DNA of 32,000 nucleotides from Acaryochloris marina MBIC11017 (GTDB lineage Bacteria; Cyanobacteriota; Cyanobacteriia; Thermosynechococcales; Thermosynechococcaceae). Both the position numbers and the translations under genes were made by a program. Numbering within the stretch: the stretch's first letter is position 1; each line of letters begins with the position of its first letter. The DNA lies in contig NC_009925.1 of the NCBI RefSeq assembly GCF_000018105.1, positions 3,810,001 to 3,842,000 of the forward strand. Direction: 5' to 3'. The notes under the pieces are model-generated. The model had not been told where the DNA came from. It was given only the letters and a program-made list of their open reading frames with translations, and made no database searches. Positions 1 through 32,000 of the stretch are shown in pieces.

Positions 1-456
1 AAGCGTGAGATTGGCATCAGCAGCGGCATTAACCAACTTGGTAAAGGCTGCCGCTGCTTCTTGATCCAAATACTCAGACCGACGATACGTCCCTCGCACA
101 AACTCTCCAACGTTTACCAGTCGGTTATCTTCGTTTTCTGCATAGGCAAGGTGGCCATAGTAATTCTTAGGTGTAGCAGTAACAGGTGCCGCTGGAGCGT
201 TAGCTGGAGAGGGAGTATTCGAGATGGAGGGCAAGCTCTCATACAGGGGAGATGGGGGACGGTTTGTCGCAGGGGGCAATGGTTGGGATGTTTCGACCGG
301 GGATTGAGCGGGTTGTTGGGGTGACTGCTCTTGCGAGACGGGTGGATCCGCGGGGACCAGTTGAAGGCTAGCCGCCAGCCAGACAATCACCGCTGTGGTC
401 AAAAGGCTAATCACCACAAACTGGAACTGGCCGAAAATTTTTTGGAACCCTTTCAT
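1..456 (-). CDS. M15-family (VanY-like) D-alanyl-D-alanine carboxypeptidase, N-terminal part. The gene runs off the left edge of the window.
   Basis: Not in the ORF track because there is no stop in the window. The reverse complement from ATG (454-456) reads MKGFQKIFGQFQFVVISLLTTAVIVWLAAS (signal/TM), then a Pro/Ser-rich linker, then ...NYYGHLAYAENEDNRLVNVGEFVRGTYRRSEYLDQEAAAAFTKLVNAAADANLTL with no stop down to position 1. The YGHL.Y.E...L motif and the following block resemble the start of cyanobacterial VanY/M15B peptidases. The catalytic domain is not visible in this window. Confidence 0.55.
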   Translation of the reverse strand, partial: MKGFQKIFGQFQFVVISLLTTAVIVWLAASLQLVPADPPVSQEQSPQQPAQSPVETSQPLPPATNRPPSPLYESLPSISNTPSPANAPAAPVTATPKNYYGHLAYAENEDNRLVNVGEFVRGTYRRSEYLDQEAAAAFTKLVNAAADANLTL

Positions 457-520
457 AAGTCTATTTGCTGCCCCATTGATAGACAGTAATCACAATAATC
501 GAGAGCAGAAACTTTAGCGT

Positions 521-2374
521 CTAATCTCGTTGAATGAGTTGAGCGGCAATCCAGCCCCGAACCCCTGACTGAGGGAACAAGACCTCATACCAGAGGTAAC
601 CCCCAACATCTTTACGTTGGCCGACAATTCGGACGCGATCACCAGGGTAAGCCATATGTTTAGTCGGGAATTTGGTTCCTGGCCCCGTTCGAATATTTTT
701 ACTTTCTGGACTACCGACAAGGGTTGCGTTGGTGTTTGCAGGTGTTGGTTTGGGGGTGGGCGTTGGGTCCGGAGCGGGTTTTGCGGCTTGATCCGCTTTG
801 ACTAACTGTGCTGCAATCCATCCCTGGGCCTGGGATTTAGGGAAATAAACGTTATGCCAAAGGAAGCCACCTTGATCGTGATCGCTCGTAATAATCGTGA
901 TCCGATCGCCTGGGTAAGCAATATGGGTTTGAGCATAGTTTGTCCCTGGGCCAGACCGGATATTTTTAGAACCAGGGTCCCCCGCAATGCGGGCATTAGT
1001 TTGATCGGCATTGGGCGGTAATGCAATCTCAACTGGAGGGGGTGGAGCGGGACGAGTCACCTGGCTCGTGCTGTCATTAGTGGGCGTGGAAGGTTCGGGA
1101 GAAGCACTTACTGCTTTATCAGAGGTGGAACGCTCTGTTCCCACAGCGGGTGTAGGCGAATTACGAGAGAGTAGATCTGAAACCTGCCCTCGTAAAAGCA
1201 CCGCACTCACCAATACAAATATGCCAATGACTCCACCTGTGAGGATGGCTTTTTGCCATTCTGGAAACCGGGCTTGATTGACGGTGGGTGGTACGGATGG
1301 ATGTTGAGGAATAACGGCTTGGGTCGGTTCAGATACAGCCGGTTCAGGAGGCACTGAAACCGATGCTTCGGTGATGGAAATCGAGGGCTGCTGGAGGGTA
1401 TGAGCAACGATATCTGTGGCTTCCACACCCACTGGAGTGGTGTCTTGATTGGCCAGAATCTCTGGAGCCTGAGCATTTGTAGCATCTTGGGCAACATCCA
1501 CAACATGGGTTGCTGGCAGCACCAAATGATTCATCATGGCTACCGCACTGAGGAACCGTTCATTGGGCTGAGGATGAATGGCCTGACTGAGGGTAGCAGC
1601 AAACTCTGAGCTGAGATTAGGCACTAAATGCTGCCATAGCAGAACGCCTGTTTGCGGATCGGTTTCGAGTTCTTGAGGGATTTTAAGGGTGAGGAGATAG
1701 ATAGCCGTGAGCCCCAAGCTATATAGATCGCTGCTGTAAACAGGACGTCCTGCTAGTTGTTCCATGGGCATATATCCGGGGGTGCCTACCACAATGGAGC
1801 GATTCGTTTGCCCTTGGGAATTCACCACGGTACTCATGGTTTCTTTAACGGCTCCAAAATCAATGAGGCTGGGTATGCCGTCTTTTTGGCGCAAGATAAT
1901 GTTATCGGGCTTAATATCTCGATGAACAATCCGCTGTTGGTGAATATAGTCGATAGCTGGCAAGAGCTTGATCAAAATGTCTCGCACTTCCGTCTCACTG
2001 AGGGGGCCATGCTGCATTTTTTGGGTCAGGGTTTGACCCGCCACCCACTCTTCTACTAGGTAAAACTGACCGGCCTCTTCTAAAAAAGCGTAAAGCATGG
2101 GAATTTGGTCATGGCTGTCTCCCAAACGCTCTAGGATTGCGGCTTCCCTTTGAAATCGATCTTTCACCAATTGATAGATCTGAGGATTATTATCAATGGG
2201 CTTTAACTGCTTGATCACACATTGGCGGCGGGAGGGCATTTGGGTGTCTTCTGCCAAAAAGGTGGTGCCAAAGCCACCATCGCCAAGGACTTTAATGACC
2301 CGGTAGCGGTTATTCAGTAAAGTTGGGGTTTGAGGGGTTTGAACATGGGGAGTATTGGTACCGGAATTCGTCAT
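521..2374 (-). CDS. Ser/Thr protein kinase (Hanks type) with one TM segment and two C-terminal SH3b domains
   Basis: 617-aa ORF. Kinase motifs are GDGGFGTTFLA (G-loop), VIKQL (Lys), HRDIKPDNI (catalytic loop), DFG and GTPGYMPMEQ. A hydrophobic segment follows (ILTGGVIGIFVLVSAVLL). There are two paralogous SH3b units: GSKNIRSGPGTNY...GWIAAQLV and ESKNIRTGPGTKF...GWIAAQLI. Confidence 0.9.
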   Translation of the reverse strand: MTNSGTNTPHVQTPQTPTLLNNRYRVIKVLGDGGFGTTFLAEDTQMPSRRQCVIKQLKPIDNNPQIYQLVKDRFQREAAILERLGDSHDQIPMLYAFLEEAGQFYLVEEWVAGQTLTQKMQHGPLSETEVRDILIKLLPAIDYIHQQRIVHRDIKPDNIILRQKDGIPSLIDFGAVKETMSTVVNSQGQTNRSIVVGTPGYMPMEQLAGRPVYSSDLYSLGLTAIYLLTLKIPQELETDPQTGVLLWQHLVPNLSSEFAATLSQAIHPQPNERFLSAVAMMNHLVLPATHVVDVAQDATNAQAPEILANQDTTPVGVEATDIVAHTLQQPSISITEASVSVPPEPAVSEPTQAVIPQHPSVPPTVNQARFPEWQKAILTGGVIGIFVLVSAVLLRGQVSDLLSRNSPTPAVGTERSTSDKAVSASPEPSTPTNDSTSQVTRPAPPPPVEIALPPNADQTNARIAGDPGSKNIRSGPGTNYAQTHIAYPGDRITIITSDHDQGGFLWHNVYFPKSQAQGWIAAQLVKADQAAKPAPDPTPTPKPTPANTNATLVGSPESKNIRTGPGTKFPTKHMAYPGDRVRIVGQRKDVGGYLWYEVLFPQSGVRGWIAAQLIQRD

Positions 2375-2520
2375 GTATCTACCTGGCTGTCGAGAAATAA
2401 TATGAGGAAGCCTTCATCCCACAATAGAAGCTCCCTCTAGAATGTGCAGTGATCAGTTTTGATCTGTTATGTGATTTAAAACAATGCCGTATACGGGGTG
2501 AAGCGATCAGCGTCAAGAAC

Positions 2521-3444
2521 ATGGAATTTTCCTATCAAACCTATCAACGATCGTTCCAACAGCCCTTACAAACAAGATATGGGCCGTGGTCGATCCGTCG
2601 AGGGTTGATGGTTATGTTAGAGGATGATGCTGGCAATATTGGCCAAGGTGAAATTGCTCCTTTATCGTGGTTTGGATCTGAAACTTGGGAACAGGCCCAG
2701 ACCTATTGTCAGCAACTACCTCGACAGCTAACGGACGCTCACATCTTGTCTATCCCAGATCGCTATCCGGCTTGCCAGTTTGGATTGGGTTCAGCGTGGG
2801 AAGCATTACATCAAAATTCCGTATCAGCGTCTGTTTTCCCTGAGATTTGCGGCCTATTACCCACCGGAAGCTCCGCTTTGTCCGCCGCTTCCAAGCTATG
2901 GGAGCAGGGCTATCGAACTTTTAAGTGGAAAATTGGGGTGGATGCCATCGAACAGGAACAGGCTATTTTTCGGCGGTTGATCGTAGCTTTGCCACCGCAA
3001 GCCTTGCTGCGCTTGGATGCCAATGGAGGACTAACCAATGAGTCTGCTTGTCGTTGGCTGCAGCTGTGTGATCAGGTGATGGACACTCTTAGGATTGAAT
3101 ATCTGGAGCAACCGCTCCCCCCCGAGCAATTGTCGGCCATGTTGTCCTTAAGTCAGCAGTTTCAAACCCCATTGGCTTTAGATGAGTCGGTAGCAACTCT
3201 GTCTCAGCTACAACACTGTGTTCAACAAGGATGGAACGGCATTTTCGTGATTAAACCTGCTATTTGTGGTTATCCCCACCGCTTACGTCAGTTTTGCCAA
3301 TCCCATCCGATTGATGCTGTTTTCTCCTCTGTCTTTGAATCAGAGGTGGGGCGGCAGGCCTGTCTGAGATTGGCGGCAGAACTATCGAATCCCCAACGAG
3401 CCATTGGGTTTGGTGTTTGCCATTGGTTGTCCCCTGATGAATAA
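2521..3444 (+). CDS. menC: o-succinylbenzoate synthase (enolase superfamily)
   Basis: ORF 2449-3444. The likely start is ATG 2521 (MEFSYQTYQRSFQQPLQTRYGPWSIRRG), which matches the usual MenC N-terminus pattern. Metal-ligand context is LRLDANGG, YLEQP and ALDES. It overlaps the downstream menE-like gene by 8 nt. The choice of start is inference. Confidence 0.8.
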   Translation: MEFSYQTYQRSFQQPLQTRYGPWSIRRGLMVMLEDDAGNIGQGEIAPLSWFGSETWEQAQTYCQQLPRQLTDAHILSIPDRYPACQFGLGSAWEALHQNSVSASVFPEICGLLPTGSSALSAASKLWEQGYRTFKWKIGVDAIEQEQAIFRRLIVALPPQALLRLDANGGLTNESACRWLQLCDQVMDTLRIEYLEQPLPPEQLSAMLSLSQQFQTPLALDESVATLSQLQHCVQQGWNGIFVIKPAICGYPHRLRQFCQSHPIDAVFSSVFESEVGRQACLRLAAELSNPQRAIGFGVCHWLSPDE

Positions 3445-4897
3445 CGCTTCGTTCTCGGTTGATCCGGTTAAGCCGTCCAGTGCTCACTTATTGGGTTCTC
3501 CCCAAGCAATTTGGCACAGGGAAGACTGGATTCTGGGCCTTAATCATCAGCGTTGGTTAGAGCGAATTCGACAACGACAACGAGAGCTACAAGCGGTGAT
3601 GGAGCGAGAGGGCTATCCCAGAGTCCTGTTAGTTCAGGCTGATCCACTAGAGTTTTTAGCTGGATTGATGGCGGCGTGTTTATGTGATTGTCCTGTATTT
3701 CTCGGGAATCCCCATTGGCAACGTTCTGAATGGCAACAGGTGTTGCTGCTAGTTCAACCCCATGTTATTTGGGATGCCTCTCAGTTGCCTCCGGTAGATA
3801 TCCCAAAACCAGCCCCAGCTAAGCAAGAAGAGAAGGGATGGATTTTAATCTCTACCGGGGGCTCATCGGGACAGGTTCGATTTGCGATTCATACTTGGGA
3901 GACTCTAACTGCCTCGGTTGAAGGCTGCCAAAATCATTTTTTCGGTGGTGAATTGGATGCCATCAATTCCTGCTGCTGGTTACCCCTGTATCACGTCAGT
4001 GGGTTGATGCAGTTTATGCGATCGCTCCTTACATACGGTAAACTCCTCCTCCTCCCACGCCACTGTTTTTCTCCTGAAATCTCCTTGATGCCAGACATAG
4101 CGGCTTTTCTAGATCCGCAATCAGAGCAACCTTATTCCTTTTTTCTCTCCCTCGTTCCTACCCAACTCCAGCGATTCTTGCAACAGGGCGGCCCTCGTTT
4201 ACAATGGCTAGCCCGATTTCACACTATTTTGGTGGGGGGCGGTCCTGCATGGCCCGCTTTACTCCAGGGGGCTCGCCAGCACCAGTTGCGGTTGGCTTTA
4301 ACCTATGGCATGACGGAAACTGCTGCTCAAGTGGCGACATTAGATCCCGATCAATTCCTGCTCGGAGCAGCTCACAGTGGCCATGTTTTGCCCCATGCTC
4401 AAATTGCCATTGAGCATCAGCAACACCAGGGCATTGTGGCTCCTCAAACAGGACAGGTGGTGATTGAATGTACATCTCTTTGTAAAGGATATTACCCGCA
4501 ATTATTAGCCTCACCTCGTAAATTTTTTACGGATGATTTAGGGTATTTCAATAACCAAGGAGCATTGCATATTGTCGGTCGTTTAAGTCGCAAGATTATC
4601 TCTGGGGGGGAGAATGTTTTTCCCGAAGAAATAGAAAAATTAATTTTAAGTACAGGCCTCGTAAAAGATGTGACGGTGTTGGGCCAACCTCATCCCGATT
4701 GGGGCCAAATCATTACCGCCATTGTGGTTCCTGCAGCAGACTCCTTTTCCCTAATCGCATTGCAGACTTGTCTGAAGAATCAACTCAGCCCGTTTAAACA
4801 ACCAAAGCAATGGTATGTCTTGCCTCAGCTGCCCCGTAACCCTCAAGGTAAAATCGACCAATCACAGATGAGGAAACTACTTCAGGTTGATCAGTAG
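3437..4897 (+). CDS. menE: o-succinylbenzoate-CoA ligase (adenylate-forming enzyme)
   Basis: ORF 3404-4897. In-frame ATG at 3437 (MNNASF...) overlaps the menC stop. AMP-binding motifs are ISTGGSSGQVRF (P-loop-like), YGMTET, and GDLGYF-like DDLGYFNNQGALHIVGR, with GKI near the C-terminus. menC-menE adjacency is typical of phylloquinone clusters. Confidence 0.8.
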   Translation: MNNASFSVDPVKPSSAHLLGSPQAIWHREDWILGLNHQRWLERIRQRQRELQAVMEREGYPRVLLVQADPLEFLAGLMAACLCDCPVFLGNPHWQRSEWQQVLLLVQPHVIWDASQLPPVDIPKPAPAKQEEKGWILISTGGSSGQVRFAIHTWETLTASVEGCQNHFFGGELDAINSCCWLPLYHVSGLMQFMRSLLTYGKLLLLPRHCFSPEISLMPDIAAFLDPQSEQPYSFFLSLVPTQLQRFLQQGGPRLQWLARFHTILVGGGPAWPALLQGARQHQLRLALTYGMTETAAQVATLDPDQFLLGAAHSGHVLPHAQIAIEHQQHQGIVAPQTGQVVIECTSLCKGYYPQLLASPRKFFTDDLGYFNNQGALHIVGRLSRKIISGGENVFPEEIEKLILSTGLVKDVTVLGQPHPDWGQIITAIVVPAADSFSLIALQTCLKNQLSPFKQPKQWYVLPQLPRNPQGKIDQSQMRKLLQVDQ

Positions 4898-5310
4898 TGA
4901 CTACAGGGACGGAAATTCTGACATTGACCCATCTAATTTTATTGATATATTTCACTCTGTTAACCCCCGCGAATAAGAGTGAACTTTAGTAAAATCCCTG
5001 AGCTAGCTCTGGGGGTTAATGCTAGATTAAACCCAGGTACAAAAAGTCAAAGTTAACAAGTAACCCCGGAACACGTCAGTACCTCCTACCTCTGTTCTGA
5101 AGAGCAACCTTCTTCCTGAGAACTTACGATTTGTGGTCATCATTTTCTATCAGAAAAAATTGAAGACCAGAACACTTATCTAGTAAAGATATGTAAGACT
5201 TACCTCTTAGAACTGTTGCTGTTGTTAATGTCCACTTTAGTTGTTTTTCTGTAAACTCTATCTATTTTTTCAATTCTGAGCAAACATACATTCTCGGTTT
5301 CTATAGGATT

Positions 5311-5340
5311 AAGGGTTTGGTTACAATAAGCCAAACCCTT
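5311..5340. terminator. Strong hairpin in the convergent spacer between menE and the HAD gene
   Basis: AAGGGTTTGG (5311-5320) and CCAAACCCTT (5331-5340) form a perfect 10-bp stem. On the + strand it is followed by TAGCCGTTTT. There is no clean U-tract on the - strand, so which transcript it terminates is uncertain. Confidence 0.4.
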
Positions 5341-5383
5341 TAGCCGTTTTAAACAGATTTTTAAGACGCTGATGAAATTGGCA

Positions 5384-6169
5384 TTAAGACATCAGTAATC
5401 GTTGCGTAATTTCGATAAATCCTAACCCTTCAGCTGCTTGGGTCATCGCTTGGGGGTGGTGGTCAATCTGCTCCAGGTAGTGAGACAAGTTGGCAACGCC
5501 GACGGAGTGCGGAAAAACTTGAGAATCGAATAGATCTTGATCATTCGGACTATCGCCGATCGTCAAAATTTGGTCTAAATTATATCGCTCCGGTAAATGG
5601 TGTTCTAGAACCGTTAGGAGCCCTGCCTGTTTGTTCTGGCCTTTGGGTTTGATATGACACTGCACTGTACTGTAGGTAAAATCAAATCCTGCCGTGGTAC
5701 AGAGATTTGCCATCTGATCCAAATCGACTGGATCAAAGTCGGGATTATCAAAGGTCCAATCCGTGATTCTAAACGCGTTATCAGCCGTAGTTCGTAGATG
5801 AGGAAAGTGGGTTTGGAGCTGACGAAAAGTGTTGGCTAAGTGAGCACGATGGTCTTTAAGGCCCGGAATGTCTGAAAGCACTTTTCCGGGGGTGTCTGGC
5901 TGATGAAAGAAGAGGCCGCCATTTTCTGCGATCGCACCCTGTATCGGTAAATAATGGGCAAGGCCGCTGACCCAGCCCGCCGAACGCCCCGTCACAATCA
6001 CAACAGCAAAACCACTCTTTTGTAAGTCCCATAGGGCTTGGCCAAAGACGGCTGGGAATTTACCGTTGACGGTCAGGGTGCCATCCATATCGGTGGCAAT
6101 CAGCTTGATAGCGTTGAGCTGCTGTGCAGAGATGTCTGCAAATGGAAGGATGGGATGGTGCATGGACAA
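5384..6169 (-). CDS. HAD-superfamily hydrolase (IIB/Cof-like phosphatase)
   Basis: 261-aa ORF. Motif I is ATDMDGTLT, motif II VTGRS, and motif IV GDSPNDQDLF. The cap region length is typical of HAD-IIB. The substrate is not inferable from sequence. Confidence 0.8.
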   Translation of the reverse strand: MSMHHPILPFADISAQQLNAIKLIATDMDGTLTVNGKFPAVFGQALWDLQKSGFAVVIVTGRSAGWVSGLAHYLPIQGAIAENGGLFFHQPDTPGKVLSDIPGLKDHRAHLANTFRQLQTHFPHLRTTADNAFRITDWTFDNPDFDPVDLDQMANLCTTAGFDFTYSTVQCHIKPKGQNKQAGLLTVLEHHLPERYNLDQILTIGDSPNDQDLFDSQVFPHSVGVANLSHYLEQIDHHPQAMTQAAEGLGFIEITQRLLMS

Positions 6170-6202
6170 TTCGTGCAGGGCGGTCTTAATTTTACAGTGC
6201 GA

Positions 6203-6721
6203 TTAGACGGCCTTATAAATGACGGCACCATCAGACTCACGATTGCCAACGACCAATAGTTCTGCTAAACACAGTTCTTGGACCTTGGATTTAACTATTT
6301 CAGGGCTTTTTTCGGTTGCAATCACACAATCACTCAGAGTGGCCCCCTGCTGATCTCGGCAAATCTTCAGAATTTGCACATCCAAAGGAGGACTCGCTTG
6401 TGTGTAAGTGCTGACATCTCTGACAATGGTTTGTTGTGTAGTAGCATCTGCTGAACTATAGAGCAATCTTTGCTTTAGATTTTTATGGTCAACCATCTCT
6501 GGAATAAGGAAAAGGTCGACCACTTGACCAATGCCCAGAAATCCAAAGGTACAAAAGTAGAGAATGCCGCTAATGGGTTTGCCTAGGTAGAATCGGTGAA
6601 TTCCACAGATGCCAAAGGTAGAGAAAAACCAAAGGAGATAGGCAGTACCATTATTAGCCATTGGGGTGTTACGACCTCTGCTGTCTCGACCACTATCCTT
6701 CAATTCTAGCCAATGTGCCAT
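6203..6721 (-). CDS. TM2 domain-containing membrane protein with a soluble C-terminal domain
   Basis: AYLLWFFSTFGICGIHRFYLGKPISGILYFCTFGFLGIGQVVDLFLIP is a canonical TM2 domain. An alternative start is MANNGT (about 6661). The gene lies 33 nt upstream of the HAD gene on the same strand. Confidence 0.75.
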   Translation of the reverse strand: MAHWLELKDSGRDSRGRNTPMANNGTAYLLWFFSTFGICGIHRFYLGKPISGILYFCTFGFLGIGQVVDLFLIPEMVDHKNLKQRLLYSSADATTQQTIVRDVSTYTQASPPLDVQILKICRDQQGATLSDCVIATEKSPEIVKSKVQELCLAELLVVGNRESDGAVIYKAV

Positions 6722-7107
6722 TTCACCAGAATCACAACCTTTACCTTTCTACAGAAAAGCAAATGACTGGCATCCCCCTTTCCATATCTAAATCTGATAG
6801 TGTTGATTTTAGATCTAACTGGGTGAGATGCATCCCATTTTCAGGACATGGATTATGATTTCTAATGTCAAAAAGGAAAAGGTGGCCCCAGCTGACCCAT
6901 GGCTATTGTCATAGTCACTTAACATAACCGCTTTTCACTAAAACGGTTGTCCATGCACCTGTTGCTTGAAATTTGATGTTCTTGCTTTAGGCATCTGTAG
7001 AGCTAGAAACACTTCAGTCTCTGCTACTAGAGTAAGCAGAATACTCAAATCAAGATACTTCGATCATCGGACTGGGCAGTAAGTCTAGGAGTTCAGGCAG
7101 AAGCCGT

Positions 7108-7458
7108 TTAGTCTTCTAAACGCGTGATCAGAACTTTTAGCTCTTCAGCTAATTCTTGACTGGTAATTTTTTGCTCAGTCTCACTAGTATCATCCATAAA
7201 CATATTGCCTTTACCCGTCAATAGCCAATCGATGGACACCTGATAATAGGTGTTGAGCAAAATTAAAAAATCTATATTTAGCAAATAATCACCGCACTCA
7301 CAGCCAGACCATTGTCTGACAGAGATAGAAAGATTCTTGGCGATTTGAACTTGGGACAACCCTAAATGAGCCCGTAGCTGCTTCATTCGTCTGCCAATTT
7401 TTTGGGCTGCAATATTAATAATTAGCTGATCTTTTTTCCCGAGTTGCTTGCGAGGCAT
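7108..7458 (-). CDS. XRE-family helix-turn-helix transcriptional regulator
   Basis: 116 aa. MKQLRAHLGLSQVQIAKNLSISVRQWSGCECGDYLLNIDFLILLNTYYQVSIDWLLTG fits the HTH_XRE pattern (LSQ..lA..lgis...is..E.G......l..l......vs.dwLl.G). The surrounding DNA is AT-rich. Confidence 0.8.
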   Translation of the reverse strand: MPRKQLGKKDQLIINIAAQKIGRRMKQLRAHLGLSQVQIAKNLSISVRQWSGCECGDYLLNIDFLILLNTYYQVSIDWLLTGKGNMFMDDTSETEQKITSQELAEELKVLITRLED

Positions 7459-7990
7459 AGCAGAGTGGCAGATTAGTTTTGATGATTATTGAAGATATTC
7501 AAAAGGACTCAAATTGTAGTCATCTAATCCTAAATGCAACCGAAAAAAAGGGTGATCAGATGACAAAGTTTTGTCTAAATATTGTGCAATAAGGATATTT
7601 TAGACGTAATCCTCAAACGAGTTCTATGTAGGAATACGGATCCTTTTGCAATTACTGGTGCTTTAATCCAGAAAATTATCTACGTGAAAATACTGAAATT
7701 TTGAGTGATGGGCCAAGGTGATGGGGCTATATTGTCCGCTCTTAGGGGTGCCACTCCGTATATTCACGGATACAATAGAGAGAACAGTTATCAAGTGGCA
7801 TCAGTGGTGGTTGCACAGGACGCAATCATCTATGACATTGAGAAGCCTTTAGTCCCTGTTGGGAAGAACACTCTAATCTTTAGGATTTAGCAAATCGTTC
7901 GTTGAGTTTTTGCGAATGTTTATGCTATCTCAGGGCTAGAAAAAGTCATACATTAAAGAAAACATTATCTAGTTGTTGTTAGACATAGCA

Positions 7991-8407
7991 ATGGACACAA
8001 TTCAATACAAGCGATCGACCAAGGGCTGTCAAGCCAGACGGAGAGCGGAACAAAGACACTCAAAACGTCAGCCTACTGCCACGACGAGGAGTAGCCTGCT
8101 GGAATCTTCTTATAAAGCCCAACTGGATTTAGCCGTCAAAGGAGTGTTGTTTGAAAGTCTATACCCTCTCAGTCGAGATGAGATTGCAGAACGTATGACA
8201 TGGTTAATAGCCGATACCAAATATGGAAAAATTAATCGAGTATTTGCGTCTCTACAGCGCTTGATCACCAGTAAGTTAGTTGCAGCAACTCGTGTTGTTG
8301 ATCAAGGAAAGGAGGTCACTAAATATCTTTTGAATCTTCCCTATGAGGAATTGCAAAAAGAGCGGGCGGCGAGGGTGAGAATTCAGCAGCTTCAATGTAA
8401 CGAATAG
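7991..8407 (+). CDS. Hypothetical protein with a basic N-terminus, possibly a winged-helix DNA binder
   Basis: ORF 7973-8407 starts at TTG, and the first ATG is at 7991 (MDTIQYKRS...). I recognise no family motif. It is followed by a strong terminator. Coding status rests only on ORF length and the terminator. Confidence 0.45.
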   Translation: MDTIQYKRSTKGCQARRRAEQRHSKRQPTATTRSSLLESSYKAQLDLAVKGVLFESLYPLSRDEIAERMTWLIADTKYGKINRVFASLQRLITSKLVAATRVVDQGKEVTKYLLNLPYEELQKERAARVRIQQLQCNE

Positions 8408-8460
8408 AAATCTTTCCTGTTGGTATCGACGACCAGACGATACATCCTGAATATAAAAGC

Positions 8461-8495
8461 AAAGAGAGAGGATTGAGAACCAATCCTCTCTCTTT
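8461..8495. terminator. Bidirectional rho-independent terminator between convergent genes
   Basis: AAAGAGAGAGGATT (8461-8474), a 7-nt loop GAGAACC, then AATCCTCTCTCTTT (8482-8495) give a perfect 14-bp stem. T-rich sequence trails on both strands. It sits between the 7991-8407 (+) gene and desB (-). Confidence 0.7.
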
Positions 8496-8632
8496 TGCGT
8501 CACTTACAAGCAACTGAGAAGCGTATATTAACGTCGAAGCTCAATATTGGCCGATGAAATTGATTTGAGGCTTATCGCTTCACTCTCTTTCCTGAACGAA
8601 TTTAGCCTAGAGAAAAAGCATAAAAGAGAAAT

Positions 8633-9736
8633 TTAGCGCTTGGCGTCAGCTTGATAGTAAACTTTTTCCCCATGATCAGGAACGTATCGGCAATCTCTTA
8701 AGGCAGTCCATAAACTTTTCCAAATGGGATCGGAAGACTTCCGATAGTACTCACCTAAGACCGGCTTGATTGCTTCTGTTGCAGTCAGTAAATGATAGTG
8801 AGGCATACCCAAGAAAATATGGTGGGCGACATGAGTACCAATATTGTGATGGATAGGATTGATAAACCCATAGTCATGGTCGATGGTGGAGAGGGCACCT
8901 TTGAGAAAATACCAGTTATCATTGGGGTACCAAGGTATGCTGGGTACGGTATGGTGCAACAGCGTGACAACATCTAACCAAACGATAAAGACAATATAGG
9001 GGCCGAGATAATATTTAACTAAGAATAACCAGCCATTGGTATAGGTGAGCGCTGCTAGAAAAGCGATCATGGCTCCCCATAGGACTGTACTGGTGATGAC
9101 GTCCCATTTCTCGGAAGGCTTGAATAAAGGGCTACTGGGTAGGAAATGAGAGCCCTTGCGTCCAGGAGACCGTTTGAAGAGGTAAATGGGATAGGCCAAT
9201 AGGGTCAAATAGTAACGGACAAATTTGACATCCTTCGGCATCTCTCGGTATTGCGTTTCCGTGGGAGGGTACCAACTTTCGTCCGTGTCGATATTGCCTG
9301 TATTGGCATGGTGGGTCCGGTGACTAATGCGCCAACCATGGAAAGGAACCAAAATTGGCGTATGGCTGAGATGTCCGATCAGATCGTTTAACCACTTGTA
9401 TTTGGAAAAGGAGCGATGACCACAGTCATGGCCGACGACGAATAAAGCCCAAAACATGGTGCCTTGAGCTAACCAAAAGATGGGCCAAAACCATAGAGCA
9501 TCAATTTGATAGGCAATGGCGTATAAACCAGCGATAATACCGATATCTAAAAAGAAATATGAGAGAGATCGCCAGGCTGAGGGCTCAAAGCAATGAGGGG
9601 GAATGGCTGCCCTTATATCTTGAAGGGTAAAAGGTAATTCTCTAGACCTAGAGACGTCAGGGCCTCTGGTTTCAATACCGGTAGAGTTTTGCACGAAAAA
9701 ATACTGCTTCCTTACGCTGTAGTGACCGAGTCTCAT
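8633..9736 (-). CDS. desB: Acyl-lipid omega-3 (DesB-type) fatty acid desaturase
   Basis: ORF 8633-9772. Three His boxes are present: HDCGH, HRTHH (WRISHRTHHANTGNIDTDESWYP) and HVAHH. ELPFTLQDIRAAIPPHCFEPS and GALSTIDHDYGFINPIHHNIGTHVAHHIF match my recollection of Synechocystis DesB rather than DesA, which has HDHHH. The start at MRLGHY (9736) is chosen by analogy, and 9772 is also possible. Confidence 0.8.
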   Translation of the reverse strand: MRLGHYSVRKQYFFVQNSTGIETRGPDVSRSRELPFTLQDIRAAIPPHCFEPSAWRSLSYFFLDIGIIAGLYAIAYQIDALWFWPIFWLAQGTMFWALFVVGHDCGHRSFSKYKWLNDLIGHLSHTPILVPFHGWRISHRTHHANTGNIDTDESWYPPTETQYREMPKDVKFVRYYLTLLAYPIYLFKRSPGRKGSHFLPSSPLFKPSEKWDVITSTVLWGAMIAFLAALTYTNGWLFLVKYYLGPYIVFIVWLDVVTLLHHTVPSIPWYPNDNWYFLKGALSTIDHDYGFINPIHHNIGTHVAHHIFLGMPHYHLLTATEAIKPVLGEYYRKSSDPIWKSLWTALRDCRYVPDHGEKVYYQADAKR

Positions 9737-10025
9737 TCTATCTCTTAACAAGTCGTAATCAAAGTCAAGCAATGACTCCGGTAAAAGTTTACAAAGTGAA
9801 ATAGTATTGACTTCAGGACAGATTTTCCTGATATCTATCTGAGTTAATTCTTCGGGGGGGTGATCGAGGTCAATCTATTCGGGGATTGAGACCACTAAGC
9901 TCTAGTGAGCCATATCTTATTTGCTCCGACTCTGCAGAATTGGACTCACTGATTACATTAAACTTTGCTGAGCTAACGGTTTTCGACCCAATCCTCTGAC
10001 GTTATTTCAGAACATATCTCCTGCC

Positions 10026-10994
10026 ATGATTACTCATCAAACCCTCTGTAAGAAACATCATTCGTTGAAGCGCAACTGCTTAAAATTCTTGAGTGTGAGC
10101 AGTGTTCTTCTTATCCTTATCAGTGGATGCAGTTCGGATAGCTCTAAATCCAAATCGAAGGCCCAAACAGAGGATCCGGCAGCAGCAAGTTCTCCAGCGC
10201 CGCTCAACTCAACGCCGACAAAATTAAAGTTAACGGTCGCTTCTCCTGAGTCTTTGCGTGTTAAACAGGGGGATTTGATTGTTAAGGGGCAAATTTTGGT
10301 CGATCGGACTGCAGCCCGCCAAAATATTATGGCTCGTCGTCAGAAGGTGCAACAAGAAGTGGCGCTTTTAACGGCGACTGAACAGATTCCGACGGCTCCA
10401 ACCAATACCAATGCCGCAGAGGTTCAGGTACAGCAAGCCCGAGAACGGGTTCGTTTAGCGGATGCTGCGATTCAAGATTATCTGGCTAAATCTCCTTACA
10501 CTGATTTGGCCCGCCAAACCCTGCCTCTACCGACAGAGGAGAAACAGTTAGCACAGTTGCAGTTCGCCAAAACATCAGCCCAAGCCCAGTTAGAGCAGGC
10601 TATTGCCCAACGTAAGTCGTTGCAGGCATCTCAACAAGCTCGACAACAGGGGCAGGCGGTTGCGTCTAGTAAAAAGATTCAACTTCTCAATGAGCTGAAA
10701 ACCATTGAGGCCCAACTCCAGTCGTTTCAGGATATTCTGTCTCCCCATGATGCGATTGTGCAAAAGGTCGACTGGCAAAAAAAGGGAAAGAACGGGACAA
10801 CGGTCGAACTTGCCCTAGCCGTTCATTCCCTGTCGGATCCGATTCCATCCTTGTCGAATGGCACCAATAATCCTCTGCTATCGGTGCCGAGTCCTGCCCC
10901 TGCTAGCGGACAACCCTTTCCCAGTCTTCCTGCACCCCTAGCCCCCACTCCCCAACCGCCAGGGCAGGTTCCGACTGCTGCTCAGCAGCCGTGA
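10026..10994 (+). CDS. Putative lipoprotein with a lipoyl/HlyD-like barrel motif, a Gln-rich coiled coil and a Pro-rich tail
   Basis: Lipobox LLILISGCSS. LKLTVASPESLRVKQGDLIVKGQILVD resembles the barrel-sandwich hairpin of membrane-fusion proteins. A long Q/A-rich helical segment follows, and the C-terminus is P-rich. Confidence 0.6.
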   Translation: MITHQTLCKKHHSLKRNCLKFLSVSSVLLILISGCSSDSSKSKSKAQTEDPAAASSPAPLNSTPTKLKLTVASPESLRVKQGDLIVKGQILVDRTAARQNIMARRQKVQQEVALLTATEQIPTAPTNTNAAEVQVQQARERVRLADAAIQDYLAKSPYTDLARQTLPLPTEEKQLAQLQFAKTSAQAQLEQAIAQRKSLQASQQARQQGQAVASSKKIQLLNELKTIEAQLQSFQDILSPHDAIVQKVDWQKKGKNGTTVELALAVHSLSDPIPSLSNGTNNPLLSVPSPAPASGQPFPSLPAPLAPTPQPPGQVPTAAQQP

Positions 10995-11192
10995 TGGAGC
11001 AGTTTAATCCGGTAGCCATGGGCTAGATCGCTTGAGAACTATGGCGGTTATAAATTGAGTATGTTAAGGTCAATGACTGGATCAATGGCGTGCTGTGAGG
11101 CAATGGTTCAGATTCTGAATATCTGACTGGCACTTTGACGCTGAAAATTGCAGATCAGTGTACCGCCAAACCCACAAGGTTGATTCACGATT

Positions 11193-11264
11193 GCTCGATT
11201 AGCTCAGAGGGAGAGCACCGAGGGGCCATCTCGGGGGGCGTAGGTTCGAATCCTACATCGACAA
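11193..11264 (+). tRNA. Aberrant tRNA-type gene with a GCC (Gly-type) anticodon triplet, a non-canonical anticodon loop and a mismatched 5' acceptor end
   Basis: Hand-folded cloverleaf. The 5' acceptor strand is GCTCGAT, followed by TA. D arm GCTC/AGAGGGA/GAGC. Anticodon arm CCGAG/GGGCCAT/CTCGG. Variable loop GGGGC. T arm GTAGG/TTCGAAT/CCTAC. The 3' acceptor strand is ATCGACA with discriminator A. Pairs 3-70 to 7-66 are Watson-Crick, but 1-72 is G.A and 2-71 is C.C. Position 33 is G instead of the near-invariant U. No CCA is encoded. It could be a pseudogene. Confidence 0.5.
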
Positions 11265-11267
11265 AAC

Positions 11268-11341
11268 TGAAAGCTAGCTCAGTTGGTTAGAGCATCAGAC
11301 TCATAATCTGACGGACACAGGTTCAAATCCTGTACTTTCCA
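11268..11341 (+). tRNA. tRNA with CAU anticodon (elongator Met or Ile2 type) with U1.C72 and C7.A66 acceptor mismatches
   Basis: The 5' acceptor strand is TGAAAGC, with U8 and A9. D arm GCTC/AGTTGGTTA/GAGC. Anticodon arm TCAGA/CTCATAA/TCTGA. Variable loop CGGAC. T arm ACAGG/TTCAAAT/CCTGT. The 3' acceptor strand is ACTTTCC, discriminator A, then CC. The core is very close to bacterial elongator tRNA-Met. It lacks the GGG/CCC anticodon stem of an initiator. It starts only 3 nt after the previous tRNA-type gene. Confidence 0.75.
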
Positions 11342-11343
11342 CC

Positions 11344-11433
11344 GCCCGGTTACGGGCACCTCGTTTGGGACGAGTTATTTCATCTGGTACGGGAGCAATC
11401 CCAAGGTGGTTCGAATCCGCTAAGACAGCACCC
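11344..11433 (+). ncRNA. tRNA-derived element: a Pro(UGG)-type D and anticodon arm, a 29-nt insert with a GNRA hairpin, and a T arm. There is no 5' acceptor strand.
   Basis: GCCC/GGTTAC/GGGC (D-arm-like, 11344-11357). CCTCG/TTTGGGA/CGAGT (11359-11375); the loop is identical to tRNA-Pro UGG loops. A 29-nt segment follows containing GGGA-GCAA-TCCC (11391-11402). Then GGTGG/TTCGAAT/CCGCT (11405-11421, with two G.U pairs) and AAGACAG-C-ACC. Only CC separates it from the discriminator of the preceding tRNA. It does not fold into a canonical cloverleaf. Confidence 0.4.
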
Positions 11434-11496
11434 GGTTGTTGGTGTCGCGTTGAGTGGGTCACCTGGTGATCCACCCAACAATAGCCAAAGGCCAGC

Positions 11497-11504
11497 GCGA
11501 TCGC
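11497..11504. repeat. HIP1 palindrome GCGATCGC (representative copy of a dispersed cyanobacterial repeat)
   Basis: I counted exact GCGATCGC at 4018, 5928, 11497, 12257, 13616, 17312, 17858, 26123, 26487, 28459, 30239 and 30872 (start positions). This density is characteristic of HIP1-rich cyanobacterial genomes. Confidence 0.9.
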
Positions 11505-11537
11505 AGTTGATGATCGGCTTGAGTAGGGTCCTTTGCA

Positions 11538-11571
11538 GGGCAAAGTCTGGCGTTCCCTCCAGACTTTGCCC
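11538..11571 (+). promoter_or_regulatory. Perfect 13-bp stem-loop in the leader upstream of the SPFH-kinase-TLP genes
   Basis: GGGCAAAGTCTGG (11538-11550), loop CGTTCCCT, CCAGACTTTGCCC (11559-11571). No U-tract follows, so it is not a classical terminator. An upstream CTTTGC (11531-11536) can pair with GCAAAG (11540-11545) as an alternative. Confidence 0.5.
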
Positions 11572-11754
11572 TAGCGAACGCCCTATTTGTTGGCGGTTGG
11601 ACCCATGCTTAATCTTCGGGTTGAGTTGCGGTTCTGCTCCACCTTAATTCAGCCAGTCACGGGCGATGGCCCGCACTGTAACTGTTGATGCCAGCAGCTT
11701 AGGGTGCCTTTAAAAGTGCAGATGGACCTGCACGAGAAGAAGAAGGAAATATCA

Positions 11755-13287
11755 ATGTTTAAGTCTTTTTACATTAAGCCCCATGAGCGGGGCATGTTGT
11801 TCTATCGCAGTAAGTTTGAGATGTTTTTGCTGCCGGGTACCCATCGCCGCATGGGGTGGCATTGGCAGGTGAAGACCTTTGATTTAAATCAGCCCCAAGC
11901 CCAGATTGACCATTTGGAGCTGCTATTGCAAACCCATGCCCACAGTATGAATGAGTATTTTACGGTGGTGCGCACGGTTCATAATCAAGCTGCCTTAGTG
12001 CGATTGGGACAACAATGGTGCACGATTGGTCCCAACCAGCTGCAAGCGTTTTGGCGTGGCTTTATTGAGGTAGAAGTGCATCTATTTAATCTGGATGAAG
12101 GGATTGACCTGCCGTCTCAGTTTGTCCAGCGATTGCGAGATGTATCGCTACCGGATTTGAATCTAGTCTCAATTCCTGAATCTCAGCTAGGGATGCTCTA
12201 TGAGCAGGATAATTTTGTGCGGCCTCTCGCGTCTGGAGAGTATGGGTTTTGGACCTGCGATCGCAAAGTCAGTATTACCCGCTATGATCGCACTCGTCCC
12301 GATCCAGATTTTACGTTTGTGGACGTACTGGTCGATGATCATCCCGATTTTGTCACCAGTCACTGTGAATTCGTGCAGTTAGGCAATCAGGAGGTTGCCA
12401 TTGTTCGCCATCAGGGCAAAGTGATTAGGATTTTGCCCCCCTGCAGTCGCCAGTTGTTCTGGCAAGGGGTTGCTGTTGAGGTGATTGATATTAGCGATGA
12501 TGCCAAGCTCTCACCTACATTGGTGGCTGAGTTGGTGGCTGGGGTACCCGAGGTATTGGATTTAGCCTATGAGGCCCTGTATATCTTGGAAGTCCCGGCC
12601 CAGCATTTAGGATTGCTGTATGAAGCCAGCGCTTTTGTCGATACCCTTTCTCCCGGCTGGCATGTCTGGTGGACTTTTGGCCGAGCCTGGAAAACGGAAA
12701 TTGTGGATTTGCGTTTGCAAACCCTAGAAGTCTCTGGCCAGGAAATTTTATCCAAGGATAAGGTGTCCCTGCGTCTAAACCTGACAGCGGGGTATCGGAT
12801 TACGGATCCGGTACAGGCTAAAGCTGGCTTGAGCAATATTGAGGATTATCTCTATAAAGAGCTGCAATTTGCTCTACGTTCGGCCGTGGGGACCAAGTCT
12901 CTAGATCAACTCCTAGAAGACAAGGGGGCGATTGATGCCAGCGTCTCTGACTATATCCGTGAGAAAACCGAGCAATATGGAGTTGCTATCGCATCTGTCG
13001 GTGTCAAAGACATCATTCTGCCCGGTGAGATGAAGTCGATTCTCTGTCAGGTGGTGGAAGCGGAAAAATCCGCCCAGGCTAACGTAATTCGTCGTCGAGA
13101 GGAGACTGCTGCTACCCGCAGTATGCTCAACACCGCTAAGGTGATGGAGAGTAATCCCGTGGCCTTGCGCTTGAAAGAGCTGGAGGTGCTGGAACGGATT
13201 GCGGACAAAATTGAGCATATTCATGTCAATGGCGGTCTCGATAGTATCTTGACTGAGATGATCCGCATCAACGGAACTAGAGAATAG
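11755..13287 (+). CDS. SPFH/band-7 (stomatin/slipin-like) protein with a repeated N-terminal region
   Basis: ORF 11704-13287. ATG 11755 is preceded by GAAGGAAATATCA (SD-like), giving MFKSFYIKPHERGMLF. The C-terminal half is a clear SPFH domain followed by a coiled coil: EILSKDKVSLRLNLTAGYRITDP...YGVAIASVGVKDIILPGEMKSILCQVVEAEKSAQANVIRRREETAATRS...LRLKELEVLERIA. Confidence 0.85.
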   Translation: MFKSFYIKPHERGMLFYRSKFEMFLLPGTHRRMGWHWQVKTFDLNQPQAQIDHLELLLQTHAHSMNEYFTVVRTVHNQAALVRLGQQWCTIGPNQLQAFWRGFIEVEVHLFNLDEGIDLPSQFVQRLRDVSLPDLNLVSIPESQLGMLYEQDNFVRPLASGEYGFWTCDRKVSITRYDRTRPDPDFTFVDVLVDDHPDFVTSHCEFVQLGNQEVAIVRHQGKVIRILPPCSRQLFWQGVAVEVIDISDDAKLSPTLVAELVAGVPEVLDLAYEALYILEVPAQHLGLLYEASAFVDTLSPGWHVWWTFGRAWKTEIVDLRLQTLEVSGQEILSKDKVSLRLNLTAGYRITDPVQAKAGLSNIEDYLYKELQFALRSAVGTKSLDQLLEDKGAIDASVSDYIREKTEQYGVAIASVGVKDIILPGEMKSILCQVVEAEKSAQANVIRRREETAATRSMLNTAKVMESNPVALRLKELEVLERIADKIEHIHVNGGLDSILTEMIRINGTRE

Positions 13288-13326
13288 AGCCGATCGGGCA
13301 TCGGCTCCACACTGAAAAGGCAAACG

Positions 13327-13770
13327 ATGGAAGCTGTAATCTTGGTGGGTATTCAGGCTACGGGTAAATCGACGTTTTATCACCACCAGTTTGGACGCAC
13401 CCATGTGCGGATCAACCTGGATATGTTGAAAACACGACATCGTGAGCAACAGTTTTTGGATACCTGCCTAGTCACCCGCCAACGGTTTGTGGTGGATAAC
13501 ACGAATCCTACCCCTGCTGAGCGACAGCGGTATATCCAACCCGCTCAACAACAGGGTTTTTCGATTACGGGGTATTACTTTGAATCGAAGTTGGCAGCGG
13601 CTTTGATTCGGAATTGCGATCGCACGCCTGACCAACGCATTCCAGACAAAGGGATTCGCGGGACAGCCTCTCGCCTGATCTTGCCTACCTATGATGAGGG
13701 GTTTGACCAGCTTTTTTCCGTTCGTCTTCTTCCTCATCAACAATTTTCGGTTGAGGATTGGCAATTATGA
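13327..13770 (+). CDS. Polynucleotide 5'-hydroxyl kinase (P-loop, PNKP / T4 Pnk kinase-domain family)
   Basis: 147 aa. Walker A VGIQATGKST, then RINLD (catalytic Asp context), VVDNTNPTPAERQRYIQPAQQQGFSITGYYFES, IRNCDR and PTYDEGFDQLFSV. This is collinear with my recollection of the mammalian PNKP kinase domain (VIDNTNPD..SR.RYI..A...G...RCF.F, ...P...EGF) and T4 Pnk (GSGKST, NRDD, SDTN, RNSKR). RBS AAAGG lies 6 nt upstream. Confidence 0.85.
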   Translation: MEAVILVGIQATGKSTFYHHQFGRTHVRINLDMLKTRHREQQFLDTCLVTRQRFVVDNTNPTPAERQRYIQPAQQQGFSITGYYFESKLAAALIRNCDRTPDQRIPDKGIRGTASRLILPTYDEGFDQLFSVRLLPHQQFSVEDWQL

Positions 13771-14528
13771 AATTTACTGAACTCGATCAAACCTTGAGGA
13801 TCTATGAAACCGCTTATGACCTCTGCGTTCTGCCTGGGCTGCAGATGGTCGCTCGGTTAGATGGACGGAATTTTACTCGGTTAACGAAAGAAACCCTCGA
13901 TTTAGATGCTCCCTTTGATGCCACCTTTCGAGATGCCATGGTGGCAACGGTTCAGCATTTGATGACCTGTGGATTTCGAGTCCTTTATGGCTATACCCAA
14001 AGCGATGAAATCTCTTTACTGCTGCACCCAGACGAGCAGACCTTTGCTCGTAAGCTACGTAAACTCAACTCCGTGCTTGCAGCGGAAGCTAGTGCGAAAA
14101 TGTCGTTGATCTTAGGCTGTATAGCAGTTTTCGACTGTCGAATCTCCCAACTGCCAACGGTGGATTTAGTGGTCGACTACTTCCGATGGCGACAAGAAGA
14201 TGCCCATCGCAATGCCCTCAATGCCCATTGCTACTGGATGTTGCGTAAAGGGGGTGATTCAGCGGGCACTGCAACCCAGAAATTAGAGGGATTATCCGTT
14301 GGCGATAAAAATGAATTGCTGTTTCAACTGGGGCAGATGAACTTTAACGACTTACCCCCCTGGCAAAAACGAGGAGTGGGCTGTCTTTGGCAGTCGTATC
14401 CAACGGCAGGTGTTAACCCTGTTTCAGGAGAAGTATCTCAAGGGACGCGAACGAAAATCGGCGTTGAGCTTAACTTGCCGATGAAAGAGCACTACAGGGA
14501 ATTTATCCTTAAGCGAATGACGCTCTAG
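13767..14528 (+). CDS. Thg1-like protein (TLP), tRNA(His) guanylyltransferase family 3'-5' nucleotidyltransferase
   Basis: ORF 13758-14528. ATG 13767 overlaps the kinase TGA (ATGA). Family hallmarks are VARLDGRNFTRLT, YGYTQSDEISLLL, VFDCRISQLP, DYFRWRQEDAHRNALNAHCYWML, GDKNELLF and WQKRG. These are collinear with eukaryotic Thg1 (VVRLDGRNFHRF, YGQSDEYSFVF, FDGRVV, YLSWRQADCHINNLYN, DKNEILF, RKG). Confidence 0.9.
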   Translation: MKFTELDQTLRIYETAYDLCVLPGLQMVARLDGRNFTRLTKETLDLDAPFDATFRDAMVATVQHLMTCGFRVLYGYTQSDEISLLLHPDEQTFARKLRKLNSVLAAEASAKMSLILGCIAVFDCRISQLPTVDLVVDYFRWRQEDAHRNALNAHCYWMLRKGGDSAGTATQKLEGLSVGDKNELLFQLGQMNFNDLPPWQKRGVGCLWQSYPTAGVNPVSGEVSQGTRTKIGVELNLPMKEHYREFILKRMTL

Positions 14529-15088
14529 TCCTGAGGTAAAACCCTAAGCCAGGGCTTATGGGCTCGGCGGCGCTCTAAACTCATTTCTAAGCCATAGGCT
14601 TTAAATTCTTGTTCACTGTAATATTCCCGGAACCGGGCTAAAGGGACACGGGATCGACCATCTAGAGAGTGAACAATAGAAGTCGGAAGACGGACATCCC
14701 CGCCTAAGTGAACAAAGGCTTCTTCCACTGTCATCCAGGGGCGTTTGGAATCGCTAACTTCTGTGGGAATGGCTTGTTCTAAACTGCTGAGTTTATCGGT
14801 TAGGCCCTTAACCATATTGCCGGGCTTGATATTCGAATTTTGCTTTGATTTCTGTAGTTTCCCCATCCATACTTGAAACAGAGAGCCGACATACTGGAAG
14901 ATTCGCTTGAGGATTCGCCCACAGACTTGCAGAATACTGCCAACCCCAGCCCCTTCTTGACTAGATGGGTTGTTATGGGAAGCGATAGCCGCACTAGACC
15001 AGCCGCAATGAGCACAAACTTGACGACCGGATTTGAGAGGAGGGCCTAAGCGATTGGAACAACGGGGGCAGGTTTCCAGCATAGTCAA
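14525..15088 (-). CDS. Hypothetical protein with an N-terminal zinc ribbon
   Basis: 187 aa. CPRCSNRLGPPLKSGRQVCAHCGW is a CxxC...CxxC motif. It is convergent with the TLP gene and overlaps it by 4 nt. No other family signature is recognised. Confidence 0.55.
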   Translation of the reverse strand: MTMLETCPRCSNRLGPPLKSGRQVCAHCGWSSAAIASHNNPSSQEGAGVGSILQVCGRILKRIFQYVGSLFQVWMGKLQKSKQNSNIKPGNMVKGLTDKLSSLEQAIPTEVSDSKRPWMTVEEAFVHLGGDVRLPTSIVHSLDGRSRVPLARFREYYSEQEFKAYGLEMSLERRRAHKPWLRVLPQD

Positions 15089-15127
15089 AGTCTCCTAAGA
15101 CAGGGATGCATGAACGAAGATAACAAG

Positions 15128-15583
15128 TTAAGTCAAGCTCTCTAGTGCAGATGTAGGACCTAGATTATGGAGGATTTCTAATGGTAAGCCGTCGGCATCA
15201 GCGGCAAAGGCCACATGATACGTTTGGTTACCAATGGTTTGTGGCATGGGATAAAGCAGGACTTTTAAGGTAATTGAAACTGCTTTGAGTCGTTCTCGCC
15301 ATTGTTCAAGCCAGGTCGATAAGGTTTGGTCTGCCAATAGGTCATCTGTGACATCTATCGATAAATGATAATAGCCTACGTAATGTTCGTCGCCAAAGGC
15401 ATCGGCTGGCGGTTGAGGATCTGGGATTTGAATCAGTTCGAGTCTGCCAATCGGACCCTCCAGCCAACACCCCAGAGTATACCCAGTTGTAAATCGTTCG
15501 ATAACGTCGAAGTCTAGAGTTTGATAGAACGTGATCGCCCGGTGGATATCCCCGGTCCGAATCGACATATGATGCCCCTTCAT
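15128..15583 (-). CDS. VOC-family (glyoxalase/bleomycin-resistance/dioxygenase fold) protein
   Basis: 151 aa. The N-terminal IHRAITFYQTLDFDV and the later YHLSIDV, HVAFAADADGLPLEI follow the paired beta-alpha-beta-beta-beta VOC pattern. An alternative start is MSIRTG at 15568. Confidence 0.7.
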   Translation of the reverse strand: MKGHHMSIRTGDIHRAITFYQTLDFDVIERFTTGYTLGCWLEGPIGRLELIQIPDPQPPADAFGDEHYVGYYHLSIDVTDDLLADQTLSTWLEQWRERLKAVSITLKVLLYPMPQTIGNQTYHVAFAADADGLPLEILHNLGPTSALESLT

Positions 15584-15655
15584 GGCGATATCCCGATACG
15601 CTGACCATTAGATATACCATAGCCTTATCATCGCTGAGCTATAGATTCAGAAGGC

Positions 15656-16162
15656 TTAATCAAATAGGCGAAAATGAGGAGAATTACTGGGAATACCAGG
15701 TTCCTTATCGAGATCAAAGTTAATGACTTGCCAGCGAGGATCATCCTCAGAGTCTGGGCTAAATTCTACGGGTAACCCATATAAGCGCGGACGCCCGGAC
15801 GGGTTTTTCTCGGACCAAGGGGAATGTTCTAGATAGGTGTTGATTAAGATTCGATAGCGTTGGGCAATAATCACTTTGGTGGCACGATACCCTTCGGTAT
15901 AGAGGCGATCTAGGGCTTCATGGATTTCAAAGCGAATCCCATCAGGATGGGTATGTTGGCGGTACCATTGCCCATCCCATAACCGCCAATGACGCCCCGA
16001 TTGAAGGTGGACCAAATCTTCGGTCTTGGGGTCGGCTTCAAAGGCACCGTGACGTTGGCAAAGATAGGTATCGGTTAAGGTTAAAGCGGTCATCATTTGC
16101 CGGCAATGGGGACAGAGTGTCTCAGGCCCAAAAATTGGATAGTGCATGCTGACATGTGTCAT
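15656..16162 (-). CDS. Conserved hypothetical protein (CxxC ... C..H metal-binding-like N-terminus)
   Basis: 168-aa ORF with no competing frame. It contains MHYPIFGPETLCPHCRQMMTALTLTDTYLCQRHGAF. It looks like a cyanobacteria-restricted conserved protein, but I cannot name the family with certainty. Confidence 0.6.
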   Translation of the reverse strand: MTHVSMHYPIFGPETLCPHCRQMMTALTLTDTYLCQRHGAFEADPKTEDLVHLQSGRHWRLWDGQWYRQHTHPDGIRFEIHEALDRLYTEGYRATKVIIAQRYRILINTYLEHSPWSEKNPSGRPRLYGLPVEFSPDSEDDPRWQVINFDLDKEPGIPSNSPHFRLFD

Positions 16163-16245
16163 GGAGTCAGAAAGAGCCGAAGAACTCTGGTTGCCGCTCA
16201 GGTGGCTTCATTATAACTGTGAATTGTTGAGCGTGGCTGTTCTGA

Positions 16246-16845
16246 ATGGTCTGGAGGCTGTCTCTTTTCAGGGTAGGATCGAGGCGGTGTTTTAACCCGA
16301 TAACCTTGGAATTTTCTAGTCCCCAATATTGGCCACCACCAGATTGTTCCTTAGCGGCATTTGTGGCAGATAATGCCACGGTGATCGGCAATATTCAAAT
16401 TAATCGAGAGGCAAGCATTTGGTATGGTGCGGTGCTGCGGGGTGATGTAGAACGCATTGAAATTGGTGAATATACCAATATTCAAGATGGGGCCATTCTC
16501 CATGGTGATCCAGGACAGCCAACGATTCTAGAAGATTATGTGACTGTTGGTCATCGAGCAGTGATTCATTCAGCTCATATTGAGCGAGGCACATTGATTG
16601 GCATTGGCGCCATTGTTCTCAATGGCGTGCATATTGGTGCTGGCAGCATTATTGGGGCTGGGGCAGTGGTTTCGAAGTCGGTTCCCCCTCGGTCCCTGTG
16701 GGTAGGGATACCTGCCAAGCCTTTACGAGAACTGAGTGAAGCAGAATCCGATAATTTGATAGACCATGCCCGCCACTATCAAAAATTGGCTTTAGTTCAC
16801 GCCAATCGCGGGACTGATTTGGGTTTCAAAACTATTGAGCGCTAA
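16246..16845 (+). CDS. Gamma-carbonic-anhydrase-family / left-handed beta-helix (hexapeptide repeat) protein
   Basis: AAFVADNATVIGNIQINREASIWYGAVLRGDVERIEIGEYTNIQDGAILHGD...VTVGHRAVIHSAHIERGTLIGIGAIVLNGVHIGAGSIIGAGAVV is the YrdA/PaaY-type LbH pattern with conserved His residues. The true start is probably downstream of 16246, for example TTG 16306. Confidence 0.85.
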   Translation: MVWRLSLFRVGSRRCFNPITLEFSSPQYWPPPDCSLAAFVADNATVIGNIQINREASIWYGAVLRGDVERIEIGEYTNIQDGAILHGDPGQPTILEDYVTVGHRAVIHSAHIERGTLIGIGAIVLNGVHIGAGSIIGAGAVVSKSVPPRSLWVGIPAKPLRELSEAESDNLIDHARHYQKLALVHANRGTDLGFKTIER

Positions 16846-16934
16846 GTCTAAGGGATTCCGATTAGAAAAATCTGACTAATTGTAGGACAATAAGTAAAAA
16901 GTGCTTTTAAAATAATTCTGAGAGGAGATTGAGC

Positions 16935-17045
16935 ATGGATGTACGTTTATTAATTGTTTTAGCTCCTGTTGCTATTGCTGGTGGTTGGGCTTTGTTCAGA
17001 ATCTTCCCCGCCGCTATCGAGCAATGGCAAGGCATGAACAAGTAA
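16935..17045 (+). CDS. psbY: Photosystem II protein Y
   Basis: Not in the ORF track (36 aa). ATG 16935 is preceded by GAGAGGAG. It translates as [36 protein letters not shown]. This is the length, single-TM layout and MD.R.l.VL.P...a.gWA pattern of PsbY. Confidence 0.75.
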
Positions 17046-17212
17046 CCGGGACGTAATTGTTCAAGGTACTCCTAACTTAGTAAACGAGTCAGAGGCTAGC
17101 GTCAGTTGGCCTTTGATTTGCGCTTTAAACGGTTCGGAGCACCAAAACTGAGAAGCCAAAGCTATTGGTTATCGGTCGATATGCTTAACGGATATTCCGC
17201 TTTAGAGCGTTC

Positions 17213-17746
17213 CTAGCATCTCAAATAAGGCAATAATTGTTGCGTTGTTTCTCCCGATAATTTTAAACGTCGTTGCAAATCTGCTATGTGTTGATAGGGA
17301 CCGTGGGCAATGCGATCGCGGATAATGTTTCGTGCCAAACTCGGTATCATCTCGGGTATCGTCATCAGCTGTTCTACGGACGCCGCATTGAGGTTGAAAG
17401 CGGGGGCTAGGGCAATGCTCTCCTGGTCGTAGTAGCAAAACTGCATCACTGCTGCTAACGGCTGCATCCGCTGGACGGGCTGGGATAAGGCAGCAGCCAC
17501 ATCTTCAATGGCGTAAAATTGGACGCCGTTCTGGGTTAATTGCACGAGCTGTCGGGCCTGATGAATGGATAGGCCCGGCAGGCGCAGCCAATCATCGACA
17601 CTGGCTTGATTCACATCAATTCTCACGCCCAACTCAGCGGCTAAGGCAACTTCTGCTAGGGACTGAAACCGATAATAGGGGTCAGCCAAAATCTGATCTC
17701 GTAGCGGTCCTTGTTGTTGAGTCCACTGTACGAGGCGGTTGAGCAT
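17213..17746 (-). CDS. Helix-hairpin-helix (ComEA-like) DNA-binding repeat protein
   Basis: There are two HhH units: IDVNQASVDDWLRLPGLSIHQARQLV and NLNAASVEQLMTIPEMIPSLARNIIRDRIAHGPYQHIADL. Confidence 0.7.
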   Translation of the reverse strand: MLNRLVQWTQQQGPLRDQILADPYYRFQSLAEVALAAELGVRIDVNQASVDDWLRLPGLSIHQARQLVQLTQNGVQFYAIEDVAAALSQPVQRMQPLAAVMQFCYYDQESIALAPAFNLNAASVEQLMTIPEMIPSLARNIIRDRIAHGPYQHIADLQRRLKLSGETTQQLLPYLRC

Positions 17747-17766
17747 GGCTAATTAATTTAGGTGCA

Positions 17767-18180
17767 CTAACCTAAGAGCTGTCGTCGCTGTTGTTCAAAT
17801 TCGTAGTCGGTCACTAATCCCTCTTGGCGGAGGCTTTCGAGCTGGCGTAGTGACTCTGCGATCGCATTCATTTGTGCGGGTTCGAGGGTGGGTTGCGACG
17901 GTTGAGGCCAAGCCGGATTAAACGCTTGGTGGAACCGATCATCCCCCTGAGTTAAATAAATCACAGCATCGCATAAGCTCGCTACTCGGGTGAGAGTGGC
18001 GATGGGTAACGTTGCCCAAAAAATACCCGGCAGCAAATACACGAGACCCCAACGAGTCTGGCCCAGATAAAGCTTATGCAGACCGGGTAGGAGTAGACCT
18101 GCAAGGGCTAGGACAATGGCAACGATACGATTCTTGGGTCTCGGTAAGGCAAGACCCGCTTGAGTCGAGTCAAGAGTCAT
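17767..18180 (-). CDS. Membrane protein with a TM2-like N-terminal domain and a C-terminal SHOCT domain
   Basis: IVAIVLALAGLLLPGLHKLYLGQTRWGLVYLL is TM2-like. The C-terminal LRQLESLRQEGLVTDYEFEQQRRQLL is a SHOCT motif. The gene lies 20 nt upstream of the HhH gene. Confidence 0.7.
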   Translation of the reverse strand: MTLDSTQAGLALPRPKNRIVAIVLALAGLLLPGLHKLYLGQTRWGLVYLLPGIFWATLPIATLTRVASLCDAVIYLTQGDDRFHQAFNPAWPQPSQPTLEPAQMNAIAESLRQLESLRQEGLVTDYEFEQQRRQLLG

Positions 18181-18295
18181 CGGTCAAGAGAAAACACAAC
18201 GGCTAGCTGAATGGATTAGTTCTAGCACATTGCTGGCGCTCCCGTGCAAGGAAAAAAGCGATCAGTCTCTTCCGTCAATAGAACGGTGGCTGATC

Positions 18296-18496
18296 TTAGG
18301 GAGATAGGCGATGAGCGAGTTTCTCCATCCACCGGACTGTTTTTTGCCAAGTATGGCTGGGAGAAGGCTTAACCCTGTAGGGCTGTCGTCGCTGACACCC
18401 TTGCAAGTTCTCTAGCATCCGGTGCAGATTCTGATCTTGTGCCGCCAGCTGATGGGTGAGGCAATGGGATTGGCGCTGGCAAGTTTGACAAAGCAT
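18296..18496 (-). CDS. Small Cys-rich hypothetical protein
   Basis: ORF 18296-18505 (TTG). ATG at 18496 gives MLCQTCQRQSHC... (66 aa). AGGAG lies 12 nt upstream on the - strand. No homology is recognised, so support is weak. Confidence 0.3.
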   Translation of the reverse strand: MLCQTCQRQSHCLTHQLAAQDQNLHRMLENLQGCQRRQPYRVKPSPSHTWQKTVRWMEKLAHRLSP

Positions 18497-18680
18497 AGTA
18501 GACAATCACTCCTACTCAAGGAAGTCGCGATGCCCTAGAAAGGCTCGAACATCGCAATGGAGAACGCTTTTGAGGAGTGAGGGAAACAATAAAAGGTTCA
18601 TCAATTCTAGCCAAGACCTACCCAAATGGCAGGCTTGCAATATTTCGTTTTATAAAGCAATATGAGACAGAGGCTGAATA

Positions 18681-19187
18681 TCAGTCTATGTAAGCGTGAG
18701 AGACAGAAACCACATATTGTTGAGCATTGCTGGTGTCGATCAGCACTTCCATAAGGTAAGCACCATCAGAAAAATCTGCGTATAGCAGTGATGCCATCTG
18801 TTTCCCTTGTTGTTGCAGGGGTGAATCAGAGAAAATTTGGCTATCCGTCTGGCGTCGCCATTGCTGAATTTTGCTGAAAGGTGCTTGCTGCTGCAAGGCC
18901 AGTAAGTCTTGGGGCTGAATCGTTAACTCTGCTTGATAAGTAGGATTAAAGCCTGAAATGCATTGTTCTCGGAGAATACGGGCACTGGCAGGCCATTGAG
19001 TAATCTTTACTTTGGCGTCAAAGGTGTCACAAGGAACTGAGCCGCCTAAAGGGTTCCAACACCCTCCTAGTCCGATAACCAATACCCAAAATAGTTGGCT
19101 ACATCGAGTTATTTGCAAGAGAGTGCTCCCCAGAGTCTTAACGCGTGTAATTTCAAAAGAATCATAGCTTTTTGACTCCCTTTTCAC
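18681..19187 (-). CDS. Hypothetical exported or membrane-anchored protein
   Basis: 168-aa ORF with a hydrophobic segment (LFWVLVIGLGGC, lipobox-like). No family is recognised. Confidence 0.5.
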   Translation of the reverse strand: MKRESKSYDSFEITRVKTLGSTLLQITRCSQLFWVLVIGLGGCWNPLGGSVPCDTFDAKVKITQWPASARILREQCISGFNPTYQAELTIQPQDLLALQQQAPFSKIQQWRRQTDSQIFSDSPLQQQGKQMASLLYADFSDGAYLMEVLIDTSNAQQYVVSVSHAYID

Positions 19188-19404
19188 GATGAAGCTGCTG
19201 TTGCAGGACTTGAGACTATCTCATTCCGTACTGGTTTGAATATGGTCCATCACCCCCCAACTTTAGGGATTTTCAGTTAACTTTGATGGGGAGTGGCAGC
19301 GCCAAAGCTGGCCTATTCTGGAAGCGCCTATGCCCACCTAGCCGACTTATACCGGAGGAGGCAACATCCCTTACAGTGGAGACAGAACATTTCAGGTCAG
19401 AGTA

Positions 19405-20289
19405 GTGGTTGTTAAGCCCAATTGGTTACGAGTGAAAGCCCCGCAATGGGAGCGTGTGGGCAATGTTAAAGACATTTTACGGGACCTACATCTGAATACG
19501 GTTTGTGAAGAAGCCTCCTGTCCCAATATTGGAGAGTGTTTCCACCACGGCACGGCGACGTTCTTAATTATGGGACCAGCCTGCACTCGGGCTTGCCCTT
19601 ATTGTGATATCGATTTTGAGAAAAAGCCCGTAGCCCTTGACCCCACAGAACCCCATCGCTTAGCAGAAGCCGTGCGTCGGATGGGGCTCAATCATGTGGT
19701 GATTACCTCGGTCAATCGCGATGATTTGCCTGATGGCGGAGCCTCACAGTTTGTTCGCTGTATAGAGCAGATCCGAATCCTGTCCTCCCAGACCACCATT
19801 GAAGTGTTGATTCCTGATTTATGTGGCAACTGGGAAGCCCTAGAGACCATTCTGCAGGCGGCACCGGAAGTGATCAATCACAATACGGAAACCATACCGC
19901 GTCTGTATAAGCGGGTTCGCCCTCAAGGAGAGTATCAGCGGACGTTGGATTTGCTGATGCGATCACGCCAGCTCGCCCCTTGGATTTACACAAAATCCGG
20001 CATCATGGTGGGTCTAGGCGAAACAGATACTGAAGTGCGAGAGGTCATGGCTGATTTACGCCAAGTGGATTGCGATATTCTCACCATTGGCCAATATTTG
20101 CAGCCCACAGCGAAACACCTAGGTGTGCAAGATTTCGTCCATCCCGATCAATTTGCTACCTGGCAAGCCCTCGGGGAAGAGATGGGCTTTTTGCAGATTG
20201 TGTCCTCCCCCCTCACTCGCAGTTCCTATCATGCCGAGCAAGTCCAAGCCTTAATGGCAAAATATCCTCGTGCTAAACCTGAACTATAG
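19405..20289 (+). CDS. lipA: Lipoyl synthase (radical SAM)
   Basis: [12 protein letters not shown] (auxiliary cluster) and [10 protein letters not shown] (radical-SAM CxxxCxxC), plus the C-terminal RSSYHA motif. 294 aa. Confidence 0.92.
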
Positions 20290-20310
20290 TGACACTCTAG
20301 AAAGTGTCAC
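20289..20310 (+). terminator. Hairpin directly after the lipA stop
   Basis: GTGACACT (20289-20296), loop CTAGAA, AGTGTCAC (20303-20310), a perfect 8-bp stem. A T6 run follows about 25 nt downstream (around 20335). The geometry is not textbook. Confidence 0.4.
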
Positions 20311-20487
20311 CTTCTGGTAAAGGCCAGGACCTGCCAGTTTTTTATGCTGGGTGACAGAATTTCATACACTTTGTCTCCGCTAGCGAAGCTCAAAGCCCGT
20401 GTAATTTGAAGAGGTGTGTCTGCAAAAGGCATGCCTCTTTGATTTTTCTAACTTGACCCATAGGAAAATGACTAGAGGGTGGTATGA

Positions 20488-21477
20488 ATGGGGAATCCTG
20501 TTTATGCTGAACGGAGAATCTGGGCCATGCTTTCCTTAGCCTTAGTGTTGATCGTGGGTTTAGGCAGTGTAGGGCTGTATTTAACAGCCTACGTCTATCC
20601 AGAAATTCACCGCAAAACCGATGTTTGGTGGAGCGGTACGGGACTTTTTTATGCCTTAATCCTGTTGATCTATCGCCGTCCTGTCGGCTTGTTGTTGGGC
20701 CATACAGCGAGTGTTTTCCTGCTGGTTTGGCTGAGTTATCAAGCCTTGCAGCGTCGCTGGGCTATGGTAGAGGCGAATCCAGCACAACCAGATCCAGGAA
20801 CTTGGGGGGCTGATGCCCGAAAGATATCCGATCAGGCCATTGCCAAAATTACTAGCGTGAATTGGCAAGGATTATGGGAAAAGATGGGACAGCAGGCGGA
20901 TGATGGAACGTCTGACAAGTCAATTTTGCCTCCGGCCATCAAACAGCGCCTAGACCTATCAGGCTTAGGTGAAAAACTAAAAGGCATGATGGGTGGCAAG
21001 CAGACTCCTGAGGTTGAGGCCCCCGCAGAGACTGTTCAGCCTACTGCTGTCAGTACGCCTGTAGATGCACCTGCCACAGAACCTCCTGCTGAACAAACCA
21101 CTGAACCAATATCAGACACCACAGTACAACCAGCGCCCATCGCTGAAACAGCTCCCCCGATTGAAGAACCTACTGCTCAGGTGTCCTCGAGTGAAGAACC
21201 AGTCGTTGACGCAACACCTGTGATTGAAGCACCCACTACAGTGCAAATGCCAGCTACTCCTAGTTCTGATGTCTCTACGAACAGTTCAGCCCAAGCAGCC
21301 GGAGAGACTGAACCTGCGGTGCAGACAGAGGTTGTGGCAGAATCTTCAAAAGCTGTAGAGCCCAATACCGATAAAGCTGACTTAACGGCTGAGTTAGATC
21401 AAGTCATTTCTGACCTCTCTCCAGATGGACAAGACACGACTCCGAATTTGCCTCAACCTCCTGATCCACTGGGATAA
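20488..21477 (+). CDS. Membrane protein (possibly Ycf66-like N-terminus) with a long acidic Pro/Thr/Ala-rich tail
   Basis: The N-terminal 90 aa hold about three TM segments (LALVLIVGLGSVGLYLTAYVYPEIHRKTDVWWSGTGLFYALILL...). The remainder is low-complexity P/T/E/A-rich. The Ycf66 resemblance is from memory only. Confidence 0.6.
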   Translation: MGNPVYAERRIWAMLSLALVLIVGLGSVGLYLTAYVYPEIHRKTDVWWSGTGLFYALILLIYRRPVGLLLGHTASVFLLVWLSYQALQRRWAMVEANPAQPDPGTWGADARKISDQAIAKITSVNWQGLWEKMGQQADDGTSDKSILPPAIKQRLDLSGLGEKLKGMMGGKQTPEVEAPAETVQPTAVSTPVDAPATEPPAEQTTEPISDTTVQPAPIAETAPPIEEPTAQVSSSEEPVVDATPVIEAPTTVQMPATPSSDVSTNSSAQAAGETEPAVQTEVVAESSKAVEPNTDKADLTAELDQVISDLSPDGQDTTPNLPQPPDPLG

Positions 21478-21570
21478 TGTGGGCAATTTATCCAACTCCC
21501 AAGTTGTAGTGCCATTACTAAGCAGTGATTGAGTTGTAGATTTTGCTGATTAAGGTCAGCGTTAAAGCTG

Positions 21571-21822
21571 ATGATATTTCCTGAAGACCCTAGCCGCGAT
21601 GAGTTAATCAGAATTGTTCAACTGATTATCGAGTCCAAGGGGACAGAGACAGAATTGGATCAGATGCTAGATTGGGTTGAAACCTATAGTCCTCACCCGA
21701 ATGTGTCTGATCTGATCTTCTACCCCGAGGATAGTGACAGTCTTACAGCCGAGAATATCGTCGACAAGATATTCCAATATAGACCTATCATCACTTCTTC
21801 CTTCTCCACAGAAGCACTGTAA
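21571..21822 (+). CDS. Colicin/pyocin DNase-type immunity protein family (Im7/Im9-like)
   Basis: 83 aa. SRDELIRIVQLIIESKGTETELDQMLDWVETYSPHPNVSDLIFYPEDSDSLTAENIVDKIFQYR is collinear with Im9 [66 protein letters not shown]. The shared core is HP..SDLI[YF]YP...S...IV......[WY]R. Confidence 0.7.
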   Translation: MIFPEDPSRDELIRIVQLIIESKGTETELDQMLDWVETYSPHPNVSDLIFYPEDSDSLTAENIVDKIFQYRPIITSSFSTEAL

Positions 21823-22118
21823 TTCTGTGACAGTATGAAATGAAGTAAAACAAGTGTGGCTTCAACATATTTTTGTTTGAGAATGCCGATAGCTTCAATA
21901 GCAATGGAGAAATCTATACTGTAATGGCCCTAGTCTTCAAGCCCAGAGATTTATGAGGAAGTGTAAGGGATCGATTGGGGGAGAATACCTGGGAATCTCT
22001 GTTGATCCATAAGCTGAATAATGCCATGATCGCTCAGCGCCAGAAGATATCGATGGCCCAGAAATTATAAGGTGCACGTTGTGATGTGCACGGTTAAATC
22101 TCAATAGATAACCCTGAA

Positions 22119-23924
22119 ATGAAAAAGTTCTTAAAGCAATTTCTCTATATACTAGCAGACCAGAAAATTATGCTATTGGTTTTGCTGGCTGCTGTTTTGG
22201 GAAATGCTGTTATAGAAACCTTAGGTATTGGCCTGATTGGACCTTTTATTGCCTTTGCAAGCGATCCAGAGCTAGTAGAAAAAACAATTGTAATTGGCCA
22301 AGTCTATGACTGGTTGAACTTTGAATCTAGGGAAAGGTTTATTGCATTTTTGGCTTTATTTATTATTATTATTTTTTATGTAAAGTCTTTTCTGAATTTT
22401 GTTATTCGTCGCTATATTTTTAACTTTGTATATCAGTACCAAGGTAAGCTGCGGATTCGGTTGTTAAGTGCGTATATGCAAATGCCATATACATTTCACT
22501 TAAAAAATAATTCCGCATTTATGATTCAGAGCATTATGAATCATACAGTTAGCTTTTGTAATGGCATCTTACTAGAGCTGCTGAATTCATTTGTTAGCCT
22601 AACGATTATTACCTTTCTGAGTATATTGCTGATTTATACGAGCCCTATCGCAACCATTGTGATTGGACTGATTCTATTTGTTGTTTTTGCGATTATTCTG
22701 CGCTTAAAAAATACGCTTTCTCGTTGGGGCAAAACGATTGCCCAGTCTCAAGCTGAGATGATTCGAGTCGTTAACCATAGTCTAGGGTCTGTAAAAGAGA
22801 CCAAAGTCATTGGGTGTGAGTCATTCTTCTTAGATCAACTAGATACCCAAGCTCAGTTATATTCCACTTCTCTCAGCGATTTCATGTCCTTCAATCAAAT
22901 CCCGCGCATTACGATTGAAGCCATGATTATGACCTTTATTCTAGGTTTTATTTCTGTTTCGATCTTAACGAATCAGGACTTCCAAGGGCTGATTTCGACA
23001 TTGGGTATCTTTGCGGTTGTATCGATACGATTGATGCCTTTGGCAACACAACTCAGCAAAGGTTTGAGCGTTTTAAGAAGCTCAACATTTGTCTTGGAAA
23101 AACTGTATCACGACCTAAAAGAGCTAGAAAATCATCAGGCCCTCATAGCGCCTTCTGCAGATGTTGCGGCTCAGTTCAAACCAGCGAATGGTAGTTTGGA
23201 ACCTTCTCATTTAGACTTTGAACAGGAGATTTTATTAGATAAAATCTCTTTCCAGTATGAAGGTGCTAAAAACCCGTCTCTCAATCAGATTCAACTTCGT
23301 ATTAAGAAAGGAGAATCCATCGCTCTGATTGGTAAATCAGGTGCAGGAAAAACGACCCTAGTAGATGTGCTCCTAGGCCTTCTGACGCCGACAGGGGGAG
23401 ATATAAAAGTTGATGATCAATCGGTTTACCAAGATTTGAGGGCTTGGCAGAATTTATTGGGTTATATTCCCCAATCTATCTTTTTGATTGATGACACCTT
23501 AGAGCGCAATATTGCCCTTGGGGTGCCCGATCACCTGATTGATGAGACTCGACTTAACCGTGCCATTGAATTAGCACAGCTATCTGAGCTCGTGAAGGAG
23601 CTACCCGATGGTGTGAATACGAATCTAGGAGAGCGTGGAGCCAATTTGTCTGGTGGTCAACGACAACGGGTTGGGATTGCCAGAGCTTTGTATCATGAGC
23701 GGGAAATTTTGGTGTTGGATGAAGCAACCTCTGCCCTTGATAATGAAACAGAGGCGCTGGTGTCAGAGGCGATTCGCTCTCTGAGTGACTCGAAGACGAT
23801 GATTATCATTGCCCACCGTTTAACCACGGTGGAGCATTGTAATTGCATTCATCTGATGAAGAATGGTCAGATTATTCAATCTGGAACCTATGAAGAAGTG
23901 GTTTTGGCAGCTAATGAAGAATAA
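22119..23924 (+). CDS. ABC transporter, fused permease/ATPase (type I exporter, MsbA-like half transporter)
   Basis: 601 aa with six predicted TM helices in the N-terminal half. Walker A GKSGAGKTT, Q-loop, signature LSGGQRQR, Walker B ILVLDEATSALD, H-loop IAHRL. There is no C39 peptidase domain. The gene is visibly AT-rich relative to its neighbours. Confidence 0.92.
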   Translation: MKKFLKQFLYILADQKIMLLVLLAAVLGNAVIETLGIGLIGPFIAFASDPELVEKTIVIGQVYDWLNFESRERFIAFLALFIIIIFYVKSFLNFVIRRYIFNFVYQYQGKLRIRLLSAYMQMPYTFHLKNNSAFMIQSIMNHTVSFCNGILLELLNSFVSLTIITFLSILLIYTSPIATIVIGLILFVVFAIILRLKNTLSRWGKTIAQSQAEMIRVVNHSLGSVKETKVIGCESFFLDQLDTQAQLYSTSLSDFMSFNQIPRITIEAMIMTFILGFISVSILTNQDFQGLISTLGIFAVVSIRLMPLATQLSKGLSVLRSSTFVLEKLYHDLKELENHQALIAPSADVAAQFKPANGSLEPSHLDFEQEILLDKISFQYEGAKNPSLNQIQLRIKKGESIALIGKSGAGKTTLVDVLLGLLTPTGGDIKVDDQSVYQDLRAWQNLLGYIPQSIFLIDDTLERNIALGVPDHLIDETRLNRAIELAQLSELVKELPDGVNTNLGERGANLSGGQRQRVGIARALYHEREILVLDEATSALDNETEALVSEAIRSLSDSKTMIIIAHRLTTVEHCNCIHLMKNGQIIQSGTYEEVVLAANEE

Positions 23925-23941
23925 TGGGCTGCTTTTATCTC

Positions 23942-24898
23942 CTAACTGAGTTCTTTCTCTTTCCGTTCCAAGGCTTTAGGAGCAGTTTCTCTGCCAATTT
24001 GCCAGAGGGTTGCCGCTGCTTCATGGCGCTTGGCTGCTTGTTTGGGTTTAAAGGTGCCAATTTTGCCAAAAGCCCGCTCGATATTACTACCTTGGGGCCC
24101 TTTGGTGAACAAATCGTTGTAAATATAGCCTGAGTGTCGTTTGTCAATCTCGGCAATATCGCTAAATTTCCAGGCAGCTCGGAGCGAGGAGGCACTGACA
24201 GGTTTGATGCTCTTGCCCTTGTCTATGCCAACTTTGATGCTGATCATCTCTTCACGAGTAATGGGTTGATCGGGTTTGAAGGTTTTGTCGTCGTAACCCA
24301 CGGAATAGCCCGCATTGGCTAGGGCTTGAACAACTTTAAACGCGGGATGTTTGGCATCAATATCTGTGAACTCTGGGTCGAAAGTAGGGGCCAAACGAAT
24401 CTTTTGGGCGGGACGACTGATGGCGTTATGGGCCTTGAATAGCCAGAGCATATATTCACCCCGAGAGATTGACTCGTAGGGCTGAAAGTTTTGATCGTCC
24501 GTTGCTTCTAATATCTCTAGCTTGATCAGATCGGCAATCAGCGGTTGCGTTGGCAAGTCGGCAATATCTTTGAAGGCGACAGCAGCGGGCTTGGTGGTTT
24601 CTGCCTCTGAAACAGGGGCATTATCCGAGGTATCTTCAGGTGCCTTGGAGACGATCTCTGAGACGGGCTTGGCTTCTTTGAGGGGATCTGAGCCTAGGCC
24701 AATTTCGTCTTGTTGCTCTTTGAGGGTTTTATTCTCAGCCTCTAGATCTTGTAATTTGGACTTTAACTCAGCCACTTCATCGGTTGTTTGGGTGGAGTCC
24801 TGATTGGCCTGATTACATCCACCAATCAATAGCCAACTACTGAGAAGAGATAGACTCAACAAGGAACGAAAGACAGGTTTCTTGGTAACAATCTTCAT
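23942..24898 (-). CDS. SLH-domain lipoprotein
   Basis: ORF 23942-24934. ATG 24898 gives MKIVTKKPVFRSLLSLSLLSSWLLIGGC (lipobox). A coiled-coil segment follows, then three SLH-like repeats: FKDIADLP..., FTDIDAKHPAFKVVQALANAGYSVGYDDKTFKPDQPITREEM and FSDIAEID... Confidence 0.75.
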   Translation of the reverse strand: MKIVTKKPVFRSLLSLSLLSSWLLIGGCNQANQDSTQTTDEVAELKSKLQDLEAENKTLKEQQDEIGLGSDPLKEAKPVSEIVSKAPEDTSDNAPVSEAETTKPAAVAFKDIADLPTQPLIADLIKLEILEATDDQNFQPYESISRGEYMLWLFKAHNAISRPAQKIRLAPTFDPEFTDIDAKHPAFKVVQALANAGYSVGYDDKTFKPDQPITREEMISIKVGIDKGKSIKPVSASSLRAAWKFSDIAEIDKRHSGYIYNDLFTKGPQGSNIERAFGKIGTFKPKQAAKRHEAAATLWQIGRETAPKALERKEKELS

Positions 24899-25092
24899 GG
24901 GGAGATAAGCTTCAACGGAATAAGGAAGGGACACAATTTTGATGTTGTGATGCTAGCTGCAAGAAAAGGCTGACTAAACTTTATGCTGCCCATCAACGAT
25001 CAAATGCCTCCCACTGTTTTATACCTAAAATACTTTTTTGAGGGTGATCACTCTCACCCTTATCCGCAATACCTAAGACCAGGACAACGACT

Positions 25093-26310
25093 TTGACCCA
25101 TCCGGACTCATTTAACCCCATTCTTTTTCAACGGATTGCCAACCGCATTCATGAGACACCTCACCAGCGGATCACCTTTGCTGAGTTTATGGAGCTGGCT
25201 TTGTACGACCCTGAGCAAGGCTACTATGCGACGAACCAGGTCCAAATCGGAGTGGCAGGGGATTTCTTTACTTCTCCTCATTTGTGTCCCGATTTTGGAG
25301 AATTGCTGGCTGAACAATTTCTAGATATGTGGCGGGTGATGGGGCAGCCGGAGCCGTTTACGTTGGTTGAAATGGGGGCCGGTCAAGGTTTGGTGGCGGC
25401 GGATGTACTGAAATACCTGGCAACCCGAAAACAGTCTGCAGAGGCATCTGATGACTATGCTGCTTTTTGGACCGCTTTACGTTACCTCATTGTGGAAAAA
25501 GCAGAAGGTTTAATCGCAGCACAACAGCGCTTGTTGCAGCCTTTTCAGTTTTCGCCTGACAAAGTGCAATGGATGGGGTTTGAGCAGCTACCTAAGACGG
25601 GGATAGTGGGCTGCTTCTTTTCTAATGAACTGGTGGATGCGCTACCAGTTCACCAATTTGTTGTCCAGGATGGCGCTTTGCAGGAAGTGTTTGTGACCGT
25701 TGATGCGGAGTCACGGTCTTTTACTGAGGTGATTTCAAACCCATCGACGGGCCGCTTGGCAGAATATTTAGTTGAGCAAGGCATCGATATTGGCGCAGGG
25801 TATGAAGACGGATATCGCAGTGAGATTAATTTAGCGGCACTGGATTGGTTAGAGACGGTCTCTCAAAAGCTAGACCGGGGATATGTACTGACGATTGATT
25901 ATGGCTACTTAGCGCCGCAATACTACAGCCCGCAGCGGCTACAGGGCACACTGCAATGCTTTCGACGGCATGGTGCCCATCAAGATCCCTATGCTTATCT
26001 TGGGCATCAAGATATTACGGCTCATGTGAACTTTACGACCCTAAAAAAGCAGGGTTTAGCCCTAGGGTTAACGTCAATGGGCTATACCCAACAAGGGTTG
26101 TTTTTAATGGCGTTGGGCCTGGGCGATCGCTTAGTTGCCAATAACAATACGAGTGATATCTCTCAATTGAATGAGGTGATTCGGCGACGGGAAACTCTTC
26201 AGTCTTTAATCAACCCTTTAGGGTTAGGCGGTTTTCAAGTCCTGATTCAAGGGAAAGGCTTGAACGAGAAAGAACAAAGCCAGGTATTGAAGGGCTTACA
26301 GATGCCTTGA
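25093..26310 (+). CDS. Class I SAM-dependent methyltransferase, MidA/NDUFAF7 (DUF185) family
   Basis: FAEFMELALYDPEQGYYA...GDFFTSPHLCPDFGELLA...FTLVEMGAGQGLVAADVL matches the MidA pattern. TTG start at 25093. Confidence 0.8.
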   Translation: MTHPDSFNPILFQRIANRIHETPHQRITFAEFMELALYDPEQGYYATNQVQIGVAGDFFTSPHLCPDFGELLAEQFLDMWRVMGQPEPFTLVEMGAGQGLVAADVLKYLATRKQSAEASDDYAAFWTALRYLIVEKAEGLIAAQQRLLQPFQFSPDKVQWMGFEQLPKTGIVGCFFSNELVDALPVHQFVVQDGALQEVFVTVDAESRSFTEVISNPSTGRLAEYLVEQGIDIGAGYEDGYRSEINLAALDWLETVSQKLDRGYVLTIDYGYLAPQYYSPQRLQGTLQCFRRHGAHQDPYAYLGHQDITAHVNFTTLKKQGLALGLTSMGYTQQGLFLMALGLGDRLVANNNTSDISQLNEVIRRRETLQSLINPLGLGGFQVLIQGKGLNEKEQSQVLKGLQMP

Positions 26311-26323
26311 TGCGCCAGGAAGA

Positions 26324-28321
26324 TTATTGACCCTTGACTGAATCCGTTTCGTGCCACCCTAATTGCACAGCTTGCTGTAAGGCTAGATCTGCCGTTTCTG
26401 TTTGGCCCACTGTTTGTAAGGCTTTGCTAAGGTTCACATAAGACTGAGCTTCATAGGGATAGAGCTGGATGGCGCGACGATAGGCTGCGATCGCACCCCC
26501 GTATTGCTGCTGTTGCATTAACACTTTCCCCAGACTGGTATGGGTTGGCGCTGTTTCTGGGAGGAGCCGTAGGGTTTGGTGATACGCTTCAATCGTCTCT
26601 TTGGGTTTCTCCTGGAGAACCAGCACATCTCCCCAGGATTGATAAACATATAAGTCGGCTAAATTTGGACTGATTTCCTGTGCTCGTTTGACATCAATAG
26701 GGTTGGCTCCAATTGCATCCTTATGAATGGTGTAGGTCATTGCATCATTCCCCACTCGATTAGCCCGATAGGCAGCTTGGATGACTTGGGGAGGGATAGC
26801 CTGACTTTGCTGTTGAAAGAATTGAGAAGCAGCTGTGATGTCTGTCGGATTGTCCGTAGCGGTGGCTAAACAGTGATGGGCAGCAGAATTCTGGGCGTCA
26901 ATGGCCAACCCTTGGCGGCAATATTGAGCGGCTAATGTAGGTTGTTGGTTGGCCAGTAGTAACCGTCCCAACTGAGTATAAGCATGTACTTCTTTGTTGG
27001 AGTTTTGCCGCAATATGTCCAAGGCTTCTCTAGGGCGCTGTAACTTGACTAAGGTCTTGGCAATGTCCCTGTTGGCATATTTATTGAGTTGATATTCCTG
27101 CTGAAAACTGGTTAAGGCTACTTTGACTTGACCTTTCTTGAATTGAACCTGACCTAGGCAAGACCATGTGTTTGCCAGATTTCTATCTTGTTCTTCTTTA
27201 TGCCAAGGTGAGGATTGAACCTGTAGATCGGTTAGAAGTTCTTTGGCTTGTTGGCAATTGCTTTCAGCCTTAGCTAATTGATTAGCTTGAATGTGTTTCT
27301 TAGCTTGTTCAAGCAAATGCTTGACATAAATTTTTTGAAATGGCCCCTCTGATTGCAAGTACTGCCTCGATATTGCCTTAGCTTCCTCCACTTGGTTGTG
27401 ATCCACTAAGAATTGGATAAAGCCTAGAGCAATCGGTCTTGGACCGATAGGGTCTGTAAGTTCGAGAGATTTGCGAAAGGCTGATTTTGCTGGTTCGATA
27501 CGATTTAATGAGTTGAGACTGAATGCTAACTTTTGATAGGCATAAGCTTCATTCTCTTTGTGGTTCAGGTATTGGCTATCGGTTTTAACCCCTGTACGGT
27601 AGGCTGCTAGTGCTTCATCTACGCGGTTTGCGCGAACCAAAGCATCACCCAGCAATCGGTGAGAGAAACCTGAATTGGATTTGGACTTGAACCAAGTGTG
27701 ACGAAAAGCAGTTAGTGCCTCATCTAGTTGGTCATGTTTGACCAAGGCATTCCCTAAATATTCATAAATCTTCCAATCTGGCTTTTCTGTAATAGCTTGG
27801 CGATAAGCTTTGATCGCTTCAGACAGCCGTCCTTCAGTCTCCAACGCTAGTCCGAGTCGAAAATGGACCTCTGCTTCCTGCATCCCTTTGGGGGCCTCAG
27901 GATAGCTTTTCATGATGCCCTGGCGAAAGGTTGAAATGGCATCTTCTGTCTTGTTCTGTTTCACTAGAGCTTTGCCCCAGCTTTGATAGATCCGCGAAAC
28001 ATTGGGAGGATTTAAGGCGATGGCTTGCTGATAGTGACTAATCGCTTGATCGACCTGATTTTCAGCCACCAGAACCAAGCCCAACTGATGATGGGCTTCC
28101 GCATCTTTAGGGTTGAGCTTGAGGGCCTGTTCCCACACCTGGGTTTGTTGGGTCCTCGCTAACAATCGCTCTACTGGATTGTCTTGTTCGCCAGAGTTCT
28201 TGGCTGTCTCCGCAACGGGCTGAGCTGGTGATGGATGAGTTGAAATCAGGTGGTGACGATACAACAGACCGATAGACAATACACCTAAACAAGCAAGGGA
28301 TAGGGCGGTCTTCTTTTTCAT
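26324..28321 (-). CDS. Exported tetratricopeptide-repeat (TPR) protein
   Basis: 665 aa. Signal peptide MKKKTALSLACLGVLSIGLL. Many 34-aa TPR units follow (A..HYQQAIALNP, AIKAYRQAI, AIAAYRRAIQLYP). Confidence 0.85.
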   Translation of the reverse strand: MKKKTALSLACLGVLSIGLLYRHHLISTHPSPAQPVAETAKNSGEQDNPVERLLARTQQTQVWEQALKLNPKDAEAHHQLGLVLVAENQVDQAISHYQQAIALNPPNVSRIYQSWGKALVKQNKTEDAISTFRQGIMKSYPEAPKGMQEAEVHFRLGLALETEGRLSEAIKAYRQAITEKPDWKIYEYLGNALVKHDQLDEALTAFRHTWFKSKSNSGFSHRLLGDALVRANRVDEALAAYRTGVKTDSQYLNHKENEAYAYQKLAFSLNSLNRIEPAKSAFRKSLELTDPIGPRPIALGFIQFLVDHNQVEEAKAISRQYLQSEGPFQKIYVKHLLEQAKKHIQANQLAKAESNCQQAKELLTDLQVQSSPWHKEEQDRNLANTWSCLGQVQFKKGQVKVALTSFQQEYQLNKYANRDIAKTLVKLQRPREALDILRQNSNKEVHAYTQLGRLLLANQQPTLAAQYCRQGLAIDAQNSAAHHCLATATDNPTDITAASQFFQQQSQAIPPQVIQAAYRANRVGNDAMTYTIHKDAIGANPIDVKRAQEISPNLADLYVYQSWGDVLVLQEKPKETIEAYHQTLRLLPETAPTHTSLGKVLMQQQQYGGAIAAYRRAIQLYPYEAQSYVNLSKALQTVGQTETADLALQQAVQLGWHETDSVKGQ

Positions 28322-28376
28322 GGCAATTCAGGGAGAGATGAAATCGATTAAGGCGAAATGAGTGCTAAAGAACGGG

Positions 28377-29444
28377 CTACAACCGCGATTTGGCTTTGGC
28401 TAGATTGTCTTTTGCTTCCGTCAAATTGGGGTTGAGGGAGAGGGCTTGTTCGAAGGATGCGATCGCAGCTTGAATCTCTCCATGTTCCAGCAATGCTCTC
28501 CCCAAACCGCTATGAATATTAGCGTCATCAGGCTGTAATCGAAGGGCTGCACGATAGGCGTCGATACCCATGTGAAGATGTTGATAGGGCATAGTTGCCC
28601 CAGCTTGTGCGTAAGACTGAGCCGCCGCCGCTAGCTGACCTGCCTTTTCTTGGGCAGATGCCAGGGAATAGTACATGTGGCCCGTCGGATGGATGACAAT
28701 CGCTTTTTGGTAAGCGCGGATAGCGGGCTGGTATTGCTCAAGCGCCACAAAATCATGGCCCACACCTCGCCAGGCTAACGCTTTGCTGTCGGTATACGAG
28801 GATTCCAAATCCTTTAAACCGTTCGACATCTCATTGGCCGCAATTTGTTGTTGATAGCCCTGCACATAGGCCATCATCGCCGCTTCGGCATCACCTTTGG
28901 CGACTAACGTTTGGCCTAAGCCGAAATAAAGCGTTTCATCTCCTGGGTAAAGAGCAATCGCCCGCTTTCGATACCGCAATGCTGCATCAACTTCCTGATG
29001 TTGAGTCAGAAGATGGGCCAGTTGAGTACGAGCGTGAGCGTCATACCATGCCGAGCTTCTGGCCGTAAACTGAGTCTCAAGCACCAGAGCCTGGCGAAGT
29101 GCTGGCAAGGCCTCTTCCAGTCGTTGGAGCTGGACCAACACCTCTGCCATCTGACGATATACCTGGGAGTTGGTGGTATCCACCGCCAAAGATTGACGAT
29201 AAGCAATTATGGCTGCCGCTAATTTACCGTCTTGGGCTAAACGATTGCCTTGCTTAAAAAGCTGCTCAGCTGTTGTAGAGGGCTGAGTTGGGGTCTCTTT
29301 AACCTGTTGATGAGGCAGATCTAAGGGTTGCGAAGGTGCCGCTGGTGAGGCAACGACCAAGGCATTCAGCCAAACCAAGGCCAGAGAGGAAACTGTTTTC
29401 ATAGAAGTAACCACAATAGGGAATCGGTCTGACAGCGCTCCCAT
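28377..29444 (-). CDS. Exported TPR repeat protein
   Basis: 355 aa. The likely start is MKTVSSLALVWLNALVVASPA (29402). TPR units include AIIAYRQSLAVD, ALRYRKRAIALYP, AIRAYQKAIVIHP and AIASFEQALSLNP. Confidence 0.8.
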   Translation of the reverse strand: MGALSDRFPIVVTSMKTVSSLALVWLNALVVASPAAPSQPLDLPHQQVKETPTQPSTTAEQLFKQGNRLAQDGKLAAAIIAYRQSLAVDTTNSQVYRQMAEVLVQLQRLEEALPALRQALVLETQFTARSSAWYDAHARTQLAHLLTQHQEVDAALRYRKRAIALYPGDETLYFGLGQTLVAKGDAEAAMMAYVQGYQQQIAANEMSNGLKDLESSYTDSKALAWRGVGHDFVALEQYQPAIRAYQKAIVIHPTGHMYYSLASAQEKAGQLAAAAQSYAQAGATMPYQHLHMGIDAYRAALRLQPDDANIHSGLGRALLEHGEIQAAIASFEQALSLNPNLTEAKDNLAKAKSRL

Positions 29445-29603
29445 TCACCGTCAGACCTAGAGTGGGCAAAGCTTCCTGGGGGAATGTCACTTGCGCCAAA
29501 CTATATTGATAGTATCGGCAGTTTTATATAGTATTTCAGTGATATGTGCCTGAAAGGCGAGTGACACTTATCACGCTGCAAGCATCTAAAAAGGTCCGAT
29601 CGA

Positions 29604-30593
29604 TCAAGATACCTTTTTTAGAAGCTTACGCCAGATCGTCTGCAGGCGAAGTTGGGTGATCCGCATGGGCGTGAGAGGCACAATACCAGCTTGTTGATGG
29701 GGTTGAGCGTCAAAAAATGCGTTAACCTCAGTCAGAATTACCTGCAGCCTGTGCAGAATATTCTCCGTCCGATATTCGGCTAAGACCGATTCTGGTAAAC
29801 CAACGGCTTGCTCAGACTGCAACACCTGCTGAATCCGCTGTACATCAAAGGTGAGGGAGTGCCCTGCAATTTTGTAACAGTTGAAACCTGGATCTAAGTA
29901 ATCTGACAACCCACCATTAATACTTGAAAACACCTGACAGCCACAGGCCATTGCTTCCATCGGCTGTAATCCAAAGCCTTCACTCACCTTTTGTTGCGCC
30001 CAATATTCGGCTGAATCGTAGAGATACACTTTGGCTCGATTAAAAAGCTTGGATAAATCTTCGACATAGCTATCGACCACCATCACGTTGCAAACCTGCT
30101 GCAAGGCTGGAATCAGCTCCTGTAATAGATAAGTTGAAGATTTCCGGGCTTGCACCAATACATCAATATTCCGGTCCAGATTTAAGTTCTGAAAATTGTC
30201 TGAAATTTGGTTGGGTAAGTAGTACAGCAGGGAATGGGGCGATCGCTGTCCCCAATAGCCCAAGGTATTTCGACTGACGGTAATAATAGGAACCCTGGCA
30301 GGTAGAGTAAAGCCATAGCCTGAGCTATGGGCATGGTAAATCACGTTATAGTCGATTAACTGTTGCGCCAGTTGCCCCACATCGAAGCCCCAGCTAATCA
30401 CCAAAATGGCTTGATCGAGGGGTTGATTGAGTAAATCAGCTAGGAATAGAGTGTCAGGCTCCCGCTGTTTGTAGGTGACTACCTCTGCCGAACAGATCTG
30501 CTGGGCCAATTTCAAGGTTTTCAGTTCGGCCCAAAGGCCACCGCAGGCATACTTACCGCCTAACCCTGGAACCAGAAAATATAACTTGCGCAT
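29604..30593 (-). CDS. Glycosyltransferase (GT-B fold, GT4-like)
   Basis: 329 aa. The C-terminal EGFGLQPMEAMACGCQVFSS is the E-x7-E region typical of GT4 enzymes. The acceptor and donor are unknown. Confidence 0.7.
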   Translation of the reverse strand: MRKLYFLVPGLGGKYACGGLWAELKTLKLAQQICSAEVVTYKQREPDTLFLADLLNQPLDQAILVISWGFDVGQLAQQLIDYNVIYHAHSSGYGFTLPARVPIITVSRNTLGYWGQRSPHSLLYYLPNQISDNFQNLNLDRNIDVLVQARKSSTYLLQELIPALQQVCNVMVVDSYVEDLSKLFNRAKVYLYDSAEYWAQQKVSEGFGLQPMEAMACGCQVFSSINGGLSDYLDPGFNCYKIAGHSLTFDVQRIQQVLQSEQAVGLPESVLAEYRTENILHRLQVILTEVNAFFDAQPHQQAGIVPLTPMRITQLRLQTIWRKLLKKVS

Positions 30594-30693
30594 ACCTCAA
30601 GCCTGTCGACTAGAGATAGTGTAAGCCGCCAATGCTGAAATTGAACGCTGGATATTAAGATTAGAGAGTTCTGCAAGCCGTCCCTATTTCCCC

Positions 30694-31311
30694 ATGCAAC
30701 CTCGCCGAATTGCCCGTGAATTGGCACTTTTAAGTATTGGTCAATTGCCTAGCAATTCCGATCGCCTCGCCAACCAAGATTTGCAAGCTGTGATGATTAC
30801 GGCGGTACGGACCCTGGTGGCTGAAGTGCAAGAAGCACTAGAAACGGCAAGTGCTGAACTAAAACGGGGTAGCGATCGCATCCTCGATAGCGAACTCAAA
30901 GCCATTGATGTGCAGAGTTCGCGGGCGATGGTCACCGAAGCCATTGACCTCACCAAAACAGCCGTCAACCGCTTAGGGCTAGCGATTGACTTTCCCGAAT
31001 TTATCCAGCTGGCCAATCAACAGTCAGTCCGAGACTACACCCTCGACTTAATTGGAGCCGTTCACCATCATCGTGACGAAATTGACCAAATCCTAGAAAC
31101 ATCCTTGGTAGATTGGCAGCTCCATCGATTAGCCCATATCGATGCCAATTTGTTGCGGTTGGCCGTTGCTGAAATGAAGTATTTGGATATTCCCAATCAA
31201 GTAGCGATTAACGAATCTGTCGAGCTGGCCAAAAAATATAGCGCCGAAGAGGGTCATCGCTTTATTAATGGTGTTTTGCGGCGGGTAACCCGTCAGATCG
31301 CGGTACCTTAA
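30694..31311 (+). CDS. nusB: Transcription antitermination factor NusB
   Basis: RRIARELALLSIGQL at the N-terminus, HRLAHIDANLLRLAVAEM, and INESVELAKKYSAEEGHRFINGVLRRV. Cyanobacterial nusB commonly precedes ftsY. Confidence 0.9.
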   Translation: MQPRRIARELALLSIGQLPSNSDRLANQDLQAVMITAVRTLVAEVQEALETASAELKRGSDRILDSELKAIDVQSSRAMVTEAIDLTKTAVNRLGLAIDFPEFIQLANQQSVRDYTLDLIGAVHHHRDEIDQILETSLVDWQLHRLAHIDANLLRLAVAEMKYLDIPNQVAINESVELAKKYSAEEGHRFINGVLRRVTRQIAVP

Positions 31312-31365
31312 TATGCGGTAGGTTGAAATCAAATCCGCCCCCATCGTTTCGTTTAGGAAAAGGTC

Positions 31366-32000
31366 ATGGTTTTTAATTGGTTTCGTCGCCAATTTAATAA
31401 GGAAGAAGCTGAGGAGCAAGATACACCACCTGCAGTGGAAGCGGAGCAAGATGCCCCCAGCGACGACAGTGAAGATAGCGACGATGCCGAAGAGACCAGT
31501 GAAGCTGAAGATTATCGCAGTTGGGCCGAGACAGCCTTCCAAAAGATCCAAGAGCGACAGCAAGAAACTACTGCTGAGACCGTTGCACCAGCCGTCGATG
31601 CTAAAAGTACCTCAACAGATGAAGTAATCGTTTCCCCAGACGTCGAGGTAGAGAGCTCCGCAGTAGCTGAGGTCACCCCAGAAGCTGACCCTGAGCCTTC
31701 TCCAGAGGCCACCTCCACCACGGCTGAAATCGAGGAAATTGATGCAGTCGCACCCGAGGTTGCCTCTTCTCCTGAGCCGATTGCAGCAACTCCAGCACCG
31801 GTTGCAAAAACTGAATCGCCTAGCCAAACCTCCCCTCCCGCCAAACCTTCTCCCTCAGATCTGCAGTTTGATGAAGGGTTTTTATGGTCTGCGGAAGTAT
31901 TAGCAGCCCAGGGCCGTCGTCCTGAAGAAGTCTCCGTTGAAGAGATTTCCTGGCTGCAAAAGCTGCGCCAAGGACTAGGCAAAACACGACGGGGTTTAGC
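31366..32000 (+). CDS. ftsY: Signal recognition particle receptor FtsY, N-terminal part. The gene runs off the right edge of the window.
   Basis: Not in the ORF track because there is no stop. ATG 31366 gives MVFNWFRRQFNKEEAEEQD..., followed by a long acidic A-domain and then ...EEISWLQKLRQGLGKTRRGL, the start of the conserved N domain. The antisense ORFs 31512-31982 and 31612-31827 are artefacts of this region. Confidence 0.85.
   Translation, partial: MVFNWFRRQFNKEEAEEQDTPPAVEAEQDAPSDDSEDSDDAEETSEAEDYRSWAETAFQKIQERQQETTAETVAPAVDAKSTSTDEVIVSPDVEVESSAVAEVTPEADPEPSPEATSTTAEIEEIDAVAPEVASSPEPIAATPAPVAKTESPSQTSPPAKPSPSDLQFDEGFLWSAEVLAAQGRRPEEVSVEEISWLQKLRQGLGKTRRGL

What the first reader, a model, noticed from the sequence alone, without database searches (positions are those of the whole stretch)
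11193..14528. Candidate tRNA 5'-end editing/repair locus: defective-5'-end tRNA genes, then an SPFH protein, a polynucleotide 5'-kinase and a Thg1-like 3'-5' polymerase
Seen in sequence: three tRNA-type elements are packed within 241 nt, and each is damaged specifically on the 5' acceptor side. They lie about 320 nt upstream of a same-strand gene string. That string is an SPFH protein (11755-13287), a 39-nt gap with no terminator, a PNKP/T4-Pnk-type kinase (13327-13770), and a Thg1-like protein (13767-14528) joined by an ATGA overlap. Established knowledge: Thg1-family enzymes polymerise nucleotides 3'-to-5' onto a 5'-phosphorylated (then adenylylated) or 5'-triphosphorylated RNA end. TLPs use the 3' acceptor strand as template. 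They carry out mitochondrial tRNA 5' editing in amoebozoa, where mismatches in the first three acceptor positions are removed and rebuilt. Bacterial and archaeal TLPs repair 5'-truncated tRNAs in vitro, but as far as I know their natural substrates are not established. Inference: this locus places a possible substrate set (tRNA genes with mismatched or missing 5' ends) next to the two enzymes needed to phosphorylate and rebuild a 5' end. It may therefore be a self-contained bacterial tRNA 5'-editing or 5'-repair system. I cannot verify whether this exact arrangement has been described before.
Basis: partly seen in the sequence, partly recalled or inferred. Interest (0 to 1): 0.9.

Follow-up and report, generated by a model that had tools for sequence, protein, structure and literature searches.

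The report
tRNA-like RNAs beside RNA-repair genes
Three tRNA-shaped RNA genes that cannot all read codons normally accompany a cyanobacterial SPFH/Band-7 protein gene, and here they lie next to a known kinase plus reverse-polymerase RNA-repair gene pair, so they look like conserved partner RNAs rather than broken tRNA genes waiting to be edited.

Summary
The features are real: two tRNA-model hits (E1 11193-11265, E2 11268-11343), a third partial tRNA-like element (E3 11344-11432), an SPFH/Band-7 gene, a PNK-type kinase and a Thg1-like polymerase (TLP).

The proposed link, defective tRNA genes as editing substrates of the TLP, is not supported.
- Kinase-TLP is a two-gene cassette described in 2010. 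A full-length kinase lies upstream of the TLP in 54 of 80 genomes from many phyla, without conserved tRNA neighbours. It recurs next to Hen1/Pnkp/RlaP repair genes.
- The tRNA-like trio follows the SPFH ("slipin") gene. It lies upstream of slipin in 10 of 11 cyanobacterial genomes. Five of these have no kinase or TLP within 4 kb.
- E1 and E2 are under strong structural selection, with cloverleaf covariation. Their "anticodon" loops are 4-7 nt long and vary between genomes.
- E1's 5' mismatches occur in only 3 of 11 genomes. E2's 1-72 mismatch is kept in 9 of 11, with or without an adjacent TLP.

This matches the predicted "Band-7-associated tRNA" module of RNA-repair systems (Burroughs and Aravind 2016), here joined to kinase-TLP. 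I read the locus as a new variant of a known kind, of moderate interest.

The parts
11108..11126 (+). Upstream conserved hairpin H0 (TCAGAT / loop TCTGAAT / ATCTGA). It marks the start of the conserved noncoding unit.
   Evidence: Read from the sequence and alignments. The stem covaries in L246 (TCAGGG/CCCTGA) and L245 (GGGT/ACCC). The region 11050-11191 is 0.77-0.96 identical between genomes, against 0.50-0.86 at 4-fold sites.
11193..11265 (+). E1: a tRNA-shaped RNA gene with a non-canonical 'anticodon' loop (GGGCCAU, no U33). In this genome the acceptor end has G1.A72 and C2.C71, or a bulged C2.
   Evidence: Detected (41.7 bits). In 11 genomes, 97.3% of cells are paired, 11 of 21 pairs show double changes, and 0 of 500 shuffles reach the observed values. 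Loop length is 4-7 nt. The acceptor stem is fully paired in 8 of 11 genomes.
11268..11343 (+). E2: a tRNA-shaped RNA gene related to tRNA-Met, with loop CUCAUAA. It has a conserved 1-72 mismatch (U.C here) and a clade-specific C7.A66.
   Evidence: Detected (60.4 bits). Cells are 92.6% paired and 7 of 21 pairs show double changes. The anticodon is CAU, CAC, UGU or UAU in different genomes, and 1-72 is unpaired in 9 of 11.
11344..11432 (+). E3: a partial tRNA-like module. It has a D-like arm, a tRNA-Pro(UGG)-type anticodon arm (11360-11374), a long insert with the hairpin GGGAGCAATCCC, and a T arm (11405-11421). It has no 5' acceptor strand and its 3' tail is not conserved.
   Evidence: Supported. 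The arms are kept by compensatory changes (GCCC/GGGC versus GUCC/GGAC; CCUCG/CGAGG versus CUACC/GGUAG versus CCUUG/CAAGG), read. In L246 a T-run follows the T arm.
11433..11754 (+). Conserved noncoding block downstream of E3. It contains a HIP1 site (11496-11503), a 13-bp hairpin (11538-11571) and the Band-7 ribosome-binding region.
   Evidence: The block is 0.74-0.95 identical between genomes. Most of it travels with the trio, not with slipin, in L246. L245 and L247 are 74% identical over 689 nt.
11755..13287 (+). SPFH/Band-7 'slipin family' protein of 510 aa. It has four N-terminal five-stranded beta repeats, a fifth such sheet that opens the stomatin-type SPFH domain, and a long C-terminal helix.
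   Evidence: Pfam Band_7, E = 5e-30. It is widespread in cyanobacteria at 63% identity or more. The AF2 model has pLDDT 83. Foldseek matches stomatin over the C-terminal half and the major vault protein over the full length.
13288..13306 (+). A 7-bp hairpin (AGCCGAT/ATCGGCT) in the 39-nt spacer between SPFH and kinase, with no T-run.
13327..13770 (+). Polynucleotide-kinase-family P-loop kinase of 147 aa.
   Evidence: AAA_33, E = 4e-11. TIGR01663 PNK region, E = 1e-12. It aligns to the mammalian PNKP kinase domain, including the P-loop and the N-x-D motif. A full-length homologue lies upstream of the TLP in 54 of 80 loci, and within 40 nt of it in 52.
13767..14528 (+). Thg1-like protein (TLP), a templated 3'-5' RNA polymerase of 253 aa. 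ATGA overlap with the kinase gene.
   Evidence: Thg1 plus Thg1C. D32, D80 and E81 are invariant. The best solved relatives are the M. acetivorans and B. thuringiensis TLPs. The overlap is shown.

Best explanation
The locus joins two modules that comparative genomics had already predicted for bacterial RNA-repair systems.

Module A is a conserved cyanobacterial unit. It consists of a roughly 590-nt noncoding gene with three tandem tRNA-shaped modules (E1-E3) followed by a soluble SPFH/Band-7 protein. [quoted passage not shown]

Module B is the mobile PNK-kinase plus Thg1-like polymerase cassette. The kinase would phosphorylate a 5'-OH RNA end. The TLP would then activate that end and refill missing 5' nucleotides, using the 3' acceptor strand as template.

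In one Acaryochloris-related lineage, module B was inserted 39 nt downstream of the Band-7 gene and has stayed there. It is probably co-transcribed with it.

On this reading, E1-E3 are stable, non-decoding tRNA mimics that work with the Band-7 oligomer. They might act as an adaptor, decoy or platform for tRNA-binding repair enzymes, by analogy with Ro60-YrlA-RtcB. They are not genes that need 5' editing.

Shown: the identities of the genes, the linkage patterns, and structural selection on the RNAs. Inferred: co-transcription, the Band-7-RNA interaction, the functional coupling to kinase-TLP, and the nature of the repaired substrate (probably cellular tRNAs with damaged 5' ends).
For: - Kinase and TLP identity and intact motifs.
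- The kinase-Thg1 operon was published in 2010 with the same mechanistic reading. A full-length kinase lies upstream of the TLP in 54 of 80 loci.
- Recurrent neighbours of kinase-TLP are Hen1 (8 loci), Pnkp (8), RlaP (5), RNA ligase (2) and MazF (2). Everything else looks random.
- The trio plus slipin unit occurs in 10 of 11 cyanobacterial genomes with otherwise unrelated neighbours. Five of these have no kinase or TLP within 4 kb.
- Region 11050-11754 is 0.74-1.00 identical between genomes (0.74-0.94 in the distant pairs), against 0.50-0.58 at 4-fold sites in the same distant pairs.
- Cloverleaf covariation is strong for E1 and E2.
- Loops are variable or non-canonical.
- In L246 two opposite-strand genes separate the trio from slipin, and in L248 one same-strand gene does. 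The RNAs are therefore their own unit, not just a 5' leader.
- The literature describes a Band-7 protein plus an adjacent predicted tRNA-like ncRNA (b7a-tRNA) next to RtcB. These were proposed as RNA-repair cofactors and had not been validated experimentally.
- The SPFH-kinase-TLP order is kept in all five relatives whose contig covers the three genes, down to 78% TLP identity.
Against: - Band-7 is next to kinase-TLP only in this one lineage among the 80 TLP loci. The junction may therefore be a neutral insertion.
- There are no expression, processing or binding data.
- I could not read Burroughs and Aravind 2016. Equating E1-E3 with their b7a-tRNA rests on a one-paragraph citation and on my memory of that abstract.
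- RtcB, the enzyme named in that description, is absent here.
- The slipin of Acaryochloris thomasi has no trio within 4 kb.
Confidence: 0.55

Rival explanations
1. E1-E3 are tRNA genes with defective 5' ends. After trimming, their transcripts are phosphorylated by the kinase and rebuilt by the TLP. This would be a bacterial counterpart of mitochondrial tRNA 5' editing.
For: - In this window E1 has mismatches at 1-72 and 2-71, E2 has one at 1-72, and E3 lacks a 5' strand.
- Acceptor defects are somewhat more frequent in the TLP-linked clade. E1 is defective in 3 of 6 genomes there against 0 of 5 elsewhere. E2 has the 7-66 mismatch in 5 of 6 there against 0 of 5 elsewhere.
- TLPs repair 5'-truncated tRNAs in vitro, and their natural substrates are unknown.
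- tRNA-like genes also lie beside TLP-containing repair clusters in L036/L250 and L079.
Against: - E1 is perfectly paired in L086, L081 and L001, which have the same operon.
- The E2 1-72 mismatch persists in four of the five genomes without an adjacent TLP.
- The 7-66 mismatch lies outside the first three acceptor positions, which are the ones 5' editing rebuilds.
- The 3' tail of E3 is not conserved, so it is not a template.
- The anticodon loops are not conserved, so there is no decoding function to rescue.
- There is no conserved tRNA adjacency in the other 79 genome loci.
- The clade contrast is phylogenetically a single event.
Confidence: 0.08
2. Coincidental neighbours. The trio and slipin form a cyanobacterial RNA-protein unit with a function unrelated to RNA repair, for example a vault-like or membrane-scaffold particle with bound small RNAs. 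The kinase-TLP cassette merely landed downstream and is maintained there for expression only.
For: - Slipin plus trio exists without kinase or TLP in five other cyanobacteria.
- Kinase-TLP is a self-sufficient cassette in most genomes, with random neighbours.
- Band-7 adjacency is seen in one lineage only.
Against: - The tight 39-nt junction has no terminator and has been kept although 4-fold sites are nearly saturated.
- An independent prediction from the literature holds that Band-7 plus tRNA-like RNA modules associate with RNA-repair enzymes.
Confidence: 0.27
3. A cis-acting leader. The tRNA-like modules are processing punctuation (RNase P and RNase Z sites) or a stability and regulatory element of the slipin mRNA, with no function in trans.
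For: - The trio has the same orientation as slipin and usually lies 120-630 nt upstream of it.
- The consensus scan finds no + strand promoter anywhere in 10900-11800. The only terminator-like site is a weak one inside E3, at 11360-11374.
- The whole spacer is conserved.
Against: - In L246 two opposite-strand genes lie between the trio and slipin. In L248 another gene intervenes. Both the trio and its downstream conserved block are kept there.
- In L246 the T arm of E3 is followed by a T-run.
Confidence: 0.08
4. Decaying tRNA pseudogenes with no function.
For: The loops are non-canonical, the acceptor stems are mismatched in this window, and E3 is truncated.
Against: - The region is far more conserved than neutral sites.
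- Compensatory changes occur in all four stems of E1 and E2.
- The elements are retained across at least four cyanobacterial orders.
Confidence: 0.02

Closest known systems
[quoted passage not shown]
   Same: A Band-7 domain protein is encoded next to a predicted ncRNA that closely resembles a tRNA, in a neighbourhood with RNA-repair enzymes.
   Different: - The repair enzymes here are a PNK kinase and a Thg1-like polymerase, not RtcB.
- There are two complete tRNA-like modules plus a third truncated one.
- In most cyanobacteria the pair stands alone, with no repair enzyme within 4 kb.
- Whether the Band-7 proteins are orthologous could not be checked, because the paper is not held.
Conserved bacterial polynucleotide-kinase - Thg1 operon (Anantharaman, Iyer and Aravind 2010, PMC2904730)
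   Same: The P-loop PNK-family kinase lies immediately upstream of the Thg1-family gene. The proposed division of labour is the same: the kinase makes the 5'-phosphate that Thg1 extends.
   Different: That paper lists Macro-domain and RNA-ligase neighbours. Its text does not mention Band-7 or SPFH and reports no tRNA-like gene as a neighbour.
Ro60 (Rsr) - YrlA Y RNA - RtcB/RtcA operon
   Same: A tRNA-mimicking ncRNA is encoded beside a ring- or cage-forming RNA-binding scaffold and RNA-repair enzymes. The mimic lacks a functional anticodon loop.
   Different: There is no TROVE/Ro60 gene here. The YrlA model scores only 19.7 bits against a gathering score of 69. E1 and E2 are complete cloverleaves with free acceptor ends.
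Bacterial Pnkp-Hen1 (and RlaP) RNA-repair system
   Same: It is the recurrent neighbour of the same kinase-TLP cassette in other phyla, for example L079, L036, L020, L055, L060, L066 and L073.
   Different: Hen1, Pnkp and RlaP are not next to the cassette in this clade. tblastn finds none in the close relative L001, and the Pfam-annotated neighbours of L081 and L082 include none. The window outside 9000-17000 was not annotated. SPFH occupies the neighbouring position here.
Mitochondrial tRNA 5' editing in Amoebozoa (DdiTLP3)
   Same: A TLP is present together with tRNA-type genes that have mismatches at acceptor positions 1-2 in this genome.
   Different: In mitochondria the mismatches are a fixed property of functional decoder genes. 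Here they are not conserved (E1) or are independent of TLP adjacency (E2), and the RNAs are not conserved decoders.
Eukaryotic vault particle (major vault protein plus vault RNA)
   Same: The protein has N-terminal beta repeats, an SPFH 'shoulder' and a long helix, and it is genetically tied to small structured RNAs. Foldseek aligns the full-length model to MVP over about 585-627 columns, with E = 2e-14 to 1e-10.
   Different: There are four or five repeats here, not nine. The N-terminal half alone matches MVP only marginally (E = 6.6e-3, probability 0.69). There is no TEP1 or PARP homologue. Nothing shows that a particle forms.

Membership tests
Thg1/TLP 3'-5' polymerase family | Thg1 palm domain plus the Thg1 C-terminal domain | tested here: met
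   PF04446, E = 6.5e-28. PF14413, E = 1.7e-16.
Thg1/TLP 3'-5' polymerase family | Metal-binding carboxylates (the D of DGRxF and the DE of SDEIS) | tested here: met
   D32, D80 and E81 are invariant in 20 sequences.
Thg1/TLP 3'-5' polymerase family | Belongs to the archaeal/bacterial TLP branch rather than to eukaryotic Thg1 | tested here: met
   The best solved relatives are the M. acetivorans TLP (5axk, E = 8e-25) and the B. thuringiensis TLP (4kgk). They score ahead of the human and yeast Thg1 structures.
Thg1/TLP 3'-5' polymerase family | Templated 5'-end repair activity on truncated tRNA | not testable with these tools
   This needs an enzyme assay.
Polynucleotide 5'-kinase (T4 Pnk / PNKP type P-loop kinase) | Walker A motif, catalytic Asp after strand 2, and homology to a known PNK kinase domain | tested here: met
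   GIQATGKST and INLD align to the GFPGAGKST and VNRD of PNKP (3u7g, E = 2e-08). TIGR01663 kinase region, E = 1.2e-12, below the full-length cut-off because there is no phosphatase domain.
PNK-Thg1 conserved operon (2010) | Kinase gene immediately upstream of the Thg1-family gene on the same strand | tested here: met
   ATGA overlap here. In the 80 loci, 52 have a full-length kinase ending within 40 nt of the TLP.
Band-7 + b7a-tRNA module | Protein with a Band-7/SPFH domain | tested here: met
   PF01145, E = 5e-30. Stomatin structures, E = 2e-25.
Band-7 + b7a-tRNA module | Adjacent predicted ncRNA that strongly resembles a tRNA, with conserved linkage | tested here: met
   There are two tRNA-model hits of 40-63 bits upstream of slipin in 10 of 11 genomes. 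Covariation is shown.
Band-7 + b7a-tRNA module | Neighbourhood with the RtcB ligase | tested here: not met
   None of the Pfam-annotated genes of the slipin loci is an RtcB. Kinase-TLP is the only repair enzyme pair there, and only in one lineage.
Band-7 + b7a-tRNA module | Same Band-7 subfamily and same RNA family as in the original description | not testable with these tools
   The original paper is not held. Only a secondary citation was read.
Ordinary decoding tRNA gene | 7-nt anticodon loop with U33 and a purine at 37, with the anticodon conserved among orthologues | tested here: not met
   E1 has loops of 4, 5, 6 or 7 nt and mostly lacks U33. E2 has CAU, CAC, UGU or UAU, and G33 in two genomes.
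Ordinary decoding tRNA gene | Cloverleaf with conserved D and T arms | tested here: met
tRNA 5'-editing system (mitochondrial type) | Gene-encoded mismatches in acceptor positions 1-3 that are a fixed feature of the genes | tested here: not met
   E1 is mismatched in 3 of 11 genomes. E2 has the 1-72 mismatch in 9 of 11, but also where no TLP is adjacent.
tRNA 5'-editing system (mitochondrial type) | Mature 5' sequence differs from the gene | not testable with these tools
   This needs tRNA-seq or circularised RT-PCR.
YrlA / bacterial Y RNA | Match to the YrlA covariance model, and an adjacent Ro60/Rsr gene | tested here: not met
   19.7 bits against a gathering score of 69. There is no TROVE protein among the neighbours.
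Major vault protein | Tandem MVP-type beta repeats, then an SPFH shoulder, then a cap helix | tested here: inconclusive
   The full-length model aligns to MVP with E = 2e-14. The N-terminal 280 aa alone give only E = 6.6e-3 and probability 0.69. There is no Pfam Vault hit.
Known anti-phage defence systems (PADLOC) | Match to any PADLOC model | tested here: not met
   There were no hits for SPFH, kinase, TLP or the downstream ORF.

The most novel reading that the evidence does not exclude
The Band-7 protein may assemble into a soluble, vault-like cage that carries the tRNA-shaped RNAs E1-E3. In this lineage it may recruit the kinase and the Thg1-like polymerase. That would make the particle a dedicated station for repairing RNA 5' ends. 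E1 and E2 would serve either as the natural substrates and sentinels of the TLP or as adaptors that present damaged tRNAs. If so, this would be the first physiological partner RNA for a bacterial TLP and a prokaryotic counterpart of the vault ribonucleoprotein.
Probability: 0.12. Interest if true: 0.85.

Novelty: new variant of a known kind. Interest (0 to 1): 0.5.

Why it matters
Bacterial Thg1-like polymerases are conserved at 61-70% identity across many phyla. Their natural substrates are still unknown. The predicted Band-7-associated tRNA had not been validated experimentally as of 2018.

This work contributes three things.
- It removes an attractive but wrong shortcut, that adjacent 'broken' tRNA genes are the substrates.
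- It gives strong comparative evidence that the Band-7-linked tRNA mimics are real, selected RNAs. They occur in culturable cyanobacteria: PCC 7424, PCC 7203 and PCC 7507.
- It identifies a lineage in which this RNA-protein pair is fused to the kinase-TLP cassette. That lineage is a natural place to test whether tRNA mimics and SPFH scaffolds take part in RNA 5'-end repair.

Tried and rejected
- **Integration remnants.** I considered that the tRNA fragments were left by a genomic island integrating at a tRNA gene. I rejected this because the neighbourhood is conserved housekeeping (fatty-acid desaturase, PsbY, PsbU, LipA, Ycf66) with no integrase.
- **Pseudogene decay.** Rejected on conservation and covariation.
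- **Metagenome scan.** I spent the single metagenome scan, and one viral scan, on a 19-nt E3 pattern. It turned out to be the generic tRNA-Pro(UGG) anticodon arm: 146 of 157 matches lie in called tRNA-Pro genes. This revealed the origin of E3 but gave no new homologues.
- **Defence systems.** The PADLOC models gave nothing.
- **Known RNA families.** Rfam finds only tRNA in the window.
- **One large RNA.** RNAalifold suggested long-range helices enclosing the trio, with two compensatory pairs. I did not pursue this, and it remains a possibility.
- **Hidden Band-7 proteins.** I tested whether the orphan proteins next to tRNA-like genes in other TLP clusters are Band-7 or slipin relatives: the 480-aa protein of L079 and the 794-aa protein of L250. 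There was no similarity.
- **Vault-likeness of the slipin N-terminus alone.** Inconclusive.
- **Literature.** I could not retrieve Burroughs and Aravind 2016. No held paper mentions Thg1 together with Band-7 or SPFH.

Full report
**1. What is in the window**

ARAGORN finds two adjacent tRNA genes, at 11192-11265 (anticodon gcc) and 11268-11343 (cat). The Rfam tRNA model scores them 41.7 and 60.4 bits against a gathering score of 29. They are the only Rfam hits in the 32-kb window.

The first element, E1, has the loop GGGCCAU, without U33. Its acceptor end reads G1.A72 and C2.C71. Infernal instead aligns it as a 6-bp stem with one bulged base. The second, E2, has a canonical loop, CUCAUAA, but U1.C72 and C7.A66 mismatches.

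A third element, E3 (11344-11432), follows E2 directly. It has a D-like hairpin and an anticodon arm identical to that of tRNA-Pro(UGG). The 19-nt pattern lies inside called tRNA-Pro genes in 146 of 157 matches elsewhere. E3 also has a long insert and a perfect T arm. It has no 5' acceptor strand.

The gene string begins 322 nt downstream:
- an SPFH/Band-7 protein (11755-13287);
- a 39-nt spacer with a 7-bp hairpin and no T-run;
- a PNK-family kinase (13327-13770);
- a Thg1-like protein (13767-14528), joined to the kinase by an ATGA overlap.

The catalytic residues of the kinase and the TLP are present.

**2. The kinase-TLP pair is a known, mobile cassette**

The TLP has thousands of relatives (7,935 proteins at E <= 1e-5). 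The listed ones are 61-70% identical across Cyanobacteria, Chloroflexota, Planctomycetota, Acidobacteriota, Bacteroidota, Bacillota and Proteobacteria.

I examined 80 genome loci:
- a full-length homologue of the kinase lies upstream of the TLP in 54, and within 40 nt in 52;
- four more loci have partial hits;
- three cannot be assessed.

This association, and the idea that the kinase supplies the 5'-phosphate for Thg1, was published in 2010.

I surveyed 103 flanking ORFs. The only recurrent neighbour families are Hen1, Pnkp, RlaP, RNA ligase and MazF. By tblastn, Hen1 and Pnkp each occur in 8 loci and RlaP in 5. An RNA-repair role for the cassette is thus well supported.

Band-7 is next to the cassette only in the window's own lineage. 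No PADLOC defence model matches.

**3. There is no general tRNA-TLP adjacency**

ARAGORN and a T-arm motif scan over the 80 loci (0.94 Mb, together with six syntenic loci and the window) find tRNAs in only a minority of loci. They are at scattered positions and have normal acceptor stems.

Three loci are worth recording:
- In L079 (Acidobacteriota), a tRNA-like gene (CUG, C37, U1-A72) lies between an orphan ORF and kinase-TLP-Hen1-Pnkp.
- In L036/L250 (Planctomycetota), two tandem tRNA-like paralogues, one with a 6-nt loop, lie beside Hen1-DUF5677-RlaP-RlaP-kinase-TLP-Pnkp.
- In L026 (Phycisphaerae), three 74-75-nt 'tRNA-Leu' genes lacking the long arm lie 1.3 kb from the TLP.

They hint that tRNA mimics recur near such clusters, but they are a small minority.

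**4. The tRNA-like trio is selected, not decaying**

Five relatives carry the same locus in the same housekeeping neighbourhood: L086, L081, L082, L001 and L084, with 98-78% TLP identity.

In the distant pairs, 4-fold degenerate sites are only 0.50-0.58 identical, and ordinary spacers are 0.42-0.75 identical. By contrast, 11050-11754 is 0.74-0.94 identical.

The substitutions that do occur fall in the 'anticodon' loops and acceptor ends. E1's loop is GGGCCAU, AGGGGAU, ACAGC, CAGA or CUUA, while its stem is kept by compensatory changes. E2 switches between CAU and CAC. In L084, E2 has gained a UUCG-capped extra arm.

**5. The trio belongs with the SPFH gene**

The SPFH protein is a 'slipin family protein' found throughout cyanobacteria at 63% identity or more. 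I fetched six further slipin loci.

Five of them carry two tandem tRNA-model hits upstream of slipin on the same strand (44-63 bits), and in most an E3-like module. These are Gloeothece PCC 7424, Chroococcidiopsis PCC 7203, Calothrix PCC 7507, Altericista CCNU0014 and GCA_020357715.1. Their other neighbours are unrelated to one another. No kinase or TLP lies within 4 kb. Only Acaryochloris thomasi lacks the trio.

The noncoding regions are homologous. The window and L246 are 70% identical over 456 nt. PCC 7424 and PCC 7203 are 74% identical over 689 nt.

Results across the 11 genomes:

| Feature | E1 | E2 |
|---|---|---|
| Cells paired in the cloverleaf | 97.3% | 92.6% |
| Pairs with changes on both sides | 11 of 21 | 7 of 21 |
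| Shuffles reaching the observed paired percentage or covariation score | 0 of 500 | 0 of 500 |
| Paired when the 3' partner is slid | 28-42% | 27-46% |

ARAGORN's anticodon calls range over gcc, ggg, cag, taa, gta, ttt or none for E1, and cat, cac, tgt or tat for E2. These are tRNA-shaped RNAs without a conserved decoding identity.

In L246 two opposite-strand genes separate the trio from slipin. There the conserved block downstream of E3 stays with the trio, and the T arm of E3 is followed by a T-run. The RNAs are therefore their own unit rather than merely a leader.

**6. The '5' defects'**

E1's acceptor stem is fully paired in 8 of 11 genomes. These include L086, whose TLP is 98% identical to the window's. 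Only the window and L084 have the G1/C71 form, and L082 has C1.C72.

E2's 1-72 pair is unpaired in 9 of 11 genomes, with five different nucleotide combinations. It is unpaired in four of the five genomes that have no adjacent TLP. It therefore looks like a selected mismatch that does not depend on an adjacent TLP.

E2's C7.A66 is specific to this clade and lies outside the first three acceptor positions, which are the ones 5' editing rebuilds. E3's 3' tail is not conserved and could not serve as a template.

The higher number of acceptor defects in the TLP-linked clade is a single phylogenetic event and cannot carry the hypothesis.

**7. Comparison with what is known**

A paper on YrlA structure summarises Burroughs and Aravind (2016). 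[quoted passage not shown] This RNA is interchangeable in gene neighbourhoods with Ro60/YrlA, is proposed to assist RNA ligation, and had not been validated experimentally.

From my own memory, the abstract of that 2016 paper names SPFH/Band-7 modules with 'a novel tRNA-like molecule' as potential scaffolding cofactors of RNA-repair systems. I could not obtain the paper. No held paper mentions Thg1 together with Band-7 or SPFH.

The window thus combines two predicted modules: the Band-7/b7a-tRNA pair and the PNK-Thg1 pair. RtcB is absent, so I treat the locus as a variant and not as a plain member.

**8. The SPFH protein**

An AlphaFold2 model (pLDDT 83) shows four N-terminal five-stranded beta repeats and a fifth such sheet that opens the stomatin-type SPFH domain. 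A long C-terminal helix follows, and I saw no obvious hydrophobic membrane segment on reading the sequence.

Foldseek aligns the C-terminal half to stomatin, HflK/C and prohibitin. It aligns the full length to the major vault protein over about 585-627 columns, with E = 2e-14 to 1e-10.

The N-terminal 280 residues alone match MVP only marginally (E = 6.6e-3, probability 0.69). A vault-like architecture is suggestive but not established.

**9. Verdict**

The locus is best read as a Band-7 protein with its cognate tRNA-mimic RNAs. In one cyanobacterial lineage the known kinase-TLP 5'-end repair cassette has been attached to this pair. The specific claim of a self-contained tRNA 5'-editing system acting on adjacent defective tRNA genes is not supported, although it is not formally excluded (about 8%).

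What remains interesting:
- the comparative evidence that the Band-7-linked tRNA mimics are real and widespread in culturable cyanobacteria;
- the conserved 1-72 mismatch of E2;
- the natural fusion with a TLP, which offers an experimental route to the unknown function of bacterial TLPs.

Noticed in passing
L036 364-558 (minus strand) = L250 about 4364-4558: Two tandem tRNA-like paralogues with the same body. One has a UCG loop and the other a 6-nt loop. Both start with U1-A72. They lie divergently beside a Planctomycetota cluster Hen1-DUF5677-RlaP-RlaP-kinase-TLP-Pnkp. On their own strand they are followed by a 794-aa protein with no detectable family.
   Followed up: partly
L079 5052-5125: In a Pyrinomonadaceae genome, a tRNA-like gene (anticodon CUG, C at position 37, U1-A72, and a helix extendable to 10 bp) sits between a 480-aa orphan ORF and kinase-TLP-Hen1-Pnkp.
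   Followed up: partly
L026 2005-2279 (minus strand): Three tandem 74-75-nt 'tRNA-Leu' genes (gag, taa, cag) have Leu-type D arms but no long variable arm. They lie 1.3 kb downstream of a Phycisphaerae TLP.
   Followed up: no
L009 6887-7251: A tmRNA gene (202.8 bits) lies about 130 nt downstream of the TLP in a Trueperaceae genome. This is probably coincidental.
   Followed up: no
window 11193 and 11263 (E1 positions 1 and 71): The window and the distant relative L084 share G1/C71. The near-identical relative L086, and also L081 and L001, have U1/G71. The same double change in non-sister genomes suggests recombination or selection for a bulged-C2 helix.
   Followed up: partly
window 11433-11680: A conserved noncoding block lies downstream of E3. 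It contains a HIP1 palindrome GCGATCGC (11496-11503), a 13-bp hairpin (11538-11571) with covarying stem, and the motifs CCTTCGGG, TTAATCCAG and GCCCGCAC. In L246 it stays with the tRNA-like trio rather than with the slipin gene.
   Followed up: partly
window 11040-11126: A conserved upstream block includes the hairpin TCAGAT-TCTGAAT-ATCTGA. Its stem sequence repeats the anticodon stem of E2 (TCAGA/TCTGA). RNAalifold also proposes that this flank pairs with the region after E3, with two compensatory pairs.
   Followed up: partly
L084 about 2527-2540 (inside E2): A 10-nt insertion in the variable region of E2 creates an extra GGAC-UUCG-GUCC hairpin. This turns E2 into a long-arm tRNA shape in that genome.
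   Followed up: no
window 14525-15088 (minus strand): A convergent 187-aa ORF overlaps the TLP stop codon by 4 nt. It has an N-terminal CxxC...CxxC zinc-ribbon-like motif and no family match in Pfam, NCBIfam or PADLOC. It is syntenic in all relatives whose contig extends that far.
   Followed up: partly
Flanks of kinase-TLP in the 80 genome loci (alignment A9): Two loci have a MazF/PemK endoribonuclease toxin and two have an RNA ligase directly beside the kinase-TLP cassette. This fits a response to RNA-cleaving toxins.
   Followed up: no
L247 1496-3213: In Chroococcidiopsis PCC 7203, a ParE toxin gene and a reverse transcriptase (RVT_1) gene lie immediately upstream of the tRNA-like trio.
   Followed up: no
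L245 3295-3370: In Gloeothece PCC 7424, E2 has a C1.A72 mismatch and three G-C pairs at the base of the anticodon stem. These are the hallmarks of bacterial initiator tRNA. Its loop, however, is UGUAUCC, which suggests descent from an initiator-type tRNA.
   Followed up: no

Follow-up and report, generated by a model that had tools for sequence, protein, structure and literature searches.

Two tRNA-like modules in a probable ~600-nt structured RNA upstream of a cyanobacterial slipin gene

Mitochondrial tRNAs subject to 5' editing, as in Acanthamoeba, chytrids and Dictyostelium, have mismatches at acceptor positions 1-2, an intact cloverleaf, tightly abutting genes and a Thg1-like polymerase; in Dictyostelium mitochondria the 5' repair is carried out by DdiTLP3. 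To our knowledge, the Thg1-like enzymes are the only family known for 5' editing repair. The cellular role of the Thg1-like polymerases of bacteria has been an open question since 2010. In the bacterial cassette of polynucleotide kinase (PNK) and Thg1-like protein (TLP), the kinase gene lies directly upstream of the TLP gene and is translationally coupled to it, and the predicted role is tRNA 5'-end repair (Anantharaman, Iyer and Aravind 2010; Rao et al. 2011); the association of the two genes is thus already described (PMC2904730). The substrates of bacterial TLPs are unknown (PMC6471195), and 5' editing was dismissed solely because 5'-mismatched bacterial tRNA genes were unknown (PMC3061083). 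The trn operon of Anabaena PCC 7120 and other long tRNA arrays provide a further point of comparison, being closely spaced, lacking a full CCA and containing atypical members. In Anabaena the repressor TrcR directly targets the alr0739-alr0740 operon, which encodes a YdeI-like protein and a slipin; its induction accompanies that of rtcB and the 26-tRNA operon, all within one translational-stress regulon (PMC10272220).

The window, that is, the whole stretch of 32,000 nucleotides of Acaryochloris marina MBIC11017 analysed here, contains exactly two tRNAs according to ARAGORN, at 11192-11265 (gcc) and 11268-11343 (cat). Both lie above the RF00005 cut-off of 29 bits (41.7 bits, E = 9.8e-06, and 60.4 bits, E = 6.9e-11, respectively) and have conserved D and T arms. 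Sequence reading and cloverleaf parsing place module 1 ('tRNA-Gly gcc') at 11193-11264 (+) and module 2 ('tRNA-Met cat') at 11268-11341 (+), separated only by the spacer AAC (11265-11267, +). The D, anticodon and T stems of module 1 are perfect, whilst its acceptor strands, GCTCGAT and ATCGACA, give G1.A72 and C2.C71 followed by five Watson-Crick pairs; the anticodon loop is GGGCCAU, with G33, and the discriminator is the A at 11264. Module 2 has the acceptor strands TGAAAGC and ACTTTCC, giving U1.C72 and C7.A66, the anticodon loop CUCAUAA, the T loop TTCAAAT and a discriminator A followed by CCG. Neither module encodes a full CCA, the 3' tails being A-AAC and A-CCG. The coordinates, mismatches and loops, G33, the spacer and the missing CCA had been given in a first-pass annotation of the sequence and are confirmed. 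Its description of the pair as two adjacent tRNA genes holds only in part: the cloverleaves are real, but they are not ordinary genes, appearing instead as modules of a larger conserved RNA in which the anticodons shift among orthologues.

It is fairly probable that both cloverleaves are housed, as tRNA-like modules, in a composite non-coding RNA of ~600 nt, which in the window spans ~11104-11698 (+). From 5' to 3' the order in this RNA would be a 5' domain, modules 1 and 2, what is left of a third module and, last, a 3' domain of 260 nt. The two-module unit recurs in 14 further related loci (L081, L082, L084, L085, L001, L088, L089, L168, L179, L190 and L210-L213), and the RNA is widespread, extending from Acaryochloris-like strains to Nostocales, Chroococcidiopsis and Gloeothece. 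The 5' domain (11104-11164, +) consists of a 9-bp hairpin with a conserved 7-nt loop, UCUGNAU, at 11104-11129 and a second helix with a UA bulge and a GTGTACC end at 11129-11164; RNAalifold on 16 copies predicts 15 pairs, seven of them compensatory. Downstream of the modules lie two small conserved hairpins, GCCC-GGTTAC-GGGC and CTCGT-TTGGG-ACGAG (11344-11374, +), which in the copy alignments show compensatory changes (CTCG/CGAG versus CTTG/CAAG). The second of these hairpins is terminator-like in a simple scan. The third-module remnant (11391-11421, +) retains a GNRA-capped hairpin, GGGA-GCAA-TCCC, and a T arm, GGTGG-TTCGAAT-CCGCT, and aligns to a complete third cloverleaf in copy a of Nostoc sp. 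T09 (L210, 1626-1702). Its tetraloop is GCAA in the window and GAAA in L001.

The 3' domain (11438-11698, +) has a multi-helix fold with long-range closing helices. RNAalifold on 15 copies predicts 64 pairs, of which 36 are compensatory, and the invariant motifs include GCCAG, TTGAGT, GAACG-C-TAT, C-GGG, TTAAT-CAG and GCCCGCAC. As a single sequence the 260 nt are very stable (-134.3 kcal/mol, z = -7.9); for the module pair, single-sequence folding is uninformative (z = -0.9). The RNA family and its structure are thereby established. It does not correspond to a known RNA family, since scans of Rfam 15, at the gathering threshold and at E <= 10, return tRNA alone and no family matching the ~600-nt RNA, and ARAGORN finds no tmRNA in the 32 kb; literature searches yielded no earlier description of it. 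A protein-coding reading, based on an 80-aa ORF at 11301-11543 (-), was rejected, as the ORF is called in only one orthologue and is broken in others by indels of 1-10 nt. A phage origin was likewise rejected, a scan of viral contigs with the 3'-domain pattern giving 19 chance matches and no homologous one, as was a plasmid origin, neither the TLP gene nor the RNA element being found on any cyanobacterial plasmid. A metagenome scan with a loose pattern picked out 120 stretches, three of which are true copies of the element.

The modules themselves are maintained by compensatory change. Among 13 sequences, 97.4% of the positions in the module stems are paired and 16 of 36 pairs are compensatory, a level matched by none of 500 shuffles. 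This covariation in related loci means that the cloverleaves arise neither by chance nor by sequencing error, and it bears out the earlier claim that the cores are not decaying: the stems covary and are under selection.

Such selection need not be for decoding. The anticodon loop of module 1 has 4, 5 or 7 nt depending on the lineage, 4-5 nt in most, with no alignable anticodon; its anticodon stem covaries. Module 1 as a decoder is therefore excluded, and the suspicion, raised initially from G33, that it may not decode was probably right. Module 2 of the window does combine the 7-nt loop, U33 and purine 37 of a canonical tRNA, as module 1, with G33 here and loops of differing length in orthologues, does not, but its anticodon is CAU, CAC, CAG, UCU, UGU or UAU according to lineage, so that neither module conserves an anticodon among orthologues. 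Orthologue loop lengths and anticodon changes together rule out ordinary tRNA genes. A miniature stress-tRNA array would be a less ordinary possibility: module 2, joined in a few lineages by module 1, would be a functional spare tRNA of the kind found in cyanobacterial long tRNA arrays, expressed under translational stress and, being redundant, free to change its anticodon. Module 2 does keep the 7-nt loop, U33 and A37 in most lineages, with NCCA encoded after it in several, and it resembles plasmid-borne tRNA genes (85% identity over 60 nt); the module 1 loop of Spirulina is canonical (CUCUUAA); and in Anabaena the adjoining slipin operon shares its regulation with the 26-tRNA trn operon. However, the loop of module 1 has shrunk in most lineages, position 33 of module 2 is G both in L088, which also has C37, and in L212, and 1-72 of this module is open almost everywhere. 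Moreover, its anticodon changes without a matching change in the body of the tRNA, so that synthetase identity would not follow, and conserved non-tRNA domains enclose the modules on either side. We regard this reading as rather unlikely.

The acceptor mismatches, which drew attention to the locus, look different when the orthologues are compared. Pair 1-72 of module 1 is GC in six sequences, UA in three, AU in one and something else in three, and pair 2-71 is CG in five, UA in five, GC in one, UG in one and something else in one. Since both pairs covary across the family, the terminal pairs of module 1 are normally kept paired, and the G1.A72 and C2.C71 of the window are a local, lineage-specific deviation. 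In module 2, by contrast, the open 1-72 position and the changeable anticodon are family traits: 1-72 is unpaired in most of 15 copies, being C.A in four. The first-pass annotation had reasoned that ordinary paired stems at orthologous loci would point to a strain-specific mutation or a sequencing error. The outcome is mixed, as three of the six TLP-linked orthologues (L081, L082 and L001) have a fully paired module 1 (U1-A72, C2-G71), whilst the G1/C71 state recurs in the independent assembly L085 and the open end of module 2 is family-wide. Decaying tRNA pseudogenes, a strain-specific mutation or an error in the sequence would account for the paired module-1 stem of the closest relative, L081, whose TLP is 98% identical to that of the window. 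They would not account for the retention of all stems through compensatory changes across distant cyanobacteria, for the same mismatched state in a second assembly or for the conservation of the flanking domains, and an explanation of this kind is very improbable indeed.

The RNA is followed by a slipin (SPFH/Band 7) gene of about 510 aa (11755-13287, +; Pfam PF01145), whose homologues in many cyanobacteria are annotated 'slipin family protein'. Upstream of its start are a hairpin (11716-11733) and a Shine-Dalgarno-like sequence. At nearly all loci slipin or ydeI-slipin directly follows the RNA, L089 being an exception; slipin was not found at L190, and the L179 sequence ends before the downstream gene. 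On the basis of family name and YdeI-slipin gene order, the Anabaena slipin operon is likely to be orthologous to that of the window. An exact TrcR box, TGTAGTAT, is found within about 30 nt 3' of the element in L088, L210, L212 and L213, against a chance expectation of about 8e-11 for these placements, and so in these lineages the RNA is probably its own transcription unit upstream of a stress-regulated promoter. No TrcR box or operator is present at 11000-11800 of the window, including the junction of RNA and slipin, and co-regulation in this strain therefore stays putative.

Directly after slipin on the same strand, with a gap of 40 nt, comes the kinase-polymerase cassette. The first gene encodes a P-loop polynucleotide-kinase-like protein of 147 aa (13327-13770, +; Pfam AAA_33), which also matches NCBIfam PNK-3'Pase and bacterial Pnkp. 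Its stop overlaps the start codon of the TLP gene (ATGA), a 4-nt overlap that couples the two translationally. The TLP, a template-dependent 3'-5' RNA polymerase of 253 aa (13767-14528, +), matches Pfam Thg1 (PF04446, 6.7e-28) and Thg1C (PF14413, 1.8e-16) and has the DGR and SDE metal-binding motifs of the Thg1/TLP family. D32, G33, R34, S79, D80 and E81 are invariant in a 20-sequence alignment, D32, D80 and E81 being the metal-binding residues, and the best solved relatives are the TLPs of M. acetivorans (5AXK) and B. thuringiensis (4KGK). PADLOC gives no match for slipin, kinase or TLP, and a defence system was rejected.

The presence of these two genes raises the possibility of 5' editing or repair. 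A nuclease, or miscleavage by RNase P, would strip the mismatched or overlapping 5' nucleotides from the modules; the kinase would phosphorylate the ends if needed; and the TLP would rebuild the 5' strand on the 3'-strand template. Module 1 would then have U1-A72 and G2-C71, and module 2 would have G1-C72. The enzymes are suitably placed, as kinase and TLP are encoded about 2 kb downstream on the same strand (~2.4 kb from the modules to the TLP gene), and the TLP has intact catalytic residues and template-dependent TLPs as its closest solved relatives. Mismatches at the tip of module 1 occur in four of eight copies from lineages known to be TLP-positive and in none of seven others (p = 0.077), the lineages concerned being the clade of the window and Spirulina sp. 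SIO3F2 (TLP at L028). In other lineages CC(N) stands in place of the AAC spacer, and there is no gap between the modules: in L210a, L212 and L211 they abut or share 1-3 nt, so that processing would leave one module short at an end. The lack of known substrates for bacterial TLPs, and an earlier dismissal of editing that rested on the lack of mismatched genes, also leave room for such a role.

Set against this, L081, L082 and L001 share the TLP cassette, yet their module 1 is fully paired. They differ from the window and L085 at position 71, the supposed template, as well as at position 1, and this contradicts the proposal of a 5' strand that drifts over a fixed 3' template; neither template nor mismatch is thus kept among relatives that share the enzyme. 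As for the signature of 5' editing invoked in the first-pass annotation, mismatches limited to positions 1-3, module 1 conforms to it (1-72 and 2-71), whilst module 2 has the open 1-72 and also C7.A66, which lies outside the editable tip. The open 1-72 of module 2 is also seen in the Chroococcidiopsis, Gloeothece and Calothrix loci, which have no TLP in the 3-5 kb flank. In addition, module 1 is not needed for decoding, which leaves no obvious pressure for restoring it. A 5' repair of this kind is unlikely. Equally, we think it doubtful that a bacterial TLP has here, in chromosomal tRNA-like RNAs, its first known natural substrates, with 5'-short or 5'-OH ends left by processing of abutting or mismatched modules and rebuilt by kinase and polymerase at a locus tied to translational stress.

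A wider survey bears on the same question. Eighty TLP loci (1.26 Mb) were scanned with ARAGORN, nhmmer and a purpose-built covariance model. The kinase gene is directly upstream of the TLP gene in most of them, across many phyla, and the pair is an independent two-gene cassette. By nhmmer and the covariance model, the RNA element is absent from 79 of these loci; it occurs only in the orthologue L001, the scans otherwise finding scattered ordinary or odd tRNAs, and a general linkage between TLPs and tRNA-like genes was rejected. Conversely, RNA-bearing loci outside the cassette clade have no polymerase in the 3-5 kb flank. The link between the RNA and the TLP gene is therefore a single evolutionary event in one clade.

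A different connection is suggested by the type XIII retrons, which have been reported with a distinct ncRNA (PMC7736814). The element, or its 3' domain, would be the template or primer of a type XIII retron reverse transcriptase (RT), the tRNA-like parts would be recognition or priming structures, and the window would hold an orphan copy. Chroococcidiopsis PCC 7203 and Nostoc sp. T09 each have an RT gene directly beside the element, the two being 56% identical to each other, with E values of 1e-148 and 1e-161 on PADLOC RT_XIII; the RT of Nostoc sp. T09 is flanked by two copies of the element; and the long closing helix and long internal hairpin of the 3' domain would suit such a role. But there is no RT in the 32-kb window to use the RNA, nor around the element in most lineages (it is adjacent only in L088 and L210), and in L088 the element follows the RT gene instead of preceding it. 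WH-SWIM and ARM proteins, which usually accompany type XIII retrons, are not seen, and the 3' domain, with about six internal helices, exceeds typical msr-msd RNAs. A retron RNA is thus quite improbable.

The composite RNA remains the preferred reading, with the modules acting as tRNA-shaped handles. These handles may be cleavage sites for RNase P and RNase Z that free the flanking domains or, alternatively, docking sites for tRNA-binding proteins. Either role would account for the combination of constrained acceptor, D and T arms with free anticodon loops. The kinase-polymerase cassette would have joined the locus downstream of slipin in one Acaryochloris-like clade; because the Anabaena slipin operon belongs to a translational-stress and RNA-repair regulon, a repair cassette fits there without the modules being its substrates. 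On the other side, we estimate at about 1e-3 the a priori chance that tRNA-like genes with acceptor mismatches have a TLP gene within 3 kb, and so small a chance argues for a more direct link between RNA and TLP and against the handles; the restriction of module-1 tip mismatches to lineages known to have a TLP also counts against them. A retron-type reverse transcriptase beside the element in two lineages is also left unexplained by them.

The strong covariation, the lack of an Rfam family and the stress-operon neighbour mark out the ~600-nt RNA as a promising candidate new class of functional RNA, perhaps concerned with tRNA or translation quality control. The locus also supplies mismatched tRNA-like genes in an apparent operon context with a kinase-polymerase cassette. 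With TLP and kinase encoded just downstream, the proposed 5'-end repair of the module RNAs is directly testable, and the relatives with the same cassette but paired stems offer a clean natural comparison for 5'-end sequencing. If the repair proposal were true, bacterial 5' editing or repair would have as its target a novel class of large tRNA-mimic RNAs.

The resemblance of this locus to known systems is thus partial in each case. Like the mitochondrial editing systems it has a Thg1-like polymerase in the same compartment (13767-14528), but the host is bacterial, module 1 is no decoder, there is a mismatch at 7-66 and editing is a proposal; moreover, the closest relatives lack the mismatches, which affect the 3' strand too. 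Its kinase-TLP pair differs from other such cassettes in being appended to slipin, beside a tRNA-like RNA, a context unseen in the 79 other loci. Module 2, with CAU here and 1-72 unpaired in most lineages, recalls the bacterial initiator tRNA (C1.A72), yet it lacks the three anticodon-stem G-C pairs, the identity of its mismatch varies and its anticodon is not conserved. Where long arrays have some 20 or more densely packed tRNA genes, there are two modules here, and at most three elsewhere, within a larger structured RNA, one of them with a shrunken anticodon loop; and, in contrast to the TrcR regulon, the window junction has no TrcR box. The composite RNA may also resemble mascRNA/MALAT1 and the large ornate RNAs GOLLD and ROOL, which are found beside tRNAs, although the Rfam scan and ARAGORN match no GOLLD, ROOL or tmRNA model. 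Similarly, the bacterial Y RNA YrlA (RF02553) reaches only 19.7 bits where the cut-off is 69, and the 32-kb window has no Ro60 (rsr) or TROVE-domain gene. In their architecture, however, YrlA and tmRNA are alike to the composite RNA: tRNA-shaped modules are joined to other structured domains, and acceptor, T and D features are conserved without decoding. Processing of the tRNA-like modules by RNase P and RNase Z would be plausible as well.

ARAGORN calls two tRNAs in the whole 32 kb, at 11192-11265 (gcc) and 11268-11343 (cat), and both score above the threshold of the Rfam tRNA model (41.7 and 60.4 bits; threshold 29). Parsed position by position, gene 1 (11193-11264) opposes GCTCGAT to ATCGACA, so that G1.A72 and C2.C71 are mismatched and the next five positions pair, with perfect D, anticodon and T stems and a GGGCCAU loop that carries G33. 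In gene 2 (11268-11341), TGAAAGC against ACTTTCC leaves U1.C72 and C7.A66; its anticodon loop is CUCAUAA and its T loop TTCAAAT. AAC lies between the discriminator A of gene 1 (11264) and gene 2, and the 3' tails read A-AAC and A-CCG, respectively. The sequence facts recorded for the two cloverleaves in the first-pass annotation were thus all correct.

The order orf322, two cloverleaves, slipin, kinase and Thg1-like 3'-5' polymerase (TLP) is common to five syntenic loci, L081, L082, L084, L085 and L001, whose TLPs are 98%, 94%, 88%, 78% and 81% identical to that of the window. The gene-1 acceptor stem is fully paired in L081, L082 and L001 (UCUCGAU with AUCGAGA or AUUGAGA), L084 has C1.C72, and L085 has exactly the mismatched state of the window. 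The recurrence in L085 rules out a sequencing error, but the paired stems at L081, L082 and L001 mean that the mismatch is not conserved. Relative to the paired state, the window is changed at position 1 and also at position 71, on the would-be template strand. The suspicion that gene 1 might not decode has been borne out: its loop is of 7 nt (GGGCCAU, AGGGGAU), 5 nt (ACAGC) or 4 nt (CAGA, CUUA) among these loci, a variability in length that is incompatible with decoding, and compensatory changes preserve the pairing of its anticodon stem. Four loci have CAU as the gene-2 anticodon and the other two CAC, and one locus has a long variable-arm insertion in this gene. In the closest relative, L081, the slipin (3952-5520) is called in two pieces of 398 and 103 aa on a contig of 3.9x coverage, a split that most likely reflects misassembly and not a pseudogene.

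From ~11100 to the start of the slipin gene, conservation equals that of coding genes (alignment A2). An HMM of this interval found homologues upstream of slipin genes, with no TLP in the fetched flank, in Chroococcidiopsis thermalis PCC 7203 (L088) and at L089; others are on three metagenome contigs, L168, L179 and L190 (partial), and at L210-L213, from Nostoc sp. T09 (two copies), Spirulina sp. SIO3F2, Gloeothece citriformis PCC 7424 and Calothrix sp. PCC 7507. The element is absent from Acaryochloris thomasi. Five parts can be told apart: a two-helix 5' domain (7 compensatory among 15 predicted pairs), module 1 (gene 1), module 2 (gene 2), a stretch of small hairpins together with what is left of a third cloverleaf (complete in T09 copy a), and a 3' domain of 260 nt that long-range helices close and in which 36 of the 64 predicted pairs are compensatory and the single-sequence fold reaches -134 kcal/mol (z = -7.9). 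With a fixed cloverleaf structure the modules are 97.4% paired across 13 sequences, against only 34-42% in slid controls, and 16 of the 36 module pairs show compensatory changes, a count reached by no shuffle; that the two genes are simply decaying is scarcely credible. No Rfam 15 family but tRNA matches the element, even at E <= 10, and no description of it was found in the literature searched. An 80-aa ORF on the minus strand (11301-11543), antisense to module 2 and the small hairpins, is probably spurious, since it is called as a gene in orthologue L085 alone and is disrupted by indels in others. Alignments A4 and A6 separate two flavours of the element, differing after module 2 (L213, L168, L179 and L210a versus L088, L212, L210b and the window clade), and Nostoc sp. 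T09 carries both, in a single copy each. In Spirulina sp. SIO3F2, an extra T-arm-like sequence, GGGGTTCAAATCCC, just upstream of the 5' domain (L211 3345-3370) hints at a further tRNA-like unit beside the element.

Across the family, 11 of the 15 copies of module 1 have an acceptor stem with every position paired, the exceptions being the window, L085, L084 and Spirulina, and its tip pairs covary (1-72 as G-C, U-A or A-U; 2-71 as C-G, U-A or G-C), so that pairing is under selection. The proposal that these mismatches are a signature of 5' editing is unsupported by such data, the stem being normally paired and position 71 having changed too. In module 2, 1-72 is unpaired in most copies and in every major lineage (U.C, C.C, C.A, C.U or A.A); pairs 2-6 are maintained, with some covariation, and C7.A66 is confined to the window clade, with U-A elsewhere. 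The module-1 loop is 5 nt in most lineages, whereas module 2 has a 7-nt loop, in most cases bearing U33 and A37, around an anticodon that may be CAU, CAC, CAG, UCU, UGU or UAU. The inter-module gap is 2-4 nt, usually N73-C-C, or the modules overlap, by one shared nucleotide in L210a and L212 and by about three in Spirulina; in several lineages module 2 is followed by NCCA. Constraint thus falls on the acceptor, D and T arms and leaves the anticodon loops free, as expected of tRNA-shaped handles and not of decoders. We consider it probable that both 'tRNA genes' are tRNA-like modules within a structured composite RNA, module 1 being non-decoding with lineage-specific mismatches and the open 1-72 of module 2 being a family trait. 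Within this RNA the modules would act as punctuation or as handles for end-processing or tRNA-binding proteins.

The window carries cyanobacterial markers (DUF2396, Ycf66, a PsbU-like protein and a fatty-acid desaturase), its nearest named relatives being Acaryochloris. Low-GC patches at 7001-8000 (0.39) and 22001-23000 (0.37; covering an ABC transporter gene), against ~0.49 elsewhere, may both have been horizontally acquired. Downstream of the cloverleaves, on the same strand, are a slipin/SPFH gene (11755-13287), the kinase gene (13327-13770), whose 147-aa product is a P-loop protein resembling polynucleotide kinases, and a TLP of 253 aa (13767-14528; Thg1 and Thg1C domains) that overlaps the kinase gene by ATGA. 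The TLP preserves the DGR and SDE metal-binding motifs, and its top solved relatives are the template-dependent TLPs 5AXK (M. acetivorans) and 4KGK (B. thuringiensis). Between the slipin stop and the kinase start lies a strong hairpin with no U tract (13290-13310; GAGCCGAT-CGGGC-ATCGGCTC), which may be a processing or stability element where the kinase-TLP cassette was added. The neighbourhood that persists most among bacterial Thg1 homologues is already known to be the kinase-TLP pairing (PMC2904730), and it is present in most of our 80 TLP loci, in many phyla. TLP identity among these matches is 61-72% across Cyanobacteria, Chloroflexota, Planctomycetota, Acidobacteriota, Bacillota and Proteobacteria, unusually high values that point to strong constraint on the cassette and to its horizontal spread. 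Odd tRNA-like genes occur at other TLP loci: two in tandem, of which one has a 6-nt loop, in a locus from Planctomycetota (L036 4365-4558, minus strand), a lone cloverleaf with C37 that precedes an acidobacterial kinase-TLP pair by 0.44 kb (L079 5666-5739, plus strand), and three 74-nt 'Leu' cloverleaves with no long variable arm beside a Phycisphaerae TLP (L026 2005-2279, minus strand).

On which natural substrates bacterial TLPs act is not known (PMC6471195), and the lack of 5' mismatches in bacterial tRNA genes was the argument of Rao et al. against a role in 5' editing (PMC3061083). At face value, a kinase-TLP pair downstream of the cloverleaves favours editing or repair of the modules by the TLP. 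Adjacency within 3 kb is unlikely by chance (a-priori estimate ~1e-3), the element and a TLP located elsewhere share a genome in Nostoc sp. T09 (L210, L066) and Spirulina sp. SIO3F2 (L211, L028), and module-1 tip mismatches are found only in TLP-positive lineages (4/8 copies versus 0/7; Fisher p = 0.077, ignoring phylogeny). However, the adjacency arose once, in a single clade; ARAGORN, nhmmer and covariance model R1 found no element in the 79 other TLP loci, and the remaining element loci have no TLP within the 3-5 kb of fetched flank. We regard editing or repair of the modules by the TLP as quite unlikely.

The adjacency can also be explained by a third factor, the link of a slipin locus with stress and repair in Anabaena. 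In Anabaena PCC 7120, the repressor TrcR acts directly on the alr0739 (YdeI-like)-alr0740 (slipin) operon, for which a trcR mutant shows 72-fold and 42-fold induction and which also responds to chloramphenicol, alongside rtcB (encoding an RNA repair ligase) and the trn operon of 26 tRNAs (PMC10272220; also PMC9938897). In at least one cyanobacterium, then, the slipin locus serves translational stress and RNA repair. The same YdeI-like-slipin order stands directly 3' of the element in Calothrix PCC 7507, and shared family name and gene order suggest that the slipin genes beside the element are orthologues of alr0740. Exact TrcR boxes (TGTAGTAT) lie before ydeI or slipin genes, ~30 nt or less from the element 3' end, at L088 (4929), L210 (3803), L212 (3769) and L213 (3224 and 3233), with a chance probability of ~8e-11 at these junctions, placing the RNA upstream of a translational-stress-regulated promoter at these four loci; the element-slipin junction of the window clade has no such box. 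A kinase-TLP repair cassette would be a sensible addition at such a locus, and the modules need not be its substrates. That they are spare tRNAs for use under stress is unlikely.

A retron-type RNA is suggested by the type XIII-like reverse transcriptases that adjoin the element in Chroococcidiopsis PCC 7203 (L088 3170-4213) and Nostoc sp. T09 (L210 2101-3156), which are 56% identical to each other (PADLOC RT_XIII E-values 1e-148 and 1e-161) and of which the second lies between two diverged element copies; no reverse transcriptase was found in the window, and we hold this reading to be very improbable. As a composite RNA with tRNA-like modules, the element matters both as an unexpected RNA family and for its TLP context, and the locus gives a concrete setting in which to test what bacterial TLPs act on, a question of long standing. 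tRNA mimics within non-coding RNAs are a known kind, but the composite family itself appears to be new, as do its architecture and genomic partners.

Follow-up and report, generated by a model that had tools for sequence, protein, structure and literature searches.

Within the 32,000-nucleotide stretch of DNA analysed here (the window), a gene for a kinase of the polynucleotide-kinase type lies directly upstream of, and overlaps, a gene for a Thg1-like protein (TLP), and we consider it probable, at roughly 60%, that the two form a self-contained cassette for healing and rebuilding the 5' end of structured RNA, most likely tRNA. This reading builds on what was observed directly, namely the domain identities of the two proteins, the conservation of their catalytic residues, the linkage of their genes across genomes, the conservation of the gene junction and the co-divergence of the partners. 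Polymerisation of RNA in the 3'–5' direction is, to our knowledge, the sole exception to the direction of nucleic-acid synthesis, and a tightly coupled kinase is the strongest clue available to the role of bacterial TLPs. Anantharaman, Iyer & Aravind (2010; Biol Direct 5:43, PMC2904730) had already put forward, as a prediction, a PNK–Thg1 neighbourhood and a scheme in which the kinase acts before Thg1. A review of TLPs published in 2019 contains no mention of the word 'kinase' (PMC6471195), and the clue appears not to have been followed up since 2010. The value of the present study lies in confirming and sharpening that prediction rather than in discovery.

Identity of the two gene products

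13327–13770, + strand: gene for a stand-alone P-loop kinase belonging to the polynucleotide-kinase type, 147 aa (ATG 13327, TGA 13768–13770)
13348–13374, + strand: codons of the kinase Walker A/P-loop, G8-IQATGKS-T16, aligning to GFPGAGKST of PNKP
13420–13422, + strand: kinase Asp32 (RINLD), putative general base activating the 5'-OH, aligning to the Asp of VNRD in PNKP
13495–13506, + strand: kinase motif D57-N-T-N60, Walker-B-like, aligning to IDNTNP of PNKP
13767–14528, + strand: TLP gene, 253 aa, predicted 3'–5' template-dependent RNA polymerase (ATG 13767, TAG 14526–14528)
13860–13862, + strand: TLP Asp32 (RLDGRNF), first metal-binding carboxylate, its catalytic role taken from published Thg1/TLP structures (PMC3701042)
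14001–14009, + strand: TLP S79-D80-E81 (SDEIS), second set of catalytic carboxylates, assigned by conservation
14208–14213, + strand: TLP R148-N149, equivalents of MaTLP R136/N137 in the 5AXK alignment, both invariant among 81 sequences
14448–14450, + strand: TLP R228, equivalent of the β-hairpin R215 of MaTLP in the 5AXK alignment, at least 95% conserved among 81 sequences

Translation returned both open reading frames at the coordinates given in the initial annotation, together with every motif that it had listed for the kinase (GIQATGKST, RINLD, VVDNTNP and RNCDR) and for the TLP (RLDGRNF, SDEISLL, WRQEDAHRNAL and DKNELLF). A mechanical list of open reading frames begins the TLP at a TTG codon (13758) instead of ATG 13767; the 81 TLP homologues open with M-K-F at the position of the latter (M1 in at least 95%, F3 invariant), and ATG 13767, the start that had been claimed, is therefore taken to be correct.

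Judged by its sequence, the downstream gene product is a TLP, as had been proposed, and not a eukaryote-type Thg1, and templated addition is its predicted activity. Both domains that define the Thg1/TLP superfamily (PF04446 and PF14413) score above their Pfam gathering thresholds, with E-values of 6.5e-28 for Thg1 (97.7 bits, cut-off 29.2) and 1.7e-16 for Thg1C (60.9 bits, cut-off 26.3), and the best solved relatives are the TLPs of M. acetivorans (MaTLP; 5AXK, 7.6e-25) and B. thuringiensis (BtTLP; 4KGK, 5e-20), ahead of human and yeast Thg1. The protein also matches PHROG 4717. It carries HRNALNAH (RNALNAH) at the site where Thg1 has HINNLYN, a motif that we take to be the mark of eukaryote-type Thg1. 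Residues R30, D32 and G33, as well as S79-D80-E81, are invariant in all 81 of 81 sequences; D32, D80 and E81 are the equivalents of human Thg1 D29, D76 and E77 and align with the corresponding residues of BtTLP and MaTLP. The tRNA-contact positions listed above correspond in MaTLP to R136/N137, which contact the 5' end of tRNA, and to R215, which contacts the tRNA elbow from a β-hairpin (PMC4820378). At NCBI and JGI the protein is named 'tRNA(His) guanylyltransferase'.

The upstream gene product had been called a PNK-type kinase, an assignment that profile, structural and motif comparisons all bear out. In a profile search it exceeded the gathering score of Pfam AAA_33 (4e-11), and its NCBIfam matches span the kinase segment of PNK-3'Pase only (1e-12); the equivalog scores of bifunctional PNKP (TIGR01663, 47 bits, cut-off 503) and of bacterial trifunctional Pnkp (TIGR04075, 16 bits, cut-off 750) are not reached. 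The domain matches of kinase and TLP are much stronger than chance would produce. The 147 aa hold no further domain, and neither a 3'-phosphatase nor an adenylyltransferase is fused to the kinase. Its database label is merely 'AAA family ATPase / predicted kinase'. A sequence match in the PDB is the kinase domain of mouse PNKP (2e-8). When an AF2 model of the protein (pLDDT 94) was compared with solved structures by Foldseek, ranks 1–17 were all occupied by polynucleotide 5'-kinases (E-values 1.5e-11 to 1e-6, TM 0.75–0.83), headed by the mammalian PNKP kinase domain (TM 0.82, 29% identity) and continuing with fungal Trl1-type kinases and the C. thermocellum Pnkp kinase. PSTK, PFKFB, T4 Pnk and gluconokinase followed below rank 17, the small-molecule kinases PFKFB and gluconokinase with TM values of 0.5–0.6; the modelled fold is thus nearer to polynucleotide kinases than to small-molecule kinases.

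Members of the polynucleotide 5'-kinase family are recognised by a Walker A motif GxxxxGK(S/T), an Asp some 17–20 residues downstream and an Arg contacting the NTP phosphates, and from the Walker A, Asp and Arg motifs together with the fold we infer that the window kinase belongs to this family, with the corresponding activity predicted. Of 73 family members, at least 95% keep each of the P-loop residues G8, Q10, G13 and K14, and Asp32 (73/73), all four residues of DNTN57–60, R66 and R99 are invariant. R99 aligns to the motif Arg of PNKP, and the catalytic role of the Asp equivalent to Asp32 in PNKP and T4 Pnk is one that we take to be established. PNKP itself is a DNA kinase that acts in DNA repair.

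The kinase–TLP junction

13753–13757, + strand: Shine-Dalgarno-like GAGGA in the last codons of the kinase gene, 10–14 nt before the TLP ATG
13767–13770, + strand: ATGA stop/start overlap of 4 nt (TLP ATG 13767–13769, kinase TGA 13768–13770)

The overlap between the kinase stop codon and the TLP start codon is present as the initial annotation described it, but the stoichiometric co-expression drawn from it goes too far, for such an overlap implies translational coupling and not necessarily a 1:1 ratio of products. Three overlap lengths, 11, 4 and 14 nt, together cover about 90% of kinase–TLP pairs. Of the 74 pairs of the genome set (window included), 52 share 11 nt, 10 share 4 nt and 3 share 14 nt, and the corresponding figures for the 59 metagenome pairs are 42, 8 and 5. 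Of 126 coupled pairs, 92 have a GGAG/GAGG/AGGA core between positions −20 and −4 relative to the TLP start, compared with 11% of control windows placed inside kinase genes.

Linkage of the two genes across genomes

The pairing is not unique to this genome, so that one of the refuting circumstances named in the initial annotation does not apply. With the TLP as anchor, the same kinase was located directly upstream and on the same strand in 73 of 79 testable genomes (92%) from about ten phyla, including Cyanobacteria, Chloroflexota, Bacillota, Bacteroidota, Planctomycetota, Pseudomonadota, Spirochaetota, Actinomycetota and others; with the kinase as anchor, a TLP was located directly downstream in 59 of 77 testable metagenome loci (77%). 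The partners co-diverge, their pairwise identities being correlated with a Mantel r of 0.80 that none of 999 permutations reached. The distribution is patchy, with about 60% identity across phyla, which suggests horizontal transfer. TLPs are widespread in bacteria: used as a query, the window TLP alone matched about 8,000 protein clusters (90% identity).

All-vs-all clustering of the ORFs within 3.5 kb of the 81 TLPs identified no third gene conserved across phyla and no ligase, MACRO, phosphoesterase, methyltransferase or toxin gene conserved beside the pair; all that it yielded were antisense shadow ORFs and cases of lineage-specific synteny, an Oxalobacteraceae block among them. A few individual loci have a context of RNA repair, which speaks for the role proposed below. 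About 1 kb separates a copy of the pair on a Deinococcus plasmid from Hen1 and a nucleotidyltransferase gene, and this is the sole locus with Hen1 nearby; TLPs of Anaerolineae that have no kinase have RlaP repair nucleotidyltransferases instead; and the gene after a Thiodictyon plasmid TLP bears the annotation of a nucleotidyltransferase domain protein. Locus L026 adjoins a type I R-M methylase. A phage origin of the pair was considered and rejected: the 151 phage TLP records are about 30% identical and are not accompanied by a kinase, and the kinase family gave one weak phage match.

A TLP is absent from 18 of the 77 kinase-anchored loci. In three of these (L096, L098 and L107) the kinase, which is of the same family at about 57% identity, lies between Mre11/SbcD-like and Rad50/SbcC-like genes, a context that suggests DNA ends as the kinase substrate in those three loci. 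Given this second setting of the family, in SbcD/SbcC-like operons, a preference of the kinase for RNA is an assumption.

Neighbourhood of the pair in the window

13287–13307, + strand: 8-bp hairpin between the stop of the upstream SPFH/Band_7 gene and the kinase start (MFE −12.5 kcal/mol, z = −1.5)

The neighbours of the pair in the window are housekeeping genes, and the earlier statement that no ligase, phosphoesterase or methyltransferase gene is nearby holds for about 5 kb on either side and agrees with the lack of any such gene conserved in related loci. Neither a sigma-70-like promoter nor a T-run terminator was found in the 39-nt spacer between the SPFH/Band_7 gene and the kinase gene. 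The hairpin at 13287–13307 may bound or stabilise the transcript, and its membership of the cassette is uncertain; L001 and L002, the two Acaryochloris loci, have hairpins of differing sequence at this place upstream of the kinase.

Several candidates for additional components were rejected. The SPFH/Band_7 gene (11704–13287) is upstream of the pair only in these two Acaryochloris loci, and a convergent 187-aa ORF (14525–15088, − strand) occurs only in L001 and has no Pfam, NCBIfam or PADLOC match. Genes for tRNA-Gly and tRNA-Met 2 kb upstream, considered as substrates or as an integration site, gained no support, being absent from the recurring neighbours in other loci. As regards membership of a defence system, neither the kinase, the TLP nor either flanking gene has a match in PADLOC-DB v2.

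Proposed mechanism and alternatives

Our working hypothesis is that transesterifying cleavage, either by a toxin-type RNase or by chemical scission, strips one or a few nucleotides from the 5' end of an RNA, which would leave a recessed 5'-OH facing a 3' overhang. The 147-aa kinase would then move the γ-phosphate of an NTP onto the 5'-OH, with Asp32 as general base and with P-loop Lys14 and Arg99 holding the NTP. The TLP would draw on ATP or GTP to activate the new 5'-monophosphate as App- or Gpp-RNA, and would add Watson–Crick-templated nucleotides in the 3'–5' direction, with the acceptor stem's 3' strand as template, until the stem is again full length. Both proteins would be made from one mRNA through translational coupling. 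A coupled kinase implies that the natural substrate arrives with a 5'-OH and hence was generated by a transesterifying RNase or by chemical scission, and not by RNase P or a hydrolytic exonuclease. We infer the activity and substrate of the kinase, the in vivo substrate of the pair and the source of the damage.

The interpretation of the pair as a 5'-side healing and rebuilding system, put forward in the initial annotation, is supported, inasmuch as all of its computationally testable parts held; the function itself is a prediction. A nuclease able to cut the acceptor stem of a tRNA on its 5' strand and leave a 5'-OH is not known to us, and the damage to be repaired is therefore hypothetical. 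For other TLPs, repair of 5'-truncated tRNAs has been shown in vitro, the 5'-monophosphate substrates having been made with T4 PNK (PMC3061083). A search of the literature for experimental work on the kinase family or on the pair returned the 2010 prediction only. Also counting against the scheme are the facts that the kinase is not exclusive to TLPs, that its best structural match, PNKP, is a DNA kinase and that the biochemically characterised clade of BtTLP (about 30% identity) has no adjacent kinase, which leaves no verified kinase-linked TLP behind the published enzymology.

We offer more tentatively the idea that the cassette is a dedicated countermeasure to an undescribed form of damage, in which nucleases (toxin–antitoxin, interbacterial or phage-conflict RNases, e.g. 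of the MazF type) or stress chemistry clip the 5' strand of the tRNA acceptor stem to leave a 5'-OH. A more extreme variant of this idea, reverse polymerisation at recessed 5'-OH ends of DNA or hybrids, is compatible with the PNKP-like fold of the kinase and its SbcCD-like context. If a countermeasure to acceptor-stem damage were indeed its role, the cassette would point to a new tRNA-damage pathway and would supply the first physiological role for bacterial 3'–5' polymerases.

The same chemistry could instead be directed at a substrate other than tRNA, that is, at recessed 5'-OH ends of other structured non-coding RNAs, of RNA:DNA hybrids or even of DNA, a possibility that we regard as unlikely. 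Its appeal comes from PNKP, a DNA-repair kinase, as the nearest solved relative of the kinase, from the placement of the L096, L098 and L107 kinases between Mre11/SbcD-like and Rad50/SbcC-like genes, and from the capacity of TLPs to take many RNAs without anticodon recognition (PMC6471195, PMC4820378). However, the window TLP retains the equivalents of the residues with which MaTLP contacts the tRNA 5' end and elbow, published TLP activities are all on RNA, and no DNA-repair gene is conserved beside the kinase–TLP pair.

It seems very unlikely that the TLP only adenylylates or guanylylates the 5' end after the kinase has acted, App- or Gpp-RNA then serving as a cap-like mark or ligation intermediate with no rebuilding. 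The nucleotidyl-transfer, template and 5'-end contact residues of the TLP are all invariant, and no ligase or MACRO gene is conserved with the cassette of this clade in 80 + 80 loci, even though Anantharaman et al. offered RNA ligation via 5'-App as an alternative and in some genomes saw a linkage with genes for MACRO and RNA ligase (PMC2904730), and activation is a separable reaction in TLPs (PMC3701042).

We regard as highly improbable a role of the TLP as a tRNA-His guanylyltransferase that supplies or restores G-1, with the kinase as an accessory or unrelated neighbour. RNase P leaves a 5'-phosphate, so that no kinase would be needed, whereas 92% of loci do have the kinase next to the TLP and the overlap of the two genes is conserved, and the TLP has the TLP-type RNALNAH rather than HINNLYN of Thg1. 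The NCBI/JGI label points to such a role, and BtTLP can add N-1 to tRNA-His and weakly complements yeast thg1, but bacteria generally encode G-1 in the gene, making the addition unneeded (PMC3061083). A conflict system (anti-phage defence or toxin) that modifies the 5' ends of foreign or self RNA or makes a nucleotide signal is the least probable of the alternatives, for although the related GGDEF and Cas10 palm domains make nucleotide signals, the patchy distribution at about 60% identity across phyla suggests horizontal transfer and L026 abuts a type I R-M methylase, no PADLOC model matches the kinase or the TLP, the window neighbours are housekeeping genes, defence-island neighbours do not recur, the kinase family is essentially absent from phages and the tRNA-binding residues of the TLP are conserved.

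Comparison with known systems

The window TLP stands beside the characterised enzymes BtTLP (4KGK), MaTLP (5AXK) and M. xanthus MxTLP, with which it shares the Thg1 + Thg1C architecture, the catalytic carboxylates and the tRNA-contact residues, and which perform templated 3'–5' repair of 5'-truncated tRNAs in vitro (PMC3061083, PMC4820378, PMC11957112). Identity of the window TLP to BtTLP and MaTLP is, however, only about 30%; BtTLP-type genes (Bt plasmids, Bacillus phages) have no adjacent kinase, unlike the window pair, and in assays of the characterised TLPs the 5'-P or 5'-ppp substrates were prepared by the experimenter. Likewise, the P-loop kinase fold is common to the window kinase and to mammalian PNKP (1YJ5, 3U7G) and C. 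thermocellum Pnkp (4GP6, 4MDE), with TM values of 0.76–0.83, and the Walker A, catalytic Asp, DNTN and Arg motifs align, whereas the window kinase is a stand-alone protein of 147 aa without a phosphatase, FHA or adenylyltransferase domain.

The logic of the pair is that of the Pnkp/Hen1, RtcA/RtcB and T4 Pnk + Rnl1 systems, in which an RNA end is healed and handed to a nucleotidyl-transferase that activates the 5'-P. In the case of T4, the ligase adenylylates a 5'-P that Pnk has provided. These systems seal a break between two fragments, whereas the window pair would re-synthesise lost nucleotides; unlike the Pnkp/Hen1 and RtcAB cassettes, it includes no ligase, 3'-phosphatase, cyclase or methyltransferase. 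In the mitochondrial tRNA 5'-editing of Dictyostelium, too, DdiTLP3 rebuilds the acceptor stem by templated 3'–5' addition once 5' nucleotides have been removed, but this is a eukaryotic organellar maturation of encoded mismatches for which no partner kinase is reported (PMC6471195, PMC11957112), and bacterial tRNA genes are without mismatches of this kind (PMC3061083). As of 2025, only two TLPs had a proven physiological function, in both cases maturation of Dictyostelium mitochondrial tRNA (PMC11957112), and DdiTLP3 is one of the two.

Closest of all is the PNK–Thg1 neighbourhood of 2010, which is the same thing as the window pair and from which nothing substantive differs, the MACRO and RNA-ligase links named there being absent from the loci of this clade (PMC2904730). 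Both the pairing and its explanation are thus already known as a prediction, to which the present study adds the linkage numbers, the 11-, 4- or 14-nt overlap with its internal Shine-Dalgarno sequence, the co-divergence of the two proteins, the structural placement of the kinase beside PNKP and the SbcCD-like context of some of its relatives.

Two overlapping genes at the locus

The window carries two co-directional genes, encoding a PNK-type P-loop kinase and a Thg1-like protein (TLP), which have four nucleotides in common:

13327-13770, + strand: kinase ORF, 147 aa
ATG 13767 to stop 14526-14528, + strand: TLP ORF, 253 aa
13767-13770, + strand: tetranucleotide ATGA common to both ORFs
13753-13757, + strand: GAGGA, a Shine-Dalgarno-like core ahead of the TLP start (the window instance of a GGAG/GAGG/AGGA core)

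The two overlapping ORFs of the initial annotation were confirmed, and all eight of the motifs that it quoted were found in the translations. Its TLP start codon was also right: a mechanical ORF list places the start at TTG 13758, and we assign it to ATG 13767 because the M-K-F start of 81 TLP homologues falls there.

Only housekeeping-type genes occupy the flanks of approximately 5 kb in the window. Upstream is an SPFH/Band_7 gene (11704-13287, +; 527 aa), 92-93% conserved in Acaryochloris MAGs, whose Band_7 domain is confined to the C-terminal third (residues 296-467) and whose 295-aa N-terminal region has no match in Pfam; it may share a transcript with the kinase-TLP pair, in the Acaryochloris lineage only. 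The last base of its stop codon is the first base of an 8 bp hairpin (GAGCCGAT / ATCGGCTC; 13287-13307; -12.5 kcal/mol) with no T-run, and the kinase ATG follows 20 nt on. Hairpins in the equivalent position in the related loci L001 and L002 differ in sequence from that of the window, so compensatory changes have preserved the stem, which could mark a transcript boundary or serve stability. Genes for tRNA-Gly(GCC) and tRNA-Met(CAT), 2 nt apart (11192-11343, +), precede the Band_7 gene by ~360 nt, and no evidence tied them to the cassette. Downstream, a convergent 187-aa ORF (14525-15088, -), with 86% conservation in L001, shares 4 nt with the stop end of the TLP ORF; it has an N-terminal CxxC...CxxC zinc-ribbon-like motif and no family match. 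The SPFH/Band_7 gene and this ORF were rejected as cassette members, being common only to the window and Acaryochloris MAGs.

Conservation of the pair

The neighbourhood survey proposed in the initial annotation bore out the pairing. A scan with each GTDB species represented by a single genome gave 80 TLP-anchored loci (TLPs 57-81% identical; one locus cut at a contig edge) from Cyanobacteria, Chloroflexota, Bacillota, Bacteroidota, Planctomycetota, Pseudomonadota, Spirochaetota, Actinomycetota, Myxococcota and others, and 73 of the 79 testable loci have a counterpart of the window kinase (40-89% identity) upstream in the same orientation. Reciprocally, when 80 metagenome loci were fetched by kinase alignment, a TLP lay directly downstream of the kinase in 59 of 77 testable loci. 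Among 74 genome pairs, the window included, the kinase stop and TLP start overlap by 11 nt in 52, by 4 nt in 10 (the class of the window junction) and by 14 nt in three; spacing in a further seven ranges from a 1-nt overlap to a 31-nt gap, and in two a gene is inserted. Metagenome junctions match this spectrum (-11 nt in 42, -4 nt in eight, -14 nt in five). The GGAG/GAGG/AGGA core, which sits within the conserved C-terminal V-E-E-W codons of the kinase, was present 8-16 nt ahead of the TLP start in 92/126 coupled pairs as against 11% of control windows. Pairwise identity in one protein correlated with that in the other (Mantel r = 0.80; 0/999 permutations as high), with the kinase diverging faster (mean identity 49% versus 64%), and clustering of every ORF up to 3.5 kb from a TLP revealed no third family across phyla. 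Reciprocal linkage, overlap, Shine-Dalgarno core, co-divergence and the lack of a third family therefore define the conserved unit as exactly two genes, translationally coupled.

Identity of the two proteins

In public annotation the kinase is just an 'AAA family ATPase / predicted kinase'. It matches Pfam AAA_33 (4e-11) and, in NCBIfam, only the kinase part of a bifunctional PNK-3'-phosphatase (1e-12, far under the equivalog cut-off). Sequence comparison with solved structures matched it to mammalian PNKP kinase domains alone (2e-8), with GIQATGKST aligned to GFPGAGKST, INLD to VNRD, VVDNTNP to VIDNTNP and RNCDR to NNRFR. When a confident AlphaFold2 model from 40 homologues (pLDDT 94.1, pTM 0.88) was compared with the PDB by Foldseek, the best 17 matches were all polynucleotide 5'-kinases, including the Clostridium thermocellum Pnkp kinase domain and two GDP-bound kinases from fungi, presumed to be of the Trl1 type (9DRZ, 9D8A); mouse PNKP led with E 1.5e-11, TM 0.82 and 29% identity, and PSTK, PFKFB, T4 Pnk and gluconokinase ranked below the 17 with lower TM. 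Across 73 family members D32, D57-N-T-N60, R66, R99, P106, P120 and E124 are invariant, and G8, Q10, G13 and K14 at least 95% conserved. Motif alignment, structural matches and residue conservation thus support well the original description of the kinase as 'PNK-type'; it is a minimal stand-alone kinase, orthologous neither to PNKP nor to bacterial Pnkp.

The TLP matches Pfam Thg1 (6.5e-28) and Thg1C (1.7e-16), and its best solved relatives are the TLPs of Methanosarcina acetivorans (MaTLP, 5AXK; 7.6e-25) and Bacillus thuringiensis (BtTLP, 4KGK; 5e-20), with human and yeast Thg1 behind. Invariant in 81 homologues are R30, D32, G33, S79-D80-E81 and the block R148-N-x-L-N-A-H-C-Y-W-M158, which takes the place of the eukaryotic Thg1 HINNLYN motif. 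In the MaTLP-tRNA crystal structure the tRNA 5' end is held by R136/N137 and the elbow by the beta-hairpin S213/R215 (PMC4820378); by HMMER alignment the counterparts in the window protein are R148/N149, which are invariant, and R228, which is at least 95% conserved. With these contacts and the catalytic residues kept, the protein looks, from its sequence, like an active, tRNA-binding, anticodon-independent TLP.

Variant contexts of the TLP

In three Anaerolineae loci (L010 68-3140, L014 1766-4844, L018 4364-6310) the TLP occurs without the kinase, preceded by a PemK/MazF-type toxin gene and followed by two tandem RlaP (PF10127) 'RNA repair pathway' nucleotidyltransferase genes, the first overlapping the TLP stop; MazF cleavage generates 5'-OH ends. 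In another locus, L016, a MazF-like gene (4437-4913) lies on the opposite strand between kinase and TLP. On a Thiodictyon plasmid the gene after the TLP carries the annotation of a nucleotidyltransferase domain protein. Deinococcus taeanensis plasmid p_TS293_5 (L082, 2510-6726) has a 45%-identical copy that keeps the 4-nt kinase-TLP overlap; ~1 kb further downstream come genes for a DUF705 protein, the RNA 3'-ribose 2'-O-methyltransferase Hen1 and a nucleotidyltransferase. The plasmid is mobilizable, and these genes together resemble a larger RNA-repair island. Judged by the Deinococcus, Anaerolineae and Thiodictyon neighbours, the TLP clade belongs in RNA repair. BtTLP-type genes (~30% identity) of B. 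thuringiensis plasmids and Bacillus phages have no adjoining kinase; on plasmid pAM65-52-3-235K (L083, 821-3717) SLOG-family and GIY-YIG nuclease genes precede such a gene, again with no kinase, a different, unexplored context for the TLP clade behind the published enzymology.

Proposed pathway and alternatives

The scheme with the best support, to which we assign a probability of about 0.6, is that a structured RNA, most likely tRNA, would lose 5' nucleotides through cleavage leaving a 5'-OH, which the kinase would convert to 5'-P; the TLP would then activate the 5'-P with ATP or GTP and polymerise 3'-5', with the 3' strand as template, until the stem was complete. PNKP prefers recessed 5' ends and, by analogy, a 5'-truncated acceptor stem, itself a recessed 5' end, fits this preference. 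We infer the first two steps; activation and 3'-5' addition are established in vitro for BtTLP, MaTLP and the Myxococcus xanthus enzyme MxTLP, on substrates phosphorylated by the experimenters with T4 PNK (PMC3061083, PMC3701042, PMC11957112).

A TLP was lacking from 18 of the 77 testable kinase-anchored loci. In three of the 18, the kinase (~57% identical to that of the window) lies between an Mre11/SbcD-like Metallophos phosphoesterase gene and a Rad50/SbcC-like ATPase gene (853-855 aa; Rad50_zn_hook and SbcC_Walker_B), the start of which overlaps the kinase stop:

L096, about 1190-1639: kinase
L098, about 3001-3450: kinase
L107, 3001-3489: kinase, flanked by 1741-2976 and 3486-6047

We know of no described SbcD-PNK-SbcC operon; the arrangement would point to a coupling between SbcCD and the healing of 5'-OH DNA ends. 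Given this context, the kinase family is a general polynucleotide-end-healing module, and its RNA preference beside the TLP is not fixed by sequence. That the substrate of the pair is DNA, or something other than tRNA, is the leading alternative, albeit an unlikely one. We think it quite improbable that the TLP only adenylylates, for capping or ligation, and marginally more so that it adds G-1 to tRNA-His. A stand-alone conflict system is the least credible reading: PADLOC defence models matched neither protein, and phage genomes have almost no members of the kinase family.

Relation to earlier work

RNA 5'-end healing and rebuilding by a kinase and a TLP, as read by the initial annotation, is a rediscovery, since the same kinase-then-Thg1 reaction scheme was drawn, and an RNA-repair role proposed, by Anantharaman, Iyer & Aravind (2010; PMC2904730); this published interpretation is supported by our comparative evidence. 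We found no experimental follow-up of the prediction in the literature. The word 'kinase' is absent from a 2019 TLP review (PMC6471195), and in a 2025 preprint the main laboratory in the TLP field gives a known physiological function for two TLPs only, both from Dictyostelium (PMC11957112). The pair will be no surprise to the specialist, yet it is a well-defined, neglected handle on an open question. To the 2010 prediction our analysis adds reciprocal linkage frequencies, the conserved overlap with its internal Shine-Dalgarno core, co-divergence, structural placement of the kinase, the kinase-less BtTLP clade and a second, SbcCD-like, kinase context.
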